Assembly (NCBI GenBank): GCA_050263095.1 | Contig: JBLNEW010000068.1 | Span: 14,570 to 78,569 of the forward strand | Direction of reading: 5' to 3' | DNA: 64,000 nt | Source of the DNA: Deltaproteobacteria bacterium | Lineage (GTDB): Bacteria > Desulfobacterota > Deferrimicrobia > Deferrimicrobiales > Deferrimicrobiaceae | Shown here: piece after piece, positions 1 through 64,000 of the stretch | Position numbering within the stretch: position 1 is the first letter of the stretch | How the letters are laid out: every line of letters starts with the position of its first letter | Translations under genes and position numbers: made by a program | Notes under the pieces: generated by a model | Told to the model about the DNA's origin: nothing | Databases searched by the model: none | Seen by the model: the letters and a program-made list of their open reading frames with translations, nothing else

Positions 1-742
<742 letters not shown>

Positions 743-748
743 CCGCCG

Positions 749-1726
749 TCACCTCGCGAACTCGAGGATTTCTCCGCTGGCGACCTTCACGGTGCGGTGC
801 GCCCCCTCGCGGCGGAAAAGGAGCTGTCCGGAATCGTCCACCCCGAGCGCCCTTCCGCGGTCTTCTTCCAGGCCGTGCCGCAGAAGCACCCGCTTGCCCA
901 GGAGCGCGTCCCGCCGGTTCCATTCCGGGAGGAGCGCCTTGAACCCGCCGGACAGGAACGCCTCGTAGCATTCCGCGAACGAGTCCAGAAACCGGGCAAG
1001 CACGTCCACCCGCCGGAACGGCCTGCCAGCCGAAATCTTCAACGAGGTCGCCTTTTCCCGCAGCTCTGCTGGGAAGCCGGACGATTCCGCGTTTACGTTA
1101 AGCCCCACTCCGATCACCACGTGGCGCAGCAGGTCCGGGTCGGCCGACATCTCCGCGAGTATTCCCGCGACTTTCCGCCCGGAAAGGAAAATGTCGTTCG
1201 GCCATTTGAGCGATGCCCGCAGGCCGGAGACGTCCTCGATCGCGGCGGCAAGCGAGATCGCCGCGACGAGCGTGAGCCGAGGGGCCTTCGCCGGATCGAG
1301 CCGAGGGCGCAGGAGAAGCGACAGGTAAAGGTTTACGCCGGGCGGAGACTCCCACTTCCGTCCCAGCCGTCCGCGGCCGGAAGTCTGCGCATCCGCGCAC
1401 ACTACGGTGGCATGGGCGGCGCCCTTCCCGGCAAGCTCCGCCGCGCGGCTGTTGGTGCTGTCTGTTACGGGGAAAAAAACCAGCGCTTTCCAGAAATCGG
1501 GGCGAGACAATCGCGAAAAAAGTTCCTTTTCCTCGATCAGGTCGGGTAGCCCGAGAAGCCGGTAGCCGGCCCCCCGGGCCCCTTCAATGCCGAAGCCTCG
1601 TCGTCTTAAGGCCTGGACCTGCTTCCAGACGGCGGCGCGGGACGTTCCCAGCCGCCTTCCGATCTCCTGGCCCGAAACGAACCGCCCCTCGCATTCTTCG
1701 AGCATCCGCCGCAGCAGTTCCCCCAT
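749..1726 (-). CDS. birA: bifunctional biotin--[acetyl-CoA-carboxylase] ligase / biotin operon repressor
   Basis: 325 aa. N-terminal HTH (SGQEIGRRLGTSRAAVWKQVQALRRRG), BPL catalytic core (GRGRLGRKWESPPG ... KWPNDIF) and C-terminal domain. ATG at 1726. Confidence 0.9.
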   Translation of the reverse strand: MGELLRRMLEECEGRFVSGQEIGRRLGTSRAAVWKQVQALRRRGFGIEGARGAGYRLLGLPDLIEEKELFSRLSRPDFWKALVFFPVTDSTNSRAAELAGKGAAHATVVCADAQTSGRGRLGRKWESPPGVNLYLSLLLRPRLDPAKAPRLTLVAAISLAAAIEDVSGLRASLKWPNDIFLSGRKVAGILAEMSADPDLLRHVVIGVGLNVNAESSGFPAELREKATSLKISAGRPFRRVDVLARFLDSFAECYEAFLSGGFKALLPEWNRRDALLGKRVLLRHGLEEDRGRALGVDDSGQLLFRREGAHRTVKVASGEILEFAR

Positions 1727-1811
1727 CCTTCTCCCGTTCCCGAGAACCGAGTTCCGCGTCCATTCTATTTAGCCTTCGGCCCGCGCGGAAATCAACCGAA
1801 AACCGCGCATT

Positions 1812-2393
1812 CTACAGGGGTATCGCCGAATACGGATCGGCGCGCCTTGCCCATTCGCTCTGGGGGTATTTCGCCTTCAGCGAATCGTATGCGCGGCGGA
1901 GCGCCTTCGGGTCGTGCGCGTGCTTGTATCCCGCTACGCCCTGGAGGAAAACAGCCTCCGGGGTCGCCCCCGCGGCCGGATGCCGGTCTATGACGGTCTG
2001 GAACTGGGAAATGGCTTCCGCCATCCGGTCCGTGTCGTAGAGAAGCTTCCCCTTCCCCAAGCCCAGGTTCGCGAAGAGGTCGTCGACCGGAACGAATCCG
2101 ACGAACCGATGGTGCTCCTTGCCTTCCGCGTCAAGGACCAGGAAGGTCGGTGTCCACTTGATGCCGAACCTCTGCATCGGCTCGGTCGGCTTGTCCCAGA
2201 AACACTGGCTTCGGACGGGAACGAACTGCTCTTCCAGGAACTTCTTGACCTGCTCGTCTGAATACGGACCCGTATTCATCCTGGCGCAGCCGATTCAGCC
2301 GTCGAACCAGAAGTCCAGGAAAACGGGTTTGCCGCTCTTGCGCGCCTTTTCCACCCCGGCATTGACGTCTGTTTCCCACCGGATCTCGCCCAT
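1812..2393 (-). CDS. thioredoxin-fold selenoprotein, predicted UxxC redox motif (in-frame TGA at 2295-2297 read as Sec)
   Basis: Track ORF 1812..2279 (MNTGPY...) is in frame with an upstream segment. ATG at 2391-2393 is preceded by GGAGGGAGG, then MGEIRWETDVNAGVEKARKSGKPVFLDFWFDG-TGA-IGCARMNTGPY.... The TGA sits exactly where the first Cys of a thioredoxin WCxxC motif would be (FWFDG-U-IGC), and a hairpin follows 17 nt downstream. selA is present in the same window. Confidence 0.6.
2260..2277 (-). promoter_or_regulatory. putative bacterial SECIS-like hairpin (mRNA GAAUACG-GGUC-CGUAUUC) downstream of the in-frame UGA
   Basis: Perfect 7-bp stem with a 4-nt GGUC apical loop, starting 17 nt 3' of UGA 2295-2297 on the coding strand. 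The apical G/U and the spacing fit the bacterial SECIS model. Judged by eye only. Confidence 0.4.
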
Positions 2394-2472
2394 CGCGACC
2401 TCCCTCCCGCACCGAAGGTTTACCGCAATTTACTTTAATAAGATGCGGGTCGGGATGCGGTAGTTTTTCGCT

Positions 2473-4164
2473 TCAGACGGTAACCTTCCCCCGGTAGGTG
2501 CCGAACACCCCGCGCATGACGTCGGAAATCTCCCCGATCGTCGCGTAGGCCTTGACCGCCGCCAGTATCGGCGTCATGACGTTTTCCTTCCCGCGGCAGG
2601 CCTTGTCGAGCGAGGCGAGCGCGTCGCGGACCGCACGGCCGTCGCGCTTCCGGCGCAGCTCCGCTAGCCGTTTGCGCTGCCCCTTCTCTATCCTCGGATC
2701 GACCGTCAGCAGCTTGTCCGGCCTCACCTCGCTTACTTCGAACTCGTTTACGCCCACGATGATCCGGTCCTTGCGCTCTATCTCCTGCTGGTACCTGTAT
2801 GCCGCGTCCTGGATCTCCTTCTGGACGTATCCCGCGTCGATGGCGTTTATCACCCCGCCCAGCCTGTCGATCTTTCCAATGTATTCCGCCGCCTGCCGCT
2901 CAAGCGTCGAAGTGAGCGCCTCGATGCAGTACGAGCCGGCCAGGGGGTCGACCGTGTCCGCGACCCCGCTCTCATGGGCGATCACCTGCTGCGTGCGGAG
3001 GGCGATCCGCACGGAGTCCTCCGTGGGCAGGGAGAGCGCCTCGTCGCGCGAATTCGTATGGAGGGACTGCGTCCCTCCCAGTACGGCCGACAGCGCCTGG
3101 ACGGTTACGCGGATTATGTTGTTGTCGGGCTGCTGGGCCGTGAGGGAAGAGCCCGCGGTCTGCGTGTGGAACCGGAGCATCCATGAGCGCGGGTCCTTCG
3201 CCCTGAAGCGTTCCTTCATGATCCTGGCCCAGAGCCGCCTCGCCGCCCGGAACTTGGCCACTTCCTCCAGGAACGGATTGTGCGCATTGAAGAAGAACGC
3301 CAGTCGCGAGGCGAACGAATCGACCGACATCCCCGCGTCGATCGCCGCCTGTACGTAGGCTATTCCGTTCGCCAGCGTGAAGGCGATCTCCTGGGCGGCC
3401 GTTGAGCCGGCCTCGCGGATGTGGTACCCGGAAATGCTGATGGTGTTCCAGCGGGGGACGTGGACCTTGCAGTAGGCGAATATGTCCGTGATCACCCGCA
3501 TCGACGGGGCCGGGGGGAAGATATATGTCCCCCGCGCGATGTACTCCTTCAGGATGTCGTTCTGTATCGTGCCGTTGAGGTTTTCCGCGGCGACCCCCTG
3601 CTTCGCGCCGACGGCCACGTACATCGCCAGCAGCACCGCCGCGGTGGAGTTGATCGTCATCGAGGTGGACACCCTCCCCAAGGGGATGCGGTCGAAGAGC
3701 ACCTCCATGTCCTCGAGGGAATCGATCGCCACTCCGACCTTCCCGACCTCGCCCGACGCAATAGGACTGTCGGAGTCGTATCCCATCTGGGTGGGCAGGT
3801 CGAAGGCGACTGAAAGGCCTGTCTGGCCGTGGTCCAGAAGATACCGGTACCGCTTGTTCGATTCCCTGGCGTCGCCGAAGCCCGCGTACTGCCTCATGGT
3901 CCACAGGCGCCCGCGGTACATCGTGGGCTGGACACCCCTTGTGAACGGATACTCGCCCGGGAATCCCAGGTCCCTCAGGTAGTCGAACTCGTCCAGCTGG
4001 GCGGGGGTGTAGAGCCGCTCGACCTCCGCGCCCGATGTGCTCTCGAACTTTTTGCGGCGCTCCGGAGCCTTGCCCACCGCCGGCGAGAGGACTTCCTTCT
4101 CCCACCGGTCCATCGCCGTCCGGAACCGGGAGGCCCCCCCTCCCTTCCTCTTGTCCGACGCCAT
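2473..4164 (-). CDS. methylmalonyl-CoA mutase family protein, catalytic (TIM-barrel) large subunit without a fused B12-binding domain
   Basis: 563 aa. N-terminal region [47 protein letters not shown]... is highly characteristic of MCM/acyl-CoA mutases. Length fits the catalytic domain only. Confidence 0.85.
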
Positions 4165-4173
4165 TTCTTCCCC

Positions 4174-4677
4174 CTATTCCACCAGGAGCAGCTTCGCCCC
4201 GGACTCGACGACCTCGCCTTCCTTCACGAAGATCTCCTTGACCTTCCCCGTGAGCGCGGATTTGAGCTCGTTCTCCATCTTCATCGCCTCGACTACGATG
4301 ACACCCTGGTCGGCCTTGACTTCCTCCCCCAATCCGACCAGGAGCTTTACGACCTTCCCCGGCATCGGCGATGAGACCATGGCCTTGCCGGCCGCCCCCT
4401 TTCCGCCGGCCCGCATCAGCGCCTTCCGCTGCTCGTTCATGAGCGTGAACTTGTAGCAGTCGCCCGCGATCAGCACCTCGAACTCGTCGTCCTTCATCCC
4501 CTGGACGTCCACCTCGAACGAGGCGTCCCCGTAAAGGACTGACCAGACGCTGCTCTGGACCTGGTGCGCGTCGACCAGGTGCTCCTGCCCGTCTATCGTG
4601 ACCACGTACCGGGCGACTCCCGCCTCCCGTACGGCCACCTTCACTTCCTTTTCACCGATAGTCCCGATGTAGTTCAT
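4174..4677 (-). CDS. biotin carboxyl carrier protein-type subunit (biotinyl domain, EAMKM motif)
   Basis: C-terminal GQGVIVVEAMKMENELKSALTGKV biotinyl-lysine motif. I moved the start to ATG (MNYIGT...) at 4677: AGGAG RBS lies 5 nt upstream and overlaps the upstream TAG stop. The track start at 4728 would overlap the upstream gene by 43 nt. Confidence 0.75.
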   Translation of the reverse strand: MNYIGTIGEKEVKVAVREAGVARYVVTIDGQEHLVDAHQVQSSVWSVLYGDASFEVDVQGMKDDEFEVLIAGDCYKFTLMNEQRKALMRAGGKGAAGKAMVSSPMPGKVVKLLVGLGEEVKADQGVIVVEAMKMENELKSALTGKVKEIFVKEGEVVESGAKLLLVE

Positions 4678-4685
4678 GGCAGCTC

Positions 4686-6197
4686 CTAGAGGGGTTTCCG
4701 CATGCCGGGCCGGGTCGAATATTTCCACATGGAGACGGGGCCGGCGGCCGCCGCGGGTTTGTGCGCCATCGCGCGCTTCCGCTCCTCGAGGAACACGTGG
4801 ATCGCCGCCGTGATCATGGCCACGTCCCCGTGCTCGAGCCTGCGCTCCTCCTCTTCCTTGAAGAAGACCTTGTCGATGAAGTTCGTATCGAAGTTACCCT
4901 CTACGAAGTGCCGGTTGTTCATCACGCGGATGTGGAACGGTATCGTCGTCTTGACCCCCGTGACGACGTATTCGTTCAGCGCCCGTCGCATCCGCGCGAT
5001 CGCCTCGGTCCGGTTCTTCCCCCATGCAACCAGCTTGGATATGATCGGATCGTAGTAGATGGGGATCTCGAATCCCTCGAAGACTCCCGAGTCGTCCCGC
5101 ACCCCGGGCCCGCCGGGCGTGCGCAGCGAGGTGATGAGCCCCGGGCAGGGGAAAAAGTTCTTGTCGGGGTCCTCGGCGTAGACGCGGCACTCGATGGCGT
5201 GTCCGTCCTGCCTGACGTCTTCCTGCCGGATGGAGAGCTTCTCGCCGGCGGCCACGCAGATCTGCTCCTTGACGATGTCGACGCCCGTCACCATCTCGGT
5301 GACGGGGTGCTCGACCTGCAGCCTGGTGTTCATTTCGAGGAAGTAGAAGTTGCGATTCGCGTCGACCAGGAACTCGCAAGTGCCGGCGCCTTCGTACCGC
5401 ACCGCGCGGGCCGCCTCGATAGCCACCTTGCCCATCGCCGCCCGCATCTCCGGAGTGACGATGACCGACGGCGACTCCTCTATCACCTTCTGGTGCCGCC
5501 GCTGGATCGAGCACTCCCGCTCGCACAGGTGGACGTAGTTCCCGTGCCGATCGCCCAGGATCTGGATCTCCACGTGCCTCGGCTGCTCTATGTACCTCTC
5601 CATGTATACGGAATCGTCGCTGAAGGCCGATTTCGCCTCGGATTTGGCCATCCGCAGCGCGGACTTGAGCTCCCCCTCCTCCCGGACCAGGCGCATCCCC
5701 TTGCCTCCGCCTCCGGCAGTCGCCTTCAGCATGATCGGGAACCCGATCTCCCGCGCCACGCGGAAAACATCCTCCTCGGTCGCAAGCGGCTCGACCGTGC
5801 CGGGGACGACCGGCACTCCGGCCGACTGCACGGTTTTCCGCGCGATCGTCTTTGACCCCATGGTCCGCATCGCGTGGGCCGAGGGGCCGATCAGCTTGAT
5901 CTTTTCCTTTTCGCACCTGTCGGCGAAGCGGGGGTTCTCGGCGAGGAACCCGTACCCGGGGTGGATCGCCTCCGCGCCGCTCTTTTTCGCCACGTCGATG
6001 ATCTTGTCGATGACCAGGTACGATTCGGAGGCCGGGGACGGCCCGATGAGGACCGCCTCGTCTGCATACCTCACGTGCAGCGCGTGCCGGTCGACCTCCG
6101 AGTACACCGCGACGGTAGGTATCCCCATCTCGCGGCAGGCCCGCTCCACGCGGACGGCGATCTCCCCCCGGTTCGCGATCAGGATTTTCTTGAACAC
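4686..6197 (-). CDS. biotin carboxylase (acetyl/propionyl-CoA carboxylase alpha-type BC subunit)
   Basis: Track ORF 4686..7256 is a chimera with upstream antisense junk. The real start is GTG at 6195-6197 (AGGAGGG RBS, 11 nt after the TAG of the upstream gene), giving MFKKILIANRGEIAVRVERACREMGIPTVAVYSE.... Contains ATP-grasp and BC C-terminal motifs; 503 aa. Confidence 0.9.
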   Translation of the reverse strand: MFKKILIANRGEIAVRVERACREMGIPTVAVYSEVDRHALHVRYADEAVLIGPSPASESYLVIDKIIDVAKKSGAEAIHPGYGFLAENPRFADRCEKEKIKLIGPSAHAMRTMGSKTIARKTVQSAGVPVVPGTVEPLATEEDVFRVAREIGFPIMLKATAGGGGKGMRLVREEGELKSALRMAKSEAKSAFSDDSVYMERYIEQPRHVEIQILGDRHGNYVHLCERECSIQRRHQKVIEESPSVIVTPEMRAAMGKVAIEAARAVRYEGAGTCEFLVDANRNFYFLEMNTRLQVEHPVTEMVTGVDIVKEQICVAAGEKLSIRQEDVRQDGHAIECRVYAEDPDKNFFPCPGLITSLRTPGGPGVRDDSGVFEGFEIPIYYDPIISKLVAWGKNRTEAIARMRRALNEYVVTGVKTTIPFHIRVMNNRHFVEGNFDTNFIDKVFFKEEEERRLEHGDVAMITAAIHVFLEERKRAMAHKPAAAAGPVSMWKYSTRPGMRKPL

Positions 6198-6208
6198 GTG
6201 AAGCCCTC

Positions 6209-7753
<1,545 letters not shown>

Positions 7754-7791
7754 GCCACCCTCCTGGCATAAATGCGAGACAGTGTTGGAGT

Positions 7792-7820
7792 TTCATAACA
7801 TCCCGCGTGTAGGGTGTCAA
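7792..7820 (-). promoter_or_regulatory. candidate sigma70-type promoter for the carboxylase-mutase operon (TTGACA - 17 nt - TATGAA)
   Basis: On the minus strand TTGACA (compl. 7815-7820) and TATGAA (compl. 7792-7797) are spaced 17 nt apart, about 40 nt upstream of the carboxyltransferase ATG. Hexamers judged by eye. Confidence 0.25.
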
Positions 7821-9085
7821 CGGCCGCCCAGCGCGCCCGCCACGAGCTCCGCGATGTGGACGACCCGCATGGAAGGACGGGTGCGCGCAGCCATGTCGCG
7901 CAGCTGGAGAATGCACCCGGAGCAGGCGGTGGAGACGACCCGTGCCCCGCCCCTCGAGGCAATCGAGATCCTGTTCTCCCCGATGCGCGACGAAGTGGGG
8001 TAATCGCGGACGTTGAACGTCCCGCCGTACCCGCAGCAGACGTCGGCGCCGGGGATCTCGGCGAACGCGTCGCCCACAGCGCCCCTGAGCACCTCCCGCG
8101 CCTCGGAGCCTTTCGCCAGGGTGCCGGAGAGATGGCATGGATCGTGGTAGCAGATCTCTCCCGCTTTCCCTTCGGCCGGCGGATCGGGAAGTCGGGAGAC
8201 GACGCCGGATTCCAGTATGAAGCTCGCGTAATCAACGCAGAGGTTCGACACCCTGACCGCATCCTCCCGAAGCGGATGTTTCTCCGGGATGAGCGCCAAC
8301 ATGTTGCGCTTGAACATCAGCAGGCACGATCCGCACGGAAAGACGACCCGTTCCGGCCCGGCTGCCAGCAGACGGCGGACGTTCTCCTCCGCGCATCGGC
8401 GGGCGGATTCCCAATCGCCCGACACCATCGCGGGCAGGCCGCAGCAGGCGGCGTCCCGAAAAACGGCTATCGCCCTCCCGGACGCCTTCATGGAGTCGTA
8501 TGACGCCCTTCCCACGTCCGGGAACACGTGGTCGAAGACGCAGCCGACGAACAGCATGACGTCCCCGGCCGATGCTTCGCCGGGCGCAAGCGAAGCGATG
8601 AATCCCTTTTCGGGAAGTTCGGGGACCGTGCGCCCGGAGAATCCGAACGATTCAGGAAACCGGTAGTGCAGGCCGCTTCCGGTGGGGACCTTCTTCAACA
8701 GGAGATTCTGGGCGGCCGCCGCCAGGCCGCGCGCGGCGTCCCTTTTGCCCGGAGACGTCATCACCCCGCCGAAGAGAATCCTTTTCCAGGCGGGAATGCC
8801 GGCCTTGCGGGCGGCGTCGGCTCTCCCTTTCATGATGATTTCCTCGACGAGGACGTGGTTGGGGCATGCGCGCTCGCAGCGGCCGCACAACAGGCAATCG
8901 GTCAGCGCCTCCTGCACCGCCTCGACGTTCTCGTCCCGCCCCGAAAGCGCGGCTTCGACCAATGCGATCTTCCCGCGCGCCACCGAGATTTCCGCCTTGC
9001 GCTCGGGGTAGAGCGTGCAGACGGTCCGGCAAGTGCCGCATTTGGCGCAGGCGCCCGTCAGGGCCCTAAGGCCGTCATCGCTCAC
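7817..9085 (-). CDS. (Fe-S)-binding oxidoreductase subunit, GlcF/HdrD-like (two 4Fe-4S ferredoxin motifs plus two CCG cysteine-rich domains)
   Basis: 422 aa. CxxCxxCxxxCP motifs (CAKCGTCRTVC; CLLCGRCERACP) followed by CCG-domain patterns (CCGLPAMV; CCGYGGTF). Confidence 0.8.
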   Translation of the reverse strand: MSDDGLRALTGACAKCGTCRTVCTLYPERKAEISVARGKIALVEAALSGRDENVEAVQEALTDCLLCGRCERACPNHVLVEEIIMKGRADAARKAGIPAWKRILFGGVMTSPGKRDAARGLAAAAQNLLLKKVPTGSGLHYRFPESFGFSGRTVPELPEKGFIASLAPGEASAGDVMLFVGCVFDHVFPDVGRASYDSMKASGRAIAVFRDAACCGLPAMVSGDWESARRCAEENVRRLLAAGPERVVFPCGSCLLMFKRNMLALIPEKHPLREDAVRVSNLCVDYASFILESGVVSRLPDPPAEGKAGEICYHDPCHLSGTLAKGSEAREVLRGAVGDAFAEIPGADVCCGYGGTFNVRDYPTSSRIGENRISIASRGGARVVSTACSGCILQLRDMAARTRPSMRVVHIAELVAGALGGR

Positions 9086-10473
9086 GGCCGTACCGCGGGC
9101 TCGGAAAGGAAGATCTTTCCCGGGTTGAGTATTCCGTTAGGATCGAAACAGTCCTTCAGCCTCCTCATCACCGAAACGCCCAGGGGGCCCACCTCCATCT
9201 CGAGGAACGGGGCCTTCGCAATCCCTATCCCGTGTTCGCCCGAGATCGTCCCGCCCAGCTCGACCGTCTTCCGGAATACCTCCTCCACCGCGCCCTCGGC
9301 CCGGACCCTCTCCTCCTCGTCCACTCCGGAGATCATTATGTTGACGTGGATGTTGCCGTCCCCGGCGTGCCCGAAGTTGACGATCTTTAAATTCCTGCGT
9401 GATGCAAGACCCGACAGGAAGGAAAACATCTCCGCCAGGCGGCTGCGGGGAACCACGATGTCCTCGTTGATCTTCACCGGGTTCACCTTCCTGATCGACG
9501 GCGAAATGGACCTGCGCAGCTCCCACAGCCGCTCCCGCCCCGCCGGGTCGGCGGCGCGGCTCACCTCGATCGCGCCGAACCGGCGGCACGCCTCCTCGAC
9601 CTGGCCGGCTTCCCGCGCCACCGAGGCGGCCGGCCCGTCGACCTCGATCAGGAGGGCGCACCCCGCCGCCGCGGGGACCGGCAGGGAAGCGATCTCCCTA
9701 ACGCAGTCGACGGCGGTGCGGTCCATCAGCTCCATCGCGCAGGGTGTGATCCGCTCTTCCACCATCCCCGCCACCGCCCGCGCCCCCTGTTCGCTGGCCC
9801 CGAAGAATGCAAGAATCGTCGCCGCGGATTCCGGCAGGGGGATCAGCCGAAGCGTCGCCTTCGTGATGATCCCCAGCGTCCCCTCGGAGCCGACCAGCAT
9901 CCTGGTCAGGTCGTATCCCACGACTCCCTTGACGGTGTAGACGCCCGTCCGCACAAGCTCTCCGGTGCCAAGGACCGCCTCCAGCCCCAGGACGTAGTCC
10001 CTGGTGACTCCGTACTTCACGGCGCACATGCCGCCGGCGCATTCGGCCAGGTTCCCGCCGACGGTGCAGAACTTAAGCGACGCGGGGTCGGGAGGGTAAA
10101 ACAAACCTCGCTTTTTCACTTCCTCCTTGAGCGTCCCGGTCACCACTCCCGGCTCGACCACGGCGACCAGGTTTTCCGTGTCGATCGAAAGGATGCGGTC
10201 CATGCGCTCGGTGGACAGGACGACCCCTCCGTGTACCGGCAGGGAGCCGCCGGAAAATCCGGACCCTGCGCCCCGGGGCACGACCGGAAACCTGTGATCG
10301 TTGGCGAGGAGGACCGTCCGGCGCACCTCCTCGGCGGTCAGCGGATAGGCTACGGCATCGGGCAGGAATTCCTTCCCCGTGGCGTCGAACGAATAGCAGA
10401 TGCGGTCCTCCAGGGACGTTTTCAACCTCTCCCCGAAGATCGCACTGAGCGCGGAAATCGCCTTCTCATTCAT
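9082..10473 (-). CDS. FAD-linked oxidase, GlcD / D-lactate dehydrogenase family
   Basis: 463 aa. FAD-binding PCMH domain (FPVVPRGAGSGFSGGSLP) and FAD-oxidase C-terminal domain (HAGDGNIHVNI, GTISGEHGIG). Overlaps the GlcF-like gene by 4 nt. Confidence 0.85.
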   Translation of the reverse strand: MNEKAISALSAIFGERLKTSLEDRICYSFDATGKEFLPDAVAYPLTAEEVRRTVLLANDHRFPVVPRGAGSGFSGGSLPVHGGVVLSTERMDRILSIDTENLVAVVEPGVVTGTLKEEVKKRGLFYPPDPASLKFCTVGGNLAECAGGMCAVKYGVTRDYVLGLEAVLGTGELVRTGVYTVKGVVGYDLTRMLVGSEGTLGIITKATLRLIPLPESAATILAFFGASEQGARAVAGMVEERITPCAMELMDRTAVDCVREIASLPVPAAAGCALLIEVDGPAASVAREAGQVEEACRRFGAIEVSRAADPAGRERLWELRRSISPSIRKVNPVKINEDIVVPRSRLAEMFSFLSGLASRRNLKIVNFGHAGDGNIHVNIMISGVDEEERVRAEGAVEEVFRKTVELGGTISGEHGIGIAKAPFLEMEVGPLGVSVMRRLKDCFDPNGILNPGKIFLSEPAVRP

Positions 10474-10836
10474 CCGGGTAGTGTACCACGCCGCCGCTTG
10501 CGCGCTGCTGCGATCGGCTGCGCCGCCTCGTGCAGAGCACGCCCGAAACGGAAGGCGCTACGCCTCCGGCAGCTCCGTGCTCGCTCTCGCCTTCGGCTCC
10601 CCTGCATCAGGTATTACGTGCCAAGCGGTGCTTCCCCGCTCTTCGGTCACCATGAGTGGTCCGCCAAGCCGGTTTGTTCCAAGACAGGTTATGCCGAACC
10701 GGACGGTTCCGCCTCGGCGACCCGCTGCGCCGGACCTGCCATCGGCGTCTCGCGCCTTCCGTTCGAGGCCGGCGCGCCACTGGGGAATGCAGCCGATTGA
10801 GAAGCCACAGCGTGAGCGGCGGCGTGGCCGAAGGCG

Positions 10837-11601
10837 CTACCCCAGGGACTGGAGGAAGGAGGCGACCACGTTGTTGAACTCGGTCGGCTTCTCGAGCATC
10901 GCGATGTGCCCGGCGCCGGGGATGATCTTGAGCACGGCGCCGCGGATGCCGGTCGCCAGGAACTCGGAGTACTTGAGGGGAGTCAGCCGGTCGTCGTCTC
11001 CCACGATGACCAGCGCAGGGACGCGGACCTCGCCCAGCCGGCTGCGCACGTCGTAGGAGTCGCACGCTCGGAAATCCGCCGCGAAGGTCGACGGCCTCGT
11101 CGACAGGACGTCTCTCGTGACGTCCTCCCGGAGCGAAGCGTCTCCATCCCCCGCCATCATCCATTCCACCAGTTCCGGGGCGAACTCGCGGAACCGGGCG
11201 GCGATGCCGCCGAATATCACGGGGCTGATTTTCAATTTCGCCCCGGTACCCGTCAGGATGATCGCCTCCAGGCCCGGCACCCGGTCCAGCGCGGCCTGCA
11301 GGGCTATCGCACCTCCCATGGAATGCCCCGCCAGCACGAATTTCGACAGCCCCGCCTCGCCGGCGAAATCCGCAAGCCAGGCGGCGTACTCGCCCACGGT
11401 TTCCTTGGGGCTGCCGATGGATCCGGCGTGTCCGGGAAGATCCGGAATCACCAGTCGCGCCGTTCCCTTGAGTCCCGCCCACTGGTCGCGCCACGTGCGG
11501 TGGGAGCCCCCGGCTCCGTGCAGAAACACCACGGTGCGCCGCATCGACTTTACGGTGTCCTGGAAATGGGCGGCGTTTCCCTGAACGAAAACCTCCGGCA
11601 T
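10837..11601 (-). CDS. alpha/beta-fold hydrolase
   Basis: Track ORF (403 aa) carries an implausible Arg/Gly-rich extension. I start at ATG 11599-11601 (MPEVFVQGNAAHF...). HGAGGS oxyanion region and GHSMGG nucleophile elbow; 254 aa. Confidence 0.75.
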   Translation of the reverse strand: MPEVFVQGNAAHFQDTVKSMRRTVVFLHGAGGSHRTWRDQWAGLKGTARLVIPDLPGHAGSIGSPKETVGEYAAWLADFAGEAGLSKFVLAGHSMGGAIALQAALDRVPGLEAIILTGTGAKLKISPVIFGGIAARFREFAPELVEWMMAGDGDASLREDVTRDVLSTRPSTFAADFRACDSYDVRSRLGEVRVPALVIVGDDDRLTPLKYSEFLATGIRGAVLKIIPGAGHIAMLEKPTEFNNVVASFLQSLG

Positions 11602-11721
11602 GGCGTCGTCCCTCCCGGCCAAGTATATCCAATCTCCCGCGGGACTCGCGAATATTTGTCTTGAGCCGCCAGGCGCCTGTCTGGTACAAATATCCGCTGA
11701 GCCCTTCCCACGGAGCCCCCC

Positions 11722-13740
11722 ATGAAAGTCATCGGCCGCGAAATACTGTGGAATCTCCCCCCCCCGACGGCGACCATCATGTACGCCTTGTTCGGGGCGG
11801 TCGTCGTTGTTTTCGCGTGGGGAACGTATAAGAGGATCTGCGCCTGGCGGCGGGGGAGCGCGGAAAAGGAAAACCGCCTGGGCGACCTCTGGGGACGCAC
11901 TGTCGACGCCCTCAGGATCGGGCTCGGCCAGCAGAAGGTCGTCGAACGTAAACTCGGCGGGTTGATGCACCTCGCCATCTACTCGGGATTCATCGTCCTG
12001 TTCATCGCCACCTGCCTCGTGGCGCTCGAATTCGACCTGGGCGTACAAATCCTTGACGGCGATTTCTACATTGTGTTCAAGCTGTTCGTCGATACCTTCG
12101 GACTTCTGCTCATCGTCGGCATACTCGTCGCCATAGTCCGCCGGTACCTTTTCCGGCCCGACGGGCTTACCCGTGAAGGCGACGACCTTCTGCAGCTACT
12201 CCTGCTCCTGGCCATCGGGGTCACCGGCTTCCTTATCGAAGCCCTGAGGCTGGCCGCGACAAACCCCGCCGCCGCCCGCGCATCCTACGTCGCCAACGCC
12301 ATCGCGCCGTATTTCGCCCAGGTCCGGATAGGAGAGCTCCTGTCGGCGCACCGGGCGCTATGGTGGACGCACCTGCTGCTCGCGTTCGGATTCCTCGCCG
12401 CCATCCCGATGAACAAGATGCTCCACCTGGCGGCGGGCCCTGTGAACATTTTCCTGCGGACATCGCGTCCGAAGGGAGCGCTCCAGCCGATCCCGGGAAT
12501 CGAGGACGAGGAGAAGATCGGCGTCGCGGACGTGGAGGACTTCTCCTGGAAGCAGCTCCTGTCGTCCGACGCATGCACGAAATGCGGGAGATGCCAGGAT
12601 GAATGTCCTGCCTACGCCGCGGAGATGCCGTTGTCTCCAAGGGACGTGGTCCTCAAGACCCGCGACCAGATGAGCAGGGAAATCTTCTGGAGCCTCGTAC
12701 CGTCCGCTGCCGAAATCGACAAGAAAACGGGCCTGCCGGTCGTGCGGGATTTCGCGTTCGGAGTCCTTTCTCCCGACGAGATCTGGTCGTGCACCACCTG
12801 CCGGGCCTGCATGCAGTCGTGCCCTGTGCTTATCGAGCACATAGACATGATCGTGGATGTCCGGCGCGGCTACGTCGCGCGCTCCAGGATCCCCGACGGG
12901 GCACGCACCGCGCTGAAAAAGATGGGCGACACCGGCAATCCGTGGGGGCTCCCCCAGGACGACCGGGCCCAATGGACCGCGGGGCTCGACGTCCCGTTGG
13001 CTGCGGACAAGAAGGAATTCGAGTACCTGTACTGGCCTGGATGCGCCGGGGCGTACGATCCCCGCAACCAGAAGGTCACAAGGACGGTCGCTTCGCTGCT
13101 CTCCCGCGCCGGCGTCGACTACGCGATCCTGGGACTCGAGGAGACCTGCTGCGGCGCCTTCGCGCGGCCGATGGGCGAGGAGGGGCTGTTCCAGCTGGGC
13201 ATGGTGGAGACCGTCAAGGAAATCTTCTCCTCGTACAACGTCAAGAAGGTGATCACGCAGTGCCCTCACTGCTTCAACTCGTTCAGGAACGAATATCCGC
13301 AGTTCGGGGTGAACGTGGAGGTTATCCATCATTCCGTGCTGCTACGCGACCTCGTGGCGCAGGGCAGGCTCGCCCCGTCGAAACAGGTCAACCTGCTGGT
13401 GGCATTTCACGACTCCTGCTACCTGGGCAGGCACAACGACTTCTACGACGCCCCCCGGGAGGCATTGGCGGCGGTTCCAGGCATCACCATCAACGAGATG
13501 GAAAAGAACCGCGAGCGCGGATTCTGCTGCGGCGCCGGGGGAGGCGGGATGTGGCTCGAGCTTCCCGGGAAACGCATCAACCACCTCCGCTTCGACCAGG
13601 CGATGCGCACCGGCGCCAACGCCATAGGGTCGGCCTGCCCATACTGCCTCATCATGTTCGACGATGCGGTCAAGTTCAACAACATGGACGAGTCGGTTCA
13701 GACGAAGGACATCTCGGAAATCATCGCCGAATCGCTTTAA
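11722..13740 (+). CDS. membrane-bound heterodisulfide-reductase-like protein (N-terminal multi-TM NarI/HdrE-like domain fused to HdrD-like Fe-S/CCG domains)
   Basis: 672 aa. About 5-6 N-terminal hydrophobic helices, then two CxxCxxCxxxCP ferredoxin motifs (CTKCGRCQDECP; CTTCRACMQSCP) and two CCG domains (CCGAF; CCGAGGGG). Confidence 0.8.
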   Translation: MKVIGREILWNLPPPTATIMYALFGAVVVVFAWGTYKRICAWRRGSAEKENRLGDLWGRTVDALRIGLGQQKVVERKLGGLMHLAIYSGFIVLFIATCLVALEFDLGVQILDGDFYIVFKLFVDTFGLLLIVGILVAIVRRYLFRPDGLTREGDDLLQLLLLLAIGVTGFLIEALRLAATNPAAARASYVANAIAPYFAQVRIGELLSAHRALWWTHLLLAFGFLAAIPMNKMLHLAAGPVNIFLRTSRPKGALQPIPGIEDEEKIGVADVEDFSWKQLLSSDACTKCGRCQDECPAYAAEMPLSPRDVVLKTRDQMSREIFWSLVPSAAEIDKKTGLPVVRDFAFGVLSPDEIWSCTTCRACMQSCPVLIEHIDMIVDVRRGYVARSRIPDGARTALKKMGDTGNPWGLPQDDRAQWTAGLDVPLAADKKEFEYLYWPGCAGAYDPRNQKVTRTVASLLSRAGVDYAILGLEETCCGAFARPMGEEGLFQLGMVETVKEIFSSYNVKKVITQCPHCFNSFRNEYPQFGVNVEVIHHSVLLRDLVAQGRLAPSKQVNLLVAFHDSCYLGRHNDFYDAPREALAAVPGITINEMEKNRERGFCCGAGGGGMWLELPGKRINHLRFDQAMRTGANAIGSACPYCLIMFDDAVKFNNMDESVQTKDISEIIAESL

Positions 13741-13833
13741 CCGGAAATTCAGTTTAAACAACTTTTATTTTATATATACCATAATACTTTTTTTGTTAAC
13801 ATTTTAACTTGCATTAAGACAATTATTGTTGTA
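13741..13833 (+). promoter_or_regulatory. AT-rich intergenic block, probable promoter region of the HTH-ARH gene
   Basis: About 90 nt of strongly AT-rich sequence (ttttattttatatataccataatactttttttgttaacattttaacttgcattaagac) inside otherwise high-GC DNA, immediately 5' of the gene. Confidence 0.3.
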
Positions 13834-13878
13834 TTGATTTTAAAGGAACGTGACCCTCGACGGGGCAAGGATCCACTC

Positions 13879-15555
13879 ATGGGTGAAGTGCCGGAATATA
13901 TTCTATCGAAAATACTTAAGAAACGAATCGAGTCTCTAGGATACTCGTCCCTGAAGAAATTCTATTCCGACCGCAGGGAGCTTGGATGCAGCTACGAACT
14001 GCTCCGCCAGGTAGTCTACGGCGGTAAGGTCCCCAGGAGCGAAACGCTGCTTCGGATCCTCCATGCAATGCGATTTACACCTTCCCAGACCAGGAAAATC
14101 ATGGAATCCCACTACCGCGGCTATGTCCTCCAGGACGAAATTCCTTCGCCGCCCTCACCGGAAGCCGGCGAGGGGAAAGAGCCCGATCCGGGCCAGGCCG
14201 GAGGGAACGAGCGGGTCGGCCGTACGGAAGACGCCTCCGGCCCGAACGGCGAGCGGATGGCCGCGCTTTCCCTCCATGATCCGGCCGTTATCGAATCCTG
14301 CCTGACCCGCTCGATGCGGAAGATACCACTGCAGGGAAACGAGGATTTCTGGGAAATGCTGCGCCGGATGACGGAAATCGCGGAGCGCAAGGTCCAGGAA
14401 ATCACGCGAAGGAAGGAGGACCAGCCGCTGCTCTTCGAAAAGGAGCCCGAGGCGATCTACCACTTCCTGGTCCGAAGGGCGAAGATACCTCCCTACCTCT
14501 CGAAAGGGGAAAACGTTCAGCTGGAATTTTCCCGGGGCATCGACTACGGGGACCGATTCCGCGGCGCGCTTCTCGGCGGCGCGATCGGCGAGGCGCTTGG
14601 CAGGCCCGCCCAGGGGCTTTCCCCCCGGGACGTCCGCGAGCTATACGGGAAGATCGAGGGATACGCTCCGTTGCGCTCGCACGGAAGAAAGCCTGCCGAC
14701 TCAAACCCGCCCCCGCCCGCCTTCCTCCTGCTGGCTCGTTCGCTGGTCCGACATGGAAGGGTGGACCCGGAGGAGATCGCGGCCCTTTTCGCCGCCGCAC
14801 CGGGCCGGTCGCGCGGAGGCGCGGAGTCCGAGTTCGCGGCGAACCTGGCGGATCGCGGCTATCCCTGGTTCGAGTCCGGCGTGAACGCGCCCGACAGCGC
14901 CCCGGCCTCATGGATCGCTCCCCTGCCTCTATTGCGCGCGGCGGACTTCCGCAGGATGAAGCTGGAGGCGGGGATCGTGGCCTCCATAACGCACCCGAAC
15001 GCCGCGGCGATAGCGGGAGCGATCGCCCAGGCGACGGCCGTCGCGCGGCTGCTGCACTCGCCTTCCGGCTCCCTCGACGGGCTGGGGTTCGTCCGCGGAA
15101 TCTCCACGGCAATCACCGGAATCGAGCCGGACCGGGCCGCGCGAAGCCGGCAGGGAAGGCAATCGCCGGCCTTGTTGCGCAAACTTGGAACGGAGCTGGC
15201 CGCATTGCTGCTGCGGCGCGCCGAAATAGAGGAGATGCAGGAATCGCTGGGGAACGGAACCGCGGTCCAGGAGGGATTGCCCTTCGCGTGGGCATGTTTC
15301 CTTCGGTCGCCGGATAGTTTTCCTGAAGTCGTCCTGCCGGCGGCCAACCTCGGCAACGACGCCGAGGGGGCCGCATCCATGGCGGGGAGCCTGTGCGGCG
15401 CCTACATGGGCGCTTCCGCGATACCGGAACGATTCCTTTCCGGCCTGCCATGGAGGAAGGAACTGGAGCAGGCCGCGGACGATCTGCTGTCGCTCGCACG
15501 CCGCGATCCGGAAAAGGGCGGGGCTGTCCCCCCGGCGGCGCCTACCTCATCATGA
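13879..15555 (+). CDS. HTH (XRE-type) domain fused to ADP-ribosylglycohydrolase family domain
   Basis: N-terminus EYILSKILKKRIESLGYSSLKKFYSDRRELGCSYELLRQVVYGGKVPRSETLLRILHAMRF has an XRE-HTH pattern. C-terminal half carries ADP-ribosylglycohydrolase signatures (FRGALLGGAIGEALGRP ... NDAEGAASMAGSLCGAYMG). I chose ATG 13879 (AAGGA RBS); track TTG start 13834 is the alternative. Confidence 0.7.
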   Translation: MGEVPEYILSKILKKRIESLGYSSLKKFYSDRRELGCSYELLRQVVYGGKVPRSETLLRILHAMRFTPSQTRKIMESHYRGYVLQDEIPSPPSPEAGEGKEPDPGQAGGNERVGRTEDASGPNGERMAALSLHDPAVIESCLTRSMRKIPLQGNEDFWEMLRRMTEIAERKVQEITRRKEDQPLLFEKEPEAIYHFLVRRAKIPPYLSKGENVQLEFSRGIDYGDRFRGALLGGAIGEALGRPAQGLSPRDVRELYGKIEGYAPLRSHGRKPADSNPPPPAFLLLARSLVRHGRVDPEEIAALFAAAPGRSRGGAESEFAANLADRGYPWFESGVNAPDSAPASWIAPLPLLRAADFRRMKLEAGIVASITHPNAAAIAGAIAQATAVARLLHSPSGSLDGLGFVRGISTAITGIEPDRAARSRQGRQSPALLRKLGTELAALLLRRAEIEEMQESLGNGTAVQEGLPFAWACFLRSPDSFPEVVLPAANLGNDAEGAASMAGSLCGAYMGASAIPERFLSGLPWRKELEQAADDLLSLARRDPEKGGAVPPAAPTSS

Positions 15556-16684
15556 TTTCCTTGGCGATCACCAGGCGCTGGATCTGGCTGGTCCCTTCGT
15601 AAATCTGCAGGAGCTTCGCGTCGCGCATAAGCTTCTCCACCGGGTAATCCTTCATGTAGCCGTAGCCCCCGAAAATCTGGACCGCGTCGGTGGTCACGCG
15701 CATCGCCAGGTCAGCGGCGAACGCCTTCGCGAAGGACGACTCCTTCGTGTTGCGCCTGCCCTGGTCGATAAGCCAGGCGCTCTTGAGGGTGAGAAGACGC
15801 GCCGCCTCGATGTCCATAGCCATGTCGGCAAGCAGGAAATGTATCGCCTGGTTCATCGCGATCGGCATCCCGAACTGCACCCGCTCCTTCGAGTACTGCA
15901 TCGCGTGTTCGAAAGCGGCCCGCGCCACGCCGACCGACATCGCCGCGACCGTCGGCCTGGCGTAGTCCAGCGTCTTCATCGCGATCTTGAACCCGTCCCC
16001 CTCCTTGCCCAGCAGATTCGCCGCCGGTACGCGCACGTCCTCGAACAGCACGTCCGAGGTATCGGACGCGCGCTGCCCCATCTTGTCCTCCTTCTTGCCC
16101 GGTGAAACCCCTCCGAGCGAGCGCGGGACCACGAACGCCGACAGCCCCTTGTGCCCCTTGGAGCGGTCGGTCGAAGCGAAAACCGTGTACTGGGATGCGT
16201 AGGTCCCGTTGGTGATGAAGCATTTCCTGCCGTTCAGGATATAGCCGTCCGCGTCCTTTTTCGCGGTGGTTGCTATGCCGCCGGCGTCCGAGCCCGCCCC
16301 CGGCTCCGTGAGGCAGAACGAGGCGTACATCAGTTCCCGCGCGTAGGGGGCGACGAATTCCTTTTTCTGGTCATCCGTCCCGGCTATGAGTATCGGCGTA
16401 AGGGCGAGCCCGTTCGAGGTCATCGAAGTGGCGATGCCGGAGCAACCCCATCCCAGCTCCTCCTCGATGATGCAGGACTCCAGGGAGCCAAGCCCCAGCC
16501 CTCCGTGCGCTTCGGGGATGAATCCCGTCATAAGCCCCAGGTCGAACGCCTTCCGGAAGATCTCCTTCGGGAAAGCCCCCGTGCGGTCCGCCTCCCCGGC
16601 CTTCGGACGGATTTCGTTCGCCGCGAACTTCCGGGCCATGTCCTGGAGCGCCGTCTGCTCTTCAGTGAAATCGAAACCGATCAT
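15542..16684 (-). CDS. acyl-CoA dehydrogenase
   Basis: 380 aa. ACAD N-terminal, middle and C-terminal domain motifs (GSLESCIIEEELGWGCSG; YMKDYPVEKLMRDAKLLQIYEGTSQIQR). Confidence 0.9.
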   Translation of the reverse strand: MIGFDFTEEQTALQDMARKFAANEIRPKAGEADRTGAFPKEIFRKAFDLGLMTGFIPEAHGGLGLGSLESCIIEEELGWGCSGIATSMTSNGLALTPILIAGTDDQKKEFVAPYARELMYASFCLTEPGAGSDAGGIATTAKKDADGYILNGRKCFITNGTYASQYTVFASTDRSKGHKGLSAFVVPRSLGGVSPGKKEDKMGQRASDTSDVLFEDVRVPAANLLGKEGDGFKIAMKTLDYARPTVAAMSVGVARAAFEHAMQYSKERVQFGMPIAMNQAIHFLLADMAMDIEAARLLTLKSAWLIDQGRRNTKESSFAKAFAADLAMRVTTDAVQIFGGYGYMKDYPVEKLMRDAKLLQIYEGTSQIQRLVIAKEIMMR

Positions 16685-17310
16685 TCTCCCCCTCCCTTCG
16701 CGGGCGCCGGCACCGAAAGCCCTTCGGCGAAAATCCTGTATATTTCTTCCGCAGCCGCGGCCGGATCGTATTTGCGCTTGCGGGAAAGCACGTAGGCCAG
16801 CGAGATCTCGTCAAGCGCCCCGAAGATCGCACGTCGCGCCAGCGTGACGTTCAGCTCGCGGCGGAAGACGCCTTCCCGCTTCCCGTCCTCGAGGATGGCG
16901 CTTATGACGTCCAGGTACTCCAGGAACTTTACCGGGACATATTCCTTCATGAACTTGTTGCTCTGCCGGAGCTCCACCTGGATCACCTCGATGAGGCCCG
17001 CCTCGCGCGTAAGAAGATCCATGTGGTTCCGGATGAAGATCCTCAGCCGCGAGAGCGCCCCGTCCCCATCCGCGACGCGGGTCCGGATGTCGGCCACGAC
17101 TTCCCCCATCTTCTCCTCGAAGAGCGAGATCAGGAGATCGTCCTTGTTCTTGAAATAAAGGTAGATGGTCCCGTCCGCGACTCCCGCGAGCCTTGCGATC
17201 TCGGATATCTTCGAGTTGAAGTAGCCTTTCTGGGAAAAGATCTTTATCGCCGCCCGCAGAATCCGCTCACGCTTGGCGACCCCTCCGCCCCGCGGCCCTC
17301 GCCTGGCCAT
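16681..17310 (-). CDS. TetR/AcrR family transcriptional regulator
   Basis: 209 aa. N-terminal TetR HTH (ILRAAIKIFSQKGYFNSKISEIARLAGVADGTIYLYFKNKDDLL). Overlaps the acyl-CoA dehydrogenase start by 4 nt. Confidence 0.85.
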   Translation of the reverse strand: MARRGPRGGGVAKRERILRAAIKIFSQKGYFNSKISEIARLAGVADGTIYLYFKNKDDLLISLFEEKMGEVVADIRTRVADGDGALSRLRIFIRNHMDLLTREAGLIEVIQVELRQSNKFMKEYVPVKFLEYLDVISAILEDGKREGVFRRELNVTLARRAIFGALDEISLAYVLSRKRKYDPAAAAEEIYRIFAEGLSVPAPAKGGGE

Positions 17311-17322
17311 CGCCCCTCCTTA

Positions 17323-17385
17323 TGAATGAACAATCATTCAACAAGTGATTAACACGCGTGCACTTGACCTGTCAAGTGCGCACGC
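17323..17385 (-). promoter_or_regulatory. two palindromes plus TTGACA/-10-like hexamers upstream of tetR (putative autoregulated promoter/operator)
   Basis: TGAATGA-acaa-TCATTCA (17323-17340) sits just 5' of the tetR RBS. A second palindrome GCGTGCACTTGAC-ct-GTCAAGTGCgCACGC (17356-17385) embeds a minus-strand TTGACA (compl. 17370-17375), 17 nt from TTAATC (compl. 17347-17352). Confidence 0.3.
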
Positions 17386-17421
17386 CCGGCGCGGACGGAA
17401 AGGCGAAAAAAAGGGGGTGGA

Positions 17422-18201
17422 TTACTCCCTGAATCCCAGGCGCGTGGACAGCGCCTTGGCGCAACGGGCCACTTCCGGTCCGATCTTCTGCCCGATCTTC
17501 TCGTCGGGGAGCCGGTGGGCCGGGCCGGTGACGCTCAACGCCGCGATCACCTTCCGCGTGTAGTCGCGGACTGGCGAAGCGACGCAGCGCAATCCTTCCT
17601 CGAACTCCTCCAGGTCGGTGGCGTATCCGAGCTCGATTACCGTCGCGAGGTGTTTGAGAAGCTCCTCCGGGCTGGTGATCGTGTTCTTCGTGTACTTGTA
17701 AAGTTCCGCATGGAACCTCTTGCGGATCTCCTCTTCCGAGTCGAAAGCGACCAGCGCCTTCCCTGCCGCGGTCGCGTGGAGCGGCATGTGGAGCCCGACG
17801 CGGGAAATGACCCGCACGGTCGAGGTCGTTTCCACCGCGTCCAGGTAGACTACATCTGCGCCCCGCAGAATGGAGACGTAGCTGGTCTCGCCGGAGCTCT
17901 CGGCAAGCTCGCGCAGTATCGGCTGGGCCTGCTTCAGGAGGCCCCTCTGGTGAATGAAAGTCTGCCCCAGTTCCAGGCACTTGATCCCAAGGCGATAATT
18001 GTCGTTGGTCCTGTTCTGTTCTATGTAATTCCTTGACTGCAGCGTGGCCAGGATGCGGAATACGTTGTTTTTATGCAGTTTAAGTTTCTTGCTGAGCTCC
18101 GTGACGCCGAGTTCGTCCATCTCGCCGCGGAATTCCTCCAGCACATCGAGAGCATGTGCGACCGACTGTATGATGTAGTTGGACTTGTCCCGCCTGACCA
18201 T
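17422..18201 (-). CDS. IclR family transcriptional regulator
   Basis: I start at ATG 18201 (MVRRDKSNYIIQSVAHALDVLEEF; GGAGGA RBS 6 nt upstream). IclR HTH plus C-terminal effector domain. Confidence 0.8.
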   Translation of the reverse strand: MVRRDKSNYIIQSVAHALDVLEEFRGEMDELGVTELSKKLKLHKNNVFRILATLQSRNYIEQNRTNDNYRLGIKCLELGQTFIHQRGLLKQAQPILRELAESSGETSYVSILRGADVVYLDAVETTSTVRVISRVGLHMPLHATAAGKALVAFDSEEEIRKRFHAELYKYTKNTITSPEELLKHLATVIELGYATDLEEFEEGLRCVASPVRDYTRKVIAALSVTGPAHRLPDEKIGQKIGPEVARCAKALSTRLGFRE

Positions 18202-18413
18202 CTCGCGTCCTCCATGTAGGCTGTTGGAAAAGGGATTACAAAACAATGTTACATATATTCCATACGGGAATGGGTGTCAACAGAAAAATATAACGGCTTT
18301 ATCGCGATTGGGCTTCCGGTATACGATCCCGTAACTAGAGTCGAAATACCGAGTGTAAACCGTGTCTTTTTAAGGCATTATCGGTTGTAAAACAACCGGA
18401 AATAAAATGTGTT

Positions 18414-18971
18414 TCATTTGAATTTAGGCTTTTCCGGGGCGGTCATGCCCTTCATCCTTGAGATCTCGCTCTTCAGGGATTCCCTGTACGGATAGTTCGG
18501 AACGTTTTCCAGCAGCGCCTCCCAGGCTCGTATCCCCCCCTCCACGTCGCGTTTGTCGTGGATGAGGATTATGCCGAGGTTGTAGCGAGACTGCGCATGC
18601 CTGGGATCCATCGAAATGGCCTTTTTCAGTTCTTCAATTGCCCTGTCCGGGTCACCGGTCCTGCGGTAGCTGACTGCCATGTCCGTCCTCACGTTGACGT
18701 TACGGGGGTCGAGGGCAAGAGCCTTCCGGTAATGTTCGATTGCGAGCAGATCCTGCCGCGTATCGAAATAAAGGTTCCCGATGTTAATAAGCGCCTGCAG
18801 GTTGTTCGGGTCTTTCTTCAGTATTTCCTTGTAGTTTTCTATTTGCGAGAGGGCGTTAAGGTTTATCGTCTCCCCCTCTCCCGCGGGCTGCGGCGCCTCT
18901 TTTTTACGGCATCCCGCCGGAAACAGCATGACGAGCGCCAATGCAACCGCCAGCGCCGACTTGCGCATCAT
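18414..18971 (-). CDS. tetratricopeptide-repeat lipoprotein
   Basis: I start at ATG 18971 (GGAAGGAGG RBS). MMRKSALAVALALVMLFPAGC has signal-peptide plus lipobox features. TPR motifs follow (ALINIGNLYFDTRQDLLAIEHYRKALALDPRN...). Confidence 0.75.
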   Translation of the reverse strand: MMRKSALAVALALVMLFPAGCRKKEAPQPAGEGETINLNALSQIENYKEILKKDPNNLQALINIGNLYFDTRQDLLAIEHYRKALALDPRNVNVRTDMAVSYRRTGDPDRAIEELKKAISMDPRHAQSRYNLGIILIHDKRDVEGGIRAWEALLENVPNYPYRESLKSEISRMKGMTAPEKPKFK

Positions 18972-18993
18972 GCAATCCTCCTTCCCTCTGATA

Positions 18994-19488
18994 TCAAACG
19001 GGCAAAACCTCCAGCGGATCCCGGCACGCGTCCAGGAGCTCCCTGACTGTCCTTCCCTCCGGCGGCACCGGCGCGCCGGCGGCAACCTCGGACGCCGGCA
19101 AAAGGCAGAACCTGCGGAACGGAAGCCCCGGGTGCGGGATGACCAGGTGCGGCTCGCTCACCGTCTTGTCGCCCATGAGCAGAATGTCGACATCCAGCTC
19201 CCGCGGCCCCCACCTTGCCGCGGACTTTCTCCCGGAGGCCGCCTCCACCTCCTTGACGAATTCCAGGAGATCGTCGGGCGGAAGGCCGCATCTCCCCCGG
19301 ACCGCCATGTTCAGGAACCAGGGCTGGCCCGCTCTTCCCCACGGTTCGCTCGCGTAGACGCGGGATACCAGCTCCACATCCACGTTCCGGGAAAGAAGCA
19401 TAAGACCATCCCGCAGCCGCCTCACCCGCCGCCCCACGTTGCTGCCGAGCAGCAGGACTACGTCCCCGGGCGATGGTCCGCCTAGAAC
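18994..19488 (-). CDS. folK: 2-amino-4-hydroxy-6-hydroxymethyldihydropteridine pyrophosphokinase (HPPK)
   Basis: Conserved LLLGSNVG N-terminal motif, ERWGPRELDVDIL and C-terminal HPPK motifs. 5' end uncertain: no canonical start codon lies just upstream of VVLLLGSNVG, so the start I give (GTT codon at 19488) is approximate. Confidence 0.65.
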   Translation of the reverse strand, partial: VLGGPSPGDVVLLLGSNVGRRVRRLRDGLMLLSRNVDVELVSRVYASEPWGRAGQPWFLNMAVRGRCGLPPDDLLEFVKEVEAASGRKSAARWGPRELDVDILLMGDKTVSEPHLVIPHPGLPFRRFCLLPASEVAAGAPVPPEGRTVRELLDACRDPLEVLPV

Positions 19489-20651
19489 CCGACCTTTTTC
19501 ATCCTTTCGATCGCTTCCCGTATCCGCGACTTCTCCTTGGTCAGGGCGATCCGGATGTACCCCTCGCCGCTCCGGCCGAAACCGTTCCCGGGAGTCGTGA
19601 CGATCCCGGTATTCGCCAGCAGGTGCTCGCAGAACGTGCCCGACGTGTATCCTTTCGGCACGGGTATCCATACGTAGAAGGTGGCCGGAGGCGTGACTGG
19701 ATCAAGGCCGAGCGCGCGCAGCCCCGGCAGCAGCACGTCCCTTCGCTCCTGGTACGTCCGCCTGATTCCGTCGGTCGCCGCCTGCCCCGCCCCAAGCGCC
19801 TCGATCGCCGCTCCCTGGATGGCCTGGAAGACGCCGCTGTCCACGTTGGTCTTGACTTTGCCCAGCCCTCCCACCAGCTCCGGATTGCCCACGGCGAATC
19901 CTATCCGCCATCCGGTCATGTTGTAGGTCTTGGAGAGGGAGTGGAACTCGATGCAACGTTTCTTCGCGCCGGGAAGCTCCAGGATGCTCATCGGCTTGAC
20001 GCCGTCGAAATATATCTCGGTATACGCCACGTCGTGGGCCACGATGAGGTCGTGCTCTTCCGCGAAGGCCAGCACCTTCCCGTAGAACTTGCGGTCGGCG
20101 ACCGCCGAGGTCGGATTGTTGGGGTAATTTATGAACAGTATTTTGGCCCTGGACAGGACGCCGGCGGGGATCCGGTCCAGCTCGGGCAGAAACCCGTTTT
20201 CCCGCTTCAGCGGCATGAAGTGGGATTTGCCCCCCGCGAACATCGTGGCGATGTGGTAAACGGGATACCCCGGGTCCGGGACCAGGACCACGTCGCCGGG
20301 GTTTACGTACGCCAGCGGGAAGTGGGCGATCCCTTCCTTTGACCCTATCAGCGCCACGACCTCCGTCGCCGGGTCGAGCGAAACCCCGAACCTTTCCCGG
20401 TACCACCCGGCGGCGGCGGCCCTGAACTGCGGAAGCCCCTCGTAGGAGGGATACTGGTGGTTCGCCGGTATCGCCGATTCACGCTTCATCCGGTCCACGA
20501 TGAACTTGGGCGTGGGGCGGTCCGGATCCCCGACGCCGAGGTCGATGATGTCGACGCCACGCGCCTTGACCTCCTGCTTCTTGCGGTCAAGCTCCGCAAA
20601 CAGGTACGGCGGCAGCGCCTGGATACGGCTGGATAGCGTGAAGCGGCTCAT
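19482..20651 (-). CDS. dapL: LL-diaminopimelate aminotransferase-type class I aminotransferase
   Basis: 389 aa PLP fold-type I aminotransferase (SLSKTYNMTGWRIGFAVGN). Sits in a dap/lys cluster that has no dapD/dapE in the window, consistent with the aminotransferase lysine route. Confidence 0.75.
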   Translation of the reverse strand: MSRFTLSSRIQALPPYLFAELDRKKQEVKARGVDIIDLGVGDPDRPTPKFIVDRMKRESAIPANHQYPSYEGLPQFRAAAAGWYRERFGVSLDPATEVVALIGSKEGIAHFPLAYVNPGDVVLVPDPGYPVYHIATMFAGGKSHFMPLKRENGFLPELDRIPAGVLSRAKILFINYPNNPTSAVADRKFYGKVLAFAEEHDLIVAHDVAYTEIYFDGVKPMSILELPGAKKRCIEFHSLSKTYNMTGWRIGFAVGNPELVGGLGKVKTNVDSGVFQAIQGAAIEALGAGQAATDGIRRTYQERRDVLLPGLRALGLDPVTPPATFYVWIPVPKGYTSGTFCEHLLANTGIVTTPGNGFGRSGEGYIRIALTKEKSRIREAIERMKKVGF

Positions 20652-20678
20652 GTCTCAAGGTTCTCCGTTTCGCATGGA

Positions 20679-21443
20679 CTATTGGGGCACGACCCGGTTG
20701 GTCAAGGGGCCTATGCCCTCTATATCGACCGTCATGACGTCCCCCGCCTTGACCGCCCCCACCCCGGGGGGGGTCCCGGTGGCTATCACGTCCCCCGGGA
20801 AAAGGGTCATGACGCCGGTTATGAACTCCACCAGCCGGAAGACGGACGCGCCCATCTCGCGGGTGTTCCCGTCCTGCCGGACCACTCCGTTCACGAGGCA
20901 CCGGATCCGGAGCGAGGAAGGATCGAGCACCGTCTCGATCCAGGGGCCGATCGGCGCAAAGGTGTCGAACCCTTTCGCCCGCGCGTAAAGGCCGTCCTTC
21001 GCCTGAAGGTCGCGCGCCGTCACGTCGTTTATGCAGGTGTATCCCAGTATCACGGAAGGCGCGTCCTTCGCCGCCACGGCCTTGGCGACGCGCCCGATCA
21101 CAACCGCCAGTTCGGCCTCGTAATCGAGGCGCCGAGTTGCACGCGGGTATACCACGTCCCCCCCCGGATGATTCAGTGCCGACGGCGCCTTGAGGAATAT
21201 GAGCGGCTCCTCGGGGATCTTCTTTCCCATCTCGCGCGCGTGGTCCTTGTAGTTGAGCCCGACCGCGACGATCTTGGAGGGGGAAACCGGGGCCAGCAGC
21301 CGGACCTCGCCCAGCGGGTGGACGTTCCCGGTGAAGCGGACCTCGTCGAACGGTTGCCCCGCGGTCTCGCGGATCCCGCCGCTCTCCGGATCGAGCACGC
21401 CGCACGATGCCTTGCCGTCCTTCTCGAACCGCAAAAGCTTCAT
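20679..21443 (-). CDS. fumarylacetoacetate hydrolase (FAH) family protein
   Basis: 254 aa. FAH-fold motifs (KIVAVGLNYKDHAREMG, YEAELAVVIG, GTPPGVG). Confidence 0.85.
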   Translation of the reverse strand: MKLLRFEKDGKASCGVLDPESGGIRETAGQPFDEVRFTGNVHPLGEVRLLAPVSPSKIVAVGLNYKDHAREMGKKIPEEPLIFLKAPSALNHPGGDVVYPRATRRLDYEAELAVVIGRVAKAVAAKDAPSVILGYTCINDVTARDLQAKDGLYARAKGFDTFAPIGPWIETVLDPSSLRIRCLVNGVVRQDGNTREMGASVFRLVEFITGVMTLFPGDVIATGTPPGVGAVKAGDVMTVDIEGIGPLTNRVVPQ

Positions 21444-21449
21444 CGAAGG

Positions 21450-22253
21450 CTATATTCCCAGCACGGCGCGCATGTCGTAGAGGCCGGGAGGCTTTCCCGC
21501 CACCCACGCGGCCGCGCGGGCCGCCCCTCGCGCGAACGTCTCCCGGCTGTGGGCGCGGTGGGTGATCTCGAAACGCTCGCCGATCCCCCCGAAGACCAGT
21601 GTGTGCTCTCCCACCACGTCGCCCGCCCGCACGGCGAAGACGCCGATCTCCTTCCGCGACCGCTCCCCCACGATTCCGCGGCGGCCGTAGATGCCCGCGT
21701 CCTTCATATCCCTTCCGAGCGCCGCCGCCACGGAATCCGCGAGCTTCACGGCAGTCCCCGAAGGGGAATCCTTCTTGAAACGGTGGTGCACCTCGACTAT
21801 CTCCACGTCGTACTCGTCGCCCAGCACCACGGCCGCATCGGCCGCCAGCTTGAACATGAGGTTGACGCCGACGCTCATGTTCGGCGACAGGACGCACGGA
21901 ATGCCCTTCGCCGCTTCCCGGACTTCCGAAACCTGTTCGGGCGCAAGCCCGGTGCTTCCGATAACGATCGCCTTCCCGGCGGCAAACGCCTGGCGCGCAT
22001 GGGACACAGACGACGCGGCATGCGTGAAGTCGATCGCCACGTCGGCCGTCGCGATCGCATTCGGGAAATCGTCCGTGACAGGCACTCCGGACTTCCCCGC
22101 GCCCGCCGCCTCGAGGGCGTCCTGCCCGATGAGCGAATGACCCGGCGCCTCCACCGCGCCTGAAAGGACCAGCCCGAACGGGCGCTCCCTCAGCACGGAG
22201 AGTACCGCCCTCCCCATCCTGCCCATGGCGCCGCAAACCACCACTCTCGCCAT
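21450..22253 (-). CDS. dapB: 4-hydroxy-tetrahydrodipicolinate reductase
   Basis: I start at ATG 22251-22253 (MARVVVCGAMGRMGRAV, Rossmann GxxGxxG). The track N-terminal extension is implausible. DapB C-terminal domain present. Confidence 0.85.
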   Translation of the reverse strand: MARVVVCGAMGRMGRAVLSVLRERPFGLVLSGAVEAPGHSLIGQDALEAAGAGKSGVPVTDDFPNAIATADVAIDFTHAASSVSHARQAFAAGKAIVIGSTGLAPEQVSEVREAAKGIPCVLSPNMSVGVNLMFKLAADAAVVLGDEYDVEIVEVHHRFKKDSPSGTAVKLADSVAAALGRDMKDAGIYGRRGIVGERSRKEIGVFAVRAGDVVGEHTLVFGGIGERFEITHRAHSRETFARGAARAAAWVAGKPPGLYDMRAVLGI

Positions 22254-22261
22254 ATTTCCGC

Positions 22262-23134
22262 CTACGCCAGCCGAAGGTCCGACAGGACGGCGGCAAGCTT
22301 CTTCCTGTTTCCATCGGACATCGGGCACAACGGCAGCCGGAATTCTTCCCGTATCATCTTCATCATCGCAAGCGCCGTCTTCGCCGGGATCGGGTTGGTT
22401 TCCACGAAAAGGACATGGAACAGCGGCCACAGGCGAAAATGAATCTCGCGCGCCTTCGAGAACTCACCCAGGGAGAAGGCGTCGTACAGGTCGGCCATCA
22501 ATTTCGGCGCGACGTTCGACGCGACGGATATCACGCCTTTCGCGCCGAGCGCCATCATGGGGAAGAAAAGGCCGTCGTCGCCCGAAAGAACGCAGAATTT
22601 CTTCGGCGTCATTTGAAGGATGTCGCACACCTGGGAGAGGTTCCCGGATGCCTCCTTCACTCCCACGATGTTCTTTACCTCGGCGAGGCGGGCCACCGTC
22701 TCGGCGGCCATGTTGACGCCGGTGCGCCCCGGAACGTTGTACAGGATGACGGGAATGTCGACCGCCTCCGCCACGGCGCGGAAATGGCGGTAGAGACCTT
22801 CCTGCGTCGGCTTGTTGTAGTACGGGGTTATGACCAGCGCTGCGTCCGCCCCCGCCTTCTTCGCGTACCGCGTCAGCGCGACTGCTTCCTTCGTGTTGTT
22901 GGACCCGGTCCCCGCGATGACAGGCACCCGCCCCGCCGCGGCTTCGACCACGATGTCGATTACCGCTTCGTGCTCGTCGTACGACAAGGTCGCCGATTCC
23001 CCCGTCGTCCCGCAGGGGACTATCCCGTCCGTCCCGTTCCGGATCTGGAATTCAGCCAGTTTTTTAAGTCCCTTCCGGTCCAGCTTCCCGTTCAGAAACG
23101 GCGTGACCGTTGCGACGATGGCACCGTGGAACAT
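22262..23134 (-). CDS. dapA: 4-hydroxy-tetrahydrodipicolinate synthase
   Basis: 290 aa. GIVPCGTTGESATLS and VPVIAGTGSNNT motifs of DapA. Confidence 0.9.
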   Translation of the reverse strand: MFHGAIVATVTPFLNGKLDRKGLKKLAEFQIRNGTDGIVPCGTTGESATLSYDEHEAVIDIVVEAAAGRVPVIAGTGSNNTKEAVALTRYAKKAGADAALVITPYYNKPTQEGLYRHFRAVAEAVDIPVILYNVPGRTGVNMAAETVARLAEVKNIVGVKEASGNLSQVCDILQMTPKKFCVLSGDDGLFFPMMALGAKGVISVASNVAPKLMADLYDAFSLGEFSKAREIHFRLWPLFHVLFVETNPIPAKTALAMMKMIREEFRLPLCPMSDGNRKKLAAVLSDLRLA

Positions 23135-23153
23135 CTTCGTCCTCCCCCTCTTT

Positions 23154-23981
23154 TCAGTAGCGGTAAGCTTCCTTTAAAATAACGCCGTCGCATGACCACG
23201 ACGTGTCGCCTTCCAGGTAGACCTCCCCGAAGCCATCCTTTCCGCGGTCGAAGTGAATGGTGAGCACCTCCCCGCCCCGGGTGCGGACCGACACCGGCGG
23301 GCGCACATATCCGTGCGCCGCTGAAAGCAGGCCGGCGGCGACGGCGCCCGTTCCGCACGCAAGGGTCTCGCCCTCCACCCCGCGTTCGTACGTGCGGATC
23401 CATACGACGCCGTCCTTGATGCGCACGAAGTTCACGTTCGTGCCTCGCGGGGCGAAGGCGCGGTGCCTCCTGATCCCCCGCCCGGTCCCGGGCAGGTCGA
23501 TCTTCTCCAGGTCGGGGACGAACAGGACCGCGTGCGGTACGCCCGTGTTCAGGAACGAGTACGCGATCTTCCTGCCGCCCAGGGTCAGCGATTTCGAAAG
23601 CGCCAGGCCGCGCGGGCGGGTCATCTGCAGCTTGACGGTCCGGTCCCTGACTTCCGCGCGGATGAGGCCGGCGTCGGTCTCGAATCCGAGCGCGCGATTC
23701 GCGATCTTCCGCTCGACGGCGAAACGGGCGGCGCAGCGCCCCCCGTTTCCGCACATTTCGGCGCGCGATCCGTCGGCGTTGAAGAACCGCCAGCGGAAGT
23801 CGGCCCTCCTCGACTTCTCTATGAAGATGACCCCGTCCGCGCCGACCGAGCGGGATCGGTCGCAGACCTTGCCGACGAACGACGGGAGGGCGATGCCGCG
23901 CATGATCCCTCCGCGATTGTCTATCAGCAGAAAATCGTTTCCGCTGCCGTTGAGCTTAGAAAATGGAATGCCCTTCTTCAT
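23154..23981 (-). CDS. dapF: diaminopimelate epimerase
   Basis: 275 aa. NGSGNDFLLID and MCGNGGRCAARF catalytic-cysteine motifs. Confidence 0.9.
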   Translation of the reverse strand: MKKGIPFSKLNGSGNDFLLIDNRGGIMRGIALPSFVGKVCDRSRSVGADGVIFIEKSRRADFRWRFFNADGSRAEMCGNGGRCAARFAVERKIANRALGFETDAGLIRAEVRDRTVKLQMTRPRGLALSKSLTLGGRKIAYSFLNTGVPHAVLFVPDLEKIDLPGTGRGIRRHRAFAPRGTNVNFVRIKDGVVWIRTYERGVEGETLACGTGAVAAGLLSAAHGYVRPPVSVRTRGGEVLTIHFDRGKDGFGEVYLEGDTSWSCDGVILKEAYRY

Positions 23982-24009
23982 CCGTCACCCGTCGAAAATC
24001 ATCGTGCGG

Positions 24010-25287
24010 CTATTTTAGCAGAAACGAAGCCGTCTTCTCGCCCGCTGCAAGCTCCAGGACCGGTTCCCGCCTCCGGACCACCTCGTACCTCGAACCTTTC
24101 ACCATGACTTCCGCCGCCCGCGGCCGCGAGTTGTAGTTGGACGCCATCGAGAATCCGTACGCGCCGGCGCTCATGACGGCGAGCAGGTCCCCCCGGCGGA
24201 CCTGCGGCAGCCGGCGATCCCTCGCGAGGAAGTCCCCCGACTCGCATACCGGGCCGACGACGTCGGCCGTGACTTTTGTACGGGCGCTTCCCCTGACGGG
24301 AACGATCGCATGATACGAGCCGTAAAGGGAGGGGCGGGCAAGGTCGTTCATCGCGGCGTCAACGATGAAGAAACGCTTCTTCCCCTTCCCTTTCAGGGTC
24401 GGCGCCTCTTTCGTGAACAGAACGCCGGTCAGCAGGACGCCGGCGTTTCCCACCAGCACCCTCCCGGGCTCCAGCACGAGGGTGACGTCCAGGCCTGCAA
24501 AGGACTTTAGGACGGCTTCTGCATACTGCTTCGGGTCAGGGGGAAGCTCTTCGTCATAGGTGATCCCCAGCCCTCCCCCGATGTCGACGATGCGGATCGG
24601 GAGTCCCTTCCCGATCAGCCGGTCGACCAGCAGCCGGACCCTTGCGGCCGCGTCCACGAAAGGCGATATCTCGGTAAGCTGCGAGCCGATGTGGCAGTCC
24701 ACTCCCACGATCTCGATGTGCTTTCTCCTCGCGGCCCATTCGTAGTCCTTGATCGCCTGCCCTATGTGGATCCCGAACTTGTTCTTTTTTAGCCCCGTCG
24801 AAATGTAAGGATGGGTCTTCGGGTCGACGTCCGGATTCACCCGCAGCGAGATCGGGGCGCGCTTCCTCATCCGGCCGGCAACGGCGTCGATCGTCTCCAG
24901 CTCCTCGCGGGACTCCACGTTGAACATCAGGATCCCCCGCCTCAACGCCTCCTCGATCTCCCATATCTGCTTGCCCACGCCCGAATAGACGATCTTGGAC
25001 GGCGGCGCCCCTGCGGCCAGCGCCCTTGCCAGCTCTCCGCCGGACACGATGTCCACGCCCCCGCCCATGTTCGTGAACGTCCTTATGACCGATCCGTTCG
25101 AATTCGCCTTCATCGAGTAGCAGACCACGTGCCTCATTCCCGCGAACGCCTCGTCGAAAACCTTGAAGTGTTGCGCAAGGGTGGCATGGCTGTACACGTA
25201 AGCGGGAGTTCCCACGGCCTCCGCTATCCGTCGCAGCGGCACGCCTTCGCAATACATCTCCCCCCGCCTCGTTTCGAAATGGTGCAT
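24010..25287 (-). CDS. lysA: diaminopimelate decarboxylase
   Basis: 425 aa. PLP-dependent Orn/DAP decarboxylase motifs (YSMKANSN; GGGLGI; EPGR; CESGD). Confidence 0.9.
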   Translation of the reverse strand: MHHFETRRGEMYCEGVPLRRIAEAVGTPAYVYSHATLAQHFKVFDEAFAGMRHVVCYSMKANSNGSVIRTFTNMGGGVDIVSGGELARALAAGAPPSKIVYSGVGKQIWEIEEALRRGILMFNVESREELETIDAVAGRMRKRAPISLRVNPDVDPKTHPYISTGLKKNKFGIHIGQAIKDYEWAARRKHIEIVGVDCHIGSQLTEISPFVDAAARVRLLVDRLIGKGLPIRIVDIGGGLGITYDEELPPDPKQYAEAVLKSFAGLDVTLVLEPGRVLVGNAGVLLTGVLFTKEAPTLKGKGKKRFFIVDAAMNDLARPSLYGSYHAIVPVRGSARTKVTADVVGPVCESGDFLARDRRLPQVRRGDLLAVMSAGAYGFSMASNYNSRPRAAEVMVKGSRYEVVRRREPVLELAAGEKTASFLLK

Positions 25288-25291
25288 ACGA

Positions 25292-25426
25292 TCACCTCGC
25301 CGACGATGATAGGTTCCCGATCGGGGATTCGCCGCGCAGCGGCTCGGGCTTCGCCTTCCGCCCGCAGGCGAATGCCGCGCAAAGGGCCAGGGCCAGCAGA
25401 AGGAGTGCGAGCGTTTTCCGTCTCAT
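25292..25426 (-). CDS. putative small secreted/lipoprotein (44 aa), translationally coupled to argH
   Basis: ATG overlaps the argH TGA (ATGA). MRRKTLALLLLALALCAAFACGRKAKPEPLRGESPIGNLSSSAR has signal-peptide features (positive N-terminus, hydrophobic core, Cys). Below the ORF-track size cut-off, so not listed there. Confidence 0.3.
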   Translation of the reverse strand: MRRKTLALLLLALALCAAFACGRKAKPEPLRGESPIGNLSSSAR

Positions 25427-26796
25427 TTCTTCTTCAGCTCCTCGAGGCGCCTTCGGACCGCTTCGGGCCCCGTTCCCCCGCGGGTGTTCCTTTGGCGGAC
25501 GGAGCGGGTAAGCGAGATCGCGTCCCTCACGTCTTCGCCGATCCTCGCGTGGAACGACCGCAGCTCTTTAAGGCTCAAGTCCTTGAGCCTCTTCCCGTTT
25601 TCCTCGCAGTAGCGGACGATCTTTCCGGTTATCTCGTGCGCCTTGCGGAACGGGACTCCCTTCCGGGCAAGGTAGTCCGCAAGGTCGGTCGCGGTGAGGA
25701 ATCCGTCGTCGCAGGCCGTGCGCATCCTCTCCTCGTTCACGGACATGCCCTCGATGAGCAGCGCCGCGCCTATCAGCGATTCCTTCACTGTCCGCGCCGA
25801 ATCGAACACCGGCTCCTTGTCCTCCTGAAGGTCGCGGTTGTAGGAAAGCGGGAGCCCCTTCATGATGGTAAGCAGGCTCATCAGGTTCCCGTAAGCGCGG
25901 CCGGCCTTCCCGCGGATCAGCTCGGGGACGTCGGGATTCTTCTTCTGCGGCATGATGCTGCTACCGGTGCACATCGCGTCCGGCAGGGAAAGGAATCCGA
26001 ATTCGGAGGAGGACCAATAGACCATCTCCTCCGAGAGGCGGGACAGGTGCATCATGGCCACGGCGCATGCGAAAAGGAAATCGGCGGCGAAGTCGCGGTC
26101 GGAGACGGCGTCTATGCTGTTTTCGCACAAACCGTCCATCCCGAGCTCCCTTGCCGCGGATTCGCGGTCAAGCGGGAACGTCGTGCCTGCCAGGGCGCCT
26201 GCCCCCAGCGGAGATACGTTCGCGCGGCGGCGGGCTTCACCGAACCTGTCCTCGTCGCGCGAAAGCATCTCGTCGTACGCCAGCAGGTAGTGGGAAAAGA
26301 GGACCGGCTGCGCCCGCTGCACGTGGGTGTATCCCGGCATGACGACTCCGAAGCACTCCTCGGCGCGCCGCAGGATGCGCTCCCTGACCTTCGCGATCAG
26401 CGCGAGTATCTCGTCGATCTCGTCACGCAGGTACAGCCGCAGGTCCAGGGCGACCTGGTCGTTGCGGCTCCTGCCGGTATGGAGCTTGCCGCCGATCTTC
26501 CCGATCTTCTGGATAAGGCGCTGCTCCACGGCCATGTGGATGTCTTCCTGGGAAAGGGCGAAGGAGATCTTCCCCGACTCGATCTCCCGCTGGATCTCGC
26601 CCAGCGCGGCGACTATCCGCCCCGCCTCGGCCTTCGGGATAATCTTCCGCCGGCCGAGCATGCGGGCGTGGGCGATGCTGCCGGCGATGTCCTGCCTGTA
26701 GAGCAGGATGTCGAACGGGATCGAGGCGGTGAATTCCTCGACGAACCGGTCGGTCCCCACTGTGAAACGCCCTCCCCACGCTTTTTTCTTCGCCAT
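25423..26796 (-). CDS. argH: argininosuccinate lyase
   Basis: 457 aa. Fumarate-lyase signature GSSIMPQKKNPDVPE. Confidence 0.9.
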   Translation of the reverse strand: MAKKKAWGGRFTVGTDRFVEEFTASIPFDILLYRQDIAGSIAHARMLGRRKIIPKAEAGRIVAALGEIQREIESGKISFALSQEDIHMAVEQRLIQKIGKIGGKLHTGRSRNDQVALDLRLYLRDEIDEILALIAKVRERILRRAEECFGVVMPGYTHVQRAQPVLFSHYLLAYDEMLSRDEDRFGEARRRANVSPLGAGALAGTTFPLDRESAARELGMDGLCENSIDAVSDRDFAADFLFACAVAMMHLSRLSEEMVYWSSSEFGFLSLPDAMCTGSSIMPQKKNPDVPELIRGKAGRAYGNLMSLLTIMKGLPLSYNRDLQEDKEPVFDSARTVKESLIGAALLIEGMSVNEERMRTACDDGFLTATDLADYLARKGVPFRKAHEITGKIVRYCEENGKRLKDLSLKELRSFHARIGEDVRDAISLTRSVRQRNTRGGTGPEAVRRRLEELKKK

Positions 26797-26803
26797 CTCG
26801 TTT

Positions 26804-28012
26804 TCAGCCCTTCCCGCCCTTGAGCATCGAGCGGATCTTGAGGCGCAGCGCGTTTATCTTGATGAAGCCGGTGGCATCCGCCTGGTTGAATACCGTCTCT
26901 TTCTCGAACGTGGCGAAATCGGTCCGGTACAGGGATACCGGGCTCTTCCTGCCGACGACGGCGCAGCTACCCTTGTAAAGCTTGAGCCTCGCCGTCCCGG
27001 TCACGTTCTCCTGCGTCTTTTCGACCGTCGACATCAGCAGCTCCATCTCCGGCGAATACCAGTAGCCGTAATAGATGAGCTCGGCGAACTTCGGGATCAG
27101 CGAATCCCGCAGGTGCATCACCTCGCGGTCCAGAGTGACCGACTCGACTGCCCTGTGCGCGCAGTGCAGGATGGTCCCGCCCGGCGTCTCGTATACTCCG
27201 TGCGACTTCATGCCCACGTACCGGTTCTCGACGAGGTCCACGCGTCCGATCCCGTGGATTCCCCCGATGCGGTTCAGGTGGGCGAGCAGTTTCGCGGGGC
27301 CCATTTTCTTCCCGTCCACGGCGACGGGAACGCCCCTGGCGAAGTCCACTTCGACGTACACCGGCTTCCCGGGGGCCTTCTCCGGAGACCGGGTGAGAAC
27401 GAACATGTCCTCGGGCGGCTCCGCCCAGGGGTCTTCGAGGATCCCCCCCTCGAAGCTGATGTGCATGAGGTTCCGGTCGCTGGAGTAGGGCTTCCTGGCA
27501 GTGACGGGCGTCGGGATGCCGTGCCTCCTCGCGTAATTTACGAGGTCGGTGCGGGAGGAGAACTCCCACTCCCGCCACGGCACGATCACGCGGATTCCCG
27601 GCATCAGCGCGTAGTAGGTCAGCTCGAACCGCACCTGGTCGTTCCCCTTGCCGGTGGCGCCGTGGGAAACGGCCTCGGCCTTCTCCCTCCTGGCCACCTC
27701 TATCTGCTTCTTCGCTATCAGGGGGCGGGCGATGGATGTCCCCAGGAGGTACGATCCTTCGTAGACCGCGTTGGCCATCAGCGACGGGAAGATGAAATCC
27801 CTGACGAACTCGTCCTTGACGTCCTCCACGTACACCTTGGAGGCTCCGGTCTTCTTCGCCTTCGCGCGGACGGGGGCGAGCTCCTCTCCCTGTCCCAGGT
27901 CGGCCACGAACGCGATCACCTCGCATTCGTACGTCTCGATGAGCCACCGCAGGATGACCGAGGTGTCCAGCCCCCCCGAATACGCGAGCACGACCTTCTT
28001 GACTTTTTTCAA
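26804..28012 (-). CDS. argG: argininosuccinate synthase
   Basis: 402 aa. [11 protein letters not shown]-loop motif; ArgG fold. Confidence 0.9.
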
Positions 28013-28030
28013 TTTCGCTTCCTCCGTCCG

Positions 28031-28945
28031 TTAATGTGGGATGAGCTTCGCCAGCAGGGCCATCTGGACGTGCAAGCGGTTTTCCGCCTCGTCGAACACG
28101 GCGGACTGCGGACCCTCCATCATGTCGTCGGTGATCTCCTCCCCGCGATGGGCGGGCAGGCAGTGCATGACGATCGCCCCGTTTCGCGCCTTCCCCAGCA
28201 GGCCTGCGTCGATGCTATATCCGCGGAACGCCTCGAGCCGCCGTCGCCTCTCCTTCTCCTGCCCCATGCTGGTCCACACGTCCGTATACAGGACGTCCGC
28301 GCCTTTCGCCGCTTCCGCCGGGTCGCGGACGATGCGCACGTCTCCCTTGCCCCCGGCAGCGGCCTCCCGCAGCACTTCCGCGTCCGGCTCGAATCCCTTC
28401 GGGCACGCGACGCGAAGGGAAAAGCCGAGCAGGTGCGCCGCCTCCACCCATGAATTGGCGACGTTGTTGCCGTCGCCGATGTACGCTACCTTCATTCTGC
28501 GGATATCCAATCCCCGCTCCTGCGCCGTCATCAGGTCGGCGAGCACCTGGCAGGGATGGTGGTCGTCGGTCAGGCCGTTTATGACGGGGACGCTCGACCA
28601 TTCGGCCATCTCCCTTGCCGATTCGTGGAGGAACGTCCGGATCACGATCGCGTCGACGTAACGTGAAAGCACCCTGGCGGTGTCACGCAACGGCTCGCCC
28701 CGCCCGATCTGCGTGTCCCCCGGCGCAAGGAAGATGGCGTGCCCTCCCAGCCTGGTCATGCCGACCTCGAACGACACGCGCGTCCGCGTCGACGCCTTCT
28801 GGAAGATCATCGCCAGCGTCTTGCCGGCCAGCGGCCGGAGCGCGCCGCGCCGGTTCCTCCTTCGCTTCAACGCCCGGCCCGACGCGATTATGGAGAGGAG
28901 CTCCCCGGCGTCGAGATCGAGGATCCGCAGCAGATCCTTGCTCAC
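28031..28945 (-). CDS. argF: ornithine carbamoyltransferase
   Basis: I start at GTG compl. 28943-28945 (GAGGGAGGA RBS; GTGA overlap with argD stop). STRTRVSFE carbamoyl-phosphate motif and HCLP ornithine-binding motif. Confidence 0.85.
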   Translation of the reverse strand: MSKDLLRILDLDAGELLSIIASGRALKRRRNRRGALRPLAGKTLAMIFQKASTRTRVSFEVGMTRLGGHAIFLAPGDTQIGRGEPLRDTARVLSRYVDAIVIRTFLHESAREMAEWSSVPVINGLTDDHHPCQVLADLMTAQERGLDIRRMKVAYIGDGNNVANSWVEAAHLLGFSLRVACPKGFEPDAEVLREAAAGGKGDVRIVRDPAEAAKGADVLYTDVWTSMGQEKERRRRLEAFRGYSIDAGLLGKARNGAIVMHCLPAHRGEEITDDMMEGPQSAVFDEAENRLHVQMALLAKLIPH

Positions 28946-30117
28946 TTGCGTCCTCCCTCGGGCAGGGATTCCCACAACAGGTCGAGCGCATGCCGGATCT
29001 CCGCGTCGTTCACGGTCAGCGGCGGCAGGAAGCGCAGCACGTTACCAGACGTTGCGTTGACGACCAGGCCGTTGCGCAGGCACTGCGCGGCTATCTCCTT
29101 CGTCTCGACCTCCATTTCCATGGCGAGCATGAGGCCCAGGCCGCGAACCTTCCGGACGTCGGTCCGCCGCTCGGCCATCTCGGAAAGCCCGTTCTTGAGC
29201 AATTCTCCCTTGCGGCGGACTTCTTCGAGGAATCCCTGCGACTTAAGCGTCTCAAGGACGACCTTGGCCGCGGAGCAGCATACGGGATTGCCCCCGAACG
29301 TGCTTCCATGCGAGCCGGGGCCGAACGCGGCGGCGACGTCATCGCGCGCGACCACCGCACCGAGCGGCAGCCCGTTAGCGAGTCCCTTGGCCAGCGTGAC
29401 GATATCGGGCATCAGGCCGAACCGCTCGCTCGCGAGCATGGCGCCGGTTCGCCCGAGACCGGTCTGGATCTCGTCCACGACGAGGAGCACGCCGTTCTGG
29501 CGGCAGAGGCGCTCGGCCTCCTTGAGATAACCGGGCGGGTGCATCCGCACGCCGCTTTCCCCCTGTATCGGCTCGACCAGGAACGCGCACGTGCGTTCGG
29601 TCAGGGCATCTTCCAGCGCCGCGATGTCGCCGAACGGGACGACGACGAATCCCGGGAGCATCGGCTCGAAACCCTTGTGGAACCTGGGCTGCCCGGTGGC
29701 GGAAAGCCCTCCGTAGGTCCTGCCGTGGAAAGATCCCTCCAGCACGACGAACTCGTGTGCGCCTTCCTTCCCCCGGTCGGCGAACCACTTCCTCGCAAGC
29801 TTTATCGCCGCCTCGTTCGCCTCGGTCCCGCTGTTGCAGAAAAAGACCTTCCCCCCGATCGTGGACTCGGACAGCAGCCGTCCCGCCTCGGCCTGGACGG
29901 GGACGTGGAACAGGTTGGACACGTGAAGCAGGTTCCTCGCCTGCACCGTCACGGCGCGGGTGACCTCCGGGTGCGTGTGCCCGAGGAGCGCCACGGCGAT
30001 GCCCCCCAGGAAATCCAGGTACTCCCGGCCTTCCGCGTCGAAGAGCCTTGCGCCTTCCCCGCGCACGAACGCCACCGGGGAGCGGGCGTAGTTCGCCATC
30101 TGGTATTTTTCGGTCAT
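28942..30117 (-). CDS. argD: acetylornithine aminotransferase
   Basis: I start at ATG 30117 (MTEKYQMANYARSPVAFVRGEG...); an alternative ATG lies 18 nt downstream. Class-III aminotransferase with DEIQTGLGRTG PLP motif. Confidence 0.85.
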   Translation of the reverse strand: MTEKYQMANYARSPVAFVRGEGARLFDAEGREYLDFLGGIAVALLGHTHPEVTRAVTVQARNLLHVSNLFHVPVQAEAGRLLSESTIGGKVFFCNSGTEANEAAIKLARKWFADRGKEGAHEFVVLEGSFHGRTYGGLSATGQPRFHKGFEPMLPGFVVVPFGDIAALEDALTERTCAFLVEPIQGESGVRMHPPGYLKEAERLCRQNGVLLVVDEIQTGLGRTGAMLASERFGLMPDIVTLAKGLANGLPLGAVVARDDVAAAFGPGSHGSTFGGNPVCCSAAKVVLETLKSQGFLEEVRRKGELLKNGLSEMAERRTDVRKVRGLGLMLAMEMEVETKEIAAQCLRNGLVVNATSGNVLRFLPPLTVNDAEIRHALDLLWESLPEGGRK

Positions 30118-30122
30118 CGCGA

Positions 30123-31028
30123 TCACGTCGGAGGTGCCCAAGGCGCTCCCCTTTCCGCGGCAGGCCCGGTTATCTCGGTTCCGATCCCCGCGTCGGTGAA
30201 TATCTCCAGCAGCACGCTGTGCGGGACGCGCCCGTCCAGTATATGGACCTTGGTGACACCCTTGCGCAGCGCCGTAAGCCCGCACTCGACCTTCGGGATC
30301 ATCCCCCCAGTGATCAAGCCGTTCCTGACGGCGGCTTCCACATCCTCGATCGTCATGGTGGAAATGCGCTCGCCCCTACGGTCGAGCACGCCCGGAACGT
30401 CCGTCAGGAGAATGAACTTTTCGGCGGATACCGCCGCGGCGACCTCGGCCGCCGCCGTGTCCCCGTTGATGTTGTACGCCTCCCCGGCGGGTCCCGCCCC
30501 TATTGGCGCGATGACCGGCACGAAACCGTCCCGCTCCATGCTGCGTATCACCTCGGGATTGACGCCCGTCACCTCCCCGACCATTCCGAGGTCGAGCGGC
30601 GCCCCGTCTTTGCCGGGGGCGGAATACTTCCTCGCCCGGATCAATCCCCCGTCCTTCCCCGTCAGGCCCACCGCCTTCCCTCCGAACCGGTCGATCAGAG
30701 CCACTATCTTCTTGTTGACAGTCCCGCCGAGCACCATCTCCACGACTTCCATCGCCTCCGGCGAGGTGACCCGCAGCCCCTCCTTCCGCTCCGAAGGTAT
30801 CGCGAGCCTGGAAAGGACGCTGTCTATCTGCGGCCCTCCCCCGTGCACGACGATGGGGCGTATCCCCACGAACTGCAGGAGGACGATGTCCTCGGCGAAT
30901 GAAGCCATCCGCTCGTCGCCGGCCATGGCGGCTCCGCCGTACTTGACCACTACCGTCTTTCCGGAGAACTCCCGGATATACGGCAGCGCCTCGATAAGGG
31001 TTTCCGCCTTCTGTATGTAGCTTTTCAT
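30123..31028 (-). CDS. argB: acetylglutamate kinase
   Basis: 301 aa. VVKYGGAAM and amino-acid-kinase family motifs. Confidence 0.9.
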   Translation of the reverse strand: MKSYIQKAETLIEALPYIREFSGKTVVVKYGGAAMAGDERMASFAEDIVLLQFVGIRPIVVHGGGPQIDSVLSRLAIPSERKEGLRVTSPEAMEVVEMVLGGTVNKKIVALIDRFGGKAVGLTGKDGGLIRARKYSAPGKDGAPLDLGMVGEVTGVNPEVIRSMERDGFVPVIAPIGAGPAGEAYNINGDTAAAEVAAAVSAEKFILLTDVPGVLDRRGERISTMTIEDVEAAVRNGLITGGMIPKVECGLTALRKGVTKVHILDGRVPHSVLLEIFTDAGIGTEITGPAAERGAPWAPPT

Positions 31029-31048
31029 CCTGTTGCCCCGCCGCGCTT

Positions 31049-32431
31049 CTAGAGGATGTACCGGCTCAGGTCGACGTCACGGACGATTCCCGCGAGCTTG
31101 TCGTCCACGTACTCCCTCCGTATGACTATCTCCTGCCCGCCGATCTCGGGCGCCGAGAACAGGAGGTCCTCCAGGAGCTTCTCCAGTATCGTGTAGAGGC
31201 GCCTCGCCCCTATGTTCTCGGTCCGGTCGTTCACCTCGCACGCCATCTCCGCGATCCGCTCGACCGCATCGGGCGTGAACACCACCTTCACGCCCTCGGT
31301 CCGCAGCAGCTCGGCATACTGCCGGGTGAGCGCCCCGTGCGGTTCGGTCAGGATCCGCACGAAATCCTCCTTCGTGAGCGAGTCGAGCTCGACGCGTATC
31401 GGGAACCGCCCCTGAAGCTCCGGTATCAGGTCGGAGGGCTTGGTCATGTGGAAGGCCCCGGCTGCAATGAAAAGAATGTGATCCGTGCGGACCATCCCGT
31501 ACTTCGTGTTGACGTTCGATCCCTCCACGATCGGAAGCAGGTCGCGCTGGACGCCCTGCCGGGAGACGTCGGGCCCGGAGACCGATTCACGCCCCGCGAT
31601 CTTGTCGATCTCGTCGAGGAAGACGATGCCCTCGTTTTCCGTGCGTTCGACCGCCGTCTGCTTCACCCTGTCCATGTCGACCATGCGGGACGCCTCCTCC
31701 TTTTCCAGGAAGGAGAGCGCCTCAGGGACCCGCATGCGCTTGCGCCGCACCTTCCGGGGAAAGAGGTTCCCGAGCATCTCCTGGAGGTTCCCCTCGATCC
31801 CGGCAAGCCCCTCGCCGCCCGGCACTCCCGTCAGGTCGATGGCGGACACCGCGCTTTCCCTCACCTCGATCTCCACGGTACGGTCGGACAGCCTCCCTTC
31901 TTTAAGCATCGTCCGCAGCCGCTCGCGCGAATCCTCCGCCTTCTGCTCCCCTTCCGGGGCAGGCATCCCCGGGGGCCGGGCCGGACGCGGAGGAAGCAGC
32001 AGATCGAGCAGGCGTTCTTCCGCCGCCGCTCGGGCCTTTCCGGCCACCCCCTCCATCTCCTCGCCGCGGACCATGTGCACGGCTATCTCCACAAGGTCGC
32101 GGATCATCGACTCCACGTCGCGGCCGACGTACCCGACCTCCGTGAACTTGGACGCCTCGACCTTCAGGAAAGGCGCCTGGGCCAGCCGCGCCAGCCGCCT
32201 TGCGATCTCGGTCTTTCCGACCCCAGTGGGTCCCGCCATTATTATATTCTTAGGCGCGATCTCGTCGCGGAGCGACGACGGGACCTGCCGCCTGCGCCAG
32301 CGGTTCCGCAGGGCGATCGCCACGGCGCGCTTGGCCTTCTCCTGGCCGACGATGTGGCGTGACAGCTCCGCCACGATCTCCCGCGGGATCATGGGCCGGG
32401 CGCCCCCCCCTTCCCTCCCGCCTCCCGTCAT
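31049..32431 (-). CDS. hslU: ATP-dependent protease ATPase subunit HslU
   Basis: I start at ATG compl. 32429-32431, overlapping the hslV TGA (ATGA). [47 protein letters not shown], Walker [16 protein letters not shown]. The track ORF has a spurious 93-aa N-terminal extension. Confidence 0.9.
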
Positions 32432-32970
32432 GGCGCGGCGATCTCCTCCGACACCACGTTGTCGTTGGTATATATGCATATGCCGGAGGCGATGCGCAGC
32501 GCCTCGCACGCGATCGTGAGCGCCGGAAGCTCCGTGTGCTGCAACATTCCCCTTGCCGCCGCCAGGGCGAACGGCCCCCCGGAGCCGACGCCGATCACTC
32601 CGTCGTCGGGCTCGACCACGTCCCCGCTTCCGGACAAAAGCATCAGGTCCCGTCCGTCGGTCACCACCATTACCGCGTCCAGCCGGCGCAGCACCCGGTC
32701 GGTCCTCCATTCCTTCGCGAGCTCCACCGCCGACCTCCGGAGGTTCCCGCGGAATTCGGAGAGCTTCCCCTCGAACTTCTCGAACAGCGTGATCGCATCC
32801 GCGGTCGCCCCCGCAAATCCCGCAAGCACGCGGTCCTCATGCAGGCGGCGGATCTTCCGGGCCGTGTGCTTGAGGATGGTGGCGCCCATGGTCACCTGCC
32901 CGTCCCCCGCCATCGCCACCCGGCCGCCGCGCGACACCGCCACTATCGTAGTCCCCCGAATCTCGGTCAA
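32428..32970 (-). CDS. hslV: ATP-dependent protease peptidase subunit HslV
   Basis: 180 aa, [12 protein letters not shown]... with the N-terminal Thr nucleophile after Met; GDGQVT and GSGG motifs. Confidence 0.9.
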
Positions 32971-33926
32971 GACTTCCTCCCCGGGCGCGACAAGGGGTGC
33001 GCCGACTCGTATGCCCGCACGAGATGGCTGACGTTGACCCTCGCGTACCTCTGCGTCGTGGAAAGCGACGAGTGCCCCAGCATCTCCTGAATAGCCCGCA
33101 GGTCCGCGCCGGATTCCAGCAGGTGCGTCGCGAAGCTGTGCCGGAGTCCGTGCGGCGACAGCTTCCGCCCCGTCCCTGCCCGCCTGAGGGCGTAATCCAG
33201 GATACGGGCGACGCTGCGAGCCGAAAGGCCGCCCCCCCTCAAGTTGCGGAACAGGACACCCGCATCCGAGGCCTTTTCCGAAGAAGCGGACGCTTCCCGC
33301 TCGGACAGGTATTCCCTTATCGCGCGTATCGCCTTCCCCCCGACCGGTACGATCCGCACCTTTCGCCCCTTCCCCGTCACGCGAACCGTGCCCTCCTTCA
33401 GGCGTATGTCTTCACGCCGCAGAGCCACCAGTTCCCCGACGCGCAGGCCCGACGAGTAAAGCAGCTCGAGGATCGCGGCATCGCGCGCGCTCTTCTCTCC
33501 TCCCCCCGGCGCCGATCGGAGCAGGTCCATCATCTCGTCAACCGGGAGAAAACCAGGGAGCTTCATCTCCCTTCGGGGGGCCGCGAGCGACGCAGCCGGA
33601 TTCCCCGGAAGCGCCCCCTGACCGACCAGGAACGCGAAGAATGACCGGACGGCCGAGATCTTCCTCGCCAGGGACGCCGGTTTCAGGGACGGAAACCTGG
33701 CGGAGAAGAACCTGCGCAGGTCATCGGTCGTCACCGTCTTCCACCCGCCGGTCGCCTTGCCGGGGCCCTTCCCCTTCCTCTCCTTCAGGAACGCTTCGAG
33801 ATCGGAAACCTCGCGCACGTATGCGCGCACGGTTTCCCTGGAAGCATTCCGCTCCGAGAGGAGGAACTGCGCGAATCGGCCGATGGCGTCGTTCGAATAC
33901 GTGGCATCTCCCTTCCAAACCTTCAA
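32967..33926 (-). CDS. tyrosine recombinase XerC/XerD family
   Basis: [34 protein letters not shown] box II with catalytic Tyr, and [10 protein letters not shown] box I. I re-called the start to TTG compl. 33924-33926, which gives an XerD-like N-terminal length. Track ATG 34034 would overlap trmFO by about 95 nt. Sits in the conserved xerC-hslV-hslU arrangement. Confidence 0.8.
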
Positions 33927-33939
33927 AAAAGGAAAAGAT

Positions 33940-35292
33940 TTATGTAACACACAAGGGGTTAAATTTAAAGAAACTTCTGCGGAATTCCGTGATCGCGGAA
34001 AGCGCCGCCGCGGCTTGCCTTGCCTTGCGCTCACGCTTCCTGCCGGGCGGGGGCTCCGGGAGCAGGCCGAAGTTGGCGTTCATGGGCTGGCAACGGCCCG
34101 GGCGCGGCGAAGTTATATAACGCAGGAGGGACCCGGTCATGGAGGCGTCGGGAAGCGGGAAGGGCGCTTTCCCCGCCGCCATCGATGCGATGTAACAGGC
34201 AGCCGCGAAACCGGAGGCTATCGACTCCACGTAGCCCTCCACCCCCGTGATCTGGCCCGCGAAGAAAAGGCCCGGACGCCTCCGGCACTCCAGCCACGGA
34301 TGTAGATGGCGCCGCGCGTCCAGGAAGCTGTTCCTGTGGACTGAACCGTACCTCAGAAACCTCGCGCGGGAGAGCCCCGGTATCATGGAAAATACGCGCT
34401 CCTGTTCGGGATAGGCGAGCTTCGTCTGGAATCCGACCAGGTTGTACATCGTCCCCGCCGCATTCTCCTTGCGGAGCTGCACGACGGCGTGCGGAATCCT
34501 TCCCGTCCTTGGGTCCGGAAGGCCGACCGGGCGCATCGGCCCGAAAAGGAGCGTTTCCGGCCCCCTGCGGGCGAGCGTTTCCAACGGCATGCATGACTCG
34601 AAATACCTCTCGTCCTCGAACTCACGGGCAGGGACCACGCGGGCCGACAGCAGCGCGGACAGGAACGCTTCGTACTGCTCCCTGTTCATCGGGAGGTTCA
34701 GATAATCCCCCTCCCAAGGCCGGCCGCCGTACCGGTCCGCCAGGAACGCGGCATCTCCGTCTATCGTGGAGGCGTCGACTATCGGCGAGATCGCGTCGTA
34801 GAAATAATATCCCTCGTCCCCCAGGAGCGTTCGGATCGACGAGGACAGCGCGTCCGAAGGAAGCGGACCGCACGCCACGAGGACAAGGCCCGATTCGGGA
34901 ATCGACCGGACCTCCCTCTCCTCCACCCGGACGTTCGGCCTGGAGCGGACGGCTCCGGTCACCAGCTTCCCGAAGAGTTCGCGGTCCACGGCAAGGGCCT
35001 TTCCCGCGGGGACGCGGGCGCGGTCCGCGAGAAAAAGCAGGTTCGATCCCAGCTCCCGCAGCTCCGCCTTCAGCAGGCCCTTTCCCGACTGCTCTTCCTC
35101 GGAGCCCAGGGAGTTGCTGCACACGAGCTCCGCGAACCATCCCGTCGTGTGCGCGGGCGAAGAGGAGCCCGGGCGCATCTCCAGCAGATCGACGGGAACG
35201 CCCGCGGCCGAGAGGACCAGCGCGGCCTCCGAGCCCGCGAGCCCGGCTCCTATTACGGTGATTCTTGCGTCAGGAGGCGGAACCGCCGGCAC
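33940..35292 (-). CDS. trmFO: methylenetetrahydrofolate--tRNA-(uracil-5)-methyltransferase
   Basis: 450 aa. FAD motif ITVIGAGLAGSEAA; Gid/TrmFO-wide similarity. Confidence 0.85.
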   Translation of the reverse strand: MPAVPPPDARITVIGAGLAGSEAALVLSAAGVPVDLLEMRPGSSSPAHTTGWFAELVCSNSLGSEEEQSGKGLLKAELRELGSNLLFLADRARVPAGKALAVDRELFGKLVTGAVRSRPNVRVEEREVRSIPESGLVLVACGPLPSDALSSSIRTLLGDEGYYFYDAISPIVDASTIDGDAAFLADRYGGRPWEGDYLNLPMNREQYEAFLSALLSARVVPAREFEDERYFESCMPLETLARRGPETLLFGPMRPVGLPDPRTGRIPHAVVQLRKENAAGTMYNLVGFQTKLAYPEQERVFSMIPGLSRARFLRYGSVHRNSFLDARRHLHPWLECRRRPGLFFAGQITGVEGYVESIASGFAAACYIASMAAGKAPFPLPDASMTGSLLRYITSPRPGRCQPMNANFGLLPEPPPGRKRERKARQAAAALSAITEFRRSFFKFNPLCVT

Positions 35293-36946
35293 GCGAGTTC
35301 GCCCTCCTCTCGGGGAGGAAAACGGAGAAGGTGCTTCCGTGCCCCGGCTGGGACCTTACTTCGATGAAACCTCGGTGGATCTGGACGATCCTCTGGGAAA
35401 TGGCGAGCCCGAGCCCCGTCCCTCCCTCCTTGGTCGTGAAGAACGGATTGAAAATCTTCCCCGTGTTTGCGGGATCGATCCCCATTCCGGTGTCGCTCAC
35501 CGTCGTCACCGCGTACCTCTCCCCGTGGCGCACCTGCGGAAACAGGTCGAGCCGCACCTGGCCGCCGGGCCTGGTGGCCTGCACTGCGTTGCGCATGAGG
35601 TTCCAGATGACCTGCTTGAGCTGCTCCGAGTCGCCGTCGACGAACAGGTTCCTGAGCGTAAGCTTCTCGACTTCCACGCCCTTTTCACGTGCCTCTCCCG
35701 CGCGGACGGCGTCGATGACCTCGCCCAGCAGGTCCGCCATGTTCACGGGCCCCACGTTGCGAAGGGAGGGCCCCGTGTAGGCGAGGAAGTCGGATATGAG
35801 GCCGTTAAGCCGCGTGCTTTCGCGCTCTATGATGTCCAGAAGCGTCATGTCGTCCTCCGCCAGGTCCGGGGATTCCCTCAGCATCTGCGATGAGCCGGCG
35901 ATCGAGGCGAGCGGATTGCGTATCTCGTGGGCTAGCCCGGCGGCCAGCTCCCCCACGCCCGCAAGCCGGTCGGCGATGCGGACGCGTTCCTCCATGAGCT
36001 TCACCGGGGTCAGGTCCTGGAAGATGACGACCCTTCCGATCACTCTTCCTTCCGCGTCCTTCAAGGGAGACGCTGAAAAACCAAGGAAGATTTCGGCGCC
36101 GTCCGAGCGGCGGAAGCATATCTCCGACCGGGGCAGGCGAAGCTCTCCCCTGGGGTCCAGCAGCTCGAGCCCTCCGAGGACCTCCTCCACGTGCCTCCCC
36201 GCCACGTCCTCCCTCCGCACTCCCAGTATGCTGCACGCGGTGTCGTTTATGAGGCTGACGCGTCCCAGCATGTCGGCGGTCAGGATCCCAGAAGGTATGT
36301 TGTCGACGACGTGCTTGTGGAACGACTCCAGCTTCTGGAGGTCGTCCTCGCGCGCCAGGACCCGCTGGCGTGTCTTCCTTATGTCTTCCCCGAGAAGTCC
36401 GGAAAGCACGCCGGTCATCAGGAAGCCGATGGAGTTCGTAAGCGCGGGCCGGAGGAACTGGAACCAGGCGAGGCGGAATTCCTCGGCCCCGGGGGGCACG
36501 AGGACCCCGCGCATCTGCAGGTAAAGGAGCGTGACGTAGGAAACGGCGGAAAATACCGCCCAGATCATGGCTCCCTTGAGGAACAGCTCCAGGCTTCCCA
36601 GCAGGATGATGACGACGTACATGAACGCGAAAACGCTGTCGTACATTCCCGTGGCGAAGACGATTATGGAAACGAACGCCACGTCCACGAGCGCCTGGAT
36701 TATGCAAATCGGCAGGGAAAGGTCGCCGCTGCCCCAAAGCGCGAAGCGGAGGAGCAGCCACCCGTAGGAAAGCACGACGGCCGCGTAGAGGTACTTGAAC
36801 CCGCCGGCGAGGAAGAGCTCCGGCTCCTGGAAATGGACCGATACTACCGATGCCAGCAGGGCGAACGTGATCCCGGTTCGGACCAGAAGGAGGTTTCGCC
36901 CGCCCGGGGCCTCCTTCCCGCGCCTGTCGGCGGAAACCGCCGACAC
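35270..36946 (-). CDS. sensor histidine kinase, multi-TM N-terminus + PAS + HisKA + HATPase (PilS-like by position next to pilBTC)
   Basis: 558 aa. Six predicted TM helices, H-box HEIRNPL, N/G boxes (NLMRNAVQAT; DTGMGI; GGTGLGLAI). Directly downstream of pilC. Confidence 0.75.
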   Translation of the reverse strand: MSAVSADRRGKEAPGGRNLLLVRTGITFALLASVVSVHFQEPELFLAGGFKYLYAAVVLSYGWLLLRFALWGSGDLSLPICIIQALVDVAFVSIIVFATGMYDSVFAFMYVVIILLGSLELFLKGAMIWAVFSAVSYVTLLYLQMRGVLVPPGAEEFRLAWFQFLRPALTNSIGFLMTGVLSGLLGEDIRKTRQRVLAREDDLQKLESFHKHVVDNIPSGILTADMLGRVSLINDTACSILGVRREDVAGRHVEEVLGGLELLDPRGELRLPRSEICFRRSDGAEIFLGFSASPLKDAEGRVIGRVVIFQDLTPVKLMEERVRIADRLAGVGELAAGLAHEIRNPLASIAGSSQMLRESPDLAEDDMTLLDIIERESTRLNGLISDFLAYTGPSLRNVGPVNMADLLGEVIDAVRAGEAREKGVEVEKLTLRNLFVDGDSEQLKQVIWNLMRNAVQATRPGGQVRLDLFPQVRHGERYAVTTVSDTGMGIDPANTGKIFNPFFTTKEGGTGLGLAISQRIVQIHRGFIEVRSQPGHGSTFSVFLPERRANSRAGGSAS

Positions 36947-36949
36947 CCT

Positions 36950-38161
36950 CTATCCGCCGACGACGCCTGCCAGCTTGAAGATCGGCAGGTACATCGCGAT
37001 GACCAGGCCGCCGATCACCACGCCCAGGAATATCATCAGCATCGGCTCGAGGAGGGCGGTCAAGGCGTCCACGGCCGCATCGACCTCCTCGTCATAGAAA
37101 TCGGCTATCTTGTTGAGCATCGTGTCGAGCGCCCCCGTCGCCTCCCCGACCGCCACCATCTGGGTCACCATCACGGGGAACACCTTGGCTTCGGCGATCG
37201 GGTCCGCGATCGTCTTCCCTTCGCTTATGCTCATCCGGGCCTTGACGATGGCTTCCTCGATGATCTTGTTCCCCGCCGACTTGGCGACAATGTCCATGCT
37301 TTCCAGGATTGGCACGCCGCTGCTCACCATCGTGCCCAGCGTGCGCGAGAAACGGGCCACCGCGATTCTCTGGAGCAGGCTCCCGACGATCGGCAGCTTG
37401 AGGAGGAGGGCGTCTATGTTCCTGCGCCCGCTCTCCAAGGACCGGTACCAGCGCAACGCGAAGACCAGCCCCCCGATGGCGACCAGCACTAGCAGGAAAT
37501 ATTTCCTGGTGAAGGCGGAGAGCCCGAGGACGAACTGGGTGGGCACGGGAAGGGCCTGCCCGAAGTCCTCGAACATCTTCCCGAATATCGGGATGACGTA
37601 CAAGAGCAGGACCACGGTTACGATGATGGCGACCGCGACGATGGTCGAAGGGTAGACCATCGCGCCCTTTATCTTCTTGGCCAGCTTCATCGCCTTTTCG
37701 ATGTGCGCGGCGAGGCGGGACAGGATCGTGTCCAGGATGCCTCCGACCTCGCCGGCGGCGACCAGGTTCACGAACAGCTCGTCGAACACCTTCGGATGCT
37801 TCGACAGGGCGTCGGCGAAGGTCGAGCCGCTCTCCACGTCCTCCTTCACCTTCATGATGACGGTCTTGAACGCCTGGTTCTCCTGCTGCATGCCGAGTAT
37901 GTCCAGGCACTGGACAAGGGGAAGGCCGGCGTCGATCATGGTGGCGAACTGGCGCGTGAAGATCGCCAGCTCCTTCTGGCTTATTTTTCCCCTGAACCCG
38001 GGGAGCTTGAATCCCAGATCCTTCGACTTCGGCTTGACCTTGACGGGAACGATCTGCTGCCTGCGCAGCTGCGCCAGCACGAAGGCCTCGTTGGGCGCCT
38101 CCAGCTCCCCCGAAAGGTTTCCGCCCGCCCTGGTCTTGCCTTCCCAGACGAATTTCGGCAT
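36950..38161 (-). CDS. pilC: type IV pilus assembly platform protein PilC (GspF family)
   Basis: 403 aa. Two T2SSF repeats and three TM segments. Confidence 0.85.
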   Translation of the reverse strand: MPKFVWEGKTRAGGNLSGELEAPNEAFVLAQLRRQQIVPVKVKPKSKDLGFKLPGFRGKISQKELAIFTRQFATMIDAGLPLVQCLDILGMQQENQAFKTVIMKVKEDVESGSTFADALSKHPKVFDELFVNLVAAGEVGGILDTILSRLAAHIEKAMKLAKKIKGAMVYPSTIVAVAIIVTVVLLLYVIPIFGKMFEDFGQALPVPTQFVLGLSAFTRKYFLLVLVAIGGLVFALRWYRSLESGRRNIDALLLKLPIVGSLLQRIAVARFSRTLGTMVSSGVPILESMDIVAKSAGNKIIEEAIVKARMSISEGKTIADPIAEAKVFPVMVTQMVAVGEATGALDTMLNKIADFYDEEVDAAVDALTALLEPMLMIFLGVVIGGLVIAMYLPIFKLAGVVGG

Positions 38162-38182
38162 CGTTTCCTCCGCGCCTGCCCT

Positions 38183-39280
38183 CTAGGCTCTTCTTCCCGC
38201 GCCCTGCGGCGCGTTGTGCGCCGCCGAGAGCAGGTTCCTGAACTCTTCGGGGTCGGTGCTCCTCCCCACGGCGTCATCCAGCGTGATCTCCCTGCGAAGA
38301 TATGCGGCGAGCAGCGACTGGTTCATGGTCTGCATTCCGAACTTGGTCTGCCCCACCTGCATCTGCGAGTAGATCTGGTGGACCTTCTCCTCCCTGATCA
38401 GGTTCCGGATCGCCGGGTTCGGGACCATCACTTCCAGGCAGAGCACCCTGCCCAGCCCCGAAGCCTTGGGCAGGAGGATCTGCGAGACGACGCCCTCAAG
38501 GACGAACGACATCTGGGCCCTCACCTGCGGCTGCTGGTACGGGGGGAACACGTCGAGGATCCGGTTGATGGTCTGTACGCACGAGTTCGTGTGGAGCGTG
38601 GCGAACACCAGGTGGCCGGTCTCCGCGACGGTCAGCGCCGCCTCGACCGTCTCCAGGTCCCGCATCTCGCCGATGAGCACGACGTCGGGATCCTGCCGGA
38701 GGATGTGCTTCAGAGCCTTCTTGAAGCTCTGCGTGTCGGCGTTCACCTCCCGCTGGTTGATGACGCACTTCTTGTGCGGGTGCAGGTACTCGATCGGGTC
38801 CTCGATCGTGACTATGTGCTCCTGTCGCTCCGAGTTGATCTTGTCGATCATCGCGGCGAGGGTCGTCGATTTCCCCGATCCCGTCGGCCCCGTCACGAGG
38901 ACCAGCCCCCTTGGCTTCTTGCAGAGGTCTTTCAGCACGGACGGCAACCCCAGCTCGTCGAAGGTCCGGACCCGGAAGGGAATGGTCCGGAACGCGCCCG
39001 CCACCGCCCCCCGCTGCATGTATATGTTGGCGCGGAAGCGACTCAATCCCTTCACGCCGAAGGAGAGGTCCAGCTCCCATTCCTCTTCGAACCGCTGCTT
39101 CTGCGCCTCGGTCAGGATGCTGTAGCACAGGCGTTTCGTGTCAGGCGGGGCCAGCGGCTCCGCAGGCAGCGGAACCAGCCGCCCGTCCACGCGAATCGTG
39201 GGGGCGATGCCCGTTGTGATGTGAAGGTCGGAGGCGCCTTTCTCGTACATGACGCTCAGCATCTCGTGCATCGAAATCAT
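38183..39280 (-). CDS. pilT: type IV pilus twitching-motility retraction ATPase PilT
   Basis: 365 aa. Walker A GPTGSGKSTT, Asp box, His box (ATLHTN), PilT-specific AIRNLIRE motif. Confidence 0.9.
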   Translation of the reverse strand: MISMHEMLSVMYEKGASDLHITTGIAPTIRVDGRLVPLPAEPLAPPDTKRLCYSILTEAQKQRFEEEWELDLSFGVKGLSRFRANIYMQRGAVAGAFRTIPFRVRTFDELGLPSVLKDLCKKPRGLVLVTGPTGSGKSTTLAAMIDKINSERQEHIVTIEDPIEYLHPHKKCVINQREVNADTQSFKKALKHILRQDPDVVLIGEMRDLETVEAALTVAETGHLVFATLHTNSCVQTINRILDVFPPYQQPQVRAQMSFVLEGVVSQILLPKASGLGRVLCLEVMVPNPAIRNLIREEKVHQIYSQMQVGQTKFGMQTMNQSLLAAYLRREITLDDAVGRSTDPEEFRNLLSAAHNAPQGAGRRA

Positions 39281-39307
39281 AGGCGTCTTCTCCTTGGTCT
39301 TCCCCGC

Positions 39308-41005
39308 TTAATCGGGTGCGGTCACGCGGAGCACTTCCTCCAGCGTGGTGACCCCTTCCTCGATCTTGGACAGCCCCGACTGCCGGAGCGTCTTCATCCC
39401 GAGCCGGATCGCCTCCCGCTTGACTTCCAGCGCGGATCCGCCCCGCAGGATCAGGTCCTTCAAGTCCTCCTTTACGGGCATGACCTCGTAAAGCGCGACG
39501 CGCCCGCGGAACCCGGTGCCGTTGCAGTCGTCGCACCCCTTGCCGCGGGACGGACGCGCGAACTTGAGCCGTTCGGGCTTCATGCCCGCGTCCAGCAGCG
39601 CCTTCGGCGGTATCTTCAACTCTTCCTTGCAGTTCTGGCAGATCCTGCGGGCCAGCCGCTGCGCCAGGATCAGGTTAAGCGACGAGGATACGAGGAAAGG
39701 CTCGATGCCCATGTTCAACAGGCGGGTCACGGTGCTCGGCGCGTCGTTGGTGTGGAGCGTCGAAAGGACGAGGTGCCCGGTGAGGGCCGCCTTCACGCCG
39801 ATTTCCGCCGTCTCGTAGTCGCGTATCTCCCCCACCATTATTATGTCGGGGTCCTGGCGCAGGAAGGAGCGCAGCGCCGCCGCGAACGTCAGCCCGATCT
39901 CCTCCTTTATCTGCACCTGGTTTATCCCGGCGAAGTTGTACTCCACCGGGTCTTCCGCGGTCGAGATGTTGTCCGTCGTTTTGTTCAGGTCGGCGAGCGC
40001 CGAGTAGAGGGTCGTGGTCTTGCCCGAACCGGTCGGGCCGGTCACCAGGATCATCCCGAAGGGGCGGTGGATGGCCTCCTGGAAATCCTTGAGCGACTCG
40101 ACCTCGAACCCCAGCTTTGTCATGTCGAGCTGCAGGCTCGCCTTGTCCAGGAGGCGCAGGACTATCTTCTCGCCGTAGATGGTGGGAAGGACCGAGACGC
40201 GGAAGTCCATCTCCCTGCCCTTCCCGACCTTGAGCTTGATCCTGCCGTCCTGCGGGAGCCTCCGTTCCGCGATGTCGAGGCTCGACATGATCTTCAGCCG
40301 GGACGACAGGGCGTTGCGCAGCTTCAGCGGCGGTCGCATGACCTCGTAGAGCACGCCGTCCACGCGGTAGCGGACGCGGAATTCCTTCTCGTACGGCTCG
40401 ATGTGGATGTCCGAGGCGCGGCGTTTTATGGCGTCGGTGAGCACGAAGTTGGCGAGCTTGACCACCGGGGCGTCGTCGACCCTGCTCTCCTGGTCGGTGG
40501 CCTCGAAATCCTCTTCACGCACGACCTCCAGGTCTTCGTCCAGCTCGGAGATGATGTCCTTGAAATCCATCGACTGGTCGAAGTACTTGTTTATGGCCGT
40601 GGTTATGTCCTTCTCCGAGGCAAGCACCAGCTCCACCGCATAGCCGGTCTTGAACCCGATGGCGTCGATGATCGCCATGTTCGACGGATCGGCGACCGCC
40701 ACGATCAGCTTCGCTCCGACGCGGTTGATGGGAAGCGCGAGGTTCTTCTGGACCATCTCCTCGGGCAGAAGGCGGACGACTTCGGCGTTTATCTCGTACT
40801 TGGACAGGTCGACGACGGGGACGTTGAACTGGCGCCCGAGAAAAGCCAGGAGCTCCTGCTCCTTGATGAAGCCGGACTTGACCAGGACCGACCCGATCCG
40901 CTCCTTGGTCTTTTTCTGTGTATCCAGGGCGCTTCTTAGCTGCTCCGGGCTGATGATGTTTCCCTTGAGGAGCATCTCGCCGATTTTGGTTGCCATCACG
41001 GACAT
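39308..41005 (-). CDS. pilB: type IV pilus assembly ATPase PilB (GspE family)
   Basis: 565 aa. N-terminal GSPII_E_N domain, Walker A GPTGSGKTTT, tetracysteine zinc motif (CQNC...CDDC). Confidence 0.9.
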   Translation of the reverse strand: MSVMATKIGEMLLKGNIISPEQLRSALDTQKKTKERIGSVLVKSGFIKEQELLAFLGRQFNVPVVDLSKYEINAEVVRLLPEEMVQKNLALPINRVGAKLIVAVADPSNMAIIDAIGFKTGYAVELVLASEKDITTAINKYFDQSMDFKDIISELDEDLEVVREEDFEATDQESRVDDAPVVKLANFVLTDAIKRRASDIHIEPYEKEFRVRYRVDGVLYEVMRPPLKLRNALSSRLKIMSSLDIAERRLPQDGRIKLKVGKGREMDFRVSVLPTIYGEKIVLRLLDKASLQLDMTKLGFEVESLKDFQEAIHRPFGMILVTGPTGSGKTTTLYSALADLNKTTDNISTAEDPVEYNFAGINQVQIKEEIGLTFAAALRSFLRQDPDIIMVGEIRDYETAEIGVKAALTGHLVLSTLHTNDAPSTVTRLLNMGIEPFLVSSSLNLILAQRLARRICQNCKEELKIPPKALLDAGMKPERLKFARPSRGKGCDDCNGTGFRGRVALYEVMPVKEDLKDLILRGGSALEVKREAIRLGMKTLRQSGLSKIEEGVTTLEEVLRVTAPD

Positions 41006-41053
41006 CGAATAGTCACCAAATAGAGTATAAATTAGACTATATTTAGCATAAAA

Positions 41054-41935
41054 TTAATTATCATACTGCAACTGTTTTCTGGCAAACGAAATAAAATTTT
41101 CCGCGGGGACTCTTTTGCCCGTCCACAGGAAGAAGCTCCTGGCCGCCTGGTGCGCCAGCATCCCGAGGCCGTCGACGGCCCTTATCCCCCTCTTTTTCAA
41201 CCGGCGGACGAGCAGGGTTCCTCCTTTCCGGTAAACTATATCGGCAAAACAGGAGGATTTCGTTATATCCGCAATGGGAAAATTTTTCCACTCCCCCGAC
41301 AGGCCAAGGGAGGTGCACTGCACTATCAGGTCGGTTCCGGGGAATTCCTTCTTCATTCCCGAGGGGTTAAGCTCTCCCGCCGAGATCTTCGCCCCTGGGA
41401 ACCGCGGGGAGAGAACGCGGGCGATTTCCTCTGCGCGCGACGGGTGGCGGTTCAGGATGGCCAGGCTGCGGGTGCCGTTGCGGCAAAGCTCATATGCGAT
41501 CCCCCTGGCAGAGCCTCCGGCCCCGAGGATAACGGCCCGCGGGAAGCTGCGCCCCCATCCCTCCCCATTCAGGGCGTTCAGGAAGCCCCGCCCGTCGGTG
41601 TTGTCGGCGACAAGCCGTCCGTCCCTGGCGACTATGACGTTCGCGGCGCCGCATGCCGAAACCGATTCCGACCTCTCGTCGGCCAGGGCCGCGGCCTCTT
41701 CCTTGAACGGGATCGTCACGTTCCCCCCGAGGAAGTTCCCCGAGCGGACCACCCGGAAAAAATCCGCAAGCGAACCGGGCTGAAGATCGACGCCGATATA
41801 TTTCACGGGAAGGCCCAGCCGGGCGATGACGCCGTTGTGCATCGCAGGACTTAGCGAATGCGACAGGGGGTGCCCGACGATGAACAGGAGTGAATCGAGG
41901 AAGCCCCGCCTTCCGTCTTTGCGCGGCCGGGTCAC
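41054..41935 (-). CDS. aroE: shikimate dehydrogenase
   Basis: I start at GTG compl. 41933-41935, forming a GTGA overlap with the HNH gene stop. IVGHPLSHSLSPAMHN substrate motif and GAGGSARGIAYEL Rossmann motif. The track ORF has about 97 extra N-terminal residues overlapping the HNH gene. Confidence 0.8.
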   Translation of the reverse strand: MTRPRKDGRRGFLDSLLFIVGHPLSHSLSPAMHNGVIARLGLPVKYIGVDLQPGSLADFFRVVRSGNFLGGNVTIPFKEEAAALADERSESVSACGAANVIVARDGRLVADNTDGRGFLNALNGEGWGRSFPRAVILGAGGSARGIAYELCRNGTRSLAILNRHPSRAEEIARVLSPRFPGAKISAGELNPSGMKKEFPGTDLIVQCTSLGLSGEWKNFPIADITKSSCFADIVYRKGGTLLVRRLKKRGIRAVDGLGMLAHQAARSFFLWTGKRVPAENFISFARKQLQYDN

Positions 41936-42528
41936 CTTTCGAGTTCTAGGTTCCAGTAAGTGAAGTCTACGACGTTCAGGAACGGCAGCCATTCCCTGTG
42001 GACCGGCGCCCTGAGGGAGAAGGCGTATTCGGGCGTCCACCTGGGGCGCGCCGGGCGAACGATCGTGCGCATCCCTACTTCCTCGGGCAGCATCCCGCCC
42101 TTGCGCTTGTTGCAGGGGAGGCAGCTGCAGACTATGTTCTCCCACGTGGCGTTCCCCCCCCGCGACCTGGGGATCACGTGGTCCAGGTTCAGATCGCTGC
42201 GGGGGTGGGTCTTCCCGCAGTACTGACACGTGTTCCGGTCCCTGACGAATATGTTGTGACGGCTGAAGCGCACCGTGCGCTTCGGGACCCTGTCGTAGGC
42301 GACGAGCACGACCACCCTCGGGATCCGGATCATTCTACCGACGAGCCCGACCGACTCGTCGCTTGTTCCGATGGACAGCTCGCTCCACGACTGGAAATCG
42401 AACATCTCGTAGCTTGAGTTGATGGCCCTGGCCAGGCCGGAGTACAGGAGGCAGAACGCGCGGCGCACATTCGTGACGTGCACGGGGAAAAACGCCCGGT
42501 TGAGGACAAGCACTCCGGAATTCAGCAT
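41932..42528 (-). CDS. HNH endonuclease family protein
   Basis: 198 aa. CQYCGK...DHVIPRSRGGNATWENIVCSCLPCNKRK is an HNH zinc-finger nuclease motif. Translationally coupled to aroE. Confidence 0.75.
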   Translation of the reverse strand: MLNSGVLVLNRAFFPVHVTNVRRAFCLLYSGLARAINSSYEMFDFQSWSELSIGTSDESVGLVGRMIRIPRVVVLVAYDRVPKRTVRFSRHNIFVRDRNTCQYCGKTHPRSDLNLDHVIPRSRGGNATWENIVCSCLPCNKRKGGMLPEEVGMRTIVRPARPRWTPEYAFSLRAPVHREWLPFLNVVDFTYWNLELER

Positions 42529-42589
42529 GTCTTTTTATACACTGACGGACGAGGCCCGTTCAACCCTGAACTTGCGCGCGTCGGGCGCC

Positions 42590-44005
42590 TCATCGAAGCT
42601 CCCCCGCCGCTGCGGCCAGCAGCGCTGCGGCCAGCTCCTGAAGCTCGCCGTCGCGTACGGTCCGCAAGTCGAGCAGAACCCTGCCCTTGCCGATCCTGGC
42701 CACGACGGGCGGGTTCCCCTGCCGCAGCCTGCCCTCGAGCTCCTCTGCCCGCACGCCGGGATGCGATACGGCGACGCAGTGCGTGGGGATCAGGACTTCG
42801 GGCATCGCCCCCCCGCCGGGGGAAGAATGCGCCCGTTCGATCGTCAGCTCGAGCCCCCCCCCGCCTCCCGTCCGGATCCGACGCACCAGCCTGCGCGCCC
42901 TTGCGCGGACGGCGGATTCCCCCTCCGTGATCATGGCCAGCACGGGGACGCGCGCAAGCGCCCTGCGTTCGTCGGCGTACAGGCAGAGCGTTGCCTCCAA
43001 TGCCGCAAGGCACAGCTTGTCGACCCGCAGGGCCCGCGAGAGCGGGTGTTTTTTCAGCGGATCGACGATGGCGCTTCTCCCCGCTATGATCCCGGCCTGC
43101 GGACCTCCGAGCAGCTTGTCTCCGCTTACGGTCACGACTCCCGGCCCCTGCGCCAGGGCCTGGCGGACCGTCGGCGTCCCCGGGATTCCCGCCGCGGAAA
43201 AATCGAACAGGGCCCCCGAGCCCAGGTCCTCCATTACGGGGATCCCCAGCCGCCCCCCCAGCTCGGACAGTGCCGCCGCCGAAACCTCCTCGGTGAAGCC
43301 GGATATGCTGAAGTTGGAGCGGTGGACTTTGAGGAGAAGCGCCGTCCGCGCGGTGACCGCATTTTCATAGTCCGCCAGCCTCGTGCGATTCGTCGTCCCT
43401 ACCTCGACGAGGGTCGCTCCGCTTTCGGACATGATGTCGGGGATGCGGAACGAGCCCCCGATCTCCACCAGCTCCCCGCGGCTGACGAGGACTTCGCGCC
43501 CCCTCGCCATTCCCGCCAGGCACAGGAGCACCGCAGCGGCATTGTTGTTGACCACATGCGCCGCCTCCGCGCCCGTCAGCCCGGCGATCCGGCTCTCGAC
43601 GTGGACCAGGCGGGATGAGCGGCCCCCCGTCGCAAGGTCTAGCTCGAGGTTGGAATAGCCGCGCGCAGCCTCGGAGGCCGCGCGTATGCCCTCTTCGGGC
43701 AGGGGCGCCCGGCCCAGGTTGGTGTGTATGACGACGCCGGTGGCATTGATTACCCTTCGAAGCGACGGCGACTCCCCTGCGGCTATCTCGGGGGGGAGCC
43801 GGGAAAGCAGGAGGGCGGTCCATTCGTCGCGGCCTCGTAACGGGGACGCGGCGAGCGATGCCTCGCCGCGCAGGACCGAGAGCGTCCTGCGGATGGCGTC
43901 CACTACGACCGCGCGCGGGATGCGGGCGAGCAGCCGGCGGATTTCCCTTGATTCAAGCAGGGAGGCGACGGAAGGGATGTTGCGCAGCCGGTCCTGATCG
44001 GGCAT
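42590..44005 (-). CDS. selA: L-seryl-tRNA(Sec) selenium transferase (selenocysteine synthase)
   Basis: 471 aa. SelA N-terminal domain plus PLP fold (VINATGVVIHTNLGRAPL; Lys in SGDKLLGGPQAG). Confidence 0.85.
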   Translation of the reverse strand: MPDQDRLRNIPSVASLLESREIRRLLARIPRAVVVDAIRRTLSVLRGEASLAASPLRGRDEWTALLLSRLPPEIAAGESPSLRRVINATGVVIHTNLGRAPLPEEGIRAASEAARGYSNLELDLATGGRSSRLVHVESRIAGLTGAEAAHVVNNNAAAVLLCLAGMARGREVLVSRGELVEIGGSFRIPDIMSESGATLVEVGTTNRTRLADYENAVTARTALLLKVHRSNFSISGFTEEVSAAALSELGGRLGIPVMEDLGSGALFDFSAAGIPGTPTVRQALAQGPGVVTVSGDKLLGGPQAGIIAGRSAIVDPLKKHPLSRALRVDKLCLAALEATLCLYADERRALARVPVLAMITEGESAVRARARRLVRRIRTGGGGGLELTIERAHSSPGGGAMPEVLIPTHCVAVSHPGVRAEELEGRLRQGNPPVVARIGKGRVLLDLRTVRDGELQELAAALLAAAAGELR

Positions 44006-44029
44006 CTGGGTGCCTTCAGCCGCCCCGGA

Positions 44030-44713
44030 TCACCCCTTCGCCAGTTCCCGGAGAAGGACTTTCTTCCCGTATTGGGCGTTCTTGATGACGAGGGACTCCG
44101 CCAGGTCGGAATTCCGCTTCCGGAACGCGTCGATGATCTCCCTGTGCTGGCGGATGGAGCCTTCTATCTTGCCGCGCATCGCGAGAATGAGCCGGAAGCG
44201 CTGGAACTGCATCACCATGTTCTGGACGATCCCGTGGAGCTTCTCGTTGCCGCACGCCTTGAGGAAGACGTCGTGGAACTCATTGTGAAGAAGGAGCACC
44301 TTGCGCAGGTCCTTCTTGACGGAGGCGGTCTCCATCTGGCGGTTCACGGTCTCCATCTTGACCAGCTCCTTCTCCGTCAGCACCTTGGTGGCGCACCTCG
44401 CCGCGTATCCCTCGAGCACCATCTTGAGATCGTAAAAGTCCGAGATGTCCTTGGCGGAAAGCGAGGCTACGATGGCCCCCTTCCGCGGGATGACGGTGAT
44501 GAACCCTTCCGACTCCAGCTGGCGGAACGCCTCGCGGATCGGCGTCCTGCTGATGCCGAAGCGGTCGGCCAGCTCGGGCTCGGCCACCCGGGCGCCCGCC
44601 GGTATCTGCCCGTTCACGATGGCGTTTCGGACCGTTTCCACGATCTTTTCACGCAGGGTCATGTGATTGTCTATCTGGATCTTCAGTTTCTGCAGCAAAC
44701 GGATCCCCCCCAT
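44030..44713 (-). CDS. GntR family transcriptional regulator (FadR/FCD subfamily)
   Basis: 227 aa. N-terminal winged HTH (RVAEPELADRFGISRTPIREAFRQLESEG) plus FCD domain. Divergent from the isomerase gene across an AT-richer spacer. Confidence 0.85.
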   Translation of the reverse strand: MGGIRLLQKLKIQIDNHMTLREKIVETVRNAIVNGQIPAGARVAEPELADRFGISRTPIREAFRQLESEGFITVIPRKGAIVASLSAKDISDFYDLKMVLEGYAARCATKVLTEKELVKMETVNRQMETASVKKDLRKVLLLHNEFHDVFLKACGNEKLHGIVQNMVMQFQRFRLILAMRGKIEGSIRQHREIIDAFRKRNSDLAESLVIKNAQYGKKVLLRELAKG

Positions 44714-44820
44714 TTTATGGATTGCCGGATAATGTATGCAGTATACACCCGTATGTCAAGGTTTTTTCGGCGGCCGGCCCTTGCTCCGCCGTGCGCGATG
44801 GGGTATCGTTTCGCGAGGCC

Positions 44821-45612
44821 ATGGACTGGACTATCCACACGACTGTCCCTTTTCCGATGCTGGAGCTCCCGGAGACCGCCCGCCTCCTGTCCGAAAACGG
44901 CGTAGGGCCCGAGATATATCTTTCCGCAGGGACGCTCGACTCGATGAAGCCGGGAAGGGCGGAGGCCGCGGCGGAATCGCTGCGTTCGGTCGGGGTCGGA
45001 ACCGCCACCTTCCACGCCCCTTTCGAGGACCTCTGGCCCGGCGCCCGTGACGAGGAGGCGCGCCTCCTCGCCTTGCGCCGGCTGCGCCAGGCGATCGCCC
45101 TGGTCCCCGTATTCCGCCCGCGGGGGATCGTGGTCCACGGGGGGTATTACGGATGGATTTTCGACTTCGACTCCTCCAAGTGGCTCGAGCCCGCCAGACG
45201 GACCTTCGGGGAAGCGATGGAAACCGCCGAGAAGCATGGCGTAGACCTGTTCCTGGAAAACGTATTCGACGAGTCGCCGGAGCACCTGCTGCGCCTGAAG
45301 GAGGCGGTCGGATCGAACCGGCTGGGATTCTGCTGCGACGCGGGGCACGCTACCCTCTTTTCCGCCGTTCCGGTCCACAAGTGGGTGGAGGCGTTCGGGA
45401 AGGACCTGCGGGAGATGCACATCCACGACAACATGGGACTGCGGGACGACCACCTTCCCGTGGGTGAGGGGACGATCAATTTCCGGGGGGTCCTTCATGC
45501 CGCGCTTGACGCGGGGGCCGCTCCCATACTGACCCTGGAACCGCACCGCAGGGAGCATTTCCACCGGGGGCTGTCCGCGCTGCGGGCGCTCCTCATGGAC
45601 ATCCGCCGATAA
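44821..45612 (+). CDS. sugar phosphate isomerase/epimerase (xylose-isomerase-like TIM barrel)
   Basis: I start at ATG 44821 (MDWTIHTT...). AP-endonuclease-2/TIM-barrel signatures (HAPFEDL, GIVVHGG, FLENVFDE, HIHDN). Track TTG 44722 is the alternative. Confidence 0.7.
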   Translation: MDWTIHTTVPFPMLELPETARLLSENGVGPEIYLSAGTLDSMKPGRAEAAAESLRSVGVGTATFHAPFEDLWPGARDEEARLLALRRLRQAIALVPVFRPRGIVVHGGYYGWIFDFDSSKWLEPARRTFGEAMETAEKHGVDLFLENVFDESPEHLLRLKEAVGSNRLGFCCDAGHATLFSAVPVHKWVEAFGKDLREMHIHDNMGLRDDHLPVGEGTINFRGVLHAALDAGAAPILTLEPHRREHFHRGLSALRALLMDIRR

Positions 45613-45629
45613 GTCGGCCGGCGCAGCGC

Positions 45630-46925
45630 TTAGCGCAGGTCCTGCAGGGTCCGGTCGAGGAACGCGACCGCGTCCTCGCGTATATACCGCTCTCCAAGCG
45701 CCGTGAAAACCGGGGCTTCCCTGCGATCGCCGGAGAGTTCCCCGCGCAGCGACCGGAAAAACATACGCCCGACTATCGGGTCGTAATGCCGCCGCAGGCA
45801 TGACTTGATCTCCCCGAGCGCCGCGACCAGGGGAAGGCTGTCCCGGTAGGGGCGGTCGGACACCATGGCGTCGAACGCGTCGGCAAGGGCTATGATTCGC
45901 GCGCCCATGGAAATCTGGCGGTCCCGCTTTCCGTGCGGATATCCCGTGCCGTCCAGCCATTCGTGGTGATCCCTGGCCAGCTGCGCGACGTTCGGATATG
46001 GAAACTTTATCTCGGAGAGAATCTCGAAGCTTGTCTGCGGGTGCCTCTGTATCTCCCTGATCTCCCCCGCCGTCAAGGGGGACGGTTTCGTAAGGATGGA
46101 TCTGGCCGTCCCTATCTTCCCGACATCGTGAAGGATCGACGCGATGTGGATCGCCTCCACTTCCTTCTCGGGAAGATCCAGCCCCTTCGCGATCGAAACC
46201 GATATCCTCGCCACCCGCTCGGAATGCCCCCGCGTGTAGGGATCCTTGGCCTCGATGGCCGTCGCTAGCGCCCGGATGGTGTCGAGATAGATCTCCTGCA
46301 TCCCGGTTATGAGCCGCTCGTTTTCCTGGACCTGGAACCGAAGGACCTCGTTCAGGCGGAATATGTCGGACATCACGCGATGATTGGATATGTGAGCGGA
46401 CAGGAATGACGTCATGACTCCCAGGGTCTCCCTCTCCCCCAAGGTCAGGGGCTCCCCCGTGATCGTGGGGCCGAGGGCCAGAAGACCCAGCGGGCCGTTG
46501 CGGGTCCCGAGCGGGCACAGCACGTCCACGGAAAAGGCGGGCACCGCGTGCTCCATCCCCTCGGCGGCCTTCCTGATCGCGCCGGGGACCTCCCGCCGCC
46601 CCATCAACAACGGCCGCCCCGAACGACGGAGCGCGGCCGCCAGCTCCTTCGTCGCTTCGATCGGAGGCATTCCGGGCGGAAGGCCGCGGGAAACGCGCAC
46701 CCTGAATTCTCCGTCCTCCCGAAGCAGCAGCGCCCCCTTTACGATCGAGCAGGATCCCAGGATCACCATCAGCGACAGGTGCAGCGATTCGTCGAAATCG
46801 CGGGCCCGCGCGAGACACAGCGTGAAATCCCGGAGCGCCTTCAGCTTGAACGCCTCCCGCCTTCCCGCGGGAATCCGTTCCCCGCTTGCACGGGCGGACT
46901 CAGGACGACTGCGCGAAATAACCAA
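45630..46925 (-). CDS. GAF domain + HD-GYP domain protein (putative c-di-GMP phosphodiesterase)
   Basis: 431 aa. C-terminal HD-GYP signature (HDVGKIG ... HHEWLDGTGYPHG ... DAFDAMVSDRPYR). N-terminal GAF-like domain. Confidence 0.8.
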   Translation of the reverse strand: MVISRSRPESARASGERIPAGRREAFKLKALRDFTLCLARARDFDESLHLSLMVILGSCSIVKGALLLREDGEFRVRVSRGLPPGMPPIEATKELAAALRRSGRPLLMGRREVPGAIRKAAEGMEHAVPAFSVDVLCPLGTRNGPLGLLALGPTITGEPLTLGERETLGVMTSFLSAHISNHRVMSDIFRLNEVLRFQVQENERLITGMQEIYLDTIRALATAIEAKDPYTRGHSERVARISVSIAKGLDLPEKEVEAIHIASILHDVGKIGTARSILTKPSPLTAGEIREIQRHPQTSFEILSEIKFPYPNVAQLARDHHEWLDGTGYPHGKRDRQISMGARIIALADAFDAMVSDRPYRDSLPLVAALGEIKSCLRRHYDPIVGRMFFRSLRGELSGDRREAPVFTALGERYIREDAVAFLDRTLQDLR

Positions 46926-47253
46926 GGGCTTCCTCCTCGAGATCGAACGACTGGACGTAACGGGCGACTCCCGTCATCTGGAACAGCTCGCGGTTGATAC
47001 GGCTCAAGGAGCAGAACGCGAGCATCCCGCTGCGCTCCATGATCTTTTCGACGATGTCGATGATTATCGAAATCCCTATGCTGTTGATCAGGCGCGTCCC
47101 CTCGAAATTGAGCAACACCTTCCTGCGGCCCGCGTCAAGGGCTTCCTGCACGACCCGCTCCACCTCCTCGCCCATGAGGCTGTTGAGGTATCCGTCGATG
47201 TACACCACCAGGACGTCGTTCGCCTGGCGCGTCCGAACCGTCAGGTAACTCAC
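46900..47253 (-). CDS. STAS-domain anti-sigma-factor antagonist (SpoIIAA/RsbV-like)
   Basis: 117 aa. STAS fold with a conserved phosphorylatable Ser region (LINSIGISIIID). Confidence 0.8.
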   Translation of the reverse strand: MSYLTVRTRQANDVLVVYIDGYLNSLMGEEVERVVQEALDAGRRKVLLNFEGTRLINSIGISIIIDIVEKIMERSGMLAFCSLSRINRELFQMTGVARYVQSFDLEEEALGYFAQSS

Positions 47254-47260
47254 TTTGGCA

Positions 47261-49555
47261 TCACCCGGGACCCTGGGATCCCTCCCCTTCCTTTCCGGAT
47301 TCGCGGCCGAGGTATTTGACCATCCGCACTACGGTTCCACGGTCGCCCGTCGCTATGTCCACTTCGTCCACGAGCTCGCGTATAAGCTTGAGCCCCCAAC
47401 CCCGGTTGCGCTTCGACTCCCCCCCCGCTCTCCCGCCGCGGAAGCCCTTTCCTTCGTCCTGGACGAAAAGCTCGATCTTCTCCGGGGACAGGACGTACCG
47501 GAGCCTTACCTTGCCCGACTCCGCCCCGCTGTGCTCGAAGGCGTTGATGCACGCCTCTATGAGCGCCATCTTGAGCCGGTCGACCGTGTCCTTGTCCAGC
47601 GAGGCGTAGGCCGCCACCTCCTCCGCGACGCGTGCCGCGACGACCTCCGTGTCCGCCTTCATCGGGAGCACCAGCTCGAACTCCAGCGGTTCCGCCCCTT
47701 GCGGGGATTCGGAGCCCTTGCGCTCTTCCGGCGCCGTCTCGAGCTCTTCCATGCCGAACAGGTTCAGGAACAGGCGCATCTGTGAACGGTGCGTCAGAAG
47801 GATGTCGTGCTGGGCCGCTCTTTCCATGGCGGCCGCGTCCGCCGTCCCTTCGAACAGGATCCACTTCCGCAGCTGGCCGTGAGAAAGTCCCTTCTCGAGG
47901 CTCAAGATCCTGCACCGGTTCTCGAAGTGCTCCACCGCGTTGGCGGTCAGCGACTTCTCCGTCATCACGTCCACCGCCCAGATAACCAGGTTCTCCTCGG
48001 AAAACTCGGCTTCCAGGAATCCGTAGGCCACCAGGTCGAAATCGAACCGCGGACCGCCGCGCCTGGTCCGGTATCCCGTGGACACGGAGCTGATCTTCGG
48101 CAGCCGCATCTTCTGCGGATCCTTCTCCAGCCCGATCACGACCTCCAGAAGCCCCTTCCCGCCGAACTTCTCCCGGAAACCGTCGAATCGGAACAGCAGC
48201 AAGGGCACGTCGCGGCAGTCCCACCTCCGCATAAGCTCCTTCGTCACGGAGATCCACTTCTCCCGGCTGCCCTCCATCTGCCCCGCGAAGGAGTGCGAAA
48301 GCTTCCCCTGCACCAGCGACGCAGCCACCTGGGAGCCGCTCTTCCCCAGAACGCCCCGCTCGAAAGCCCAGAAAAGGAAATCGGCCAGCACCGGATCCCC
48401 GACGAACCGCAGCTGCTCGAAGTCGGACTTCAGCAGGCCCTTGAACTCAAGGGCCGACAGGATCTCCCCTCCGTCCTCCGCGGATGTCCCGAGGAGCGAC
48501 AGCGCCCCTTCGAACGTGTCCAGCGGGAACTGGTCGCACACGACGCGCTTCAGGAACTTGATCGCGCGGGCGCGCGCCATCCTGTCGGGGAACGCGCTCT
48601 CGAAGAATTCCCGCCAGTAACGGTTTAGCTGCCCCTCGGTTATCGAAAGTGCGAACAGGTTCTCGAACCCGATCTCGTCCTCCACCTGCACGCTGCGAAA
48701 GGAAACCTCCTCGGCGAACATCCGCTGGTAGATCGGTATGTGGCCGAGCCTCGCGGCCGCGCGCGCCTGTATGTGGACGGGCATCCGTATGTTCCTGCGC
48801 GCGAAAAGGGAGGACCACATCCTCTCGGAGGCCGCGGGCGAGATCCCGCCCACTTCCATCAGCTGGAACGAACCGAACAATCCTTCCCGCTTCAGGGAAG
48901 ATGTCACGTGCCCCGGGGAGGAACCCGATATCACCATCGGGAAATGCCCGGACTTTATATACGGGCGCAGGATCGAAAGTATGGCGCCGTCGGGAATGCT
49001 CTGGAGTTTGCATGTATACTGGAAGTCGTCGAAGAGGAAAACGGGATAGAATACCTCCCCCCCCCACACGAACGGGAAGGAAAATGCGTTCACCAGCGCC
49101 GAGAGTCCGTCGCCGCGCTCCGTGAAACGCCGGTGGGCGACGATGAATTCGCGATAGTCGACGAGTCCGTAGGTTCCGAGCCGGTCGCACAACGCGTCAG
49201 TGTCGAACGCCGCAGGCGGCGAGTCCCCGAGGAAGACCAGAAGCTGCCAAAGGTATTCCTGCAGGAAATGCTGCGAGAGGGCCAGCGGATGGGAAAGGAT
49301 CTTGCTGAACGAGAAGTAGAACGGAAAGGGGCGCGGCGGGGCCGCGCCTTCGGAGAGGGTCTGCAGATCGTATTTCAGCTTGAGGAGAATGGAGGTCTTT
49401 CCGACGTTGGGCGGCCCGTATATCATCACCGAGGCGCCGATGCCGGACTTCCCCTCGAGGCACACGCGCGTCAGTGCCGCCAGCTCCTCCTCGCGGCCGA
49501 AGAATTCCTCCGCCCGGAACGAGAACCCTGCGCCCTGGTTCCAGATCAGACGCAA
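47261..49555 (-). CDS. multidomain protein: N-terminal P-loop ATPase (AAA/ORC-like) + long middle region + C-terminal RsbW/SpoIIAB-type GHKL serine kinase domain
   Basis: 764 aa. Walker A GPPNVGKTS, Walker B VFLFDD. C-terminal about 130 aa (LIEACINAFEHSG...GWGLKLIRELVDEVDI) matches anti-sigma regulatory-factor kinases. Directly upstream of the STAS gene. Confidence 0.65.
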   Translation of the reverse strand: MRLIWNQGAGFSFRAEEFFGREEELAALTRVCLEGKSGIGASVMIYGPPNVGKTSILLKLKYDLQTLSEGAAPPRPFPFYFSFSKILSHPLALSQHFLQEYLWQLLVFLGDSPPAAFDTDALCDRLGTYGLVDYREFIVAHRRFTERGDGLSALVNAFSFPFVWGGEVFYPVFLFDDFQYTCKLQSIPDGAILSILRPYIKSGHFPMVISGSSPGHVTSSLKREGLFGSFQLMEVGGISPAASERMWSSLFARRNIRMPVHIQARAAARLGHIPIYQRMFAEEVSFRSVQVEDEIGFENLFALSITEGQLNRYWREFFESAFPDRMARARAIKFLKRVVCDQFPLDTFEGALSLLGTSAEDGGEILSALEFKGLLKSDFEQLRFVGDPVLADFLFWAFERGVLGKSGSQVAASLVQGKLSHSFAGQMEGSREKWISVTKELMRRWDCRDVPLLLFRFDGFREKFGGKGLLEVVIGLEKDPQKMRLPKISSVSTGYRTRRGGPRFDFDLVAYGFLEAEFSEENLVIWAVDVMTEKSLTANAVEHFENRCRILSLEKGLSHGQLRKWILFEGTADAAAMERAAQHDILLTHRSQMRLFLNLFGMEELETAPEERKGSESPQGAEPLEFELVLPMKADTEVVAARVAEEVAAYASLDKDTVDRLKMALIEACINAFEHSGAESGKVRLRYVLSPEKIELFVQDEGKGFRGGRAGGESKRNRGWGLKLIRELVDEVDIATGDRGTVVRMVKYLGRESGKEGEGSQGPG

Positions 49556-49645
49556 TGCGTTGCGGCTCCAGTCGCGCTCATTATCCCGTTAATTTAACTT
49601 GAAACCATTGATTTTTCAAAAATTAATTGGGAATGTAGAAAAATC
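49556..49645. promoter_or_regulatory. AT-rich divergent intergenic region (probable promoters for the ATPase-kinase operon and the radical SAM gene)
   Basis: ttaatttaacttgaaaccattgatttttcaaaaattaattgggaatgtagaaaaatc: about 90 nt AT-rich between divergent genes. Confidence 0.3.
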
Positions 49646-52141
49646 ATGATAACGATTCCTCCTTCCGTGCAGAAACCGTCCCGGTACAGCGGGAGCGAGG
49701 TGCGGCGTCCGCTCGTTTCCTGGGATGCCGCAAAAACCCGCGTCCTTCTTGCCTTTCCCGACGTTTACGAAATAGGCATGTCCCACCTGGGTATCCTCCT
49801 TCTCTACGAGATCCTCAACTCCAGGCCGGGCACGCTCTGCGAACGCGCCTTCGCCCCCTGGATCGATATGGAGCGGCACCTCCGGGATAGCGGGCAACCG
49901 CTGGGATCCCTGGAATCGGGGCGCCCGGCGAGGGATTTCGATATCCTCGGGATTTCATTGAGCTACGAGCTGACCTATACGAACGTCCTCGCAATGCTCG
50001 ACCTGTCAGGCATCCCTCTTTTCGGCCGGGAGAGGGGCGAAGGCGATCCGCTGGTCCTGGGCGGCGGAGTGTGCACGCTCAACCCTGCGCCCGTCGAATC
50101 GTTCTTCGACGCCCTGCTCGTGGGGGACGGCGAGGAGGCGGCGCTGGAAATCATCCGCCTCGTCGAGGAGTGGAAGGAGCGGAAAGGGAAACGGCGCGAG
50201 CTCCTGGAAGGGCTCTCGCGGATCGAGGGAGTTTATGTTCCGGGCGTCTCGACAGGTGTATCCAGGCGCGTCCTGCCGGACCTGTCCCTCTCTCCCCTGC
50301 TTCCCGCGCCGATCCTGCCGTCTATGCGCGTCGTCCACGATCGCCTGGGAATAGAGATATCCCGCGGCTGCACCAGGGGGTGCAGGTTCTGCCAGGCCGG
50401 CTACGTCTATCGGCCGGTGCGGGAGCGGGACCCGCTGCTCCTTCTGCGCTATTTGCAGGAGGTCGCGCCCAGGACCGGATACGACGAAGTCGGGCTGCTT
50501 TCGCTGTCGGCCGCCGATTACGGCTGCATCGACAGGCTGATAACCGAGGCGATGGATACGCTTTCGCCCGAGCGGATCTCCGTTTCCCTGCCGTCGCTTC
50601 GCCTGGACGCATTGAGCGAGAACACCGTCCGGCAGATAAGGAAGGTCCGCAAGACCGGCTTCACGCTGGCCCCGGAGGCGGGCACGGAACGGCTGCGGCA
50701 GTCGCTCAACAAGGACATCCGCGACGAGGAGTTGATGCGGTCCGCCGAGTGGATCTTCGCCAACGGCTGGCAGACGCTCAAGCTTTACTTCATGGTGGGG
50801 CTGCCCGGCGAAACGGCCGGGGACGTCGCATCCATAGGCCGGCTGGCGAAGCAGGTGGCCACGGTCGCCCGCCGCCACGGGAAGCGGAACACGATAACGG
50901 CAAGCCTGTCCGCCTTCGTGCCGAAGCCGCACACGCCGTTCCAGTGGGAGCGCCAGATCGCCAGGGAGGAGATCGAGGAGCGCGTGGCGATCGTACGCGC
51001 GGAGGTCGGGCGTGATAAAAATATCGAGGTCAAGTTCCACTCCCCGGCGGTTTCCGAGCTGGAGGGGGCGTTCTCCCGCGGGGACGGAATGCTAGGGGGC
51101 GTTCTGCTTCGCGCCTACCGGCTGGGGGCGCGGTTCGACGCGTGGACCGAGTCGTTCAGGCCGGAAATCTGGCGCCAGGCGTTCTCTGAGGCGGGGCTCG
51201 CCATGCGCGACTACCTCGGAGAGCGGGACACGGCGCAACCCCTCCCCTGGGATTTCGTCGACGCGGGGATCGACCGGGAATTTCTCCTTTCGGAGCGCGG
51301 GAAAGCCCGATCGGGCGAAGCCACCCCTGACTGCCGCTCGGGGGAATGCTCGGCGTGCGGCGCGTGCCCGCCCGGGCTCTCCAACATCACCTATTCGGCG
51401 ATGACCGCCTCGGAGGAGGGCGCGCATCCGGCGGAGGAACGTCCCGCGGCGGCCGCGCCGGCCGCGCAAGGGCGGCATCTGCTCCGCATCCGGTATTCCA
51501 AGGAAGGCCCGGCCAGGTTTCTCTCGGGCCTCGAGATGCAGTCCCTGTGGGGCCGGTCGCTGCGCCGGGCAGGATTCCCCGTCGCGTACAGCCAGGGATT
51601 CAACCCTGCCCCCCGCCTCTCGTTCTCGCCGGCGCTGCCGGTTGGGACCGAGAGCCTCGCGGAGTATGTGGAAGCGGAATTCAGCCTTCCGGTGGCCGCG
51701 TCCGAGCTGGAGAGAAAGCTGCCCGCCTTCCTTCCGGAGGGGATCGGCTGCGTATCGGCGCGCCTCGTGCCTCCGGGCAGTCCCCGCATCTCCGACTTCG
51801 ACATGCACTGCACGTACCGGATAGATCCGGCGACCGCATCGGGATTCCCGAAGGAGGCCACCCCTTCGGGGGCCGCCGAGGCCTGGGAGAAGCTCGCCGC
51901 ATCGGAGTCCTTTCCGGTGGATGTAGTGCGGGAGGAAACGCGCATTAAGATCGACATCAAGCCACTTGTCGCCAAATTCCTGATGAACGGCGACGGGCTC
52001 TTCATTACAATCATCCATGGGACGGGAAGGGGCGTCCGGCCGCTCGACGCGGTATCGGCGCTCCTCGGCACGACGTTCGCGGCCGACCGGTTCCTCATGA
52101 AGAAAATCGCGGCGGAGCCGGTTCCGCGAAGAAAGAGATAA
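49646..52141 (+). CDS. radical SAM protein (B12-binding-like N-domain + rSAM core) fused to DUF2344 domain
   Basis: 831 aa. CxxxCxxC radical SAM motif (CTRGCRFCQAGYVY). Full length matches the TIGR03960-type rSAM. The C-terminal about 230 aa matches the DUF2344/TIGR03936 partner that is often a separate gene. Sits directly upstream of rng, as in many bacteria. Confidence 0.8.
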   Translation: MITIPPSVQKPSRYSGSEVRRPLVSWDAAKTRVLLAFPDVYEIGMSHLGILLLYEILNSRPGTLCERAFAPWIDMERHLRDSGQPLGSLESGRPARDFDILGISLSYELTYTNVLAMLDLSGIPLFGRERGEGDPLVLGGGVCTLNPAPVESFFDALLVGDGEEAALEIIRLVEEWKERKGKRRELLEGLSRIEGVYVPGVSTGVSRRVLPDLSLSPLLPAPILPSMRVVHDRLGIEISRGCTRGCRFCQAGYVYRPVRERDPLLLLRYLQEVAPRTGYDEVGLLSLSAADYGCIDRLITEAMDTLSPERISVSLPSLRLDALSENTVRQIRKVRKTGFTLAPEAGTERLRQSLNKDIRDEELMRSAEWIFANGWQTLKLYFMVGLPGETAGDVASIGRLAKQVATVARRHGKRNTITASLSAFVPKPHTPFQWERQIAREEIEERVAIVRAEVGRDKNIEVKFHSPAVSELEGAFSRGDGMLGGVLLRAYRLGARFDAWTESFRPEIWRQAFSEAGLAMRDYLGERDTAQPLPWDFVDAGIDREFLLSERGKARSGEATPDCRSGECSACGACPPGLSNITYSAMTASEEGAHPAEERPAAAAPAAQGRHLLRIRYSKEGPARFLSGLEMQSLWGRSLRRAGFPVAYSQGFNPAPRLSFSPALPVGTESLAEYVEAEFSLPVAASELERKLPAFLPEGIGCVSARLVPPGSPRISDFDMHCTYRIDPATASGFPKEATPSGAAEAWEKLAASESFPVDVVREETRIKIDIKPLVAKFLMNGDGLFITIIHGTGRGVRPLDAVSALLGTTFAADRFLMKKIAAEPVPRRKR

Positions 52142-52142
52142 C

Positions 52143-53672
52143 GTGCAGAAGGCCAACAAGCTGATCGTCGTCAATGCGGCGCCTTACGAGACGCGCGTGG
52201 CGACGCTGGAATCGGGGATCCTGGTGGAGCTCCTCATAGAGCGCCGCGGGGACCAGAACATCGTAGGCAACATCTACAAGGGGAAGGTCATCCGCGTGCT
52301 GCCGGGGATGCAGGCCGCCTTCGTGGACATCGGGATGGACAAGGCGGGATTCCTCTTCGCCGGCGACTTCGTCACCCCGCAGCTGGAGTTCGACTCCGAC
52401 AGCGGCGAGGAGCCTGTGCTACCCGAGGACATCGGGATACGGGAAGCGCGTTACCCGCAGGAGCATTTCCTGCCCCCGATCGAAGGGCTTATCCGCGAGG
52501 GCCAGCATATCCTGGTGCAGGTGGCCAAGGAACCGTTGGGCACCAAGGGGGCGCGGATCACGAGCCACATCACCCTTCCCGGGCGGTACCTGGTCCTGCT
52601 CACGTGGTCCGTCCACATCGGAATTTCCCGCCGGATCGACGACCAGGAGGAGCGGGAGCGCCTGAGCGGGCTCGTGGAGAAGATACGCCCGGAAGGCATG
52701 GGGGCGATCGTACGGACGGCCGCGGAGGGGAAGACGGAGGCGGAGCTCAAGGCCGACATGGACTACCTCGTCTGCCTTTGGGAGGCCATCCGCAAAAAGA
52801 GCGACTCCTCCAGCGCGCCGTCCCTCGTGCACCGGGAGCTGTCGCTCTCTCTGCGCGCGGTGAGGGACCTCTTCACTGCGGACATGGACCGGATCGTGGT
52901 CGACTCCGAGGAGGAGCACACGCGGATCAGGGGATTCGCGGCGCAGTTCTTCCCCCGCATACAGGACCGCATCGAGCTGTTCGAGGGGCCTCAGCCGATA
53001 TTCGAGCACCACGGCATCGAGATCGAGCTGGCGCGGGCGCTCGACAAGAAGGTCTGGCTGAAAAGCGGCGGCTACATAGTGATCGAGCAGACCGAGGCAT
53101 TGACCGTCATCGACGTCAACACCGGAAAGTACGTCGGCAGGACCTCGCTCGAGGAAACGACCGTCAAGATCAACCTCGAGGCGGTGAAGGAGATCGTCTA
53201 CCAGCTGCGCCTGCGCAACGTCGGAGGGATCATCATCATCGACTTCATCGACATGAAGAGCGAGGAGAACCGCGAGAAGGTGTACCAGGCGCTGGTCGAC
53301 ACCCTGCGCGCCGACAGGAGCAAGACGACCATCTGCAAGATCTCGGAGCTCGGCCTGGTGGAGATGACGCGCAAGCGGGTCCGCGAGAGCCTCGCCCGGT
53401 CGCTTTCGGAGGGGTGCCCCTACTGCTCCGGCGAGGGCGTCATAAAGTCGAAGAAGACCATCTGCTACGAGATATTCCGCGCGCTGGAGCGTCAGGGAGC
53501 GCTGCTCTCCGGGAAGCAGGTCTTTCTCCACGTGCATCCGGCGCTGGCGGAGGATCTGTTCGGAGAAGAGCGCCGTTTCCTCGAGAAGCTGGAGAACCGG
53601 TACGGGATGAAGGTCAACATCTCGGCTTCCGACAAGCTGCACATCGAGCAGTACCAGATCGAGCACTCTTGA
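52143..53672 (+). CDS. rng: ribonuclease G/E family endoribonuclease (RNase G-like)
   Basis: 509 aa. S1 domain, DNase-I-like catalytic region (DFIDMKSEENREKV), Zn-link (CPYCSGEG). Confidence 0.9.
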   Translation: MQKANKLIVVNAAPYETRVATLESGILVELLIERRGDQNIVGNIYKGKVIRVLPGMQAAFVDIGMDKAGFLFAGDFVTPQLEFDSDSGEEPVLPEDIGIREARYPQEHFLPPIEGLIREGQHILVQVAKEPLGTKGARITSHITLPGRYLVLLTWSVHIGISRRIDDQEERERLSGLVEKIRPEGMGAIVRTAAEGKTEAELKADMDYLVCLWEAIRKKSDSSSAPSLVHRELSLSLRAVRDLFTADMDRIVVDSEEEHTRIRGFAAQFFPRIQDRIELFEGPQPIFEHHGIEIELARALDKKVWLKSGGYIVIEQTEALTVIDVNTGKYVGRTSLEETTVKINLEAVKEIVYQLRLRNVGGIIIIDFIDMKSEENREKVYQALVDTLRADRSKTTICKISELGLVEMTRKRVRESLARSLSEGCPYCSGEGVIKSKKTICYEIFRALERQGALLSGKQVFLHVHPALAEDLFGEERRFLEKLENRYGMKVNISASDKLHIEQYQIEHS

Positions 53673-53731
53673 CATCGGCGTGGGCAGTCCATAATCTTAC
53701 TGGCTGCACCATATCGACCTTTCCGCATCGG

Positions 53732-53806
53732 GCCGACGTAGCTCAACGGTAGAGCAGCTGATTCGTAATCAGCAGGTTGCCAGTTCAATCCTGGCCGTCG
53801 GCTCCA
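53732..53806 (+). tRNA. tRNA-Thr (anticodon CGT)
   Basis: Manual cloverleaf. Acceptor GCCGACG/CGTCGGC 7 bp, U8, D-arm GCTC/GAGC, anticodon stem GCTGA/TCAGC with loop TTCGTAA (CGU), T-arm GCCAG-TTCAATC-CTGGC, discriminator T, encoded CCA. Confidence 0.85.
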
Positions 53807-53810
53807 CCAC

Positions 53811-54329
53811 TTACAGGAAAATCACATACTTGCAAGTTGCCGAATCGCGCAGGATCATTCGGGAACGGACGAAATGTAAGGGATTAAGTGCACATTTTAG
53901 ACACATCTTGACGTACTCTAGAGATTTCCCGTTCCCGATGAGCCAGGTTGCGTAGGTGTGCCGAAGGTCGTGAAAGCGAATTTGCCGGAGGCCCGCTTTC
54001 CGCAAGCACGCTGCGAACATATGCCGAACGTTCGCCCCATCCTGCGCCGTCACTTCCACCGATTCCTCCTCATCTTCGGGGAGCCGATATATCTTCGCAG
54101 GGAATACCCACTCGGGCATGGACCGCCCTGCCTTCAACGCTTCCGCAGCCACAGCTCGCCGATGCTCAGTAAGGATAGCCGCCAGCAGGTCGGACAGGTC
54201 CACACGCCGCGCTTTCCCTGACTTCGGCGTGCTGATATGCCCTTCCCAGTTTGCACGCCGCACTTCGATGTATTTCCCATTCCAGTCAATATCGCCCCAT
54301 TGTAAGGCGATCAGTTCTCCCTGCCGCAT
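53811..54329 (-). pseudogene. tyrosine integrase (phage/P4-like), C-terminal catalytic fragment, decayed at both ends
   Basis: Box I GMRQGELIALQWGDID and box II HDLRHTYATWLI are present. The reading frame then diverges into non-integrase sequence before the catalytic Tyr region. Upstream it is joined by a frameshift to ORF 54286..54633. It is 4 nt from the tRNA 3' end. Confidence 0.7.
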
Positions 54330-54689
54330 CCCTTGTTCCGTCAGCCAATCTATACGGGATTTCTACCCCGTCTATCCGATCTTTCAAGCCCAACGATTCC
54401 AAAAACTCAACCGGGATCCGCTTTATTTCAGCTAGTGCCGAGACTGTGACTGATCCACTCGACACAATGCCCGCAATGCGTTTTTGCTCATTTAACGCCG
54501 CGAAAACCGCTTCCGGCGGGCACCCGGCATGACAATGTAAAACGACATCAACCTTTTCACCTGGGTTGACGCTAAGGGAAGGATTGCTGTCCGCATGCGC
54601 GGGCAGCAAGCTGTGAAACCTTGGCCGTTCCATTTAACCCCCTCTAAAAGGTCGGCAATTTCTTGTAATCGTGGGTTGTTGATTTTCAT
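54286..54689 (-). pseudogene. remnant of phage/plasmid primase zinc-binding (CHC2-type) domain, frameshifted and fused to the integrase fragment
   Basis: Two overlapping frames together read ...KWNGQGFTACCP / AHADSNPSLSVNPGEKVDVVLHCHAGCPPEAVFAAL, the CHC2 primase zinc-finger pattern (CPFH-D--PSLSV---G---HCFGCG). Continues into integrase-like sequence with another frameshift. Confidence 0.45.
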
Positions 54690-54931
54690 CGGGTCTCTCT
54701 TCCTCCAGCATCAACTCCGCGGAATATAGCGACCACATCATCGACACATATCGGCTCTTCGCGGTACTGCGCCAACCAGCGATCCACATCTTCGGTCCGG
54801 AAAAGGATGCCGCTACCTGGAGGATGTATGTGCGGAACATATGGCAATAGATGTCGTCGTGCCCAACGTGCGAAACGCCCGCCGCAATACATTCCAGCCT
54901 GTGCCAATGTCAAATACACCGTTATAGACAT
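54686..54931 (-). CDS. AlpA/excisionase-family small HTH protein (possibly degenerate)
   Basis: ITVYLTLAQAGMYCGGRFARWARRHLLPYV...ILFRTEDVDRWLAQ matches the phage AlpA/Xis DNA-binding pattern (l-eaA-yLgvs--tlyRwv--G-fP ... f--edvdaWl). About 80 aa. Confidence 0.4.
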   Translation of the reverse strand: MSITVYLTLAQAGMYCGGRFARWARRHLLPYVPHIHPPGSGILFRTEDVDRWLAQYREEPICVDDVVAIFRGVDAGGRETR

Positions 54932-55041
54932 GCCCATAAGCTCCTTTATAGGGGGCTATCTCGAAAACTATTACTGTTGTAAGGCTGAATGAAAAACTTG
55001 GGTCCAGGCTATATGGACGGAAAAAGAGGACGATATAGCGG

Positions 55042-55689
55042 TTAATACCGCCTATTTTTTAGTCGCCTTCTCCTTTCGGCGACGTAACTGGCGTCGTACT
55101 CTTTCTCCGGATACATCGCACGTAGTAGGGACGCGACTATCTCATCACAAGGGCGGCCGAACCGGTTCTCAAGCCTGTGAGATAACCGTTTAATGAACAT
55201 ATCTGGTGCAGGAGGTTTCCGTCCGGGCTTGCCTTTTTCCTTTGCCCATTGTTCATAAATGTAGATACAGTACCCCACTTCTTCGGCGTCTGGGTTTAAT
55301 AGCGGAACGTCTTCACGCCTTATTAAGCGAATCGCTGCAGCCAAATCGCTGAAGTATTTATTGGGATATCGTTTCCCCGCGATGATTTTGATGTCCGCGC
55401 ACATTCCTATTATGTCTGCAAAATCCTTAAGGTCATTATCGCAACCATCGGCGCATGCAACAAGATATTCTCTTAGGGCAACCGTTGCGAAATCATCAAT
55501 TAGATGGGTATCTACGCCTTCTTTGACAGGTTTCGGTTTGAGGATCTGTAGCGCTTCTCGAAGTTTCTCGGGATTGTCGCGAATCGATGTTTGGAGATGC
55601 CTCTTGACGGCCGTTTCCCAGTTTGCTGGAATTTTTATCGCGGAAAGATTCTTTCGCTTTGGCATGATTCCACCTCCCGGGACCCTCAT
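55042..55689 (-). CDS. hypothetical protein (island-borne, no recognisable domain; not a recombinase)
   Basis: 215-aa ORF in AT-richer DNA, divergent from the cassette array. No R..HxxR..Y tyrosine-recombinase motifs. Confidence 0.45.
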   Translation of the reverse strand: MRVPGGGIMPKRKNLSAIKIPANWETAVKRHLQTSIRDNPEKLREALQILKPKPVKEGVDTHLIDDFATVALREYLVACADGCDNDLKDFADIIGMCADIKIIAGKRYPNKYFSDLAAAIRLIRREDVPLLNPDAEEVGYCIYIYEQWAKEKGKPGRKPPAPDMFIKRLSHRLENRFGRPCDEIVASLLRAMYPEKEYDASYVAERRRRLKNRRY

Positions 55690-56014
55690 TATTACCCGAA
55701 TCGGTGTCTACGAAACCAGGGGAACTCCAGTAGATCTAGCGCACGTGCGGGAAAATTTATTTGAGTACATTCAATTTCCTCGATATGATTCGCACATTAA
55801 TGAGAGATCGTTTGCCATTCCTATTCGGCTACACCTTCGATATTTTCTCAACTGCCGATTGAGCGCCCCCGCATTCCTCAGCATCCGGGGGATCAAGGAG
55901 CCGGGCTTGAGCAGGATGTTCAGGCTACGTTATCCAGGGCATGGCTGCAGGACATGCACCCTAATCCTATCCTTGAATATGTGCTTTATGATTTTTATAG
56001 GCGAGAAATTTACA

Positions 56015-56032
56015 GTCTAAACCGCGTTAGGC
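56015..56032 (+). repeat. minimal attC/attI-like site GTCTAAAC-CGC-GTTAGGC upstream of the first cassette
   Basis: Inverse-core-like GTCTAA(A)C and GTTRRRY core GTTAGGC are separated by 3 nt and lie 36 nt 5' of the first cassette ORF. May mark the insertion point or a collapsed attC. Confidence 0.25.
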
Positions 56033-56068
56033 GAACGATGGAATTATATATAAAAAGGAGAACAAAAT

Positions 56069-56419
56069 ATGGTTAGGGAGATATCAAAATATAAGCCATC
56101 TTTTTCAACGTGCCCATTATGTAATAGCACTATGTCGAGTAAAGAAATACGAGGGCATGTTGTTCGGTGCCAAAAGACGAAACATATTGGTATTGGCGTT
56201 AAGCAATTATCAAAAAATACCGTATTGATTACAAAAAATATACTGTGTAAAGAATGTGGATTAGTCAAGGCCGCCACTTATGATATGAACAATAAAAGAC
56301 CGCCTAAAATTTGTAATGCATGTAAGAAAAATCCTCCTATTAAGTCGAACGATAAATTCGACCCATTAGACCGTTCTATCAGTGGTGGGGCATTTGAAAT
56401 GAATCGAAGGAGACATTAA
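56069..56419 (+). CDS. cassette ORF 1: small Cys-rich (double zinc-ribbon-like) protein, unknown function
   Basis: 116 aa. CPLC...HVVRC and CKEC...CNAC pairs. AAAAGGAG RBS. Followed 8 nt later by attC-like R1. Confidence 0.55.
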   Translation: MVREISKYKPSFSTCPLCNSTMSSKEIRGHVVRCQKTKHIGIGVKQLSKNTVLITKNILCKECGLVKAATYDMNNKRPPKICNACKKNPPIKSNDKFDPLDRSISGGAFEMNRRRH

Positions 56420-56427
56420 TTTACGTC

Positions 56428-56493
56428 GCCTAACCACCGTTTGCAGATGACGGCTTGCAGCTTTCTCGCTGAGCGCAAAGAACTGAAGCGGAG
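56428..56493 (+). repeat. attC-like site R1 (left half intact: GCCTAAC-CA-CCGTTTGCAG ... CTGAAGCGGAG; right core lost)
   Basis: RYYYAAC inverse core GCCTAAC. L''-like CCGTTTGCAG faces L'-like CTGAAGCGG with one extra G. Shares the central consensus GACGGCTyGC...CTTTCTCGCTGAGyGC with R2 and R3. Confidence 0.5.
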
Positions 56494-56526
56494 ATGGGCA
56501 GTAATAATAACAAGGGGAGATCACAA

Positions 56527-56862
56527 ATGGGAGCTGTGGAAAACATAAAAGAAATTGCCGACCTAATAAAGAAGATCGGCGATGCTGATTTGTATCGAAA
56601 GATAGTAGAGTTGGAACATGAAGTATTTGAACTTTCATGCCAAAACCTATTAAGTCTGAGTAAGATCGAAGAGTTAAAAGAAATTTTGCGTGTCAAACAG
56701 AACATCAAATACGATGGCCAAGTATACTATCTTGAGGGAGATTCCGTTCCCTATTGCCCAAAATGCTGGGAAGTTACTAGAGCACTGGTTCACCTAACAG
56801 AATCCGCGAGCCCAAGTTTTGGTCACTGTCCGAATTGTGAAAATTCATTCAGAGTTAGGTAG
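56527..56862 (+). CDS. cassette ORF 2: small coiled-coil protein with C-terminal zinc ribbon, unknown function
   Basis: 111 aa from ATG 56527 (AAGGGGAGA RBS 6 nt upstream). CPKC...CPNC at the C-terminus. Track start 56494 lies inside R1. Confidence 0.55.
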   Translation: MGAVENIKEIADLIKKIGDADLYRKIVELEHEVFELSCQNLLSLSKIEELKEILRVKQNIKYDGQVYYLEGDSVPYCPKCWEVTRALVHLTESASPSFGHCPNCENSFRVR

Positions 56863-56902
56863 ATCTTGGGTTGCTATATTCCAAATTTCTAGGAGATAGC
56901 AC

Positions 56903-57343
56903 ATGAATTTCAATCATATATGTCTCTATACCGATGGTGGTAGCAAAGGCAATCCAGGACCCGGCTCGATTGCCTTAATAATCTGTAACTCAAACAACGA
57001 AATATTACAGGAATATTCGGAATGCATTGGCCACTGCACCAATAACCAAGCAGAGTATAAAGCATTAATAAAAGGCCTCGACTTATCAGCAAGGTATACC
57101 CGGCGGAAGGTAACCTGTTACTCCGACAGCGAACTATTGATAAAACAAATGAATGGACAGTACAGATTAAAAAATGCTGCACTCAGAAAGTTGTTTCACC
57201 AAGTCCAGGACCTAGTTCGGATGTATGACGAGGTAGTATACCAACATGTACTCAGAGGAAATCAGCGAATAACGCGGGCTGACCAGCTTGTAAAGCAGGC
57301 CCATGCGGGGAGACATATTGATAAGGTGCATGTCATACCGTGA
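56903..57343 (+). CDS. cassette ORF 3: RNase HI-like (type 1 ribonuclease H fold) protein
   Basis: 146 aa. YTDGGSKGNPGPGSIA (Asp1), NNQAEYKALIKGL (Glu), CYSDSELLI (Asp2), C-terminal RADQL (Asp3). Aligns by eye to the E. coli RnhA catalytic residues; lacks the basic protrusion. Confidence 0.75.
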   Translation: MNFNHICLYTDGGSKGNPGPGSIALIICNSNNEILQEYSECIGHCTNNQAEYKALIKGLDLSARYTRRKVTCYSDSELLIKQMNGQYRLKNAALRKLFHQVQDLVRMYDEVVYQHVLRGNQRITRADQLVKQAHAGRHIDKVHVIP

Positions 57344-57347
57344 CGCC

Positions 57348-57421
57348 AGCTAACCACTGCTTGGCACTGACGGCTCGCGTCTTTCTCGCTGAGTGCCCGC
57401 AGCTGAAGCGGAGCGTTAGAC
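57348..57421 (+). repeat. attC-like site R2 (AGCTAAC ... CTGAAGCGGAGC-GTTAGAC), 74 bp
   Basis: Starts 5 nt after the ORF 3 stop and ends 24 nt before the ORF 4 start. Ends in GTTAGAC (GTTRRRY). The left end is its imperfect reverse complement. Internal L''/L' pairing with an extra G. Confidence 0.55.
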
Positions 57422-57445
57422 CGACTGAAAAATGGGAGGAGGGAA

Positions 57446-57718
57446 TTGAAACACTCACTGAGAAACTTATTCGTTTTCCTGTCCATTATGGGTTTAATCG
57501 TTTCCGCATGTGCTCATCAGCCAACTCCAGCCGCATATGATCCCCCAGGATTCTTCTCTGGTCTATGGCATGGATTTATTATTTTATTCAGTCTCATTGG
57601 AAGCATTTTTTCCGACATTAGAATCTACGCATTTCCAAATTCAGGTGGGTGGTACGACTTTGGTTTCTGCATAGGGGTAACTGCATTTTTTGGTGGAGGA
57701 GCAAGTGCTGCAACATGA
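57446..57718 (+). CDS. cassette ORF 4: small lipoprotein / membrane protein
   Basis: 90 aa from TTG (GGAGGAGGG RBS just upstream). MKHSLRNLFVFLSIMGLIVSAC has a lipobox-like signal peptide, then two hydrophobic helices and a Gly-rich tail. Confidence 0.5.
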   Translation: MKHSLRNLFVFLSIMGLIVSACAHQPTPAAYDPPGFFSGLWHGFIILFSLIGSIFSDIRIYAFPNSGGWYDFGFCIGVTAFFGGGASAAT

Positions 57719-57753
57719 GTGGAAAAACAAACAAGGGACATTTTGTTTACGCG

Positions 57754-57826
57754 GTCTAACTACCGCTTGCAAATGGCGGCTCGCGTCTTTTCGTTTAGCG
57801 CCCGCTGCTGAAGCGGAGCGTTAGAC
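57754..57826 (+). repeat. attC-like site R3 (GTCTAAC-TA-CCGCTTGCA ... TGAAGCGG-AGC-GTTAGAC), 73 bp, best-preserved copy
   Basis: R'' GTCTAAC and R' GTTAGAC are perfect reverse complements. L'' CCGCTTGCA pairs with L' TGAAGCGG leaving one bulged G. Starts 36 nt after the ORF 4 stop and ends 15 nt before the ORF 5 ATG, with GGAGGAG between. Confidence 0.6.
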
Positions 57827-57841
57827 CGCGGAGGAGAAATA

Positions 57842-58480
57842 ATGAAGAAGATATCAGTGAAGGGATTGGCGGATTATATGACGGCAAGTGCTGCGGCACA
57901 AAGGAGGTTAATACGGCAATACAAATACCCTTCTGAGGATGAAGCACGAGCGAAAATTTTGTATTACCGCGAAGCAAGGGACCGAATTGAGGCGTTCCAT
58001 AGAAGAGGACGGGATGCGGATTGGCTCAGGTCCCAAGCATCAAACCTCCGAGGTCTTGCTTTGCTCTCCTCTGTGCGAACACGCACACGCCTTCGACACA
58101 ATGCACGGGCACTTATAGATTATGGGCGGAACTTCAGCACCAAGACATTTTCGGTTCTCCCCGATATATCATTATCCGTTCAATATGGCGATCTTCGGAT
58201 AACAGCATTCCCTGATCTATATGTGAATGAAGATGGTGAATCAAAAATAATTAAACTAGATTTTTCCAAGAAACCACTGCCATCGGACGTACCAAAAATA
58301 ATATGTCAGGTGTTCCTAGAAGCCTCGATCCAAGCAGGTATGAGCATTCAAGCAAAAAATATTCTTCTATTCGATGTTACGAGAGGCAAAGAATATAAAC
58401 AAGCAAGAATAGGAGCAAGAATGAGTAGGAATATAGAAGCGACATGCCAAACGATTTCTGCTGTCTGGGACACAATATAA
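57842..58480 (+). CDS. cassette ORF 5: hypothetical protein (possible PD-(D/E)xK-like motif FPDLYV...ESK, weak)
   Basis: 212 aa, no confident domain. GGAGGAG RBS. Confidence 0.5.
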   Translation: MKKISVKGLADYMTASAAAQRRLIRQYKYPSEDEARAKILYYREARDRIEAFHRRGRDADWLRSQASNLRGLALLSSVRTRTRLRHNARALIDYGRNFSTKTFSVLPDISLSVQYGDLRITAFPDLYVNEDGESKIIKLDFSKKPLPSDVPKIICQVFLEASIQAGMSIQAKNILLFDVTRGKEYKQARIGARMSRNIEATCQTISAVWDTI

Positions 58481-58489
58481 ATTAAGACG

Positions 58490-58618
58490 GTCTAACTACC
58501 GCTTGAAGCTGACAGCTCCTTCTGGTCACAGTTCTTGCGGATTGGCGGCGCACCGAAAAGCCTTGGCCGTCGGGGTAAGGCTCGCCCCTCATCTCGCGGC
58601 TTAAGCCGAACGTAAGGC
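58490..58618 (+). repeat. attC-like site R4 (GTCTAAC-TA-CCGCTTGAAGC ... GCGGCTTAAGCCG-AAC-GTAAGGC), 129 bp, long/degenerate
   Basis: Left 20 nt nearly identical to R3. Right end GCGGCTTAA(G)C..GT(a)AGGC resembles known attC 3' ends, with a degenerate core. L''/L' again differ by one extra G. Confidence 0.45.
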
Positions 58619-58641
58619 ACAATGGGGAGGTACATACATTC

Positions 58642-59346
58642 ATGGCCATCCTGGCATTAAGTTGTACAAAATGTGGCAAAGAAAAGCCGATATTTATGGG
58701 GGATGAATTCGCCGGCATTAGGGATGAAATTGCCGGCAATGTGATCCATTGCGATGCATGCCACGAAATAATAATAAGATGCAGAGTTATAAGAGGTTAT
58801 ATCTACGTGTTATCTAATCCGTCGATGCCAGGACTATATAAGATTGGTATGACAAGAAGGCCACTGGGAGACAGAGTTAATGAATTGGGAGCGTCAACTG
58901 GGGTTCCAACACCTTTTGTTGTTGAGGCATACTTCGAAACCAACGACCCAGAAGAGCATGAGAGAAAGGTTCATATCGCCCTTGGGGAATACCGGATGCC
59001 AAGCAAAGAATTTTTCAGACTGCGTCTTGAGGAAGTGCTGAAAGCCGTTAAGGACATATGCGGACTGGAAAGCGTATCCAATAATTATTATTTTCAGGTT
59101 AATCAAGATGATAGCCAAGCGGAATACCCCGACGGAGCCCCACGAGAGTACCGAGGACAGTCTGAGCATCTCTTTCAAAAATGTCCACCGGTTGGGCATG
59201 AAAGAATCTTCGGAATCAGTTTGAACAGCAACATGAGGGCTCAATGTCGAAGCTGTGGCGCATTGTTATCACCACGAGCATCGGTTTGTGGATTCTGTAA
59301 TAAACCTCTGGAGGACAAAGACGTAATTATTGTTGAAAAAAAGTGA
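58642..59346 (+). CDS. cassette ORF 6: T5orf172/GIY-YIG-like domain protein flanked by N- and C-terminal zinc ribbons
   Basis: 234 aa. GYIYVLSNPSMPGLYKIGMTRRPLGDRVNEL...PFVVEAYFETNDPEEHERKVHIAL...EFF matches the T5orf172 (GIY-YIG-related) pattern. CTKCGK...CDAC and CRSCG...CGFC ribbons. Confidence 0.6.
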   Translation: MAILALSCTKCGKEKPIFMGDEFAGIRDEIAGNVIHCDACHEIIIRCRVIRGYIYVLSNPSMPGLYKIGMTRRPLGDRVNELGASTGVPTPFVVEAYFETNDPEEHERKVHIALGEYRMPSKEFFRLRLEEVLKAVKDICGLESVSNNYYFQVNQDDSQAEYPDGAPREYRGQSEHLFQKCPPVGHERIFGISLNSNMRAQCRSCGALLSPRASVCGFCNKPLEDKDVIIVEKK

Positions 59347-59521
59347 CGATGTATTAGTGAAAATTGGCCTATGTGCCTAACAAGCACAGGCGTATACGAA
59401 GACATGAAAAAAAATATGATTCCTCCGCGGATGGGATATTCTCGACAAAAAGGAGGTCGACTTCGAGGTGAACAGATGTTGACATTTCCAATGCCTACGA
59501 TCCTTCAGGTGGCCTGAGACG

Positions 59522-62500
59522 ATGAACGACGAATACGCGCAATCGAATGGCATCCAAGGGTTTTCACAAAAAGTCCTCCGATATTTCCTGAACTTCCTTC
59601 AGTCGGATTTCAAGAGGCAGCATGCCCCGCGTCGTCGTATACATTTGCATTCGGATGCCGGCTTCCGAATGGGAATGCCACTCAGGAAATACGACTCACT
59701 TTACAAGGCCTCGTGGAAACTCGTCGACACCACTCCGGACGGAGGATTGTCTCTCCGGATCGCTCCCGATCAGTTCCGGGCTCCAATCAATCCGACGCTG
59801 CGTGACCTCATCCGGCAGTACATCAATGCCATCGAAGACTGCACGATTTCAGGCATAGCAAAGACCACGGTCGAGTTTGCCGCGGGGAGGATCGTATCTG
59901 CCGCGAAGGACCCGGAGAAATTCGTCGAATCCGTCCAGGTCCATTTCGCCGAAGAAATCGGTAAGCACATCGTCCAACCCCTTCTGTCTTTACTGGAGGC
60001 ACCATTCAGGGATGCAGCCTATTCGGCCATCGAGTCCATATACGAGATCGAGGCCGACCTCACGGATGTCATCGCGTCAAGAACCCTTGAGAATCTCCCG
60101 CTGGCTATCAATACGTTGATTGTCTCGGGCAACACAGCGCCAATGCGAGACCTCTTCGCGGATTCCTTCTCCCCTCAGGACGTCCGGTTCCGCGTGCAAT
60201 CGTTCTTCGTCGATGTCGCTACCTCCGACGCCTTCCAGGAACTGCGCGACCTCCAAAACTCACTGCGTTCCGCGGAAAACCAGTCCATATACCTATACTT
60301 CTGCGACTTGAAGTTCGGACACAATATTTTCCCGCTGTTCTACATTCCATCCACGCTTACATACGATGAAGGGGACCGGGCATTCATTCTCGACTTCGAG
60401 CCGCACCTTTTCGTTAACAAGCAGGCGGTCGACTGGATTCTCCAAGAACATAAGGGGGAAACAGCTTCCCTCCCCATTTCCCCAGTGGCCGACCGCATCG
60501 TCTATCTGGACGGCAAGCGGTCTTTCCTCGAGGAAATGGAGACCGTTTTCTCCCGCCTCATCCTCGCGTTCGAGTTGGCTGCCGGTATCGACCTACAGAG
60601 GAAAACACTCCAACAGGTATCCTCGCCGATGCTGAAGATCACAACCGCCGCATACCTCGCAGTCTTCGACAAGTCGGACGAATCGCTGATCAACGACTAT
60701 GAGGAGCTTCTCGCCGCTTTCAACGAGGAACAGAAGAGCGCCGGCGACCTCTTCGAAAACATCATCAAGGGTTTCTTATTCGATAACCCCGTCTCCGTTT
60801 CCTCGGCTGTCGAGTCTGCATGGGACGAGATGACCATCCCCGACCGTCTGGTAGCCGTCTCGCCGATCCCCGTGAATGAGGAGCAACGGAAGATCCTAAT
60901 GGCCTTGAAAAATCCTAACTGCAACTATGTATCCGTCCAGGGACCTCCGGGAACTGGAAAATCACACACAATCACGGCAATTGCGTTCGAAGGGATCCTA
61001 AACGGTCAGAGCGTCCTCATCCTCTCCGACAAGACCGAAGCTCTCGACGTCGTGCAAGACAAACTGGAATCAGCCCTTTCCAAGGTGCGGCACGGAGACG
61101 AAGATTTCCCCAACGCTATCCTGCGGCTGGGAAGATCCGGAGGCACCTACAACCGCCTCGTGTCCGCGTCAGCCCAAGCGAAGATCAAATGCCACCACAA
61201 AGCGGCAATCAGTCACGAGGAGGACCTCAGAAAACAATACGAAGAGACGTCGGCCACGCTGCGCGCTGACATCGGGAAAACAGTCGAATCCCTATCCTCG
61301 ATCAGGATTGATGTTCTGAACGAACTGCACGCGCTTGAAGCCGAGATCGAAACCGTCCGACCGGAGATCATCTCCAGGCTCCAGAGGCCTTCGGAGCCCG
61401 TCCGCATTCCCGTACTCGCTCCCTTGGCTGGCGCGGCCCACTTTCCCTCGGCGTCCGCGGTTCTGACCCGGGCTTTCCGGGAAGGCGGTAGCAACACACT
61501 CCAATACCTCGTCCCCCATCTTTCCGCTTGGGAGCGCGCAGGGCAACTGGCCGGGGATGTTGGACCGCGCGACCCACTGTCGGTTTTCTCCACGCTCGAA
61601 TCCAGCCACCACGAGACACTCCTCCGGTACATCGCCCGGTACGAATCGCTACGCATGCCGATTATCGGCTGGCTATTCCGGCGGGCAGCGGTTCGCGAAA
61701 CCGACCTCAAGGCCGGCTCCGATCTACCCTGTCCCGACCCGATTGACCTTCACAAGCGATTGCCGCACATGAAGCGTGCGGCTCGCGTCCTGGGTCTTCT
61801 TTGCGACACGTTCACCCGCGAGGGACTTCAGGAACATCTTGTAGGCTTCGCGTATCGCCTTCTCAGGGAAGGCGAGGCTACGCATGCTGATGTTCCCGCG
61901 CTGGCGTCTCTGGCGAGGGAGTTCTCATCGGTTATCGCTGGTTCTCCCTCGAATGCCGATACTCTGCTTCGTTCAGAGGATTTCCGAACCCCGGAGGAAC
62001 TTTTCGCATTCATCGCAAAAGCCGTCAGGTACTCCGCTCTCTGGTCAGACATCGTCGGACATATGGGGAGAGTTCCGAAGACCGACTACGTCGGCACCAA
62101 GATCCGGCTCGAGCAACTGAACACCACTCGGATGACCCGCGAGATCGACAGCCGCTTCCTCGAATTCGTCGATCAAAAGAAGGCGACGGTTAAAGAGATC
62201 GGCGGCGTCATCAAGCACAAGCAGAAATTCCCAGAGGACGAGTTCCACCACCTTTCGGACGCGTTTCCCATCATCATCGCCGGCATCCGGGAGTACGCCG
62301 AATATGTCCCTCTCAAGCAGAGGTTGTTCGACCTGGTCGTAATCGACGAAGCCAGCCAGGTGTCTGTCGCCCAAGCACTCCCGGCTGTCCTCCGTGCAAA
62401 GAAGATCGTCGTCTTCGGCGACGCAAAACAGTTCTCGAACGTGAAGTCCTCGCAAGCGAGTATCGCTATCAACGCAGGCTACCTGACCGACATCGAGGCG

Positions 62501-63910
62501 TATTTCCGAGACAACGTCGCCGATGCGACGACAAAGATCCAGCGGTTGAAGCATTTCGATGTAAAGAAATCGATCCTCGAATTCTTCGACCTCATCGCCA
62601 ACTACCAGACGATGCTCCGCAAACACTTCCGCGGCTATCAGGAATTGATCAGCTTCTCGTCGAAAACCTTCTATGACGGACAGCTGCAGGCGATTAAAAT
62701 CCGCAGTAAACCCATTCAGGAGGTGCTCCGCTTCGAGGTTCTCGAGTCTGTCCCGGAAAGCCCTGTCAAGAACGTGAACCGGGCCGAGGCCGAATTTATC
62801 CTCAAGGAACTTCGCCGGATGATCGACGATGGCGATGAGATGTCCATCGGCGTCATTACGCCGTTCCGGGAACAGGTCAAGCTCCTCAACGAGATCCTTT
62901 TCCGCGACGCGTACGGCGAAAAGTTCGAGTCCGAGCTTCGCCTGAAGATCATGACCTTCGATACCTGCCAGGGTGAGGAGCGCGACCTGATCATCTTCAG
63001 CATGGTCGCAACTGCCAAGCGGGATCTGCTCAACTATGTATTCCCCGTCACGCTCGATGCCGAAACCCAGGATTCTGACAGGCTCAAGGTCCAGCGCCTG
63101 AACGTCGGATTCAGCCGCGGCAAGGAAGCGTTTCTGTTCGTCCTCTCCAAGCCGGCCGACCAGTTTCGTGGTTCGATCGGAATCGTTCTGAACCACTACA
63201 AGAATATCCTGGATGACAGGTCCCGGGCAGACAAGCTGGGTGTTGACCCGACATCCCCGATGGAAATCAAGGTTCTCGACTGGATCTACAAGACGCCTTT
63301 CTGCCAGATCAACGAAGAACGGATCGAGGTCGTCCCGCAATTCCCGGTGGGGGAGTACCTCAGGCAATTGGACCCGTTCTATGCGCATCCGGCCTATTGT
63401 TGCGATTTCCTCGTCCGCTACTATGACGGGCAAACCACTGCCAATGTCATCATCGAATACGACGGGTTTGCCGAGCACTTCGTAGAGAGGAATAAAATCC
63501 ACAACGGGAACTGGGAACTCTACTATCGCCCCGAGGATATCGAACGCCAGATGGTCATCGAGTCCTACGGCTACAAATTCCTGCGCCTGAACCGGTTCAA
63601 CACCGGGAATGACCCGGTGGATTATATGTCGAAGCGCCTATACGAACTCGTGGAGGTAGCCTCAAAGGCCGACGAGGACAGCAGCCCTGTTGCTCATATC
63701 AAGGACGACGCGGAAGGAATCGAGAACGGTAGCAAGCGGTGTTGTCCTAAGTGCGGAGAGATCCGCAAAGCCCAAGAGTTCTGGGACCCCAAGCTCAAGA
63801 GCGGAAGTGGAGGATACGGTCGGAACTGTCTGGAGTGCAAACAGGCGGCGCTCAAGGCCCGTTCGGGAGGGAAAACAAGGAGGTGGCGTTCCCGCTATAG
63901 ATACCGTTGA
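59522..63910 (+). CDS. large SF1 helicase (AAA_11/AAA_12, Upf1-like) with long N-terminal domain and C-terminal Vsr/DUF559-like endonuclease domain plus terminal zinc ribbon; Hhe-like defence architecture
   Basis: 1462 aa. Walker A VQGPPGTGKSHTI, motif II VVIDEASQV, motif III VVFGDAKQF, motifs V/VI TFDTCQGEERDLIIFSMV...NVGFSRGK. C-terminal IIEYDGFAEHF...D..R......GYKFLRLNRF is the DUF559/Vsr-like PD-(D/E)xK pattern. CPKCGE...CLEC at the extreme C-terminus. Confidence 0.75.
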   Translation: MNDEYAQSNGIQGFSQKVLRYFLNFLQSDFKRQHAPRRRIHLHSDAGFRMGMPLRKYDSLYKASWKLVDTTPDGGLSLRIAPDQFRAPINPTLRDLIRQYINAIEDCTISGIAKTTVEFAAGRIVSAAKDPEKFVESVQVHFAEEIGKHIVQPLLSLLEAPFRDAAYSAIESIYEIEADLTDVIASRTLENLPLAINTLIVSGNTAPMRDLFADSFSPQDVRFRVQSFFVDVATSDAFQELRDLQNSLRSAENQSIYLYFCDLKFGHNIFPLFYIPSTLTYDEGDRAFILDFEPHLFVNKQAVDWILQEHKGETASLPISPVADRIVYLDGKRSFLEEMETVFSRLILAFELAAGIDLQRKTLQQVSSPMLKITTAAYLAVFDKSDESLINDYEELLAAFNEEQKSAGDLFENIIKGFLFDNPVSVSSAVESAWDEMTIPDRLVAVSPIPVNEEQRKILMALKNPNCNYVSVQGPPGTGKSHTITAIAFEGILNGQSVLILSDKTEALDVVQDKLESALSKVRHGDEDFPNAILRLGRSGGTYNRLVSASAQAKIKCHHKAAISHEEDLRKQYEETSATLRADIGKTVESLSSIRIDVLNELHALEAEIETVRPEIISRLQRPSEPVRIPVLAPLAGAAHFPSASAVLTRAFREGGSNTLQYLVPHLSAWERAGQLAGDVGPRDPLSVFSTLESSHHETLLRYIARYESLRMPIIGWLFRRAAVRETDLKAGSDLPCPDPIDLHKRLPHMKRAARVLGLLCDTFTREGLQEHLVGFAYRLLREGEATHADVPALASLAREFSSVIAGSPSNADTLLRSEDFRTPEELFAFIAKAVRYSALWSDIVGHMGRVPKTDYVGTKIRLEQLNTTRMTREIDSRFLEFVDQKKATVKEIGGVIKHKQKFPEDEFHHLSDAFPIIIAGIREYAEYVPLKQRLFDLVVIDEASQVSVAQALPAVLRAKKIVVFGDAKQFSNVKSSQASIAINAGYLTDIEAYFRDNVADATTKIQRLKHFDVKKSILEFFDLIANYQTMLRKHFRGYQELISFSSKTFYDGQLQAIKIRSKPIQEVLRFEVLESVPESPVKNVNRAEAEFILKELRRMIDDGDEMSIGVITPFREQVKLLNEILFRDAYGEKFESELRLKIMTFDTCQGEERDLIIFSMVATAKRDLLNYVFPVTLDAETQDSDRLKVQRLNVGFSRGKEAFLFVLSKPADQFRGSIGIVLNHYKNILDDRSRADKLGVDPTSPMEIKVLDWIYKTPFCQINEERIEVVPQFPVGEYLRQLDPFYAHPAYCCDFLVRYYDGQTTANVIIEYDGFAEHFVERNKIHNGNWELYYRPEDIERQMVIESYGYKFLRLNRFNTGNDPVDYMSKRLYELVEVASKADEDSSPVAHIKDDAEGIENGSKRCCPKCGEIRKAQEFWDPKLKSGSGGYGRNCLECKQAALKARSGGKTRRWRSRYRYR

Positions 63911-63965
63911 TCGAGAAAACAATACGACTCTTTGAAACCAAGAACCTTTCACAAGGAGGCGTTCC

Positions 63966-64000
63966 ATGAGGGTTGAGCTGACCTTGCCGGAAGAGTTCGC
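63966..64000 (+). CDS. start of an unidentified gene (MRVELTLPEEF...), truncated by window end
   Basis: AAGGAGG RBS 6 nt upstream of ATG; only 11 codons visible. Confidence 0.25.
   Translation, partial: MRVELTLPEEF

What the first reader, a model, noticed from the sequence alone, without database searches (positions are those of the whole stretch)
56903..59346. Cassette cargo looks defence/nuclease-like: RNase HI-like protein, PD-(D/E)xK-like hypothetical, and a T5orf172 (GIY-YIG-related) protein with zinc ribbons
Cassette ORF 3 carries all four RNase H catalytic residues in RnhA order. Cassette ORF 6 has a clear T5orf172 nuclease-like core bracketed by two Cys4 ribbons. ORF 5 has a weak PD...ExK pattern. 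ORFs 1 and 2 are small zinc-ribbon proteins. Standalone RNase H-like and GIY-YIG-like cassettes inside an attC array next to an Hhe-like helicase would fit the view that chromosomal integron arrays store anti-phage or toxin functions. None of these small proteins corresponds to a described system that I recognise.
Basis: inference. Interest (0 to 1): 0.5.

Follow-up and report, generated by a model that had tools for sequence, protein, structure and literature searches.

The report
Nuclease genes in decayed integron array
A short, worn-out integron cassette array inside an 11-kb genomic island carries three unrelated, apparently intact nuclease genes; this fits the published idea that integrons stockpile conflict genes, and only one of the genes belongs to an unnamed family.

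Summary
The sequence observations hold. ORF3 (56903-57343) is an intact archaeal-type RNase HI. ORF6 (58642-59346) is a T5orf172/GIY-YIG nuclease between two CxxC...CxxC ribbons. ORF5 (57842-58480), which has no Pfam or PADLOC match, gives a very confident model with a Cas4/RecB/Dna2-type PD-(D/E)xK fold.

The ORFs are separated by attC-like repeats. attC profiles built from an unrelated array hit the window only at these repeats. However, only one attC still folds as a hairpin, and no integron integrase lies in the window or the 3.7 kb beyond it. The array sits in a ~10.9-kb tRNA-Thr island whose own integrase is a pseudogene. It is therefore an eroded CALIN.

The genes are independent cassettes, not one system: no other locus examined carries relatives of two of them.

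The defence reading is only partly supported:
- ORF6 matches the PADLOC candidate PDC-S57 and the nuclease domain of PD-lambda-1/SNIPE.
- ORF5 relatives sit among methyltransferases, helicases and toxin genes.
- ORF3 relatives also occupy a housekeeping position after gyrA.

That integron cassettes store defence genes is already published. The only modest novelty is the ORF5 family: about 1,270 clusters, stand-alone and unannotated.

The parts
53732..53806 (+). tRNA-Thr (CGT), left border of the ~10.9-kb low-GC island that holds the array
   Evidence: ARAGORN. A 45-nt partial copy of the tRNA 3' half lies at L001 15209-15254, about window 64730-64775, outside the window. GC is 50.6% in the island against 63.9% in the host.
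53811..54329 (-). Truncated or frameshifted tyrosine recombinase (island integrase pseudogene); not an integron integrase
   Evidence: Pfam Phage_integrase 1.3e-15 over a 172-aa fragment. NCBIfam integron-integrase model TIGR02249 scores 18.8 bits against a cut-off of 265.
56026..56032 (+). Orphan GTTAGGC core site (R'-like) just upstream of the first cassette ORF
   Evidence: Direct reading and pattern search. No partner R'' and no fold. Status uncertain.
56069..56419 (+). ORF1, 116 aa, two CxxC pairs (zinc-ribbon-like); function unknown
   Evidence: ORF list. Only weak sub-threshold hits: DpnI 1.3e-4, Zn_ribbon_8. AGGAG ribosome-binding site upstream.
56426..56493 (+). attC-1, with the 5' half (R'' GCCTAAC plus L'') kept and the R' end lost
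   Evidence: Repeat families D1-D4. The independent attC 5'-half profile hits 56427-56454 at E 4e-4. No hairpin.
56527..56862 (+). ORF2, 111 aa from the ATG with a ribosome-binding site (the mechanical ORF starts at 56494); coiled-coil plus C-terminal CxxC...CxxC ribbon
   Evidence: Gene call in L001 7006-7341. RBS AAGGGGAG. phrog_1244 1.6e-4.
56790..56862 (+). Possible divergent attC (ACCTAAC ... GTTAGGT, 7/7 complementary) overlapping the ORF2 stop codon
   Evidence: Inverted-core scan. Weak fold, z -1.6. Not hit by the attC profiles. Tentative.
56903..57343 (+). ORF3, 146 aa, archaeal-type (LC11/Sto/Rv2228c-like) RNase HI with an intact DEDD active site (D11, E51, D75, D127)
   Evidence: Identical to NCBI MGE5699926.1, 'ribonuclease HI family protein [Deltaproteobacteria bacterium]'.
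57346..57423 (+). attC-2 (R'' AGCTAAC, R' GTTAGAC), partly eroded
   Evidence: Repeats. 3'-half profile E 1.2e-4; 5'-half only E 3.5. Fold not better than shuffles.
57446..57718 (+). ORF4, 90 aa, small membrane or lipoprotein-like protein (TTG start after GGGAGGAGGG)
   Evidence: phrog_30702 2.9e-17. The lipobox-like LIVSAC motif and hydrophobic segments are read from the sequence.
57752..57828 (+). attC-3, the only well-preserved site: R'' GTCTAAC and R' GTTAGAC with paired L''/L'
   Evidence: Perfect 9-nt inverted ends. Bottom-strand DNA fold -26 kcal/mol, z -4.2, 0 of 200 shuffles as good. Profile hits at 0.026 and 4e-4.
57842..58480 (+). ORF5, 212 aa, stand-alone Cas4/RecB/Dna2-fold PD-(D/E)xK protein of an unannotated family
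   Evidence: NCBI MGE5699928.1, 'hypothetical protein'.
58488..58619 (+). attC-4, long (~130 nt), R'' GTCTAAC with a degenerate R' (GTAAGGC)
   Evidence: 5'-half profile E 5.5e-5; 3'-half E 0.18. No hairpin.
58642..59346 (+). ORF6, 234 aa: Cys4 ribbon, then T5orf172 (GIY-YIG) nuclease core (residues 51-142), then a disordered linker and a second Cys4 ribbon
   Evidence: No attC downstream. NCBI MGE5699929.1, 'GIY-YIG nuclease family protein'.
59522..63910 (+). Neighbouring 1462-aa SF1 (AAA_11/AAA_12) helicase. It is context, not part of the cassettes, and moves as a separate module.
   Evidence: Pfam. PADLOC PDC-S37, MkoC, MkoA and Hhe hit the helicase core only. NCBIfam ProA 134.7 against a cut-off of 1500, and Hhe 96.6 against 2000. 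A 91%-identical copy in L016 lies behind HTH and KilA-N genes.

Best explanation
Window 56.0-59.35 kb is the remnant of an integron cassette array with no integrase (a CALIN). It lies inside a ~10.9-kb island inserted at tRNA-Thr in a 'Deltaproteobacteria bacterium' MAG.

Six small same-strand genes, each with its own Shine-Dalgarno sequence, are separated by attC-type repeats. They were presumably captured one at a time by IntI-mediated attC x attI recombination (inferred). Only one attC still forms the recombinogenic hairpin and no IntI is nearby, so the array is now essentially frozen.

The genes are independent single-gene cassettes, not an operon-encoded system. Three encode intact hydrolases of nucleic acids.

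1. ORF3 is a minimal type-1 RNase HI that should cut the RNA strand of RNA/DNA hybrids through D11/E51/D75/D127. It belongs to a lineage that also serves as the housekeeping gene in other bacteria, so it is most likely a captured extra copy.
2. ORF5 is a stand-alone Cas4/RecB/Dna2-fold protein without the Fe-S cysteines. Its conserved residues are D125, K138, E/D140 and Q156. It is inferred to be a DNA end-processing or degrading nuclease that acts alone.
3. ORF6 is a GIY-YIG (T5orf172) DNA nuclease with Y55, K67-x-G69, R78 and E123. It is probably directed to DNA by its flanking zinc ribbons.

ORF5 and ORF6 are the plausible conflict or anti-phage candidates. This is inferred from family neighbourhoods and PADLOC candidate matches and has not been shown.
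For: Array anatomy:
- Repeats lie between every ORF.
- Independent attC half-profiles hit only these repeats in 64 kb, all on the + strand.
- One canonical hairpin remains.
- There is no IntI.
- The island borders are defined.

Independence of the genes:
- No shared neighbours among 17 or more ORF5 loci.
- No locus other than this one has two of the genes.
- The helicase has other neighbours at 91% identity.

Cassette status elsewhere:
- ORF3 homologues at 67% and 79% identity sit between attC sites.
- One ORF5 homologue has an attC immediately upstream.

Enzymology:
- ORF3.
- ORF5.
- ORF6.

Conflict context:
- ORF6 matches PDC-S57 at 4e-27 and the PD-lambda-1 nuclease domain at 1e-15.
- The ORF6 relative P0075 lies among Mrr, NOV_C, HNH and HATPase_c_3 genes.
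- ORF5 neighbourhoods hold N6_Mtase, C5 methylase, N6_N4_Mtase, Eco57I/MmeI, ResIII, AAA_21/15, SocA_Panacea and PsyrT/A.
- ORF5 is spread patchily across Desulfobacterota, Acidobacteriota, Chloroflexia and Eisenbacteria.
- Published precedent exists for cassette-borne defence (bioRxiv 10.1101/2024.07.02.601686 and 10.1101/2024.07.02.601719) and for a T5orf172-type GIY-YIG defence nuclease (SNIPE, PMC13190303).
Against: - No functional data exist.
- ORF5 lacks the canonical (D/E)xK in register. Its conserved K138-x-E/D140 has the reverse order, and the second acid is present in only about 62% of a broad family sample. Catalytic activity is therefore not assured.
- ORF5 neighbourhoods also contain housekeeping genes such as gyrA, Hsp70 and DnaB. 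No background-controlled enrichment test was run.
- T5orf172 genes are also homing-endonuclease-like selfish genes or domesticated regulators in phages and satellites (PMC10448857, PMC8096241).
- ORF3's relatives after gyrA argue for an ordinary RNase H role.
- ORF6 has no attC on its 3' side, so its cassette status is inferred only from attC-4 upstream.
- An array with no upstream Pc promoter may not be expressed, and the promoter scan gave nothing above chance.
Confidence: 0.6

Rival explanations
1. The cassettes are not defence genes. ORF3 is a spare housekeeping RNase HI. ORF5 is a repair or recombination exonuclease. ORF6 is a selfish homing-endonuclease-like gene or a DNA-binding regulator. 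All are carried passively in a dead array.
For: - ORF3 homologues sit after dnaN-gyrB-gyrA.
- T5orf172 genes behave as homing-endonuclease-like genes in phages (PMC10448857) and as a domesticated regulator in PLE (PMC8096241).
- The attC sites are eroded and there is no IntI.
- The ORF5 fold is shared with phage RecB/lambda-exonuclease-type recombination nucleases.
Against: - ORF5 has no annealase or other conserved partner, as recombination exonucleases usually do.
- Its neighbourhoods are rich in methyltransferase, helicase and toxin genes.
- ORF6 matches a defence-island-derived candidate model, and its relative lies in a restriction-rich island.
- All three reading frames are intact at full family length.
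Confidence: 0.28
2. ORF3-ORF6, possibly with the downstream helicase, form one multi-gene defence system: RNase H, PD-(D/E)xK nuclease, GIY-YIG nuclease and SF1 helicase.
For: The genes are adjacent, on the same strand, and all are nucleic-acid enzymes. The helicase hits the Hhe, ProA, Mokosh and PDC-S37 models in its core. One RNase H homologue lies 87 nt upstream of an AAA_11/12+PLD helicase (L035).
Against: - attC sites separate the genes.
- None of 34 related loci carries two of them.
- ORF5 loci share no neighbour.
- The 91%-identical helicase is preceded by HTH and KilA-N genes instead.
- Each family has its own separate distribution.
Confidence: 0.05
3. The repeats are not attC sites but some other intergenic repeat, so the region is simply a gene-dense stretch of the tRNA island.
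For: Three or four of the five repeats do not fold better than shuffled sequence. There is no IntI. No covariance-model test was run.
Against: - The RYYYAAC/GTTRRRY-type ends (GTCTAAC...GTTAGAC) are present, with a perfect hairpin in one copy.
- Profiles built from a bona fide 14-site array in another organism pick out exactly these repeats and nothing else in 64 kb.
- The layout is one ORF followed by one repeat, with 400-800-bp units on a single strand.
Confidence: 0.05

Closest known systems
[quoted passage not shown]
   Same: A one-strand array of short promoterless ORFs, each followed by an attC-type repeat, with no IntI. The cargo includes small single-gene nuclease-type proteins.
   Different: - The array is very short (four clear attC sites and one tentative) and most sites are eroded.
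- It is embedded in a tRNA-Thr integrative island rather than beside an intI/attI platform.
- The cited SCI paper does not mention RNase H, T5orf172, GIY-YIG or Cas4.
- No phenotype is known.
LC11-RNase H1 / Sulfolobus tokodaii RNase HI / Rv2228c N-domain / Halobacterium RNase HI (type-1 RNases H without the basic protrusion)
   Same: ORF3 aligns end to end with these enzymes (8.5e-23 to 1e-17) with all four acidic residues in place. It has the same ~140-aa minimal architecture.
   Different: It scores below the NCBIfam equivalog cut-offs, for example 101.8 against 300. Here it is a mobile cassette rather than a core gene or a fusion with an acid phosphatase.
SNIPE / PD-lambda-1 (Nature 2026, PMC13190303) and the PADLOC candidate PDC-S57
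   Same: ORF6 has the same T5orf172-type GIY-YIG nuclease domain: PD-Lambda-1 model positions 355-452 at 1e-15, and PDC-S57 at 4e-27. The catalytic Glu is conserved (E123 here, E414 in SNIPE).
   Different: ORF6 has no transmembrane segment and no DUF4041. It has two Cys4 ribbons and a disordered linker instead. It matches only the first ~110 of the 212 positions of the PDC-S57 model. PDC-S57 is an untested candidate, and no paper in the library mentions it.
Cas4 / RecB-family nucleases: Dna2 nuclease domain, AdnAB/AddAB nuclease domains, ACE1, MGME1, lambda exonuclease
   Different: - There is no detectable sequence similarity.
- The four-Cys Fe-S cluster is absent; only C202 is conserved.
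- The lysine and acid are in K-x-(E/D) order rather than (D/E)-x-K.
- There is no helicase, Cas1, Argonaute or annealase partner.
SLX1 / I-TevI-type GIY-YIG nucleases with zinc modules
   Different: The proteins are eukaryotic or phage enzymes with different partners (Slx4) or homing biology. The ribbon positions differ, and the sequence relationship is only at superfamily level.

Membership tests
Complete integron | An IntI integron integrase (tyrosine recombinase with the IntI-specific extra domain) adjacent to the array | tested here: not met
   The island recombinase fragment scores 18.8 bits on TIGR02249 against a cut-off of 265. The only other recombinase in the window, at 32967-34034, is XerC/D (313.9 bits XerC; 107.7 on the IntI model). 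No integrase lies in the 3.7 kb beyond the window.
CALIN / attC array | Two or more attC sites (R''-L''...L'-R' imperfect inverted repeats with RYYYAAC / GTTRRRY ends) close together, with cassette ORFs on one strand | tested here: met
   Four repeats are hit by independent attC half-profiles. The ends are GTCTAAC/GTTAGAC. One canonical hairpin has z -4.2. The other sites are eroded. The IntegronFinder covariance model was not available.
Type-1 RNase H (RNase HI) | RNase H fold domain above the Pfam gathering score, with the four carboxylates D-E-D-D | tested here: met
   RVT_3 scores 65.5 bits against 21.6, and RNase_H 51.4 against 25.8. D11, E51, D75 and D127 align to 3u3g and are invariant or nearly invariant in 119 homologues.
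T5orf172 / GIY-YIG superfamily | T5orf172 domain above the cut-off, GIY-YIG fold, and conserved Tyr, Arg and Glu catalytic residues | tested here: met
SNIPE / PD-lambda-1 | N-terminal transmembrane anchor, then DUF4041, then a C-terminal GIY-YIG domain (PMC13190303) | tested here: not met
   Only the nuclease domain matches, at model positions 355-452 of 496. Pfam finds no DUF4041. No hydrophobic segment is seen in the sequence.
PD-(D/E)xK superfamily, Cas4/RecB branch | The alpha-beta-beta-beta-alpha-beta nuclease core fold | tested here: met
PD-(D/E)xK superfamily, Cas4/RecB branch | Canonical catalytic D ... (D/E)-x-K motif and the QxxxY motif | tested here: inconclusive
   D125 is conserved (110 of 118 acidic). 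K138 is K/R in 103 of 118. An acid at position 140 occurs in 73 of 118, and the order is K-x-(E/D). Q156 is conserved, but the aromatic residue is at +3. Model coordinates could not be inspected, so the active-site geometry was not checked.
Cas4 proper | Four conserved cysteines that bind an Fe-S cluster, and association with cas1/cas2 | tested here: not met
   Only one cysteine (C202) is conserved in the family. There are no cas genes in any of the loci.
Hachiman HamA, Shedu SduA and other known defence PD-(D/E)xK effectors | A match to the PADLOC models for these proteins | tested here: not met
   ORF5 gives no PADLOC hit at E <= 0.1.
Hhe / ProA / Mokosh (neighbouring helicase) | A full-length match above the NCBIfam cut-off | tested here: not met
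   ProA scores 134.7 against 1500 and Hhe 96.6 against 2000. The matches cover only the helicase core, residues ~925-1207.

The most novel reading that the evidence does not exclude
ORF5 represents a previously undescribed family of stand-alone proteins of about 212 aa. The family has about 1,270 clusters at 50% identity, no Pfam or PADLOC model and no fusions. Its members have a Cas4/Dna2-like fold but no Fe-S cluster, and an atypical arrangement of the conserved lysine and acid.

It moves horizontally between phyla as a single gene, sometimes as an integron cassette, and lands in restriction-modification-rich islands. On this reading it is a new single-gene anti-phage or anti-plasmid nuclease.
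Probability: 0.3. Interest if true: 0.5.

Novelty: new member of a known kind. Interest (0 to 1): 0.3.

Why it matters
If ORF5 or ORF6 protect against phages, they would add two compact single-gene nucleases to the defence catalogue. That would also extend the 'integron cassettes as defence biobank' picture from Vibrio and clinical integrons to uncultured Deltaproteobacteria and to decayed, integrase-less arrays.

The RNase HI result is a useful caution. The same protein lineage appears as a core gene after gyrA and as a cassette. A nuclease-like cassette is therefore not automatically a defence gene.

Otherwise this is ordinary accessory-genome content. NCBI already annotates it as RNase HI, hypothetical protein, GIY-YIG nuclease and AAA protein.

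Tried and rejected
- A naive scan for AAC...GTT inverted ends plus folding energy gave dozens of hits across the GC-rich host DNA and was useless as an attC detector.
- RNAalifold on a MAFFT alignment of 13 L014 attC sites recovered only the R''/R' pairs, because the variable centres misaligned. I therefore built no covariance model and used two nhmmer half-site profiles instead.
- The afdb50 Foldseek library was unavailable.
- Profile and sequence searches of the ORF5 family against PDB sequences and Pfam found nothing.
- A genome-contig scan for the helicase found no relative. The metagenome scan found a single one.
- The promoter and terminator scan of 55.6-59.6 kb was at chance level.
- DNA for the P0075 locus was not retrievable; only its gene list was.
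- I considered ORF6 plus the helicase as a two-gene system. I rejected this because the 91%-identical helicase lacks a T5orf172 neighbour.
- I considered the island recombinase or the 32967-34034 recombinase as IntI. I rejected this on NCBIfam scores.
- The weak DpnI/mREase hit of ORF1 is below threshold and covers its CxxC region, so I did not interpret it.

Full report
**What is at the coordinates**

The window is a chromosome of about 64% GC. After a tRNA-Thr(CGT) gene at 53732-53806, GC drops to 39-55%. An exact-protein look-up places the window on a 72-kb metagenome contig, and L001 extends it by 3.7 kb. A 45-nt partial copy of the tRNA 3' half lies about 10.9 kb downstream, at L001 15209-15254.

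The low-GC stretch is therefore a tRNA-integrated island, with 50.6% GC against 63.9% in the host. Its own tyrosine recombinase (53811-54329, minus strand) is a 172-aa fragment. It abuts a primase zinc-finger fragment.

NCBI holds the same locus in a 'Deltaproteobacteria bacterium' MAG. The annotations are RNase HI family protein, hypothetical protein, GIY-YIG nuclease family protein and AAA domain protein (MGE5699926.1.928.1.929.1 and .930.1).

**The array**

Between 56.0 and 59.35 kb lie six small plus-strand ORFs, each preceded by a Shine-Dalgarno sequence. They are separated by a repeated element of about 75-130 nt. The best copy, 57752-57828, has perfect GTCTAAC/GTTAGAC ends. Its bottom strand folds at -26 kcal/mol, z = -4.2, and none of 200 shuffles does as well.

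To test attC identity without circularity, I used an unrelated metagenomic array, L014. It has about 14 canonical attC sites between about 15 small one-strand ORFs, and it was found because it contains an ORF3 homologue. From it I built nhmmer profiles of the R''-L'' and L'-R' halves.

In the 64-kb window the significant hits are all on the plus strand and only at the repeats:
- 5' halves: 58489 (E 5.5e-5), 56427 (4e-4), 57754 (0.026), and 57349 only weakly (E 3.5).
- 3' halves: 57396 (1.2e-4), 57799 (4e-4), 58595 (0.18).

A fifth, divergent candidate (56790-56862, ACCTAAC...GTTAGGT) overlaps the ORF2 stop codon but is not supported by the profiles.

Several features show decay:
- attC-1 has lost its R' end.
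- attC-2 and attC-4 no longer fold.
- No attC follows ORF6 or the helicase.
- No integron integrase is present. The island recombinase fragment and the XerC/D-type gene at 32967-34034 both score far below the IntI model cut-off.

This is an eroded CALIN, not an active chromosomal integron.

**ORF3**

Pfam RVT_3 and RNase_H both score above their gathering thresholds. NCBIfam gives sub-threshold hits to the Halobacterium RNase HI and to the bifunctional RNase H/acid phosphatase (Rv2228c-type) models. The best solved relatives are LC11-RNase H1, the Rv2228c N-domain and Halobacterium RNase HI.

D11, E51 and D75 are invariant, and D127 is present in 117 of 119 close homologues. The family is large, with 3,052 clusters at E <= 1e-10.

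The genomic contexts split:
- Homologues at 63-65% identity lie directly after dnaN-gyrB-gyrA in two long contigs.
- Homologues at 67% and 79% identity are flanked by attC sites.
- Others sit next to a 1352-aa STAND-like gene, or between a ribonucleotide reductase and an AAA_11/12+PLD helicase.

ORF3 is thus a catalytically intact RNase HI of a lineage that is housekeeping in some bacteria and a cassette in others. Nothing specifically links it to defence.

**ORF5**

No Pfam, NCBIfam, PHROG or PADLOC hit was found. No family member hits Pfam, and there is no sequence link to the PDB.

Homologues form a tight family of about 212 aa. A full HMMER scan finds 1,273 50%-identity clusters at E <= 1e-3. 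All of the best 150 listed hits are of similar or shorter length, with no fusions.

- MGME1, Cas4, RecE and lambda exonuclease

Phage PD-(D/E)xK and RecB exonucleases top the BFVD search.

The conserved positions are K138, E/D140, Q156, E160 and D178, plus K28, Y41-Y42 and N87 in the N-terminal helices. The Fe-S cysteines of Cas4 and Dna2 are absent.

On context:
- The family is scattered over Desulfobacterota, Acidobacteriota, Chloroflexia and Eisenbacteria MAGs.
- It has no conserved neighbour.
- One member has an attC immediately upstream.
- Individual loci place it between an MmeI/Eco57I-type methyltransferase plus SNF2 helicase and a radical-SAM/UDG-SocA block; next to methyltransferases; or among an HsdS fragment, HNH, zeta-toxin-like and RT genes.
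- In a pooled scan of 150 neighbour ORFs from 17 loci, the commonest families include N6_Mtase, ResIII, Helicase_C, C5 methylase, N6_N4_Mtase, Eco57I, MmeI, AAA_21/15, SocA_Panacea and PsyrT/A. Some housekeeping genes also appear.

This suggests an association with defence islands, but the analysis is not background-controlled.

**ORF6**

T5orf172 and MUG113 score above the Pfam cut-offs. PADLOC gives PDC-S57 at 4e-27 and the PD-Lambda-1 nuclease region at 1e-15. Many PHROGs of unknown function also match.

Relatives share mostly just the roughly 90-aa core. The five closest also carry the N-terminal CxxC...CxxC ribbon, and one of them (P0075) also has C-terminal cysteine pairs.

P0075 lies among NOV_C, Mrr, HNH, trypsin-like and HATPase_c_3 genes.

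PD-lambda-1 has since been characterised as SNIPE, a membrane-anchored DUF4041 plus GIY-YIG nuclease that cuts injected phage DNA and is toxic when released from the membrane (PMC13190303). ORF6 shares only the nuclease domain. T5orf172 proteins are also homing-endonuclease-like genes and domesticated regulators in phage-satellite conflicts.

**Is it one system?**

The evidence says no:
- attC sites separate the genes.
- tblastn of ORF1-6 and the helicase against all 34 related loci finds no second locus with two of them.
- The only helicase relative found (91% identity) is preceded by an HTH and a KilA-N gene.
- The helicase itself is an SF1 AAA_11/AAA_12 protein. It hits the Hhe, ProA, Mokosh and PDC-S37 models only in the core and far below the family cut-offs.

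**Comparison with what is known, and verdict**

That integron cassettes, including CALINs, encode compact anti-phage systems is published (10.1101/2024.07.02.601686; 10.1101/2024.07.02.601719). That paper does not mention RNase H, T5orf172 or Cas4-like cassettes.

The most likely picture is a fossil cassette array with three independent nuclease cassettes. The only element with some novelty is the unannotated ORF5 family. Interest is modest.

Noticed in passing
window 53732-64000 and L001 14390-15260: The whole low-GC stretch is a ~10.9-kb island at tRNA-Thr, closed by a 45-nt partial tRNA copy whose T-arm differs by compensating changes. Its integrase (53811-54329) and a primase zinc-finger gene (54286-54633) are fragments. 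An excisionase-like HTH_17 gene lies after the helicase (L001 14463-14762).
   Followed up: partly
L016 1-6521 (metagenome contig Ga0172368_10016410): A 91%-identical copy of the 1462-aa helicase sits behind an XRE-type HTH gene and a KilA-N gene, with no attC array or T5orf172 gene. The helicase appears to travel as its own module.
   Followed up: partly
L035 2129-5685: An ORF3-like RNase HI (66% identity) lies 87 nt upstream of a 1006-aa AAA_11/AAA_12 helicase with a PLDc_2 domain (Mokosh type II-like architecture), just after a ribonucleotide reductase gene. This may be coincidence or a real pairing.
   Followed up: no
L033 316-5266 and L034: Another ORF3-like RNase HI (70% identity) follows a 1352-aa protein whose only hit is a weak nSTAND3 NTPase match.
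   Followed up: no
L014 1-10660 and L015: This is a long canonical attC array of about 14 sites and about 15 small ORFs with no Pfam hits, ending at an rve_3 transposase gene. L015 is a variant of the same array with one extra SEC-C-motif cassette right after the RNase H cassette, which is an example of cassette gain or loss.
   Followed up: partly
window 57446-57718: ORF4 is a 90-aa protein with a lipobox-like signal (LIVSAC) and two hydrophobic segments. It matches a phage protein family of unknown function (phrog_30702, 2.9e-17).
   Followed up: no
window 55042-55689 (minus strand): A 215-aa ORF, divergent from the array in the position where an intI gene would sit in a complete integron, has no hit in Pfam, NCBIfam, PHROGs or PADLOC.
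   Followed up: partly
window 59375-59381: A lone GCCTAAC (R''-like) heptamer lies 29 nt after the ORF6 stop codon. It has no matching R' and no attC profile hit. It may be the last trace of a sixth attC.
   Followed up: partly
window 32967-34034 (minus strand): A XerC/XerD-type tyrosine recombinase (NCBIfam XerC 313.9 bits) is the only intact recombinase in the window. It is not an integron integrase.
   Followed up: yes

Follow-up and report, generated by a model that had tools for sequence, protein, structure and literature searches.

The closest described systems to the gene analyzed here are Hhe and ProA. Hhe (HheA) consists of one helicase-nuclease gene whose triggers fall in a phage DNA-metabolism cluster, and cells are poisoned when a trigger is expressed (10.1101/2024.10.10.617714). 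It is placed in the SF1 Upf1-like clade (PMC10925250). ProA, for which the Klebsiella quasipneumoniae plasmid protein WP_064360768.1 served as the reference copy, is a protein of 1963 aa with approximately 370 extra aa before a clear Pfam DUF4011 domain and with a C-terminal DUF3320. The MTES_1575 nucleases were defined as Vsr-type REases fused to SF1 helicases (PMC3710099). Not every DUF4011 helicase is a mobile defence gene, some being core genes (10.1101/2022.11.11.516204).

Gene and domain architecture

The window, meaning the whole 64,000-nucleotide stretch of DNA that was analyzed, carries a large helicase-nuclease gene with the following parts.

59507 to 59512, plus strand: Shine-Dalgarno-like AGGTGG, 9 nt 5' of the ATG (read from sequence)
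59522 to 63910, plus strand: ORF of 1462 aa plus stop, a stand-alone SF1B helicase, Vsr-type nuclease and zinc-ribbon protein (ORF list, homologues)
59522 to 60871, plus strand: N-terminal domain, aa 1-450, a long helical bundle and beta-sheet module private to the family
60212 to 60466, plus strand: beta-hairpin/helix core, aa 231-315 (YLYFCDLKFG..FPLFYIP..FILDFEPHLFVNKQAVDWILQE), weakly similar to the DUF4011 core (hhalign)
60941 to 60973, plus strand: motif I/Walker A GPPGTGKSHTI, aa 474-484 (Pfam AAA_11, hhalign)
61079 to 62311, plus strand: unannotated insertion in RecA domain 1, approximately 410 aa, aa 520-930 (no library match)
62312 to 63151, plus strand: remaining helicase core, aa 931-1210 (AAA_11, AAA_12)
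63239 to 63607, plus strand: PD-(D/E)xK nuclease of the Vsr/DUF559/MTES_1575 type, aa 1240-1362
63728 to 63847, plus strand: four-Cys zinc ribbon, aa 1403-1442, with CPKC at 1408 and CLEC at 1436 (conservation, model)
63848 to 63907, plus strand: Arg/Lys-rich C-terminal tail, aa 1443-1462, predicted to be disordered (sequence, pLDDT <50)

The reading frame is complete and intact. The ORF list returns exactly the ORF proposed in an earlier note on this DNA (59522-63910, plus strand, 1462 aa), and all motifs quoted there are present in the protein at the sites given below. More than 120 full-length homologues share 44-91% identity with the protein. At the DNA level, the similarity to L007-L009 (89.7% identity) is confined to exactly 59515-63908 (the ORF only, flanks not shared). 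The GC content is 0.56 in the gene, 0.64 in the host and 0.46 in the remainder of the island described below. A promoter scan found no sigma-70-like promoter upstream of the gene. The 13-codon uORF (59476-59517) and TTGACA hexamer (59479-59484) previously pointed out in this region are present; their conservation and a promoter role did not hold up, the region not being shared with a 90%-identical homologue and failing the promoter scan.

As judged from sequence and predicted structure, the motor is an SF1B Upf1-like helicase whose RecA domain 1 is split by the approximately 410-aa insertion. Pfam places AAA_11 at 452-617 and at a second stretch, and AAA_12 at 1026-1207; together with the invariant ATPase residues, these domains confirm the Upf1-like AAA_11/AAA_12 helicase with intact motifs that had been proposed. 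Motif II (DEASQ) lies at 942, motif III (GDAKQF) at 966, QGEERD at 1150 and motif VI (NVGFSRGK) at 1194. K480 is invariant in 65 of 65 family representatives, as are D942, E943, Q970 and R1199. This insertion, which separates Walker A from motif II and was not mentioned in the earlier note, is kept at a length of 399-419 aa in 40 homologues, and Pfam, PADLOC and NCBIfam searches with aa 520-930 returned no match.

Residues 1-450 also have no Pfam, NCBIfam or PADLOC match, in keeping with the unannotated N-terminal region (then put at approximately 470 aa) described before. A Pfam check of this domain for DUF4011 was negative. The model gives no match in the protein and, with the limit relaxed to E<=10, still detects 0 of 21 members of the family; the positive control, genuine ProA, scores 148 bits. 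Profile-profile similarity is weak: hhalign of aa 231-315 against a 112-sequence DUF4011 profile gives a score of 25.0 (P 0.02, probability 2%). Reversed controls score 13.9 and 16.8, and 150 block shuffles have a mean of 15.1 (sd 2.4, maximum 23.4), so that the real score tops every shuffle and each reversed control.

The Vsr/MTES_1575-type nuclease is predicted, from its motifs and the structure model, to be intact and to follow directly after RecA domain 2. Its motif residues are SPME at 1245, D1295, E1312-x-D1314, H1319, D1339-xx-R1342 and R1355, with EYDGFAEHF at 1312 and GYKFLRLNRF at 1350; their conservation is at least 95% across 65 sequences with just 30-45% identity to the window protein. 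The protein scores below threshold on both Pfam models for Vsr/DUF559/REase_MTES_1575 endonucleases, and the domain contains two family-specific insertions (aa ~1300-1308 and ~1321-1334). Its proposed identity as a Vsr/DUF559-like PD-(D/E)xK nuclease was confirmed via the fold and profile alignment to genuine ProA, and it shares both fold and catalytic motif set with Vsr, DUF559 and REase_MTES_1575 endonucleases. The CxxC pairs of the proposed C-terminal tail are found at 1408 and 1436. The zinc-ribbon cysteines are invariant in 40 close homologues, the ribbon is present in 45-46 of the 65 wider representatives and missing from 19, and its region of the predicted structure has a pLDDT of 86-92.

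These domains could also serve defence directed at RNA, in which phage transcripts would pass from a Upf1-like RNA helicase to a RAP-like PD-(D/E)xK ribonuclease while the zinc ribbon and basic tail bind RNA. This arrangement is improbable, given that the nuclease sequence shows homology to DNA endonucleases of the MTES_1575/Vsr type (PMC3710099), that the DNA enzymes I-Bth0305I, DUF559 and Vsr score almost equally well, and that SF1B helicases of the Upf1-like clade commonly take DNA and RNA alike.

Comparison with described helicase systems

Starting at helicase motif II and extending through the nuclease domain, the protein is demonstrably homologous to ProA at the sequence level. The hhalign alignment runs continuously from residues 911-1397 to residues 1282-1744 of verified ProA (29% identity, probability 99.75%, E 3e-27). 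Common to the two are a single large protein, an SF1 Upf1-like helicase with RecA domain 1 split by a large insertion, and AAA_12 followed directly by the Vsr/MTES_1575 nuclease. Compared with ProA, the window protein lacks Pfam DUF4011, has a shorter RecA insertion and carries the two insertions in the nuclease domain. Its zinc ribbon and basic tail stand where Hhe and ProA have the winged-helix DUF3320, for which a Pfam search of the 1462-aa protein returned no match. From Walker A to motif II the insertion measures 465 aa here, much less than the approximately 600-830 aa of Hhe and ProA. ProA membership was rejected on the NCBIfam equivalog NF058533 (134.7 bits against a cutoff of 1500), a model on which the genuine ProA control reaches 2224.9 bits.

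Hhe likewise has in common a single-gene system, the helicase and nuclease, and the same domain order, and the earlier description of a single-gene helicase-nuclease with the overall layout of Hhe and ProA stands, as the module is homologous and no partner gene is conserved. A true Hhe orthologue (DUF4011, helicase and Vsr nuclease) would account for these shared traits and for the weak resemblance of aa 231-315 to the DUF4011 core. Orthology is nonetheless scarcely credible, because membership is refuted by the family models: the equivalog NF042953 gives 96.6 bits against a cutoff of 2000, with the match confined to residues 925-1162, and the Hhe model of PADLOC reaches 55 bits, over the helicase core only. 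Moreover, DUF4011 and DUF3320 are missing, the insertion is shorter, and Hhe and ProA are approximately 350-500 aa longer. The proposed identity with the Hhe system is thus withdrawn on both score and domain content.

Every top match in the annotation libraries is a defence protein, namely PDC-S37 (139.6 bits), ProA (134.7), MkoC (124), MkoA (117) and Hhe (96.6), with the housekeeping IGHMBP2 model (73) below each. The PADLOC comparison called for previously yields defence-model matches, the best being PDC-S37, and no Hhe assignment. For PDC-S37, a PADLOC candidate system, the helicase segment 926-1162 matches model positions 928-1155 of 1550; a similar layout is suggested because the matched segment lies at nearly equal coordinates in protein and model. 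Membership in PDC-S37 was rejected, as the best stretch covers approximately 230 of the 1550 model positions and the helicase core only. The N-terminal, insertion and C-terminal pieces matched no PADLOC model at E<=10. Mokosh uses a PLD-family nuclease, and membership in that system was also rejected: Pfam found no PLD domain in the protein, the nuclease is of the Vsr type and no neighbour is conserved. MkoA and MkoC have the Upf1-like SF1 helicase core in common with the protein, at 117-124 bits (PMC10925250).

The nearest solved sequences to the helicase core are Upf1/NAM7, IGHMBP2, DNA2 and Sen1. These eukaryotic/archaeal proteins share the SF1B motor motifs, with the match limited to approximately 140 residues of RecA2 (E ~1e-13) and with unlike accessory domains. 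DNA2 also carries a PD-(D/E)xK nuclease on such a motor, but its nuclease is N-terminal and of another subfamily.

Integrative island and family distribution

The gene is cargo of an approximately 11-kb tRNA-Thr integrative island, and is its largest cargo gene. Three further features of the island lie in the window.

53732 to 53806, plus strand: tRNA-Thr(CGU), whose 3' part (53760-53806) is the left direct-repeat copy (ARAGORN, Rfam)
53811 to 54329, minus strand: truncated tyrosine recombinase of 172 aa beside the tRNA (Pfam Phage_integrase, E 1.3e-15, profile positions 36-154 of 172)
63966 to 64000, plus strand: start of the last island ORF, approximately 105 aa, extending past the window end and preceded by AAGGAGG at 63953-63959

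The right repeat copy lies beyond the window on the full contig (L144 15208-15256, window-equivalent 64729-64777), where the GC content steps from 0.50 to 0.65. The two copies of the 47-49-nt direct repeat show 86% identity over 49 nt, 18 nt of it exact, and carry compensatory T-stem changes. The truncated recombinase is the island's decayed integrase, and the product of the last ORF looks, by eye, like an excisionase/AlpA-type HTH protein. The gene had been placed at the end of a cassette array, a framing that the analysis does not support. Flanking attC sites are absent (none between ORF6 and the gene, and none in the 55 nt after it), and the gene does not close off anything visible in the window, the next ORF beginning at 63966, 55 nt past the stop codon. 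Among the four attC-like repeats reported, only R3 folds convincingly, and R4 is a half-site. No integron integrase was found in the window, only the truncated island integrase.

The family comprises approximately 565 clusters at 50% identity scattered over many phyla, with an extremely patchy distribution of at least ~50 full-length matches among representatives of 185,579 species. The family lacks a conserved partner gene, the commonest neighbour family occurring in only 5 of 44 loci. Many homologues have integrases, toxin-antitoxin genes or known defence systems as neighbours, which qualitatively upholds the proposed defence or mobile context. One locus (L141) adjoins a short pAgo with SIR2, RelA/SpoT, Fic and a PIN toxin-antitoxin pair; another (L140) is an integrase island rich in toxin-antitoxin modules; and a third (L142) comes after pheST-HU-MerR, which bounds P. 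aeruginosa core defence hotspot 1 (10.1101/2022.11.11.516204). Other neighbourhoods hold an integrase and SbcCD (L143), DUF1998/MZB and transposases (L010), CHAT and ICE tra genes (L011), a KAP NTPase and an AddAB-like pair (L003), or IS91 and an integrase (L001). In Burkholderiales, two loci (L005, L139) are flanked by core genes and have DNA polymerase III genes nearby, one member (H1) is on a Priestia plasmid near damage-repair genes, and four are on IMG/VR viral contigs. Across the 150 nearest neighbour ORFs, from 38 of the 44 full-length loci, Pfam matches are mostly housekeeping and defence models amount to a handful.

The ICE tra genes, the Priestia plasmid, the viral contigs, the adjoining integrases and transposases, and the gene's rank as largest cargo would also suit a protein that serves the mobile element, either in its replication, processing or maintenance or as a weapon against plasmids or other islands, and that does not act against phage. 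Such a role is rather unlikely. No particular element type, and no replication or conjugation genes, are consistently linked to the family, close relatives have the gene alone and not its flanks in common, and the gene is also found between core genes in element-free surroundings; competition against other elements would, in addition, still count as defence.

A housekeeping or accessory DNA-repair enzyme, DNA2- or AddAB-like and processing flaps or breaks, would fit the resemblance of the helicase core to DNA2, Upf1 and IGHMBP2, the pairing of helicase and PD-(D/E)xK nuclease in the DNA2/AddAB logic, and the nearby DNA polymerase III, SbcCD and damage-repair genes. The odds against this explanation are long, given the patchy phyletic distribution, the island location, a GC content unlike that of the host, genomic locations that differ among close relatives, and an IGHMBP2 score under that of every defence model.

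Candidate defence function

Because the gene is island cargo and its family resembles Hhe/ProA, it is a reasonable candidate for a new single-gene defence system. The transfer of function from Hhe/ProA is one of analogy, since their family models are missed more than tenfold and the separate N-terminal, insertion and C-terminal pieces have no PADLOC match. A defence role is plausible. The preferred reading, with a probability of roughly 0.55, is that the protein is a self-contained, horizontally mobile helicase-nuclease from an unnamed family that is sister to the Hhe/ProA class, most likely directed against invading phage or plasmid nucleic acid.

Under this defence reading, the N-terminal domain and the insertion would hold the enzyme inactive until an infection-associated cue is sensed. 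By analogy with the Hhe triggers, aberrant intermediates of replication or recombination might provide this cue. The motor would then translocate on single-stranded nucleic acid, presumably 5'->3', while the zinc ribbon and basic tail would help to grip the substrate, and the C-terminal nuclease may subsequently cut the tracked or displaced strand. The outcome would be degradation of the invader's DNA or, if the enzyme is unrestrained, of the cell's own DNA (abortive infection).

For the family as a whole, the chances are about even that it forms a third, unrecognised branch of Hhe/ProA immune effectors, with its own N-terminal sensor and a zinc-ribbon nucleic-acid clamp, which would be invisible to current defence-annotation models and would have spread horizontally from Proteobacteria/Acidobacteriota to CPR/Patescibacteria and prophages.

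Domain architecture and conservation

The helicase-nuclease gene (59522..63910, + strand) encodes a protein of 1462 aa, exactly as the earlier note had placed it, and every motif quoted there is found in the product: GPPGTGKSHTI at residue 474, DEASQ at 942, GDAKQF at 966, QGEERD at 1150, EYDGFAEHF at 1312, GYKFLRLNRF at 1350 and the tail pairs CPKC at 1408 and CLEC at 1436. An AGGTGG sequence lies 9 nt 5' of the ATG, and this start is consistent with the alignment of the family, the unnamed set of full-length relatives of the protein. The 91%-identical cluster representative P0001 (L007 1510-1664) is annotated 49 aa shorter; its DNA is homologous up to the position of the ATG, so the start annotated for it is probably placed too far downstream.

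The protein combines a Upf1-like motor and a Vsr-type nuclease, both intact, with a zinc ribbon, a basic tail, an N-terminal domain private to the family and a large insertion in RecA1. The Upf1-like AAA_11/AAA_12 helicase recognized earlier by eye is recovered by Pfam (AAA_11 at 452-617 and in a second stretch, AAA_12 at 1026-1207), and since the best solved-structure sequences are Upf1/NAM7, IGHMBP2, DNA2 and Sen1, the motor is assigned to SF1B, Upf1-like. The nuclease domain matches the I-Bth0305I homing-endonuclease catalytic domain (7.6), Bax1 (7.3), the DUF559 protein NGO0050 (6.8) and Vsr (6.0), all of the Vsr/DUF559-type PD-(D/E)xK group. RNA targeting, weighed here beside the Upf1-like motor and the Vsr-type nuclease, is an improbable role.

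Between Walker A (474) and motif II (942) lie ~410 unannotated residues (520-930), absent from the earlier note, and the length of this insertion is kept across homologues. When the N-terminal (1-450), insertion (520-930) and C-terminal (1200-1462) pieces were each searched alone against Pfam, NCBIfam and PADLOC at E<=10, a sub-threshold MTES_1575 hit was the only match; the N-terminal domain, described as unannotated, has none in these three collections. When the family alignments of the N- and C-terminal parts were used as profiles against the PDB, the only matches were at chance level (nsp12, SiaP).

Conservation was assessed in 64 full-length cluster representatives that are 30-45% identical to the protein. 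K480, D942, E943, Q970 and R1199 are invariant, and E1248, D1295, E1312, D1314, H1319, R1342 and R1355 are at least 95% conserved, which argues that both enzymatic activities are under selection. The zinc ribbon, whose four cysteines are all invariant in 40 close homologues, is present in ~70% of the 64 representatives and lacking in the rest; it is an accessory of a major sub-branch of the family.

Comparison with Hhe, ProA and other defence models

The earlier note matched the protein to the single-protein Hhe system. The scores against defence and helicase models do not bear this identity out.

Scores of the helicase-nuclease protein against protein models
NCBIfam ProA: 134.7 bits (cutoff 1500)
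NCBIfam Hhe: 96.6 bits (cutoff 2000)
NCBIfam IGHMBP2: 73 bits (cutoff 349)
PADLOC PDC-S37: 139.6 bits
PADLOC MkoC: 124 bits
PADLOC MkoA: 117 bits
PADLOC Hhe: 55 bits

All of these matches are limited to the helicase core, and the non-helicase pieces matched no defence model in PADLOC; the protein therefore belongs to none of Hhe, ProA, PDC-S37 and Mokosh. True membership of Hhe, refuted by the model scores, can hardly be maintained. The earlier note had also allowed for Upf1/DNA2-type housekeeping helicases as the closest homologues, but the nearest annotated relatives are all defence proteins.

A tblastn search of plasmids returned Klebsiella 'DUF3320 domain-containing proteins' in which the match runs through the nuclease motif. 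One protein, WP_064360768.1 (locus L013), is a genuine ProA (2225 bits against the cutoff of 1500) with the domain order DUF4011, split AAA_11, AAA_12, MTES_1575/DUF559 and DUF3320. A 40-sequence family profile aligns with it in one continuous block, residues 911-1397 to ProA 1282-1744 (probability 99.75%, E 3e-27, 29% identity), within which the nuclease motifs are in register.

Nuclease motifs in register (helicase-nuclease protein / ProA where both are given)
SPME / SPFE
D1295
IEYDG / VECDG
H1319
D1339-xx-R1342
GYKFLRL / GWKLLRL

The continuous alignment and the motifs in register indicate that the helicase-nuclease module is homologous to that of the Hhe/ProA class, and the Vsr-like/DUF559 nuclease proposed from the sequence is confirmed by its correspondence to ProA's MTES_1575/DUF559 domain. 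By its original definition, MTES_1575 is a Vsr-type REase joined to SF1 helicases (PMC3710099). The protein thus shares with Hhe and ProA the same kind of architecture and a homologous module, whereas its family is distinct, unnamed and has swapped accessory domains. No description of ProA or of the present family was found in the literature searched.

The DUF4011 domain expected at the N-terminus was not recovered by Pfam, since none of 21 family members matches it even at E<=10. In the AF2 model (pLDDT 76) the N-terminal domain forms a long helical bundle and a beta-sheet module. A search with its profile among 1.84 billion cluster representatives gave 565 proteins at E<=1e-3, and among the matches listed the domain always stands at the N-terminus of 1400-1700-aa proteins or fragments thereof, so it is taken to be private to the family. 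A hhalign comparison of this domain with the single ProA sequence gave no match, and a proper DUF4011 profile of 112 sequences seeded from ProA was therefore built and compared with a diversified N-domain profile of 122 sequences. The best pairing joins residues 231-315 (YLYFCDLKFG...FPLFYIP...FILDFEPHLFVNKQAVDWILQE) with the DUF4011 core (LFLAlGFLkW...APLiLlPV.L...fN.tLLelL). It is weak (score 25.0, P 0.02, probability 2%) but above controls: reversed profiles score 13.9 and 16.8, and 150 block-shuffled profiles all fall short of 25.0 (mean 15.1, sd 2.4, max 23.4). This likeness would fit a DUF4011-like core that has diverged very far, and is no demonstration of homology.

The tRNA-Thr island and the neighbourhoods of homologues

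The gene is embedded in low-GC cargo beside a tRNA gene; the features of this region are as follows (L144 is the full public contig).

53732-53806: tRNA-Thr(CGU)
Directly beside tRNA-Thr: tyrosine recombinase, truncated to 172 aa
53760-53806 and L144 15208-15256 (window-equivalent 64729-64777): 49-nt direct repeat of the tRNA-Thr 3' part (86% identity, including 18 nt exact)
56069-56419 and 56494-56862 (+): two small cargo ORFs, CxxC-rich
56423-56503, 57343-57423, 57749-57828 and 58488-58518: ~80-nt repeats R1-R4 between small ORFs, with attC-like ends GGTCTAAC ... GTTAGACC
56903-57343 (+): small ORF with an RNase H/RVT_3-type domain (E 5e-18)
58642-59346 (+): T5orf172/MUG113 ORF (GIY-YIG-like), zinc-ribbon motifs either side
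From 63966, continuing at L144 14445-14762: last island ORF, ~105 aa, with a strong AAGGAGG Shine-Dalgarno

The right copy of the direct repeat lies beyond the last island ORF, and there GC steps from 0.50 to 0.65 and housekeeping genes resume. Compensatory T-stem differences between the copies indicate that one of them belongs to the island and restores the tRNA. Taken together, the tRNA-Thr, the truncated integrase, the direct repeat and the GC step make the helicase-nuclease gene the largest cargo (40%) of a ~11-kb tRNA-Thr integrative island. Its GC content is 0.56, against 0.64 in the host and 0.46 in the rest of the island. The C-terminal half of the last island ORF, which has no Pfam match on record, looks by eye like an excisionase/AlpA-type HTH. 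The ORF at 56069-56419 carries a C-x2-C...K-x-C-x2-C-K motif resembling the zinc ribbon at the C-terminus of the helicase. Between the T5orf172/MUG113 ORF and the helicase, neither a terminator nor an attC site was found.

This island displaces the reading of the gene as an integron cassette. Of the cassette array described in the earlier note, the four repeats exist, but only R3 folds into a strong attC-like hairpin (z -4.2); R2 does so partially, R1 and R4 are degenerate or half-sites, and the 64-kb window holds no integron integrase. The repeats therefore resemble the decayed remains of an attC cluster within the island. The uORF and TTGACA hexamer reported upstream likewise exist, but in DNA not common to the 90%-identical homologue, and no sigma-70-like promoter upstream of the gene passes a scan; a sigma-70 promoter or regulatory uORF was rejected on these grounds, and both features are regarded as chance.

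The gene is autonomous as a single gene. DNA identity to the nearest homologue's contigs (89.7%) covers 59515-63908, the ORF alone. Across 44 full-length loci no conserved partner was found, and this holds also for the T5orf172 ORF upstream and the small ORF downstream. The most frequent neighbour family occurs at 5 of the loci, in varying position and orientation. Mobile-element or defence hallmarks are present in 9 of the 11 Pfam-annotated homologue contexts.

Contexts of homologues (L-numbers denote loci)
L001: IS91 and integrase
L003: KAP NTPase, DUF1016, AddAB-like pair
L007: HTH and KilA-N
L010: DUF1998/MZB, ParA, transposases
L011: CHAT and ICE tra genes
L140: integrase-bounded island packed with toxin-antitoxin modules
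L141 (2635-9399): short pAgo (Piwi) with SIR2-like gene, RelA/SpoT, Fic, PIN/PhdYeFM toxin-antitoxin pair
L142 (1-10000): homologue directly after thrS-infC-rpmI-rplT-pheST-HU-MerR; HicAB/BrnA
L143: integrase directly upstream

The pheST-HU-MerR junction is also the conserved left boundary described for core defence hotspot 1 of P. aeruginosa, which in that species ends on the right at a large DUF4011 gene (10.1101/2022.11.11.516204). Among the 150 ORFs nearest to the gene at 38 of the 44 loci the picture is less striking: a few resolvases, integrases and WYL proteins, a single type I R-M system and some PADLOC candidates are scattered amid much housekeeping. The association of the family with defence islands is suggestive, not established. 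With integrases, transposases and ICE genes among these contexts beside the defence genes, a role in serving the mobile element, or in acting against competing ones, is possible though unlikely. Core-gene surroundings are seen at two Burkholderiales loci (L005, L139), and accessory DNA repair, considered beside them and the defence-type nearest relatives, has little probability. At these loci (L005 14434-15216, L139 14644-17274; Glaciimonas, Mycoavidus) core replication genes lie on either side of the gene, and an ankyrin-repeat protein is encoded after it.

Distribution and putative role of the family

More than 120 full-length homologues (44-91% identity) carry generic names only ('AAA domain-containing protein', 'hypothetical'). 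An identical protein is already public, unannotated, on an ENA metagenome contig, and a member of the same cluster is encoded in a Deltaproteobacteria MAG. At least ~50 full-length copies occur in species-representative genomes, scattered, among the matches listed, over Acidobacteriota, Beta-, Gamma- and Alphaproteobacteria, Gemmatimonadota, Melainabacteria, Chloroflexota, Bacteroidota, Verrucomicrobiota, Zixibacteria and several CPR lineages. Other proteins that combine AAA_11/12 with MTES_1575 were recovered at 23-28% identity. Four copies of the family are on IMG/VR viral contigs. A diverged relative of 1367 aa on Priestia megaterium plasmid NZ_CP065336.1 (L014 4533-8636; 33% identity over residues 249-1439) is without the first ~250 N-domain residues; it retains the part that holds the DUF4011-like core and matches as far as the zinc-ribbon region.

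Defence is the most likely, putative role of the protein, with a probability of roughly 0.55. The motor would move 5'->3' on single-stranded nucleic acid, as SF1B helicases do, the C-terminal nuclease would cleave, and the N-terminal domain and insertion may gate this activity upon an infection cue. Hhe is a single helicase-nuclease gene whose candidate triggers map to T7's DNA-metabolism cluster, and co-expression of a trigger with Hhe is toxic (10.1101/2024.10.10.617714); these data might carry over to the present protein by analogy only.

If the defence role is true, the family would be a compact single-gene system missed by both PADLOC-DB v2 and the NCBIfam Hhe/ProA models, and present in phyla with few characterised systems (CPR, Acidobacteriota, Zixibacteria). 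For annotation, the 'DUF4011 + DUF3320' signature is not needed for an Hhe/ProA-like architecture. As a shorter relative of Hhe and ProA in which the module is kept and the accessory domains are swapped, the family offers a natural comparison between sensing and executing parts.
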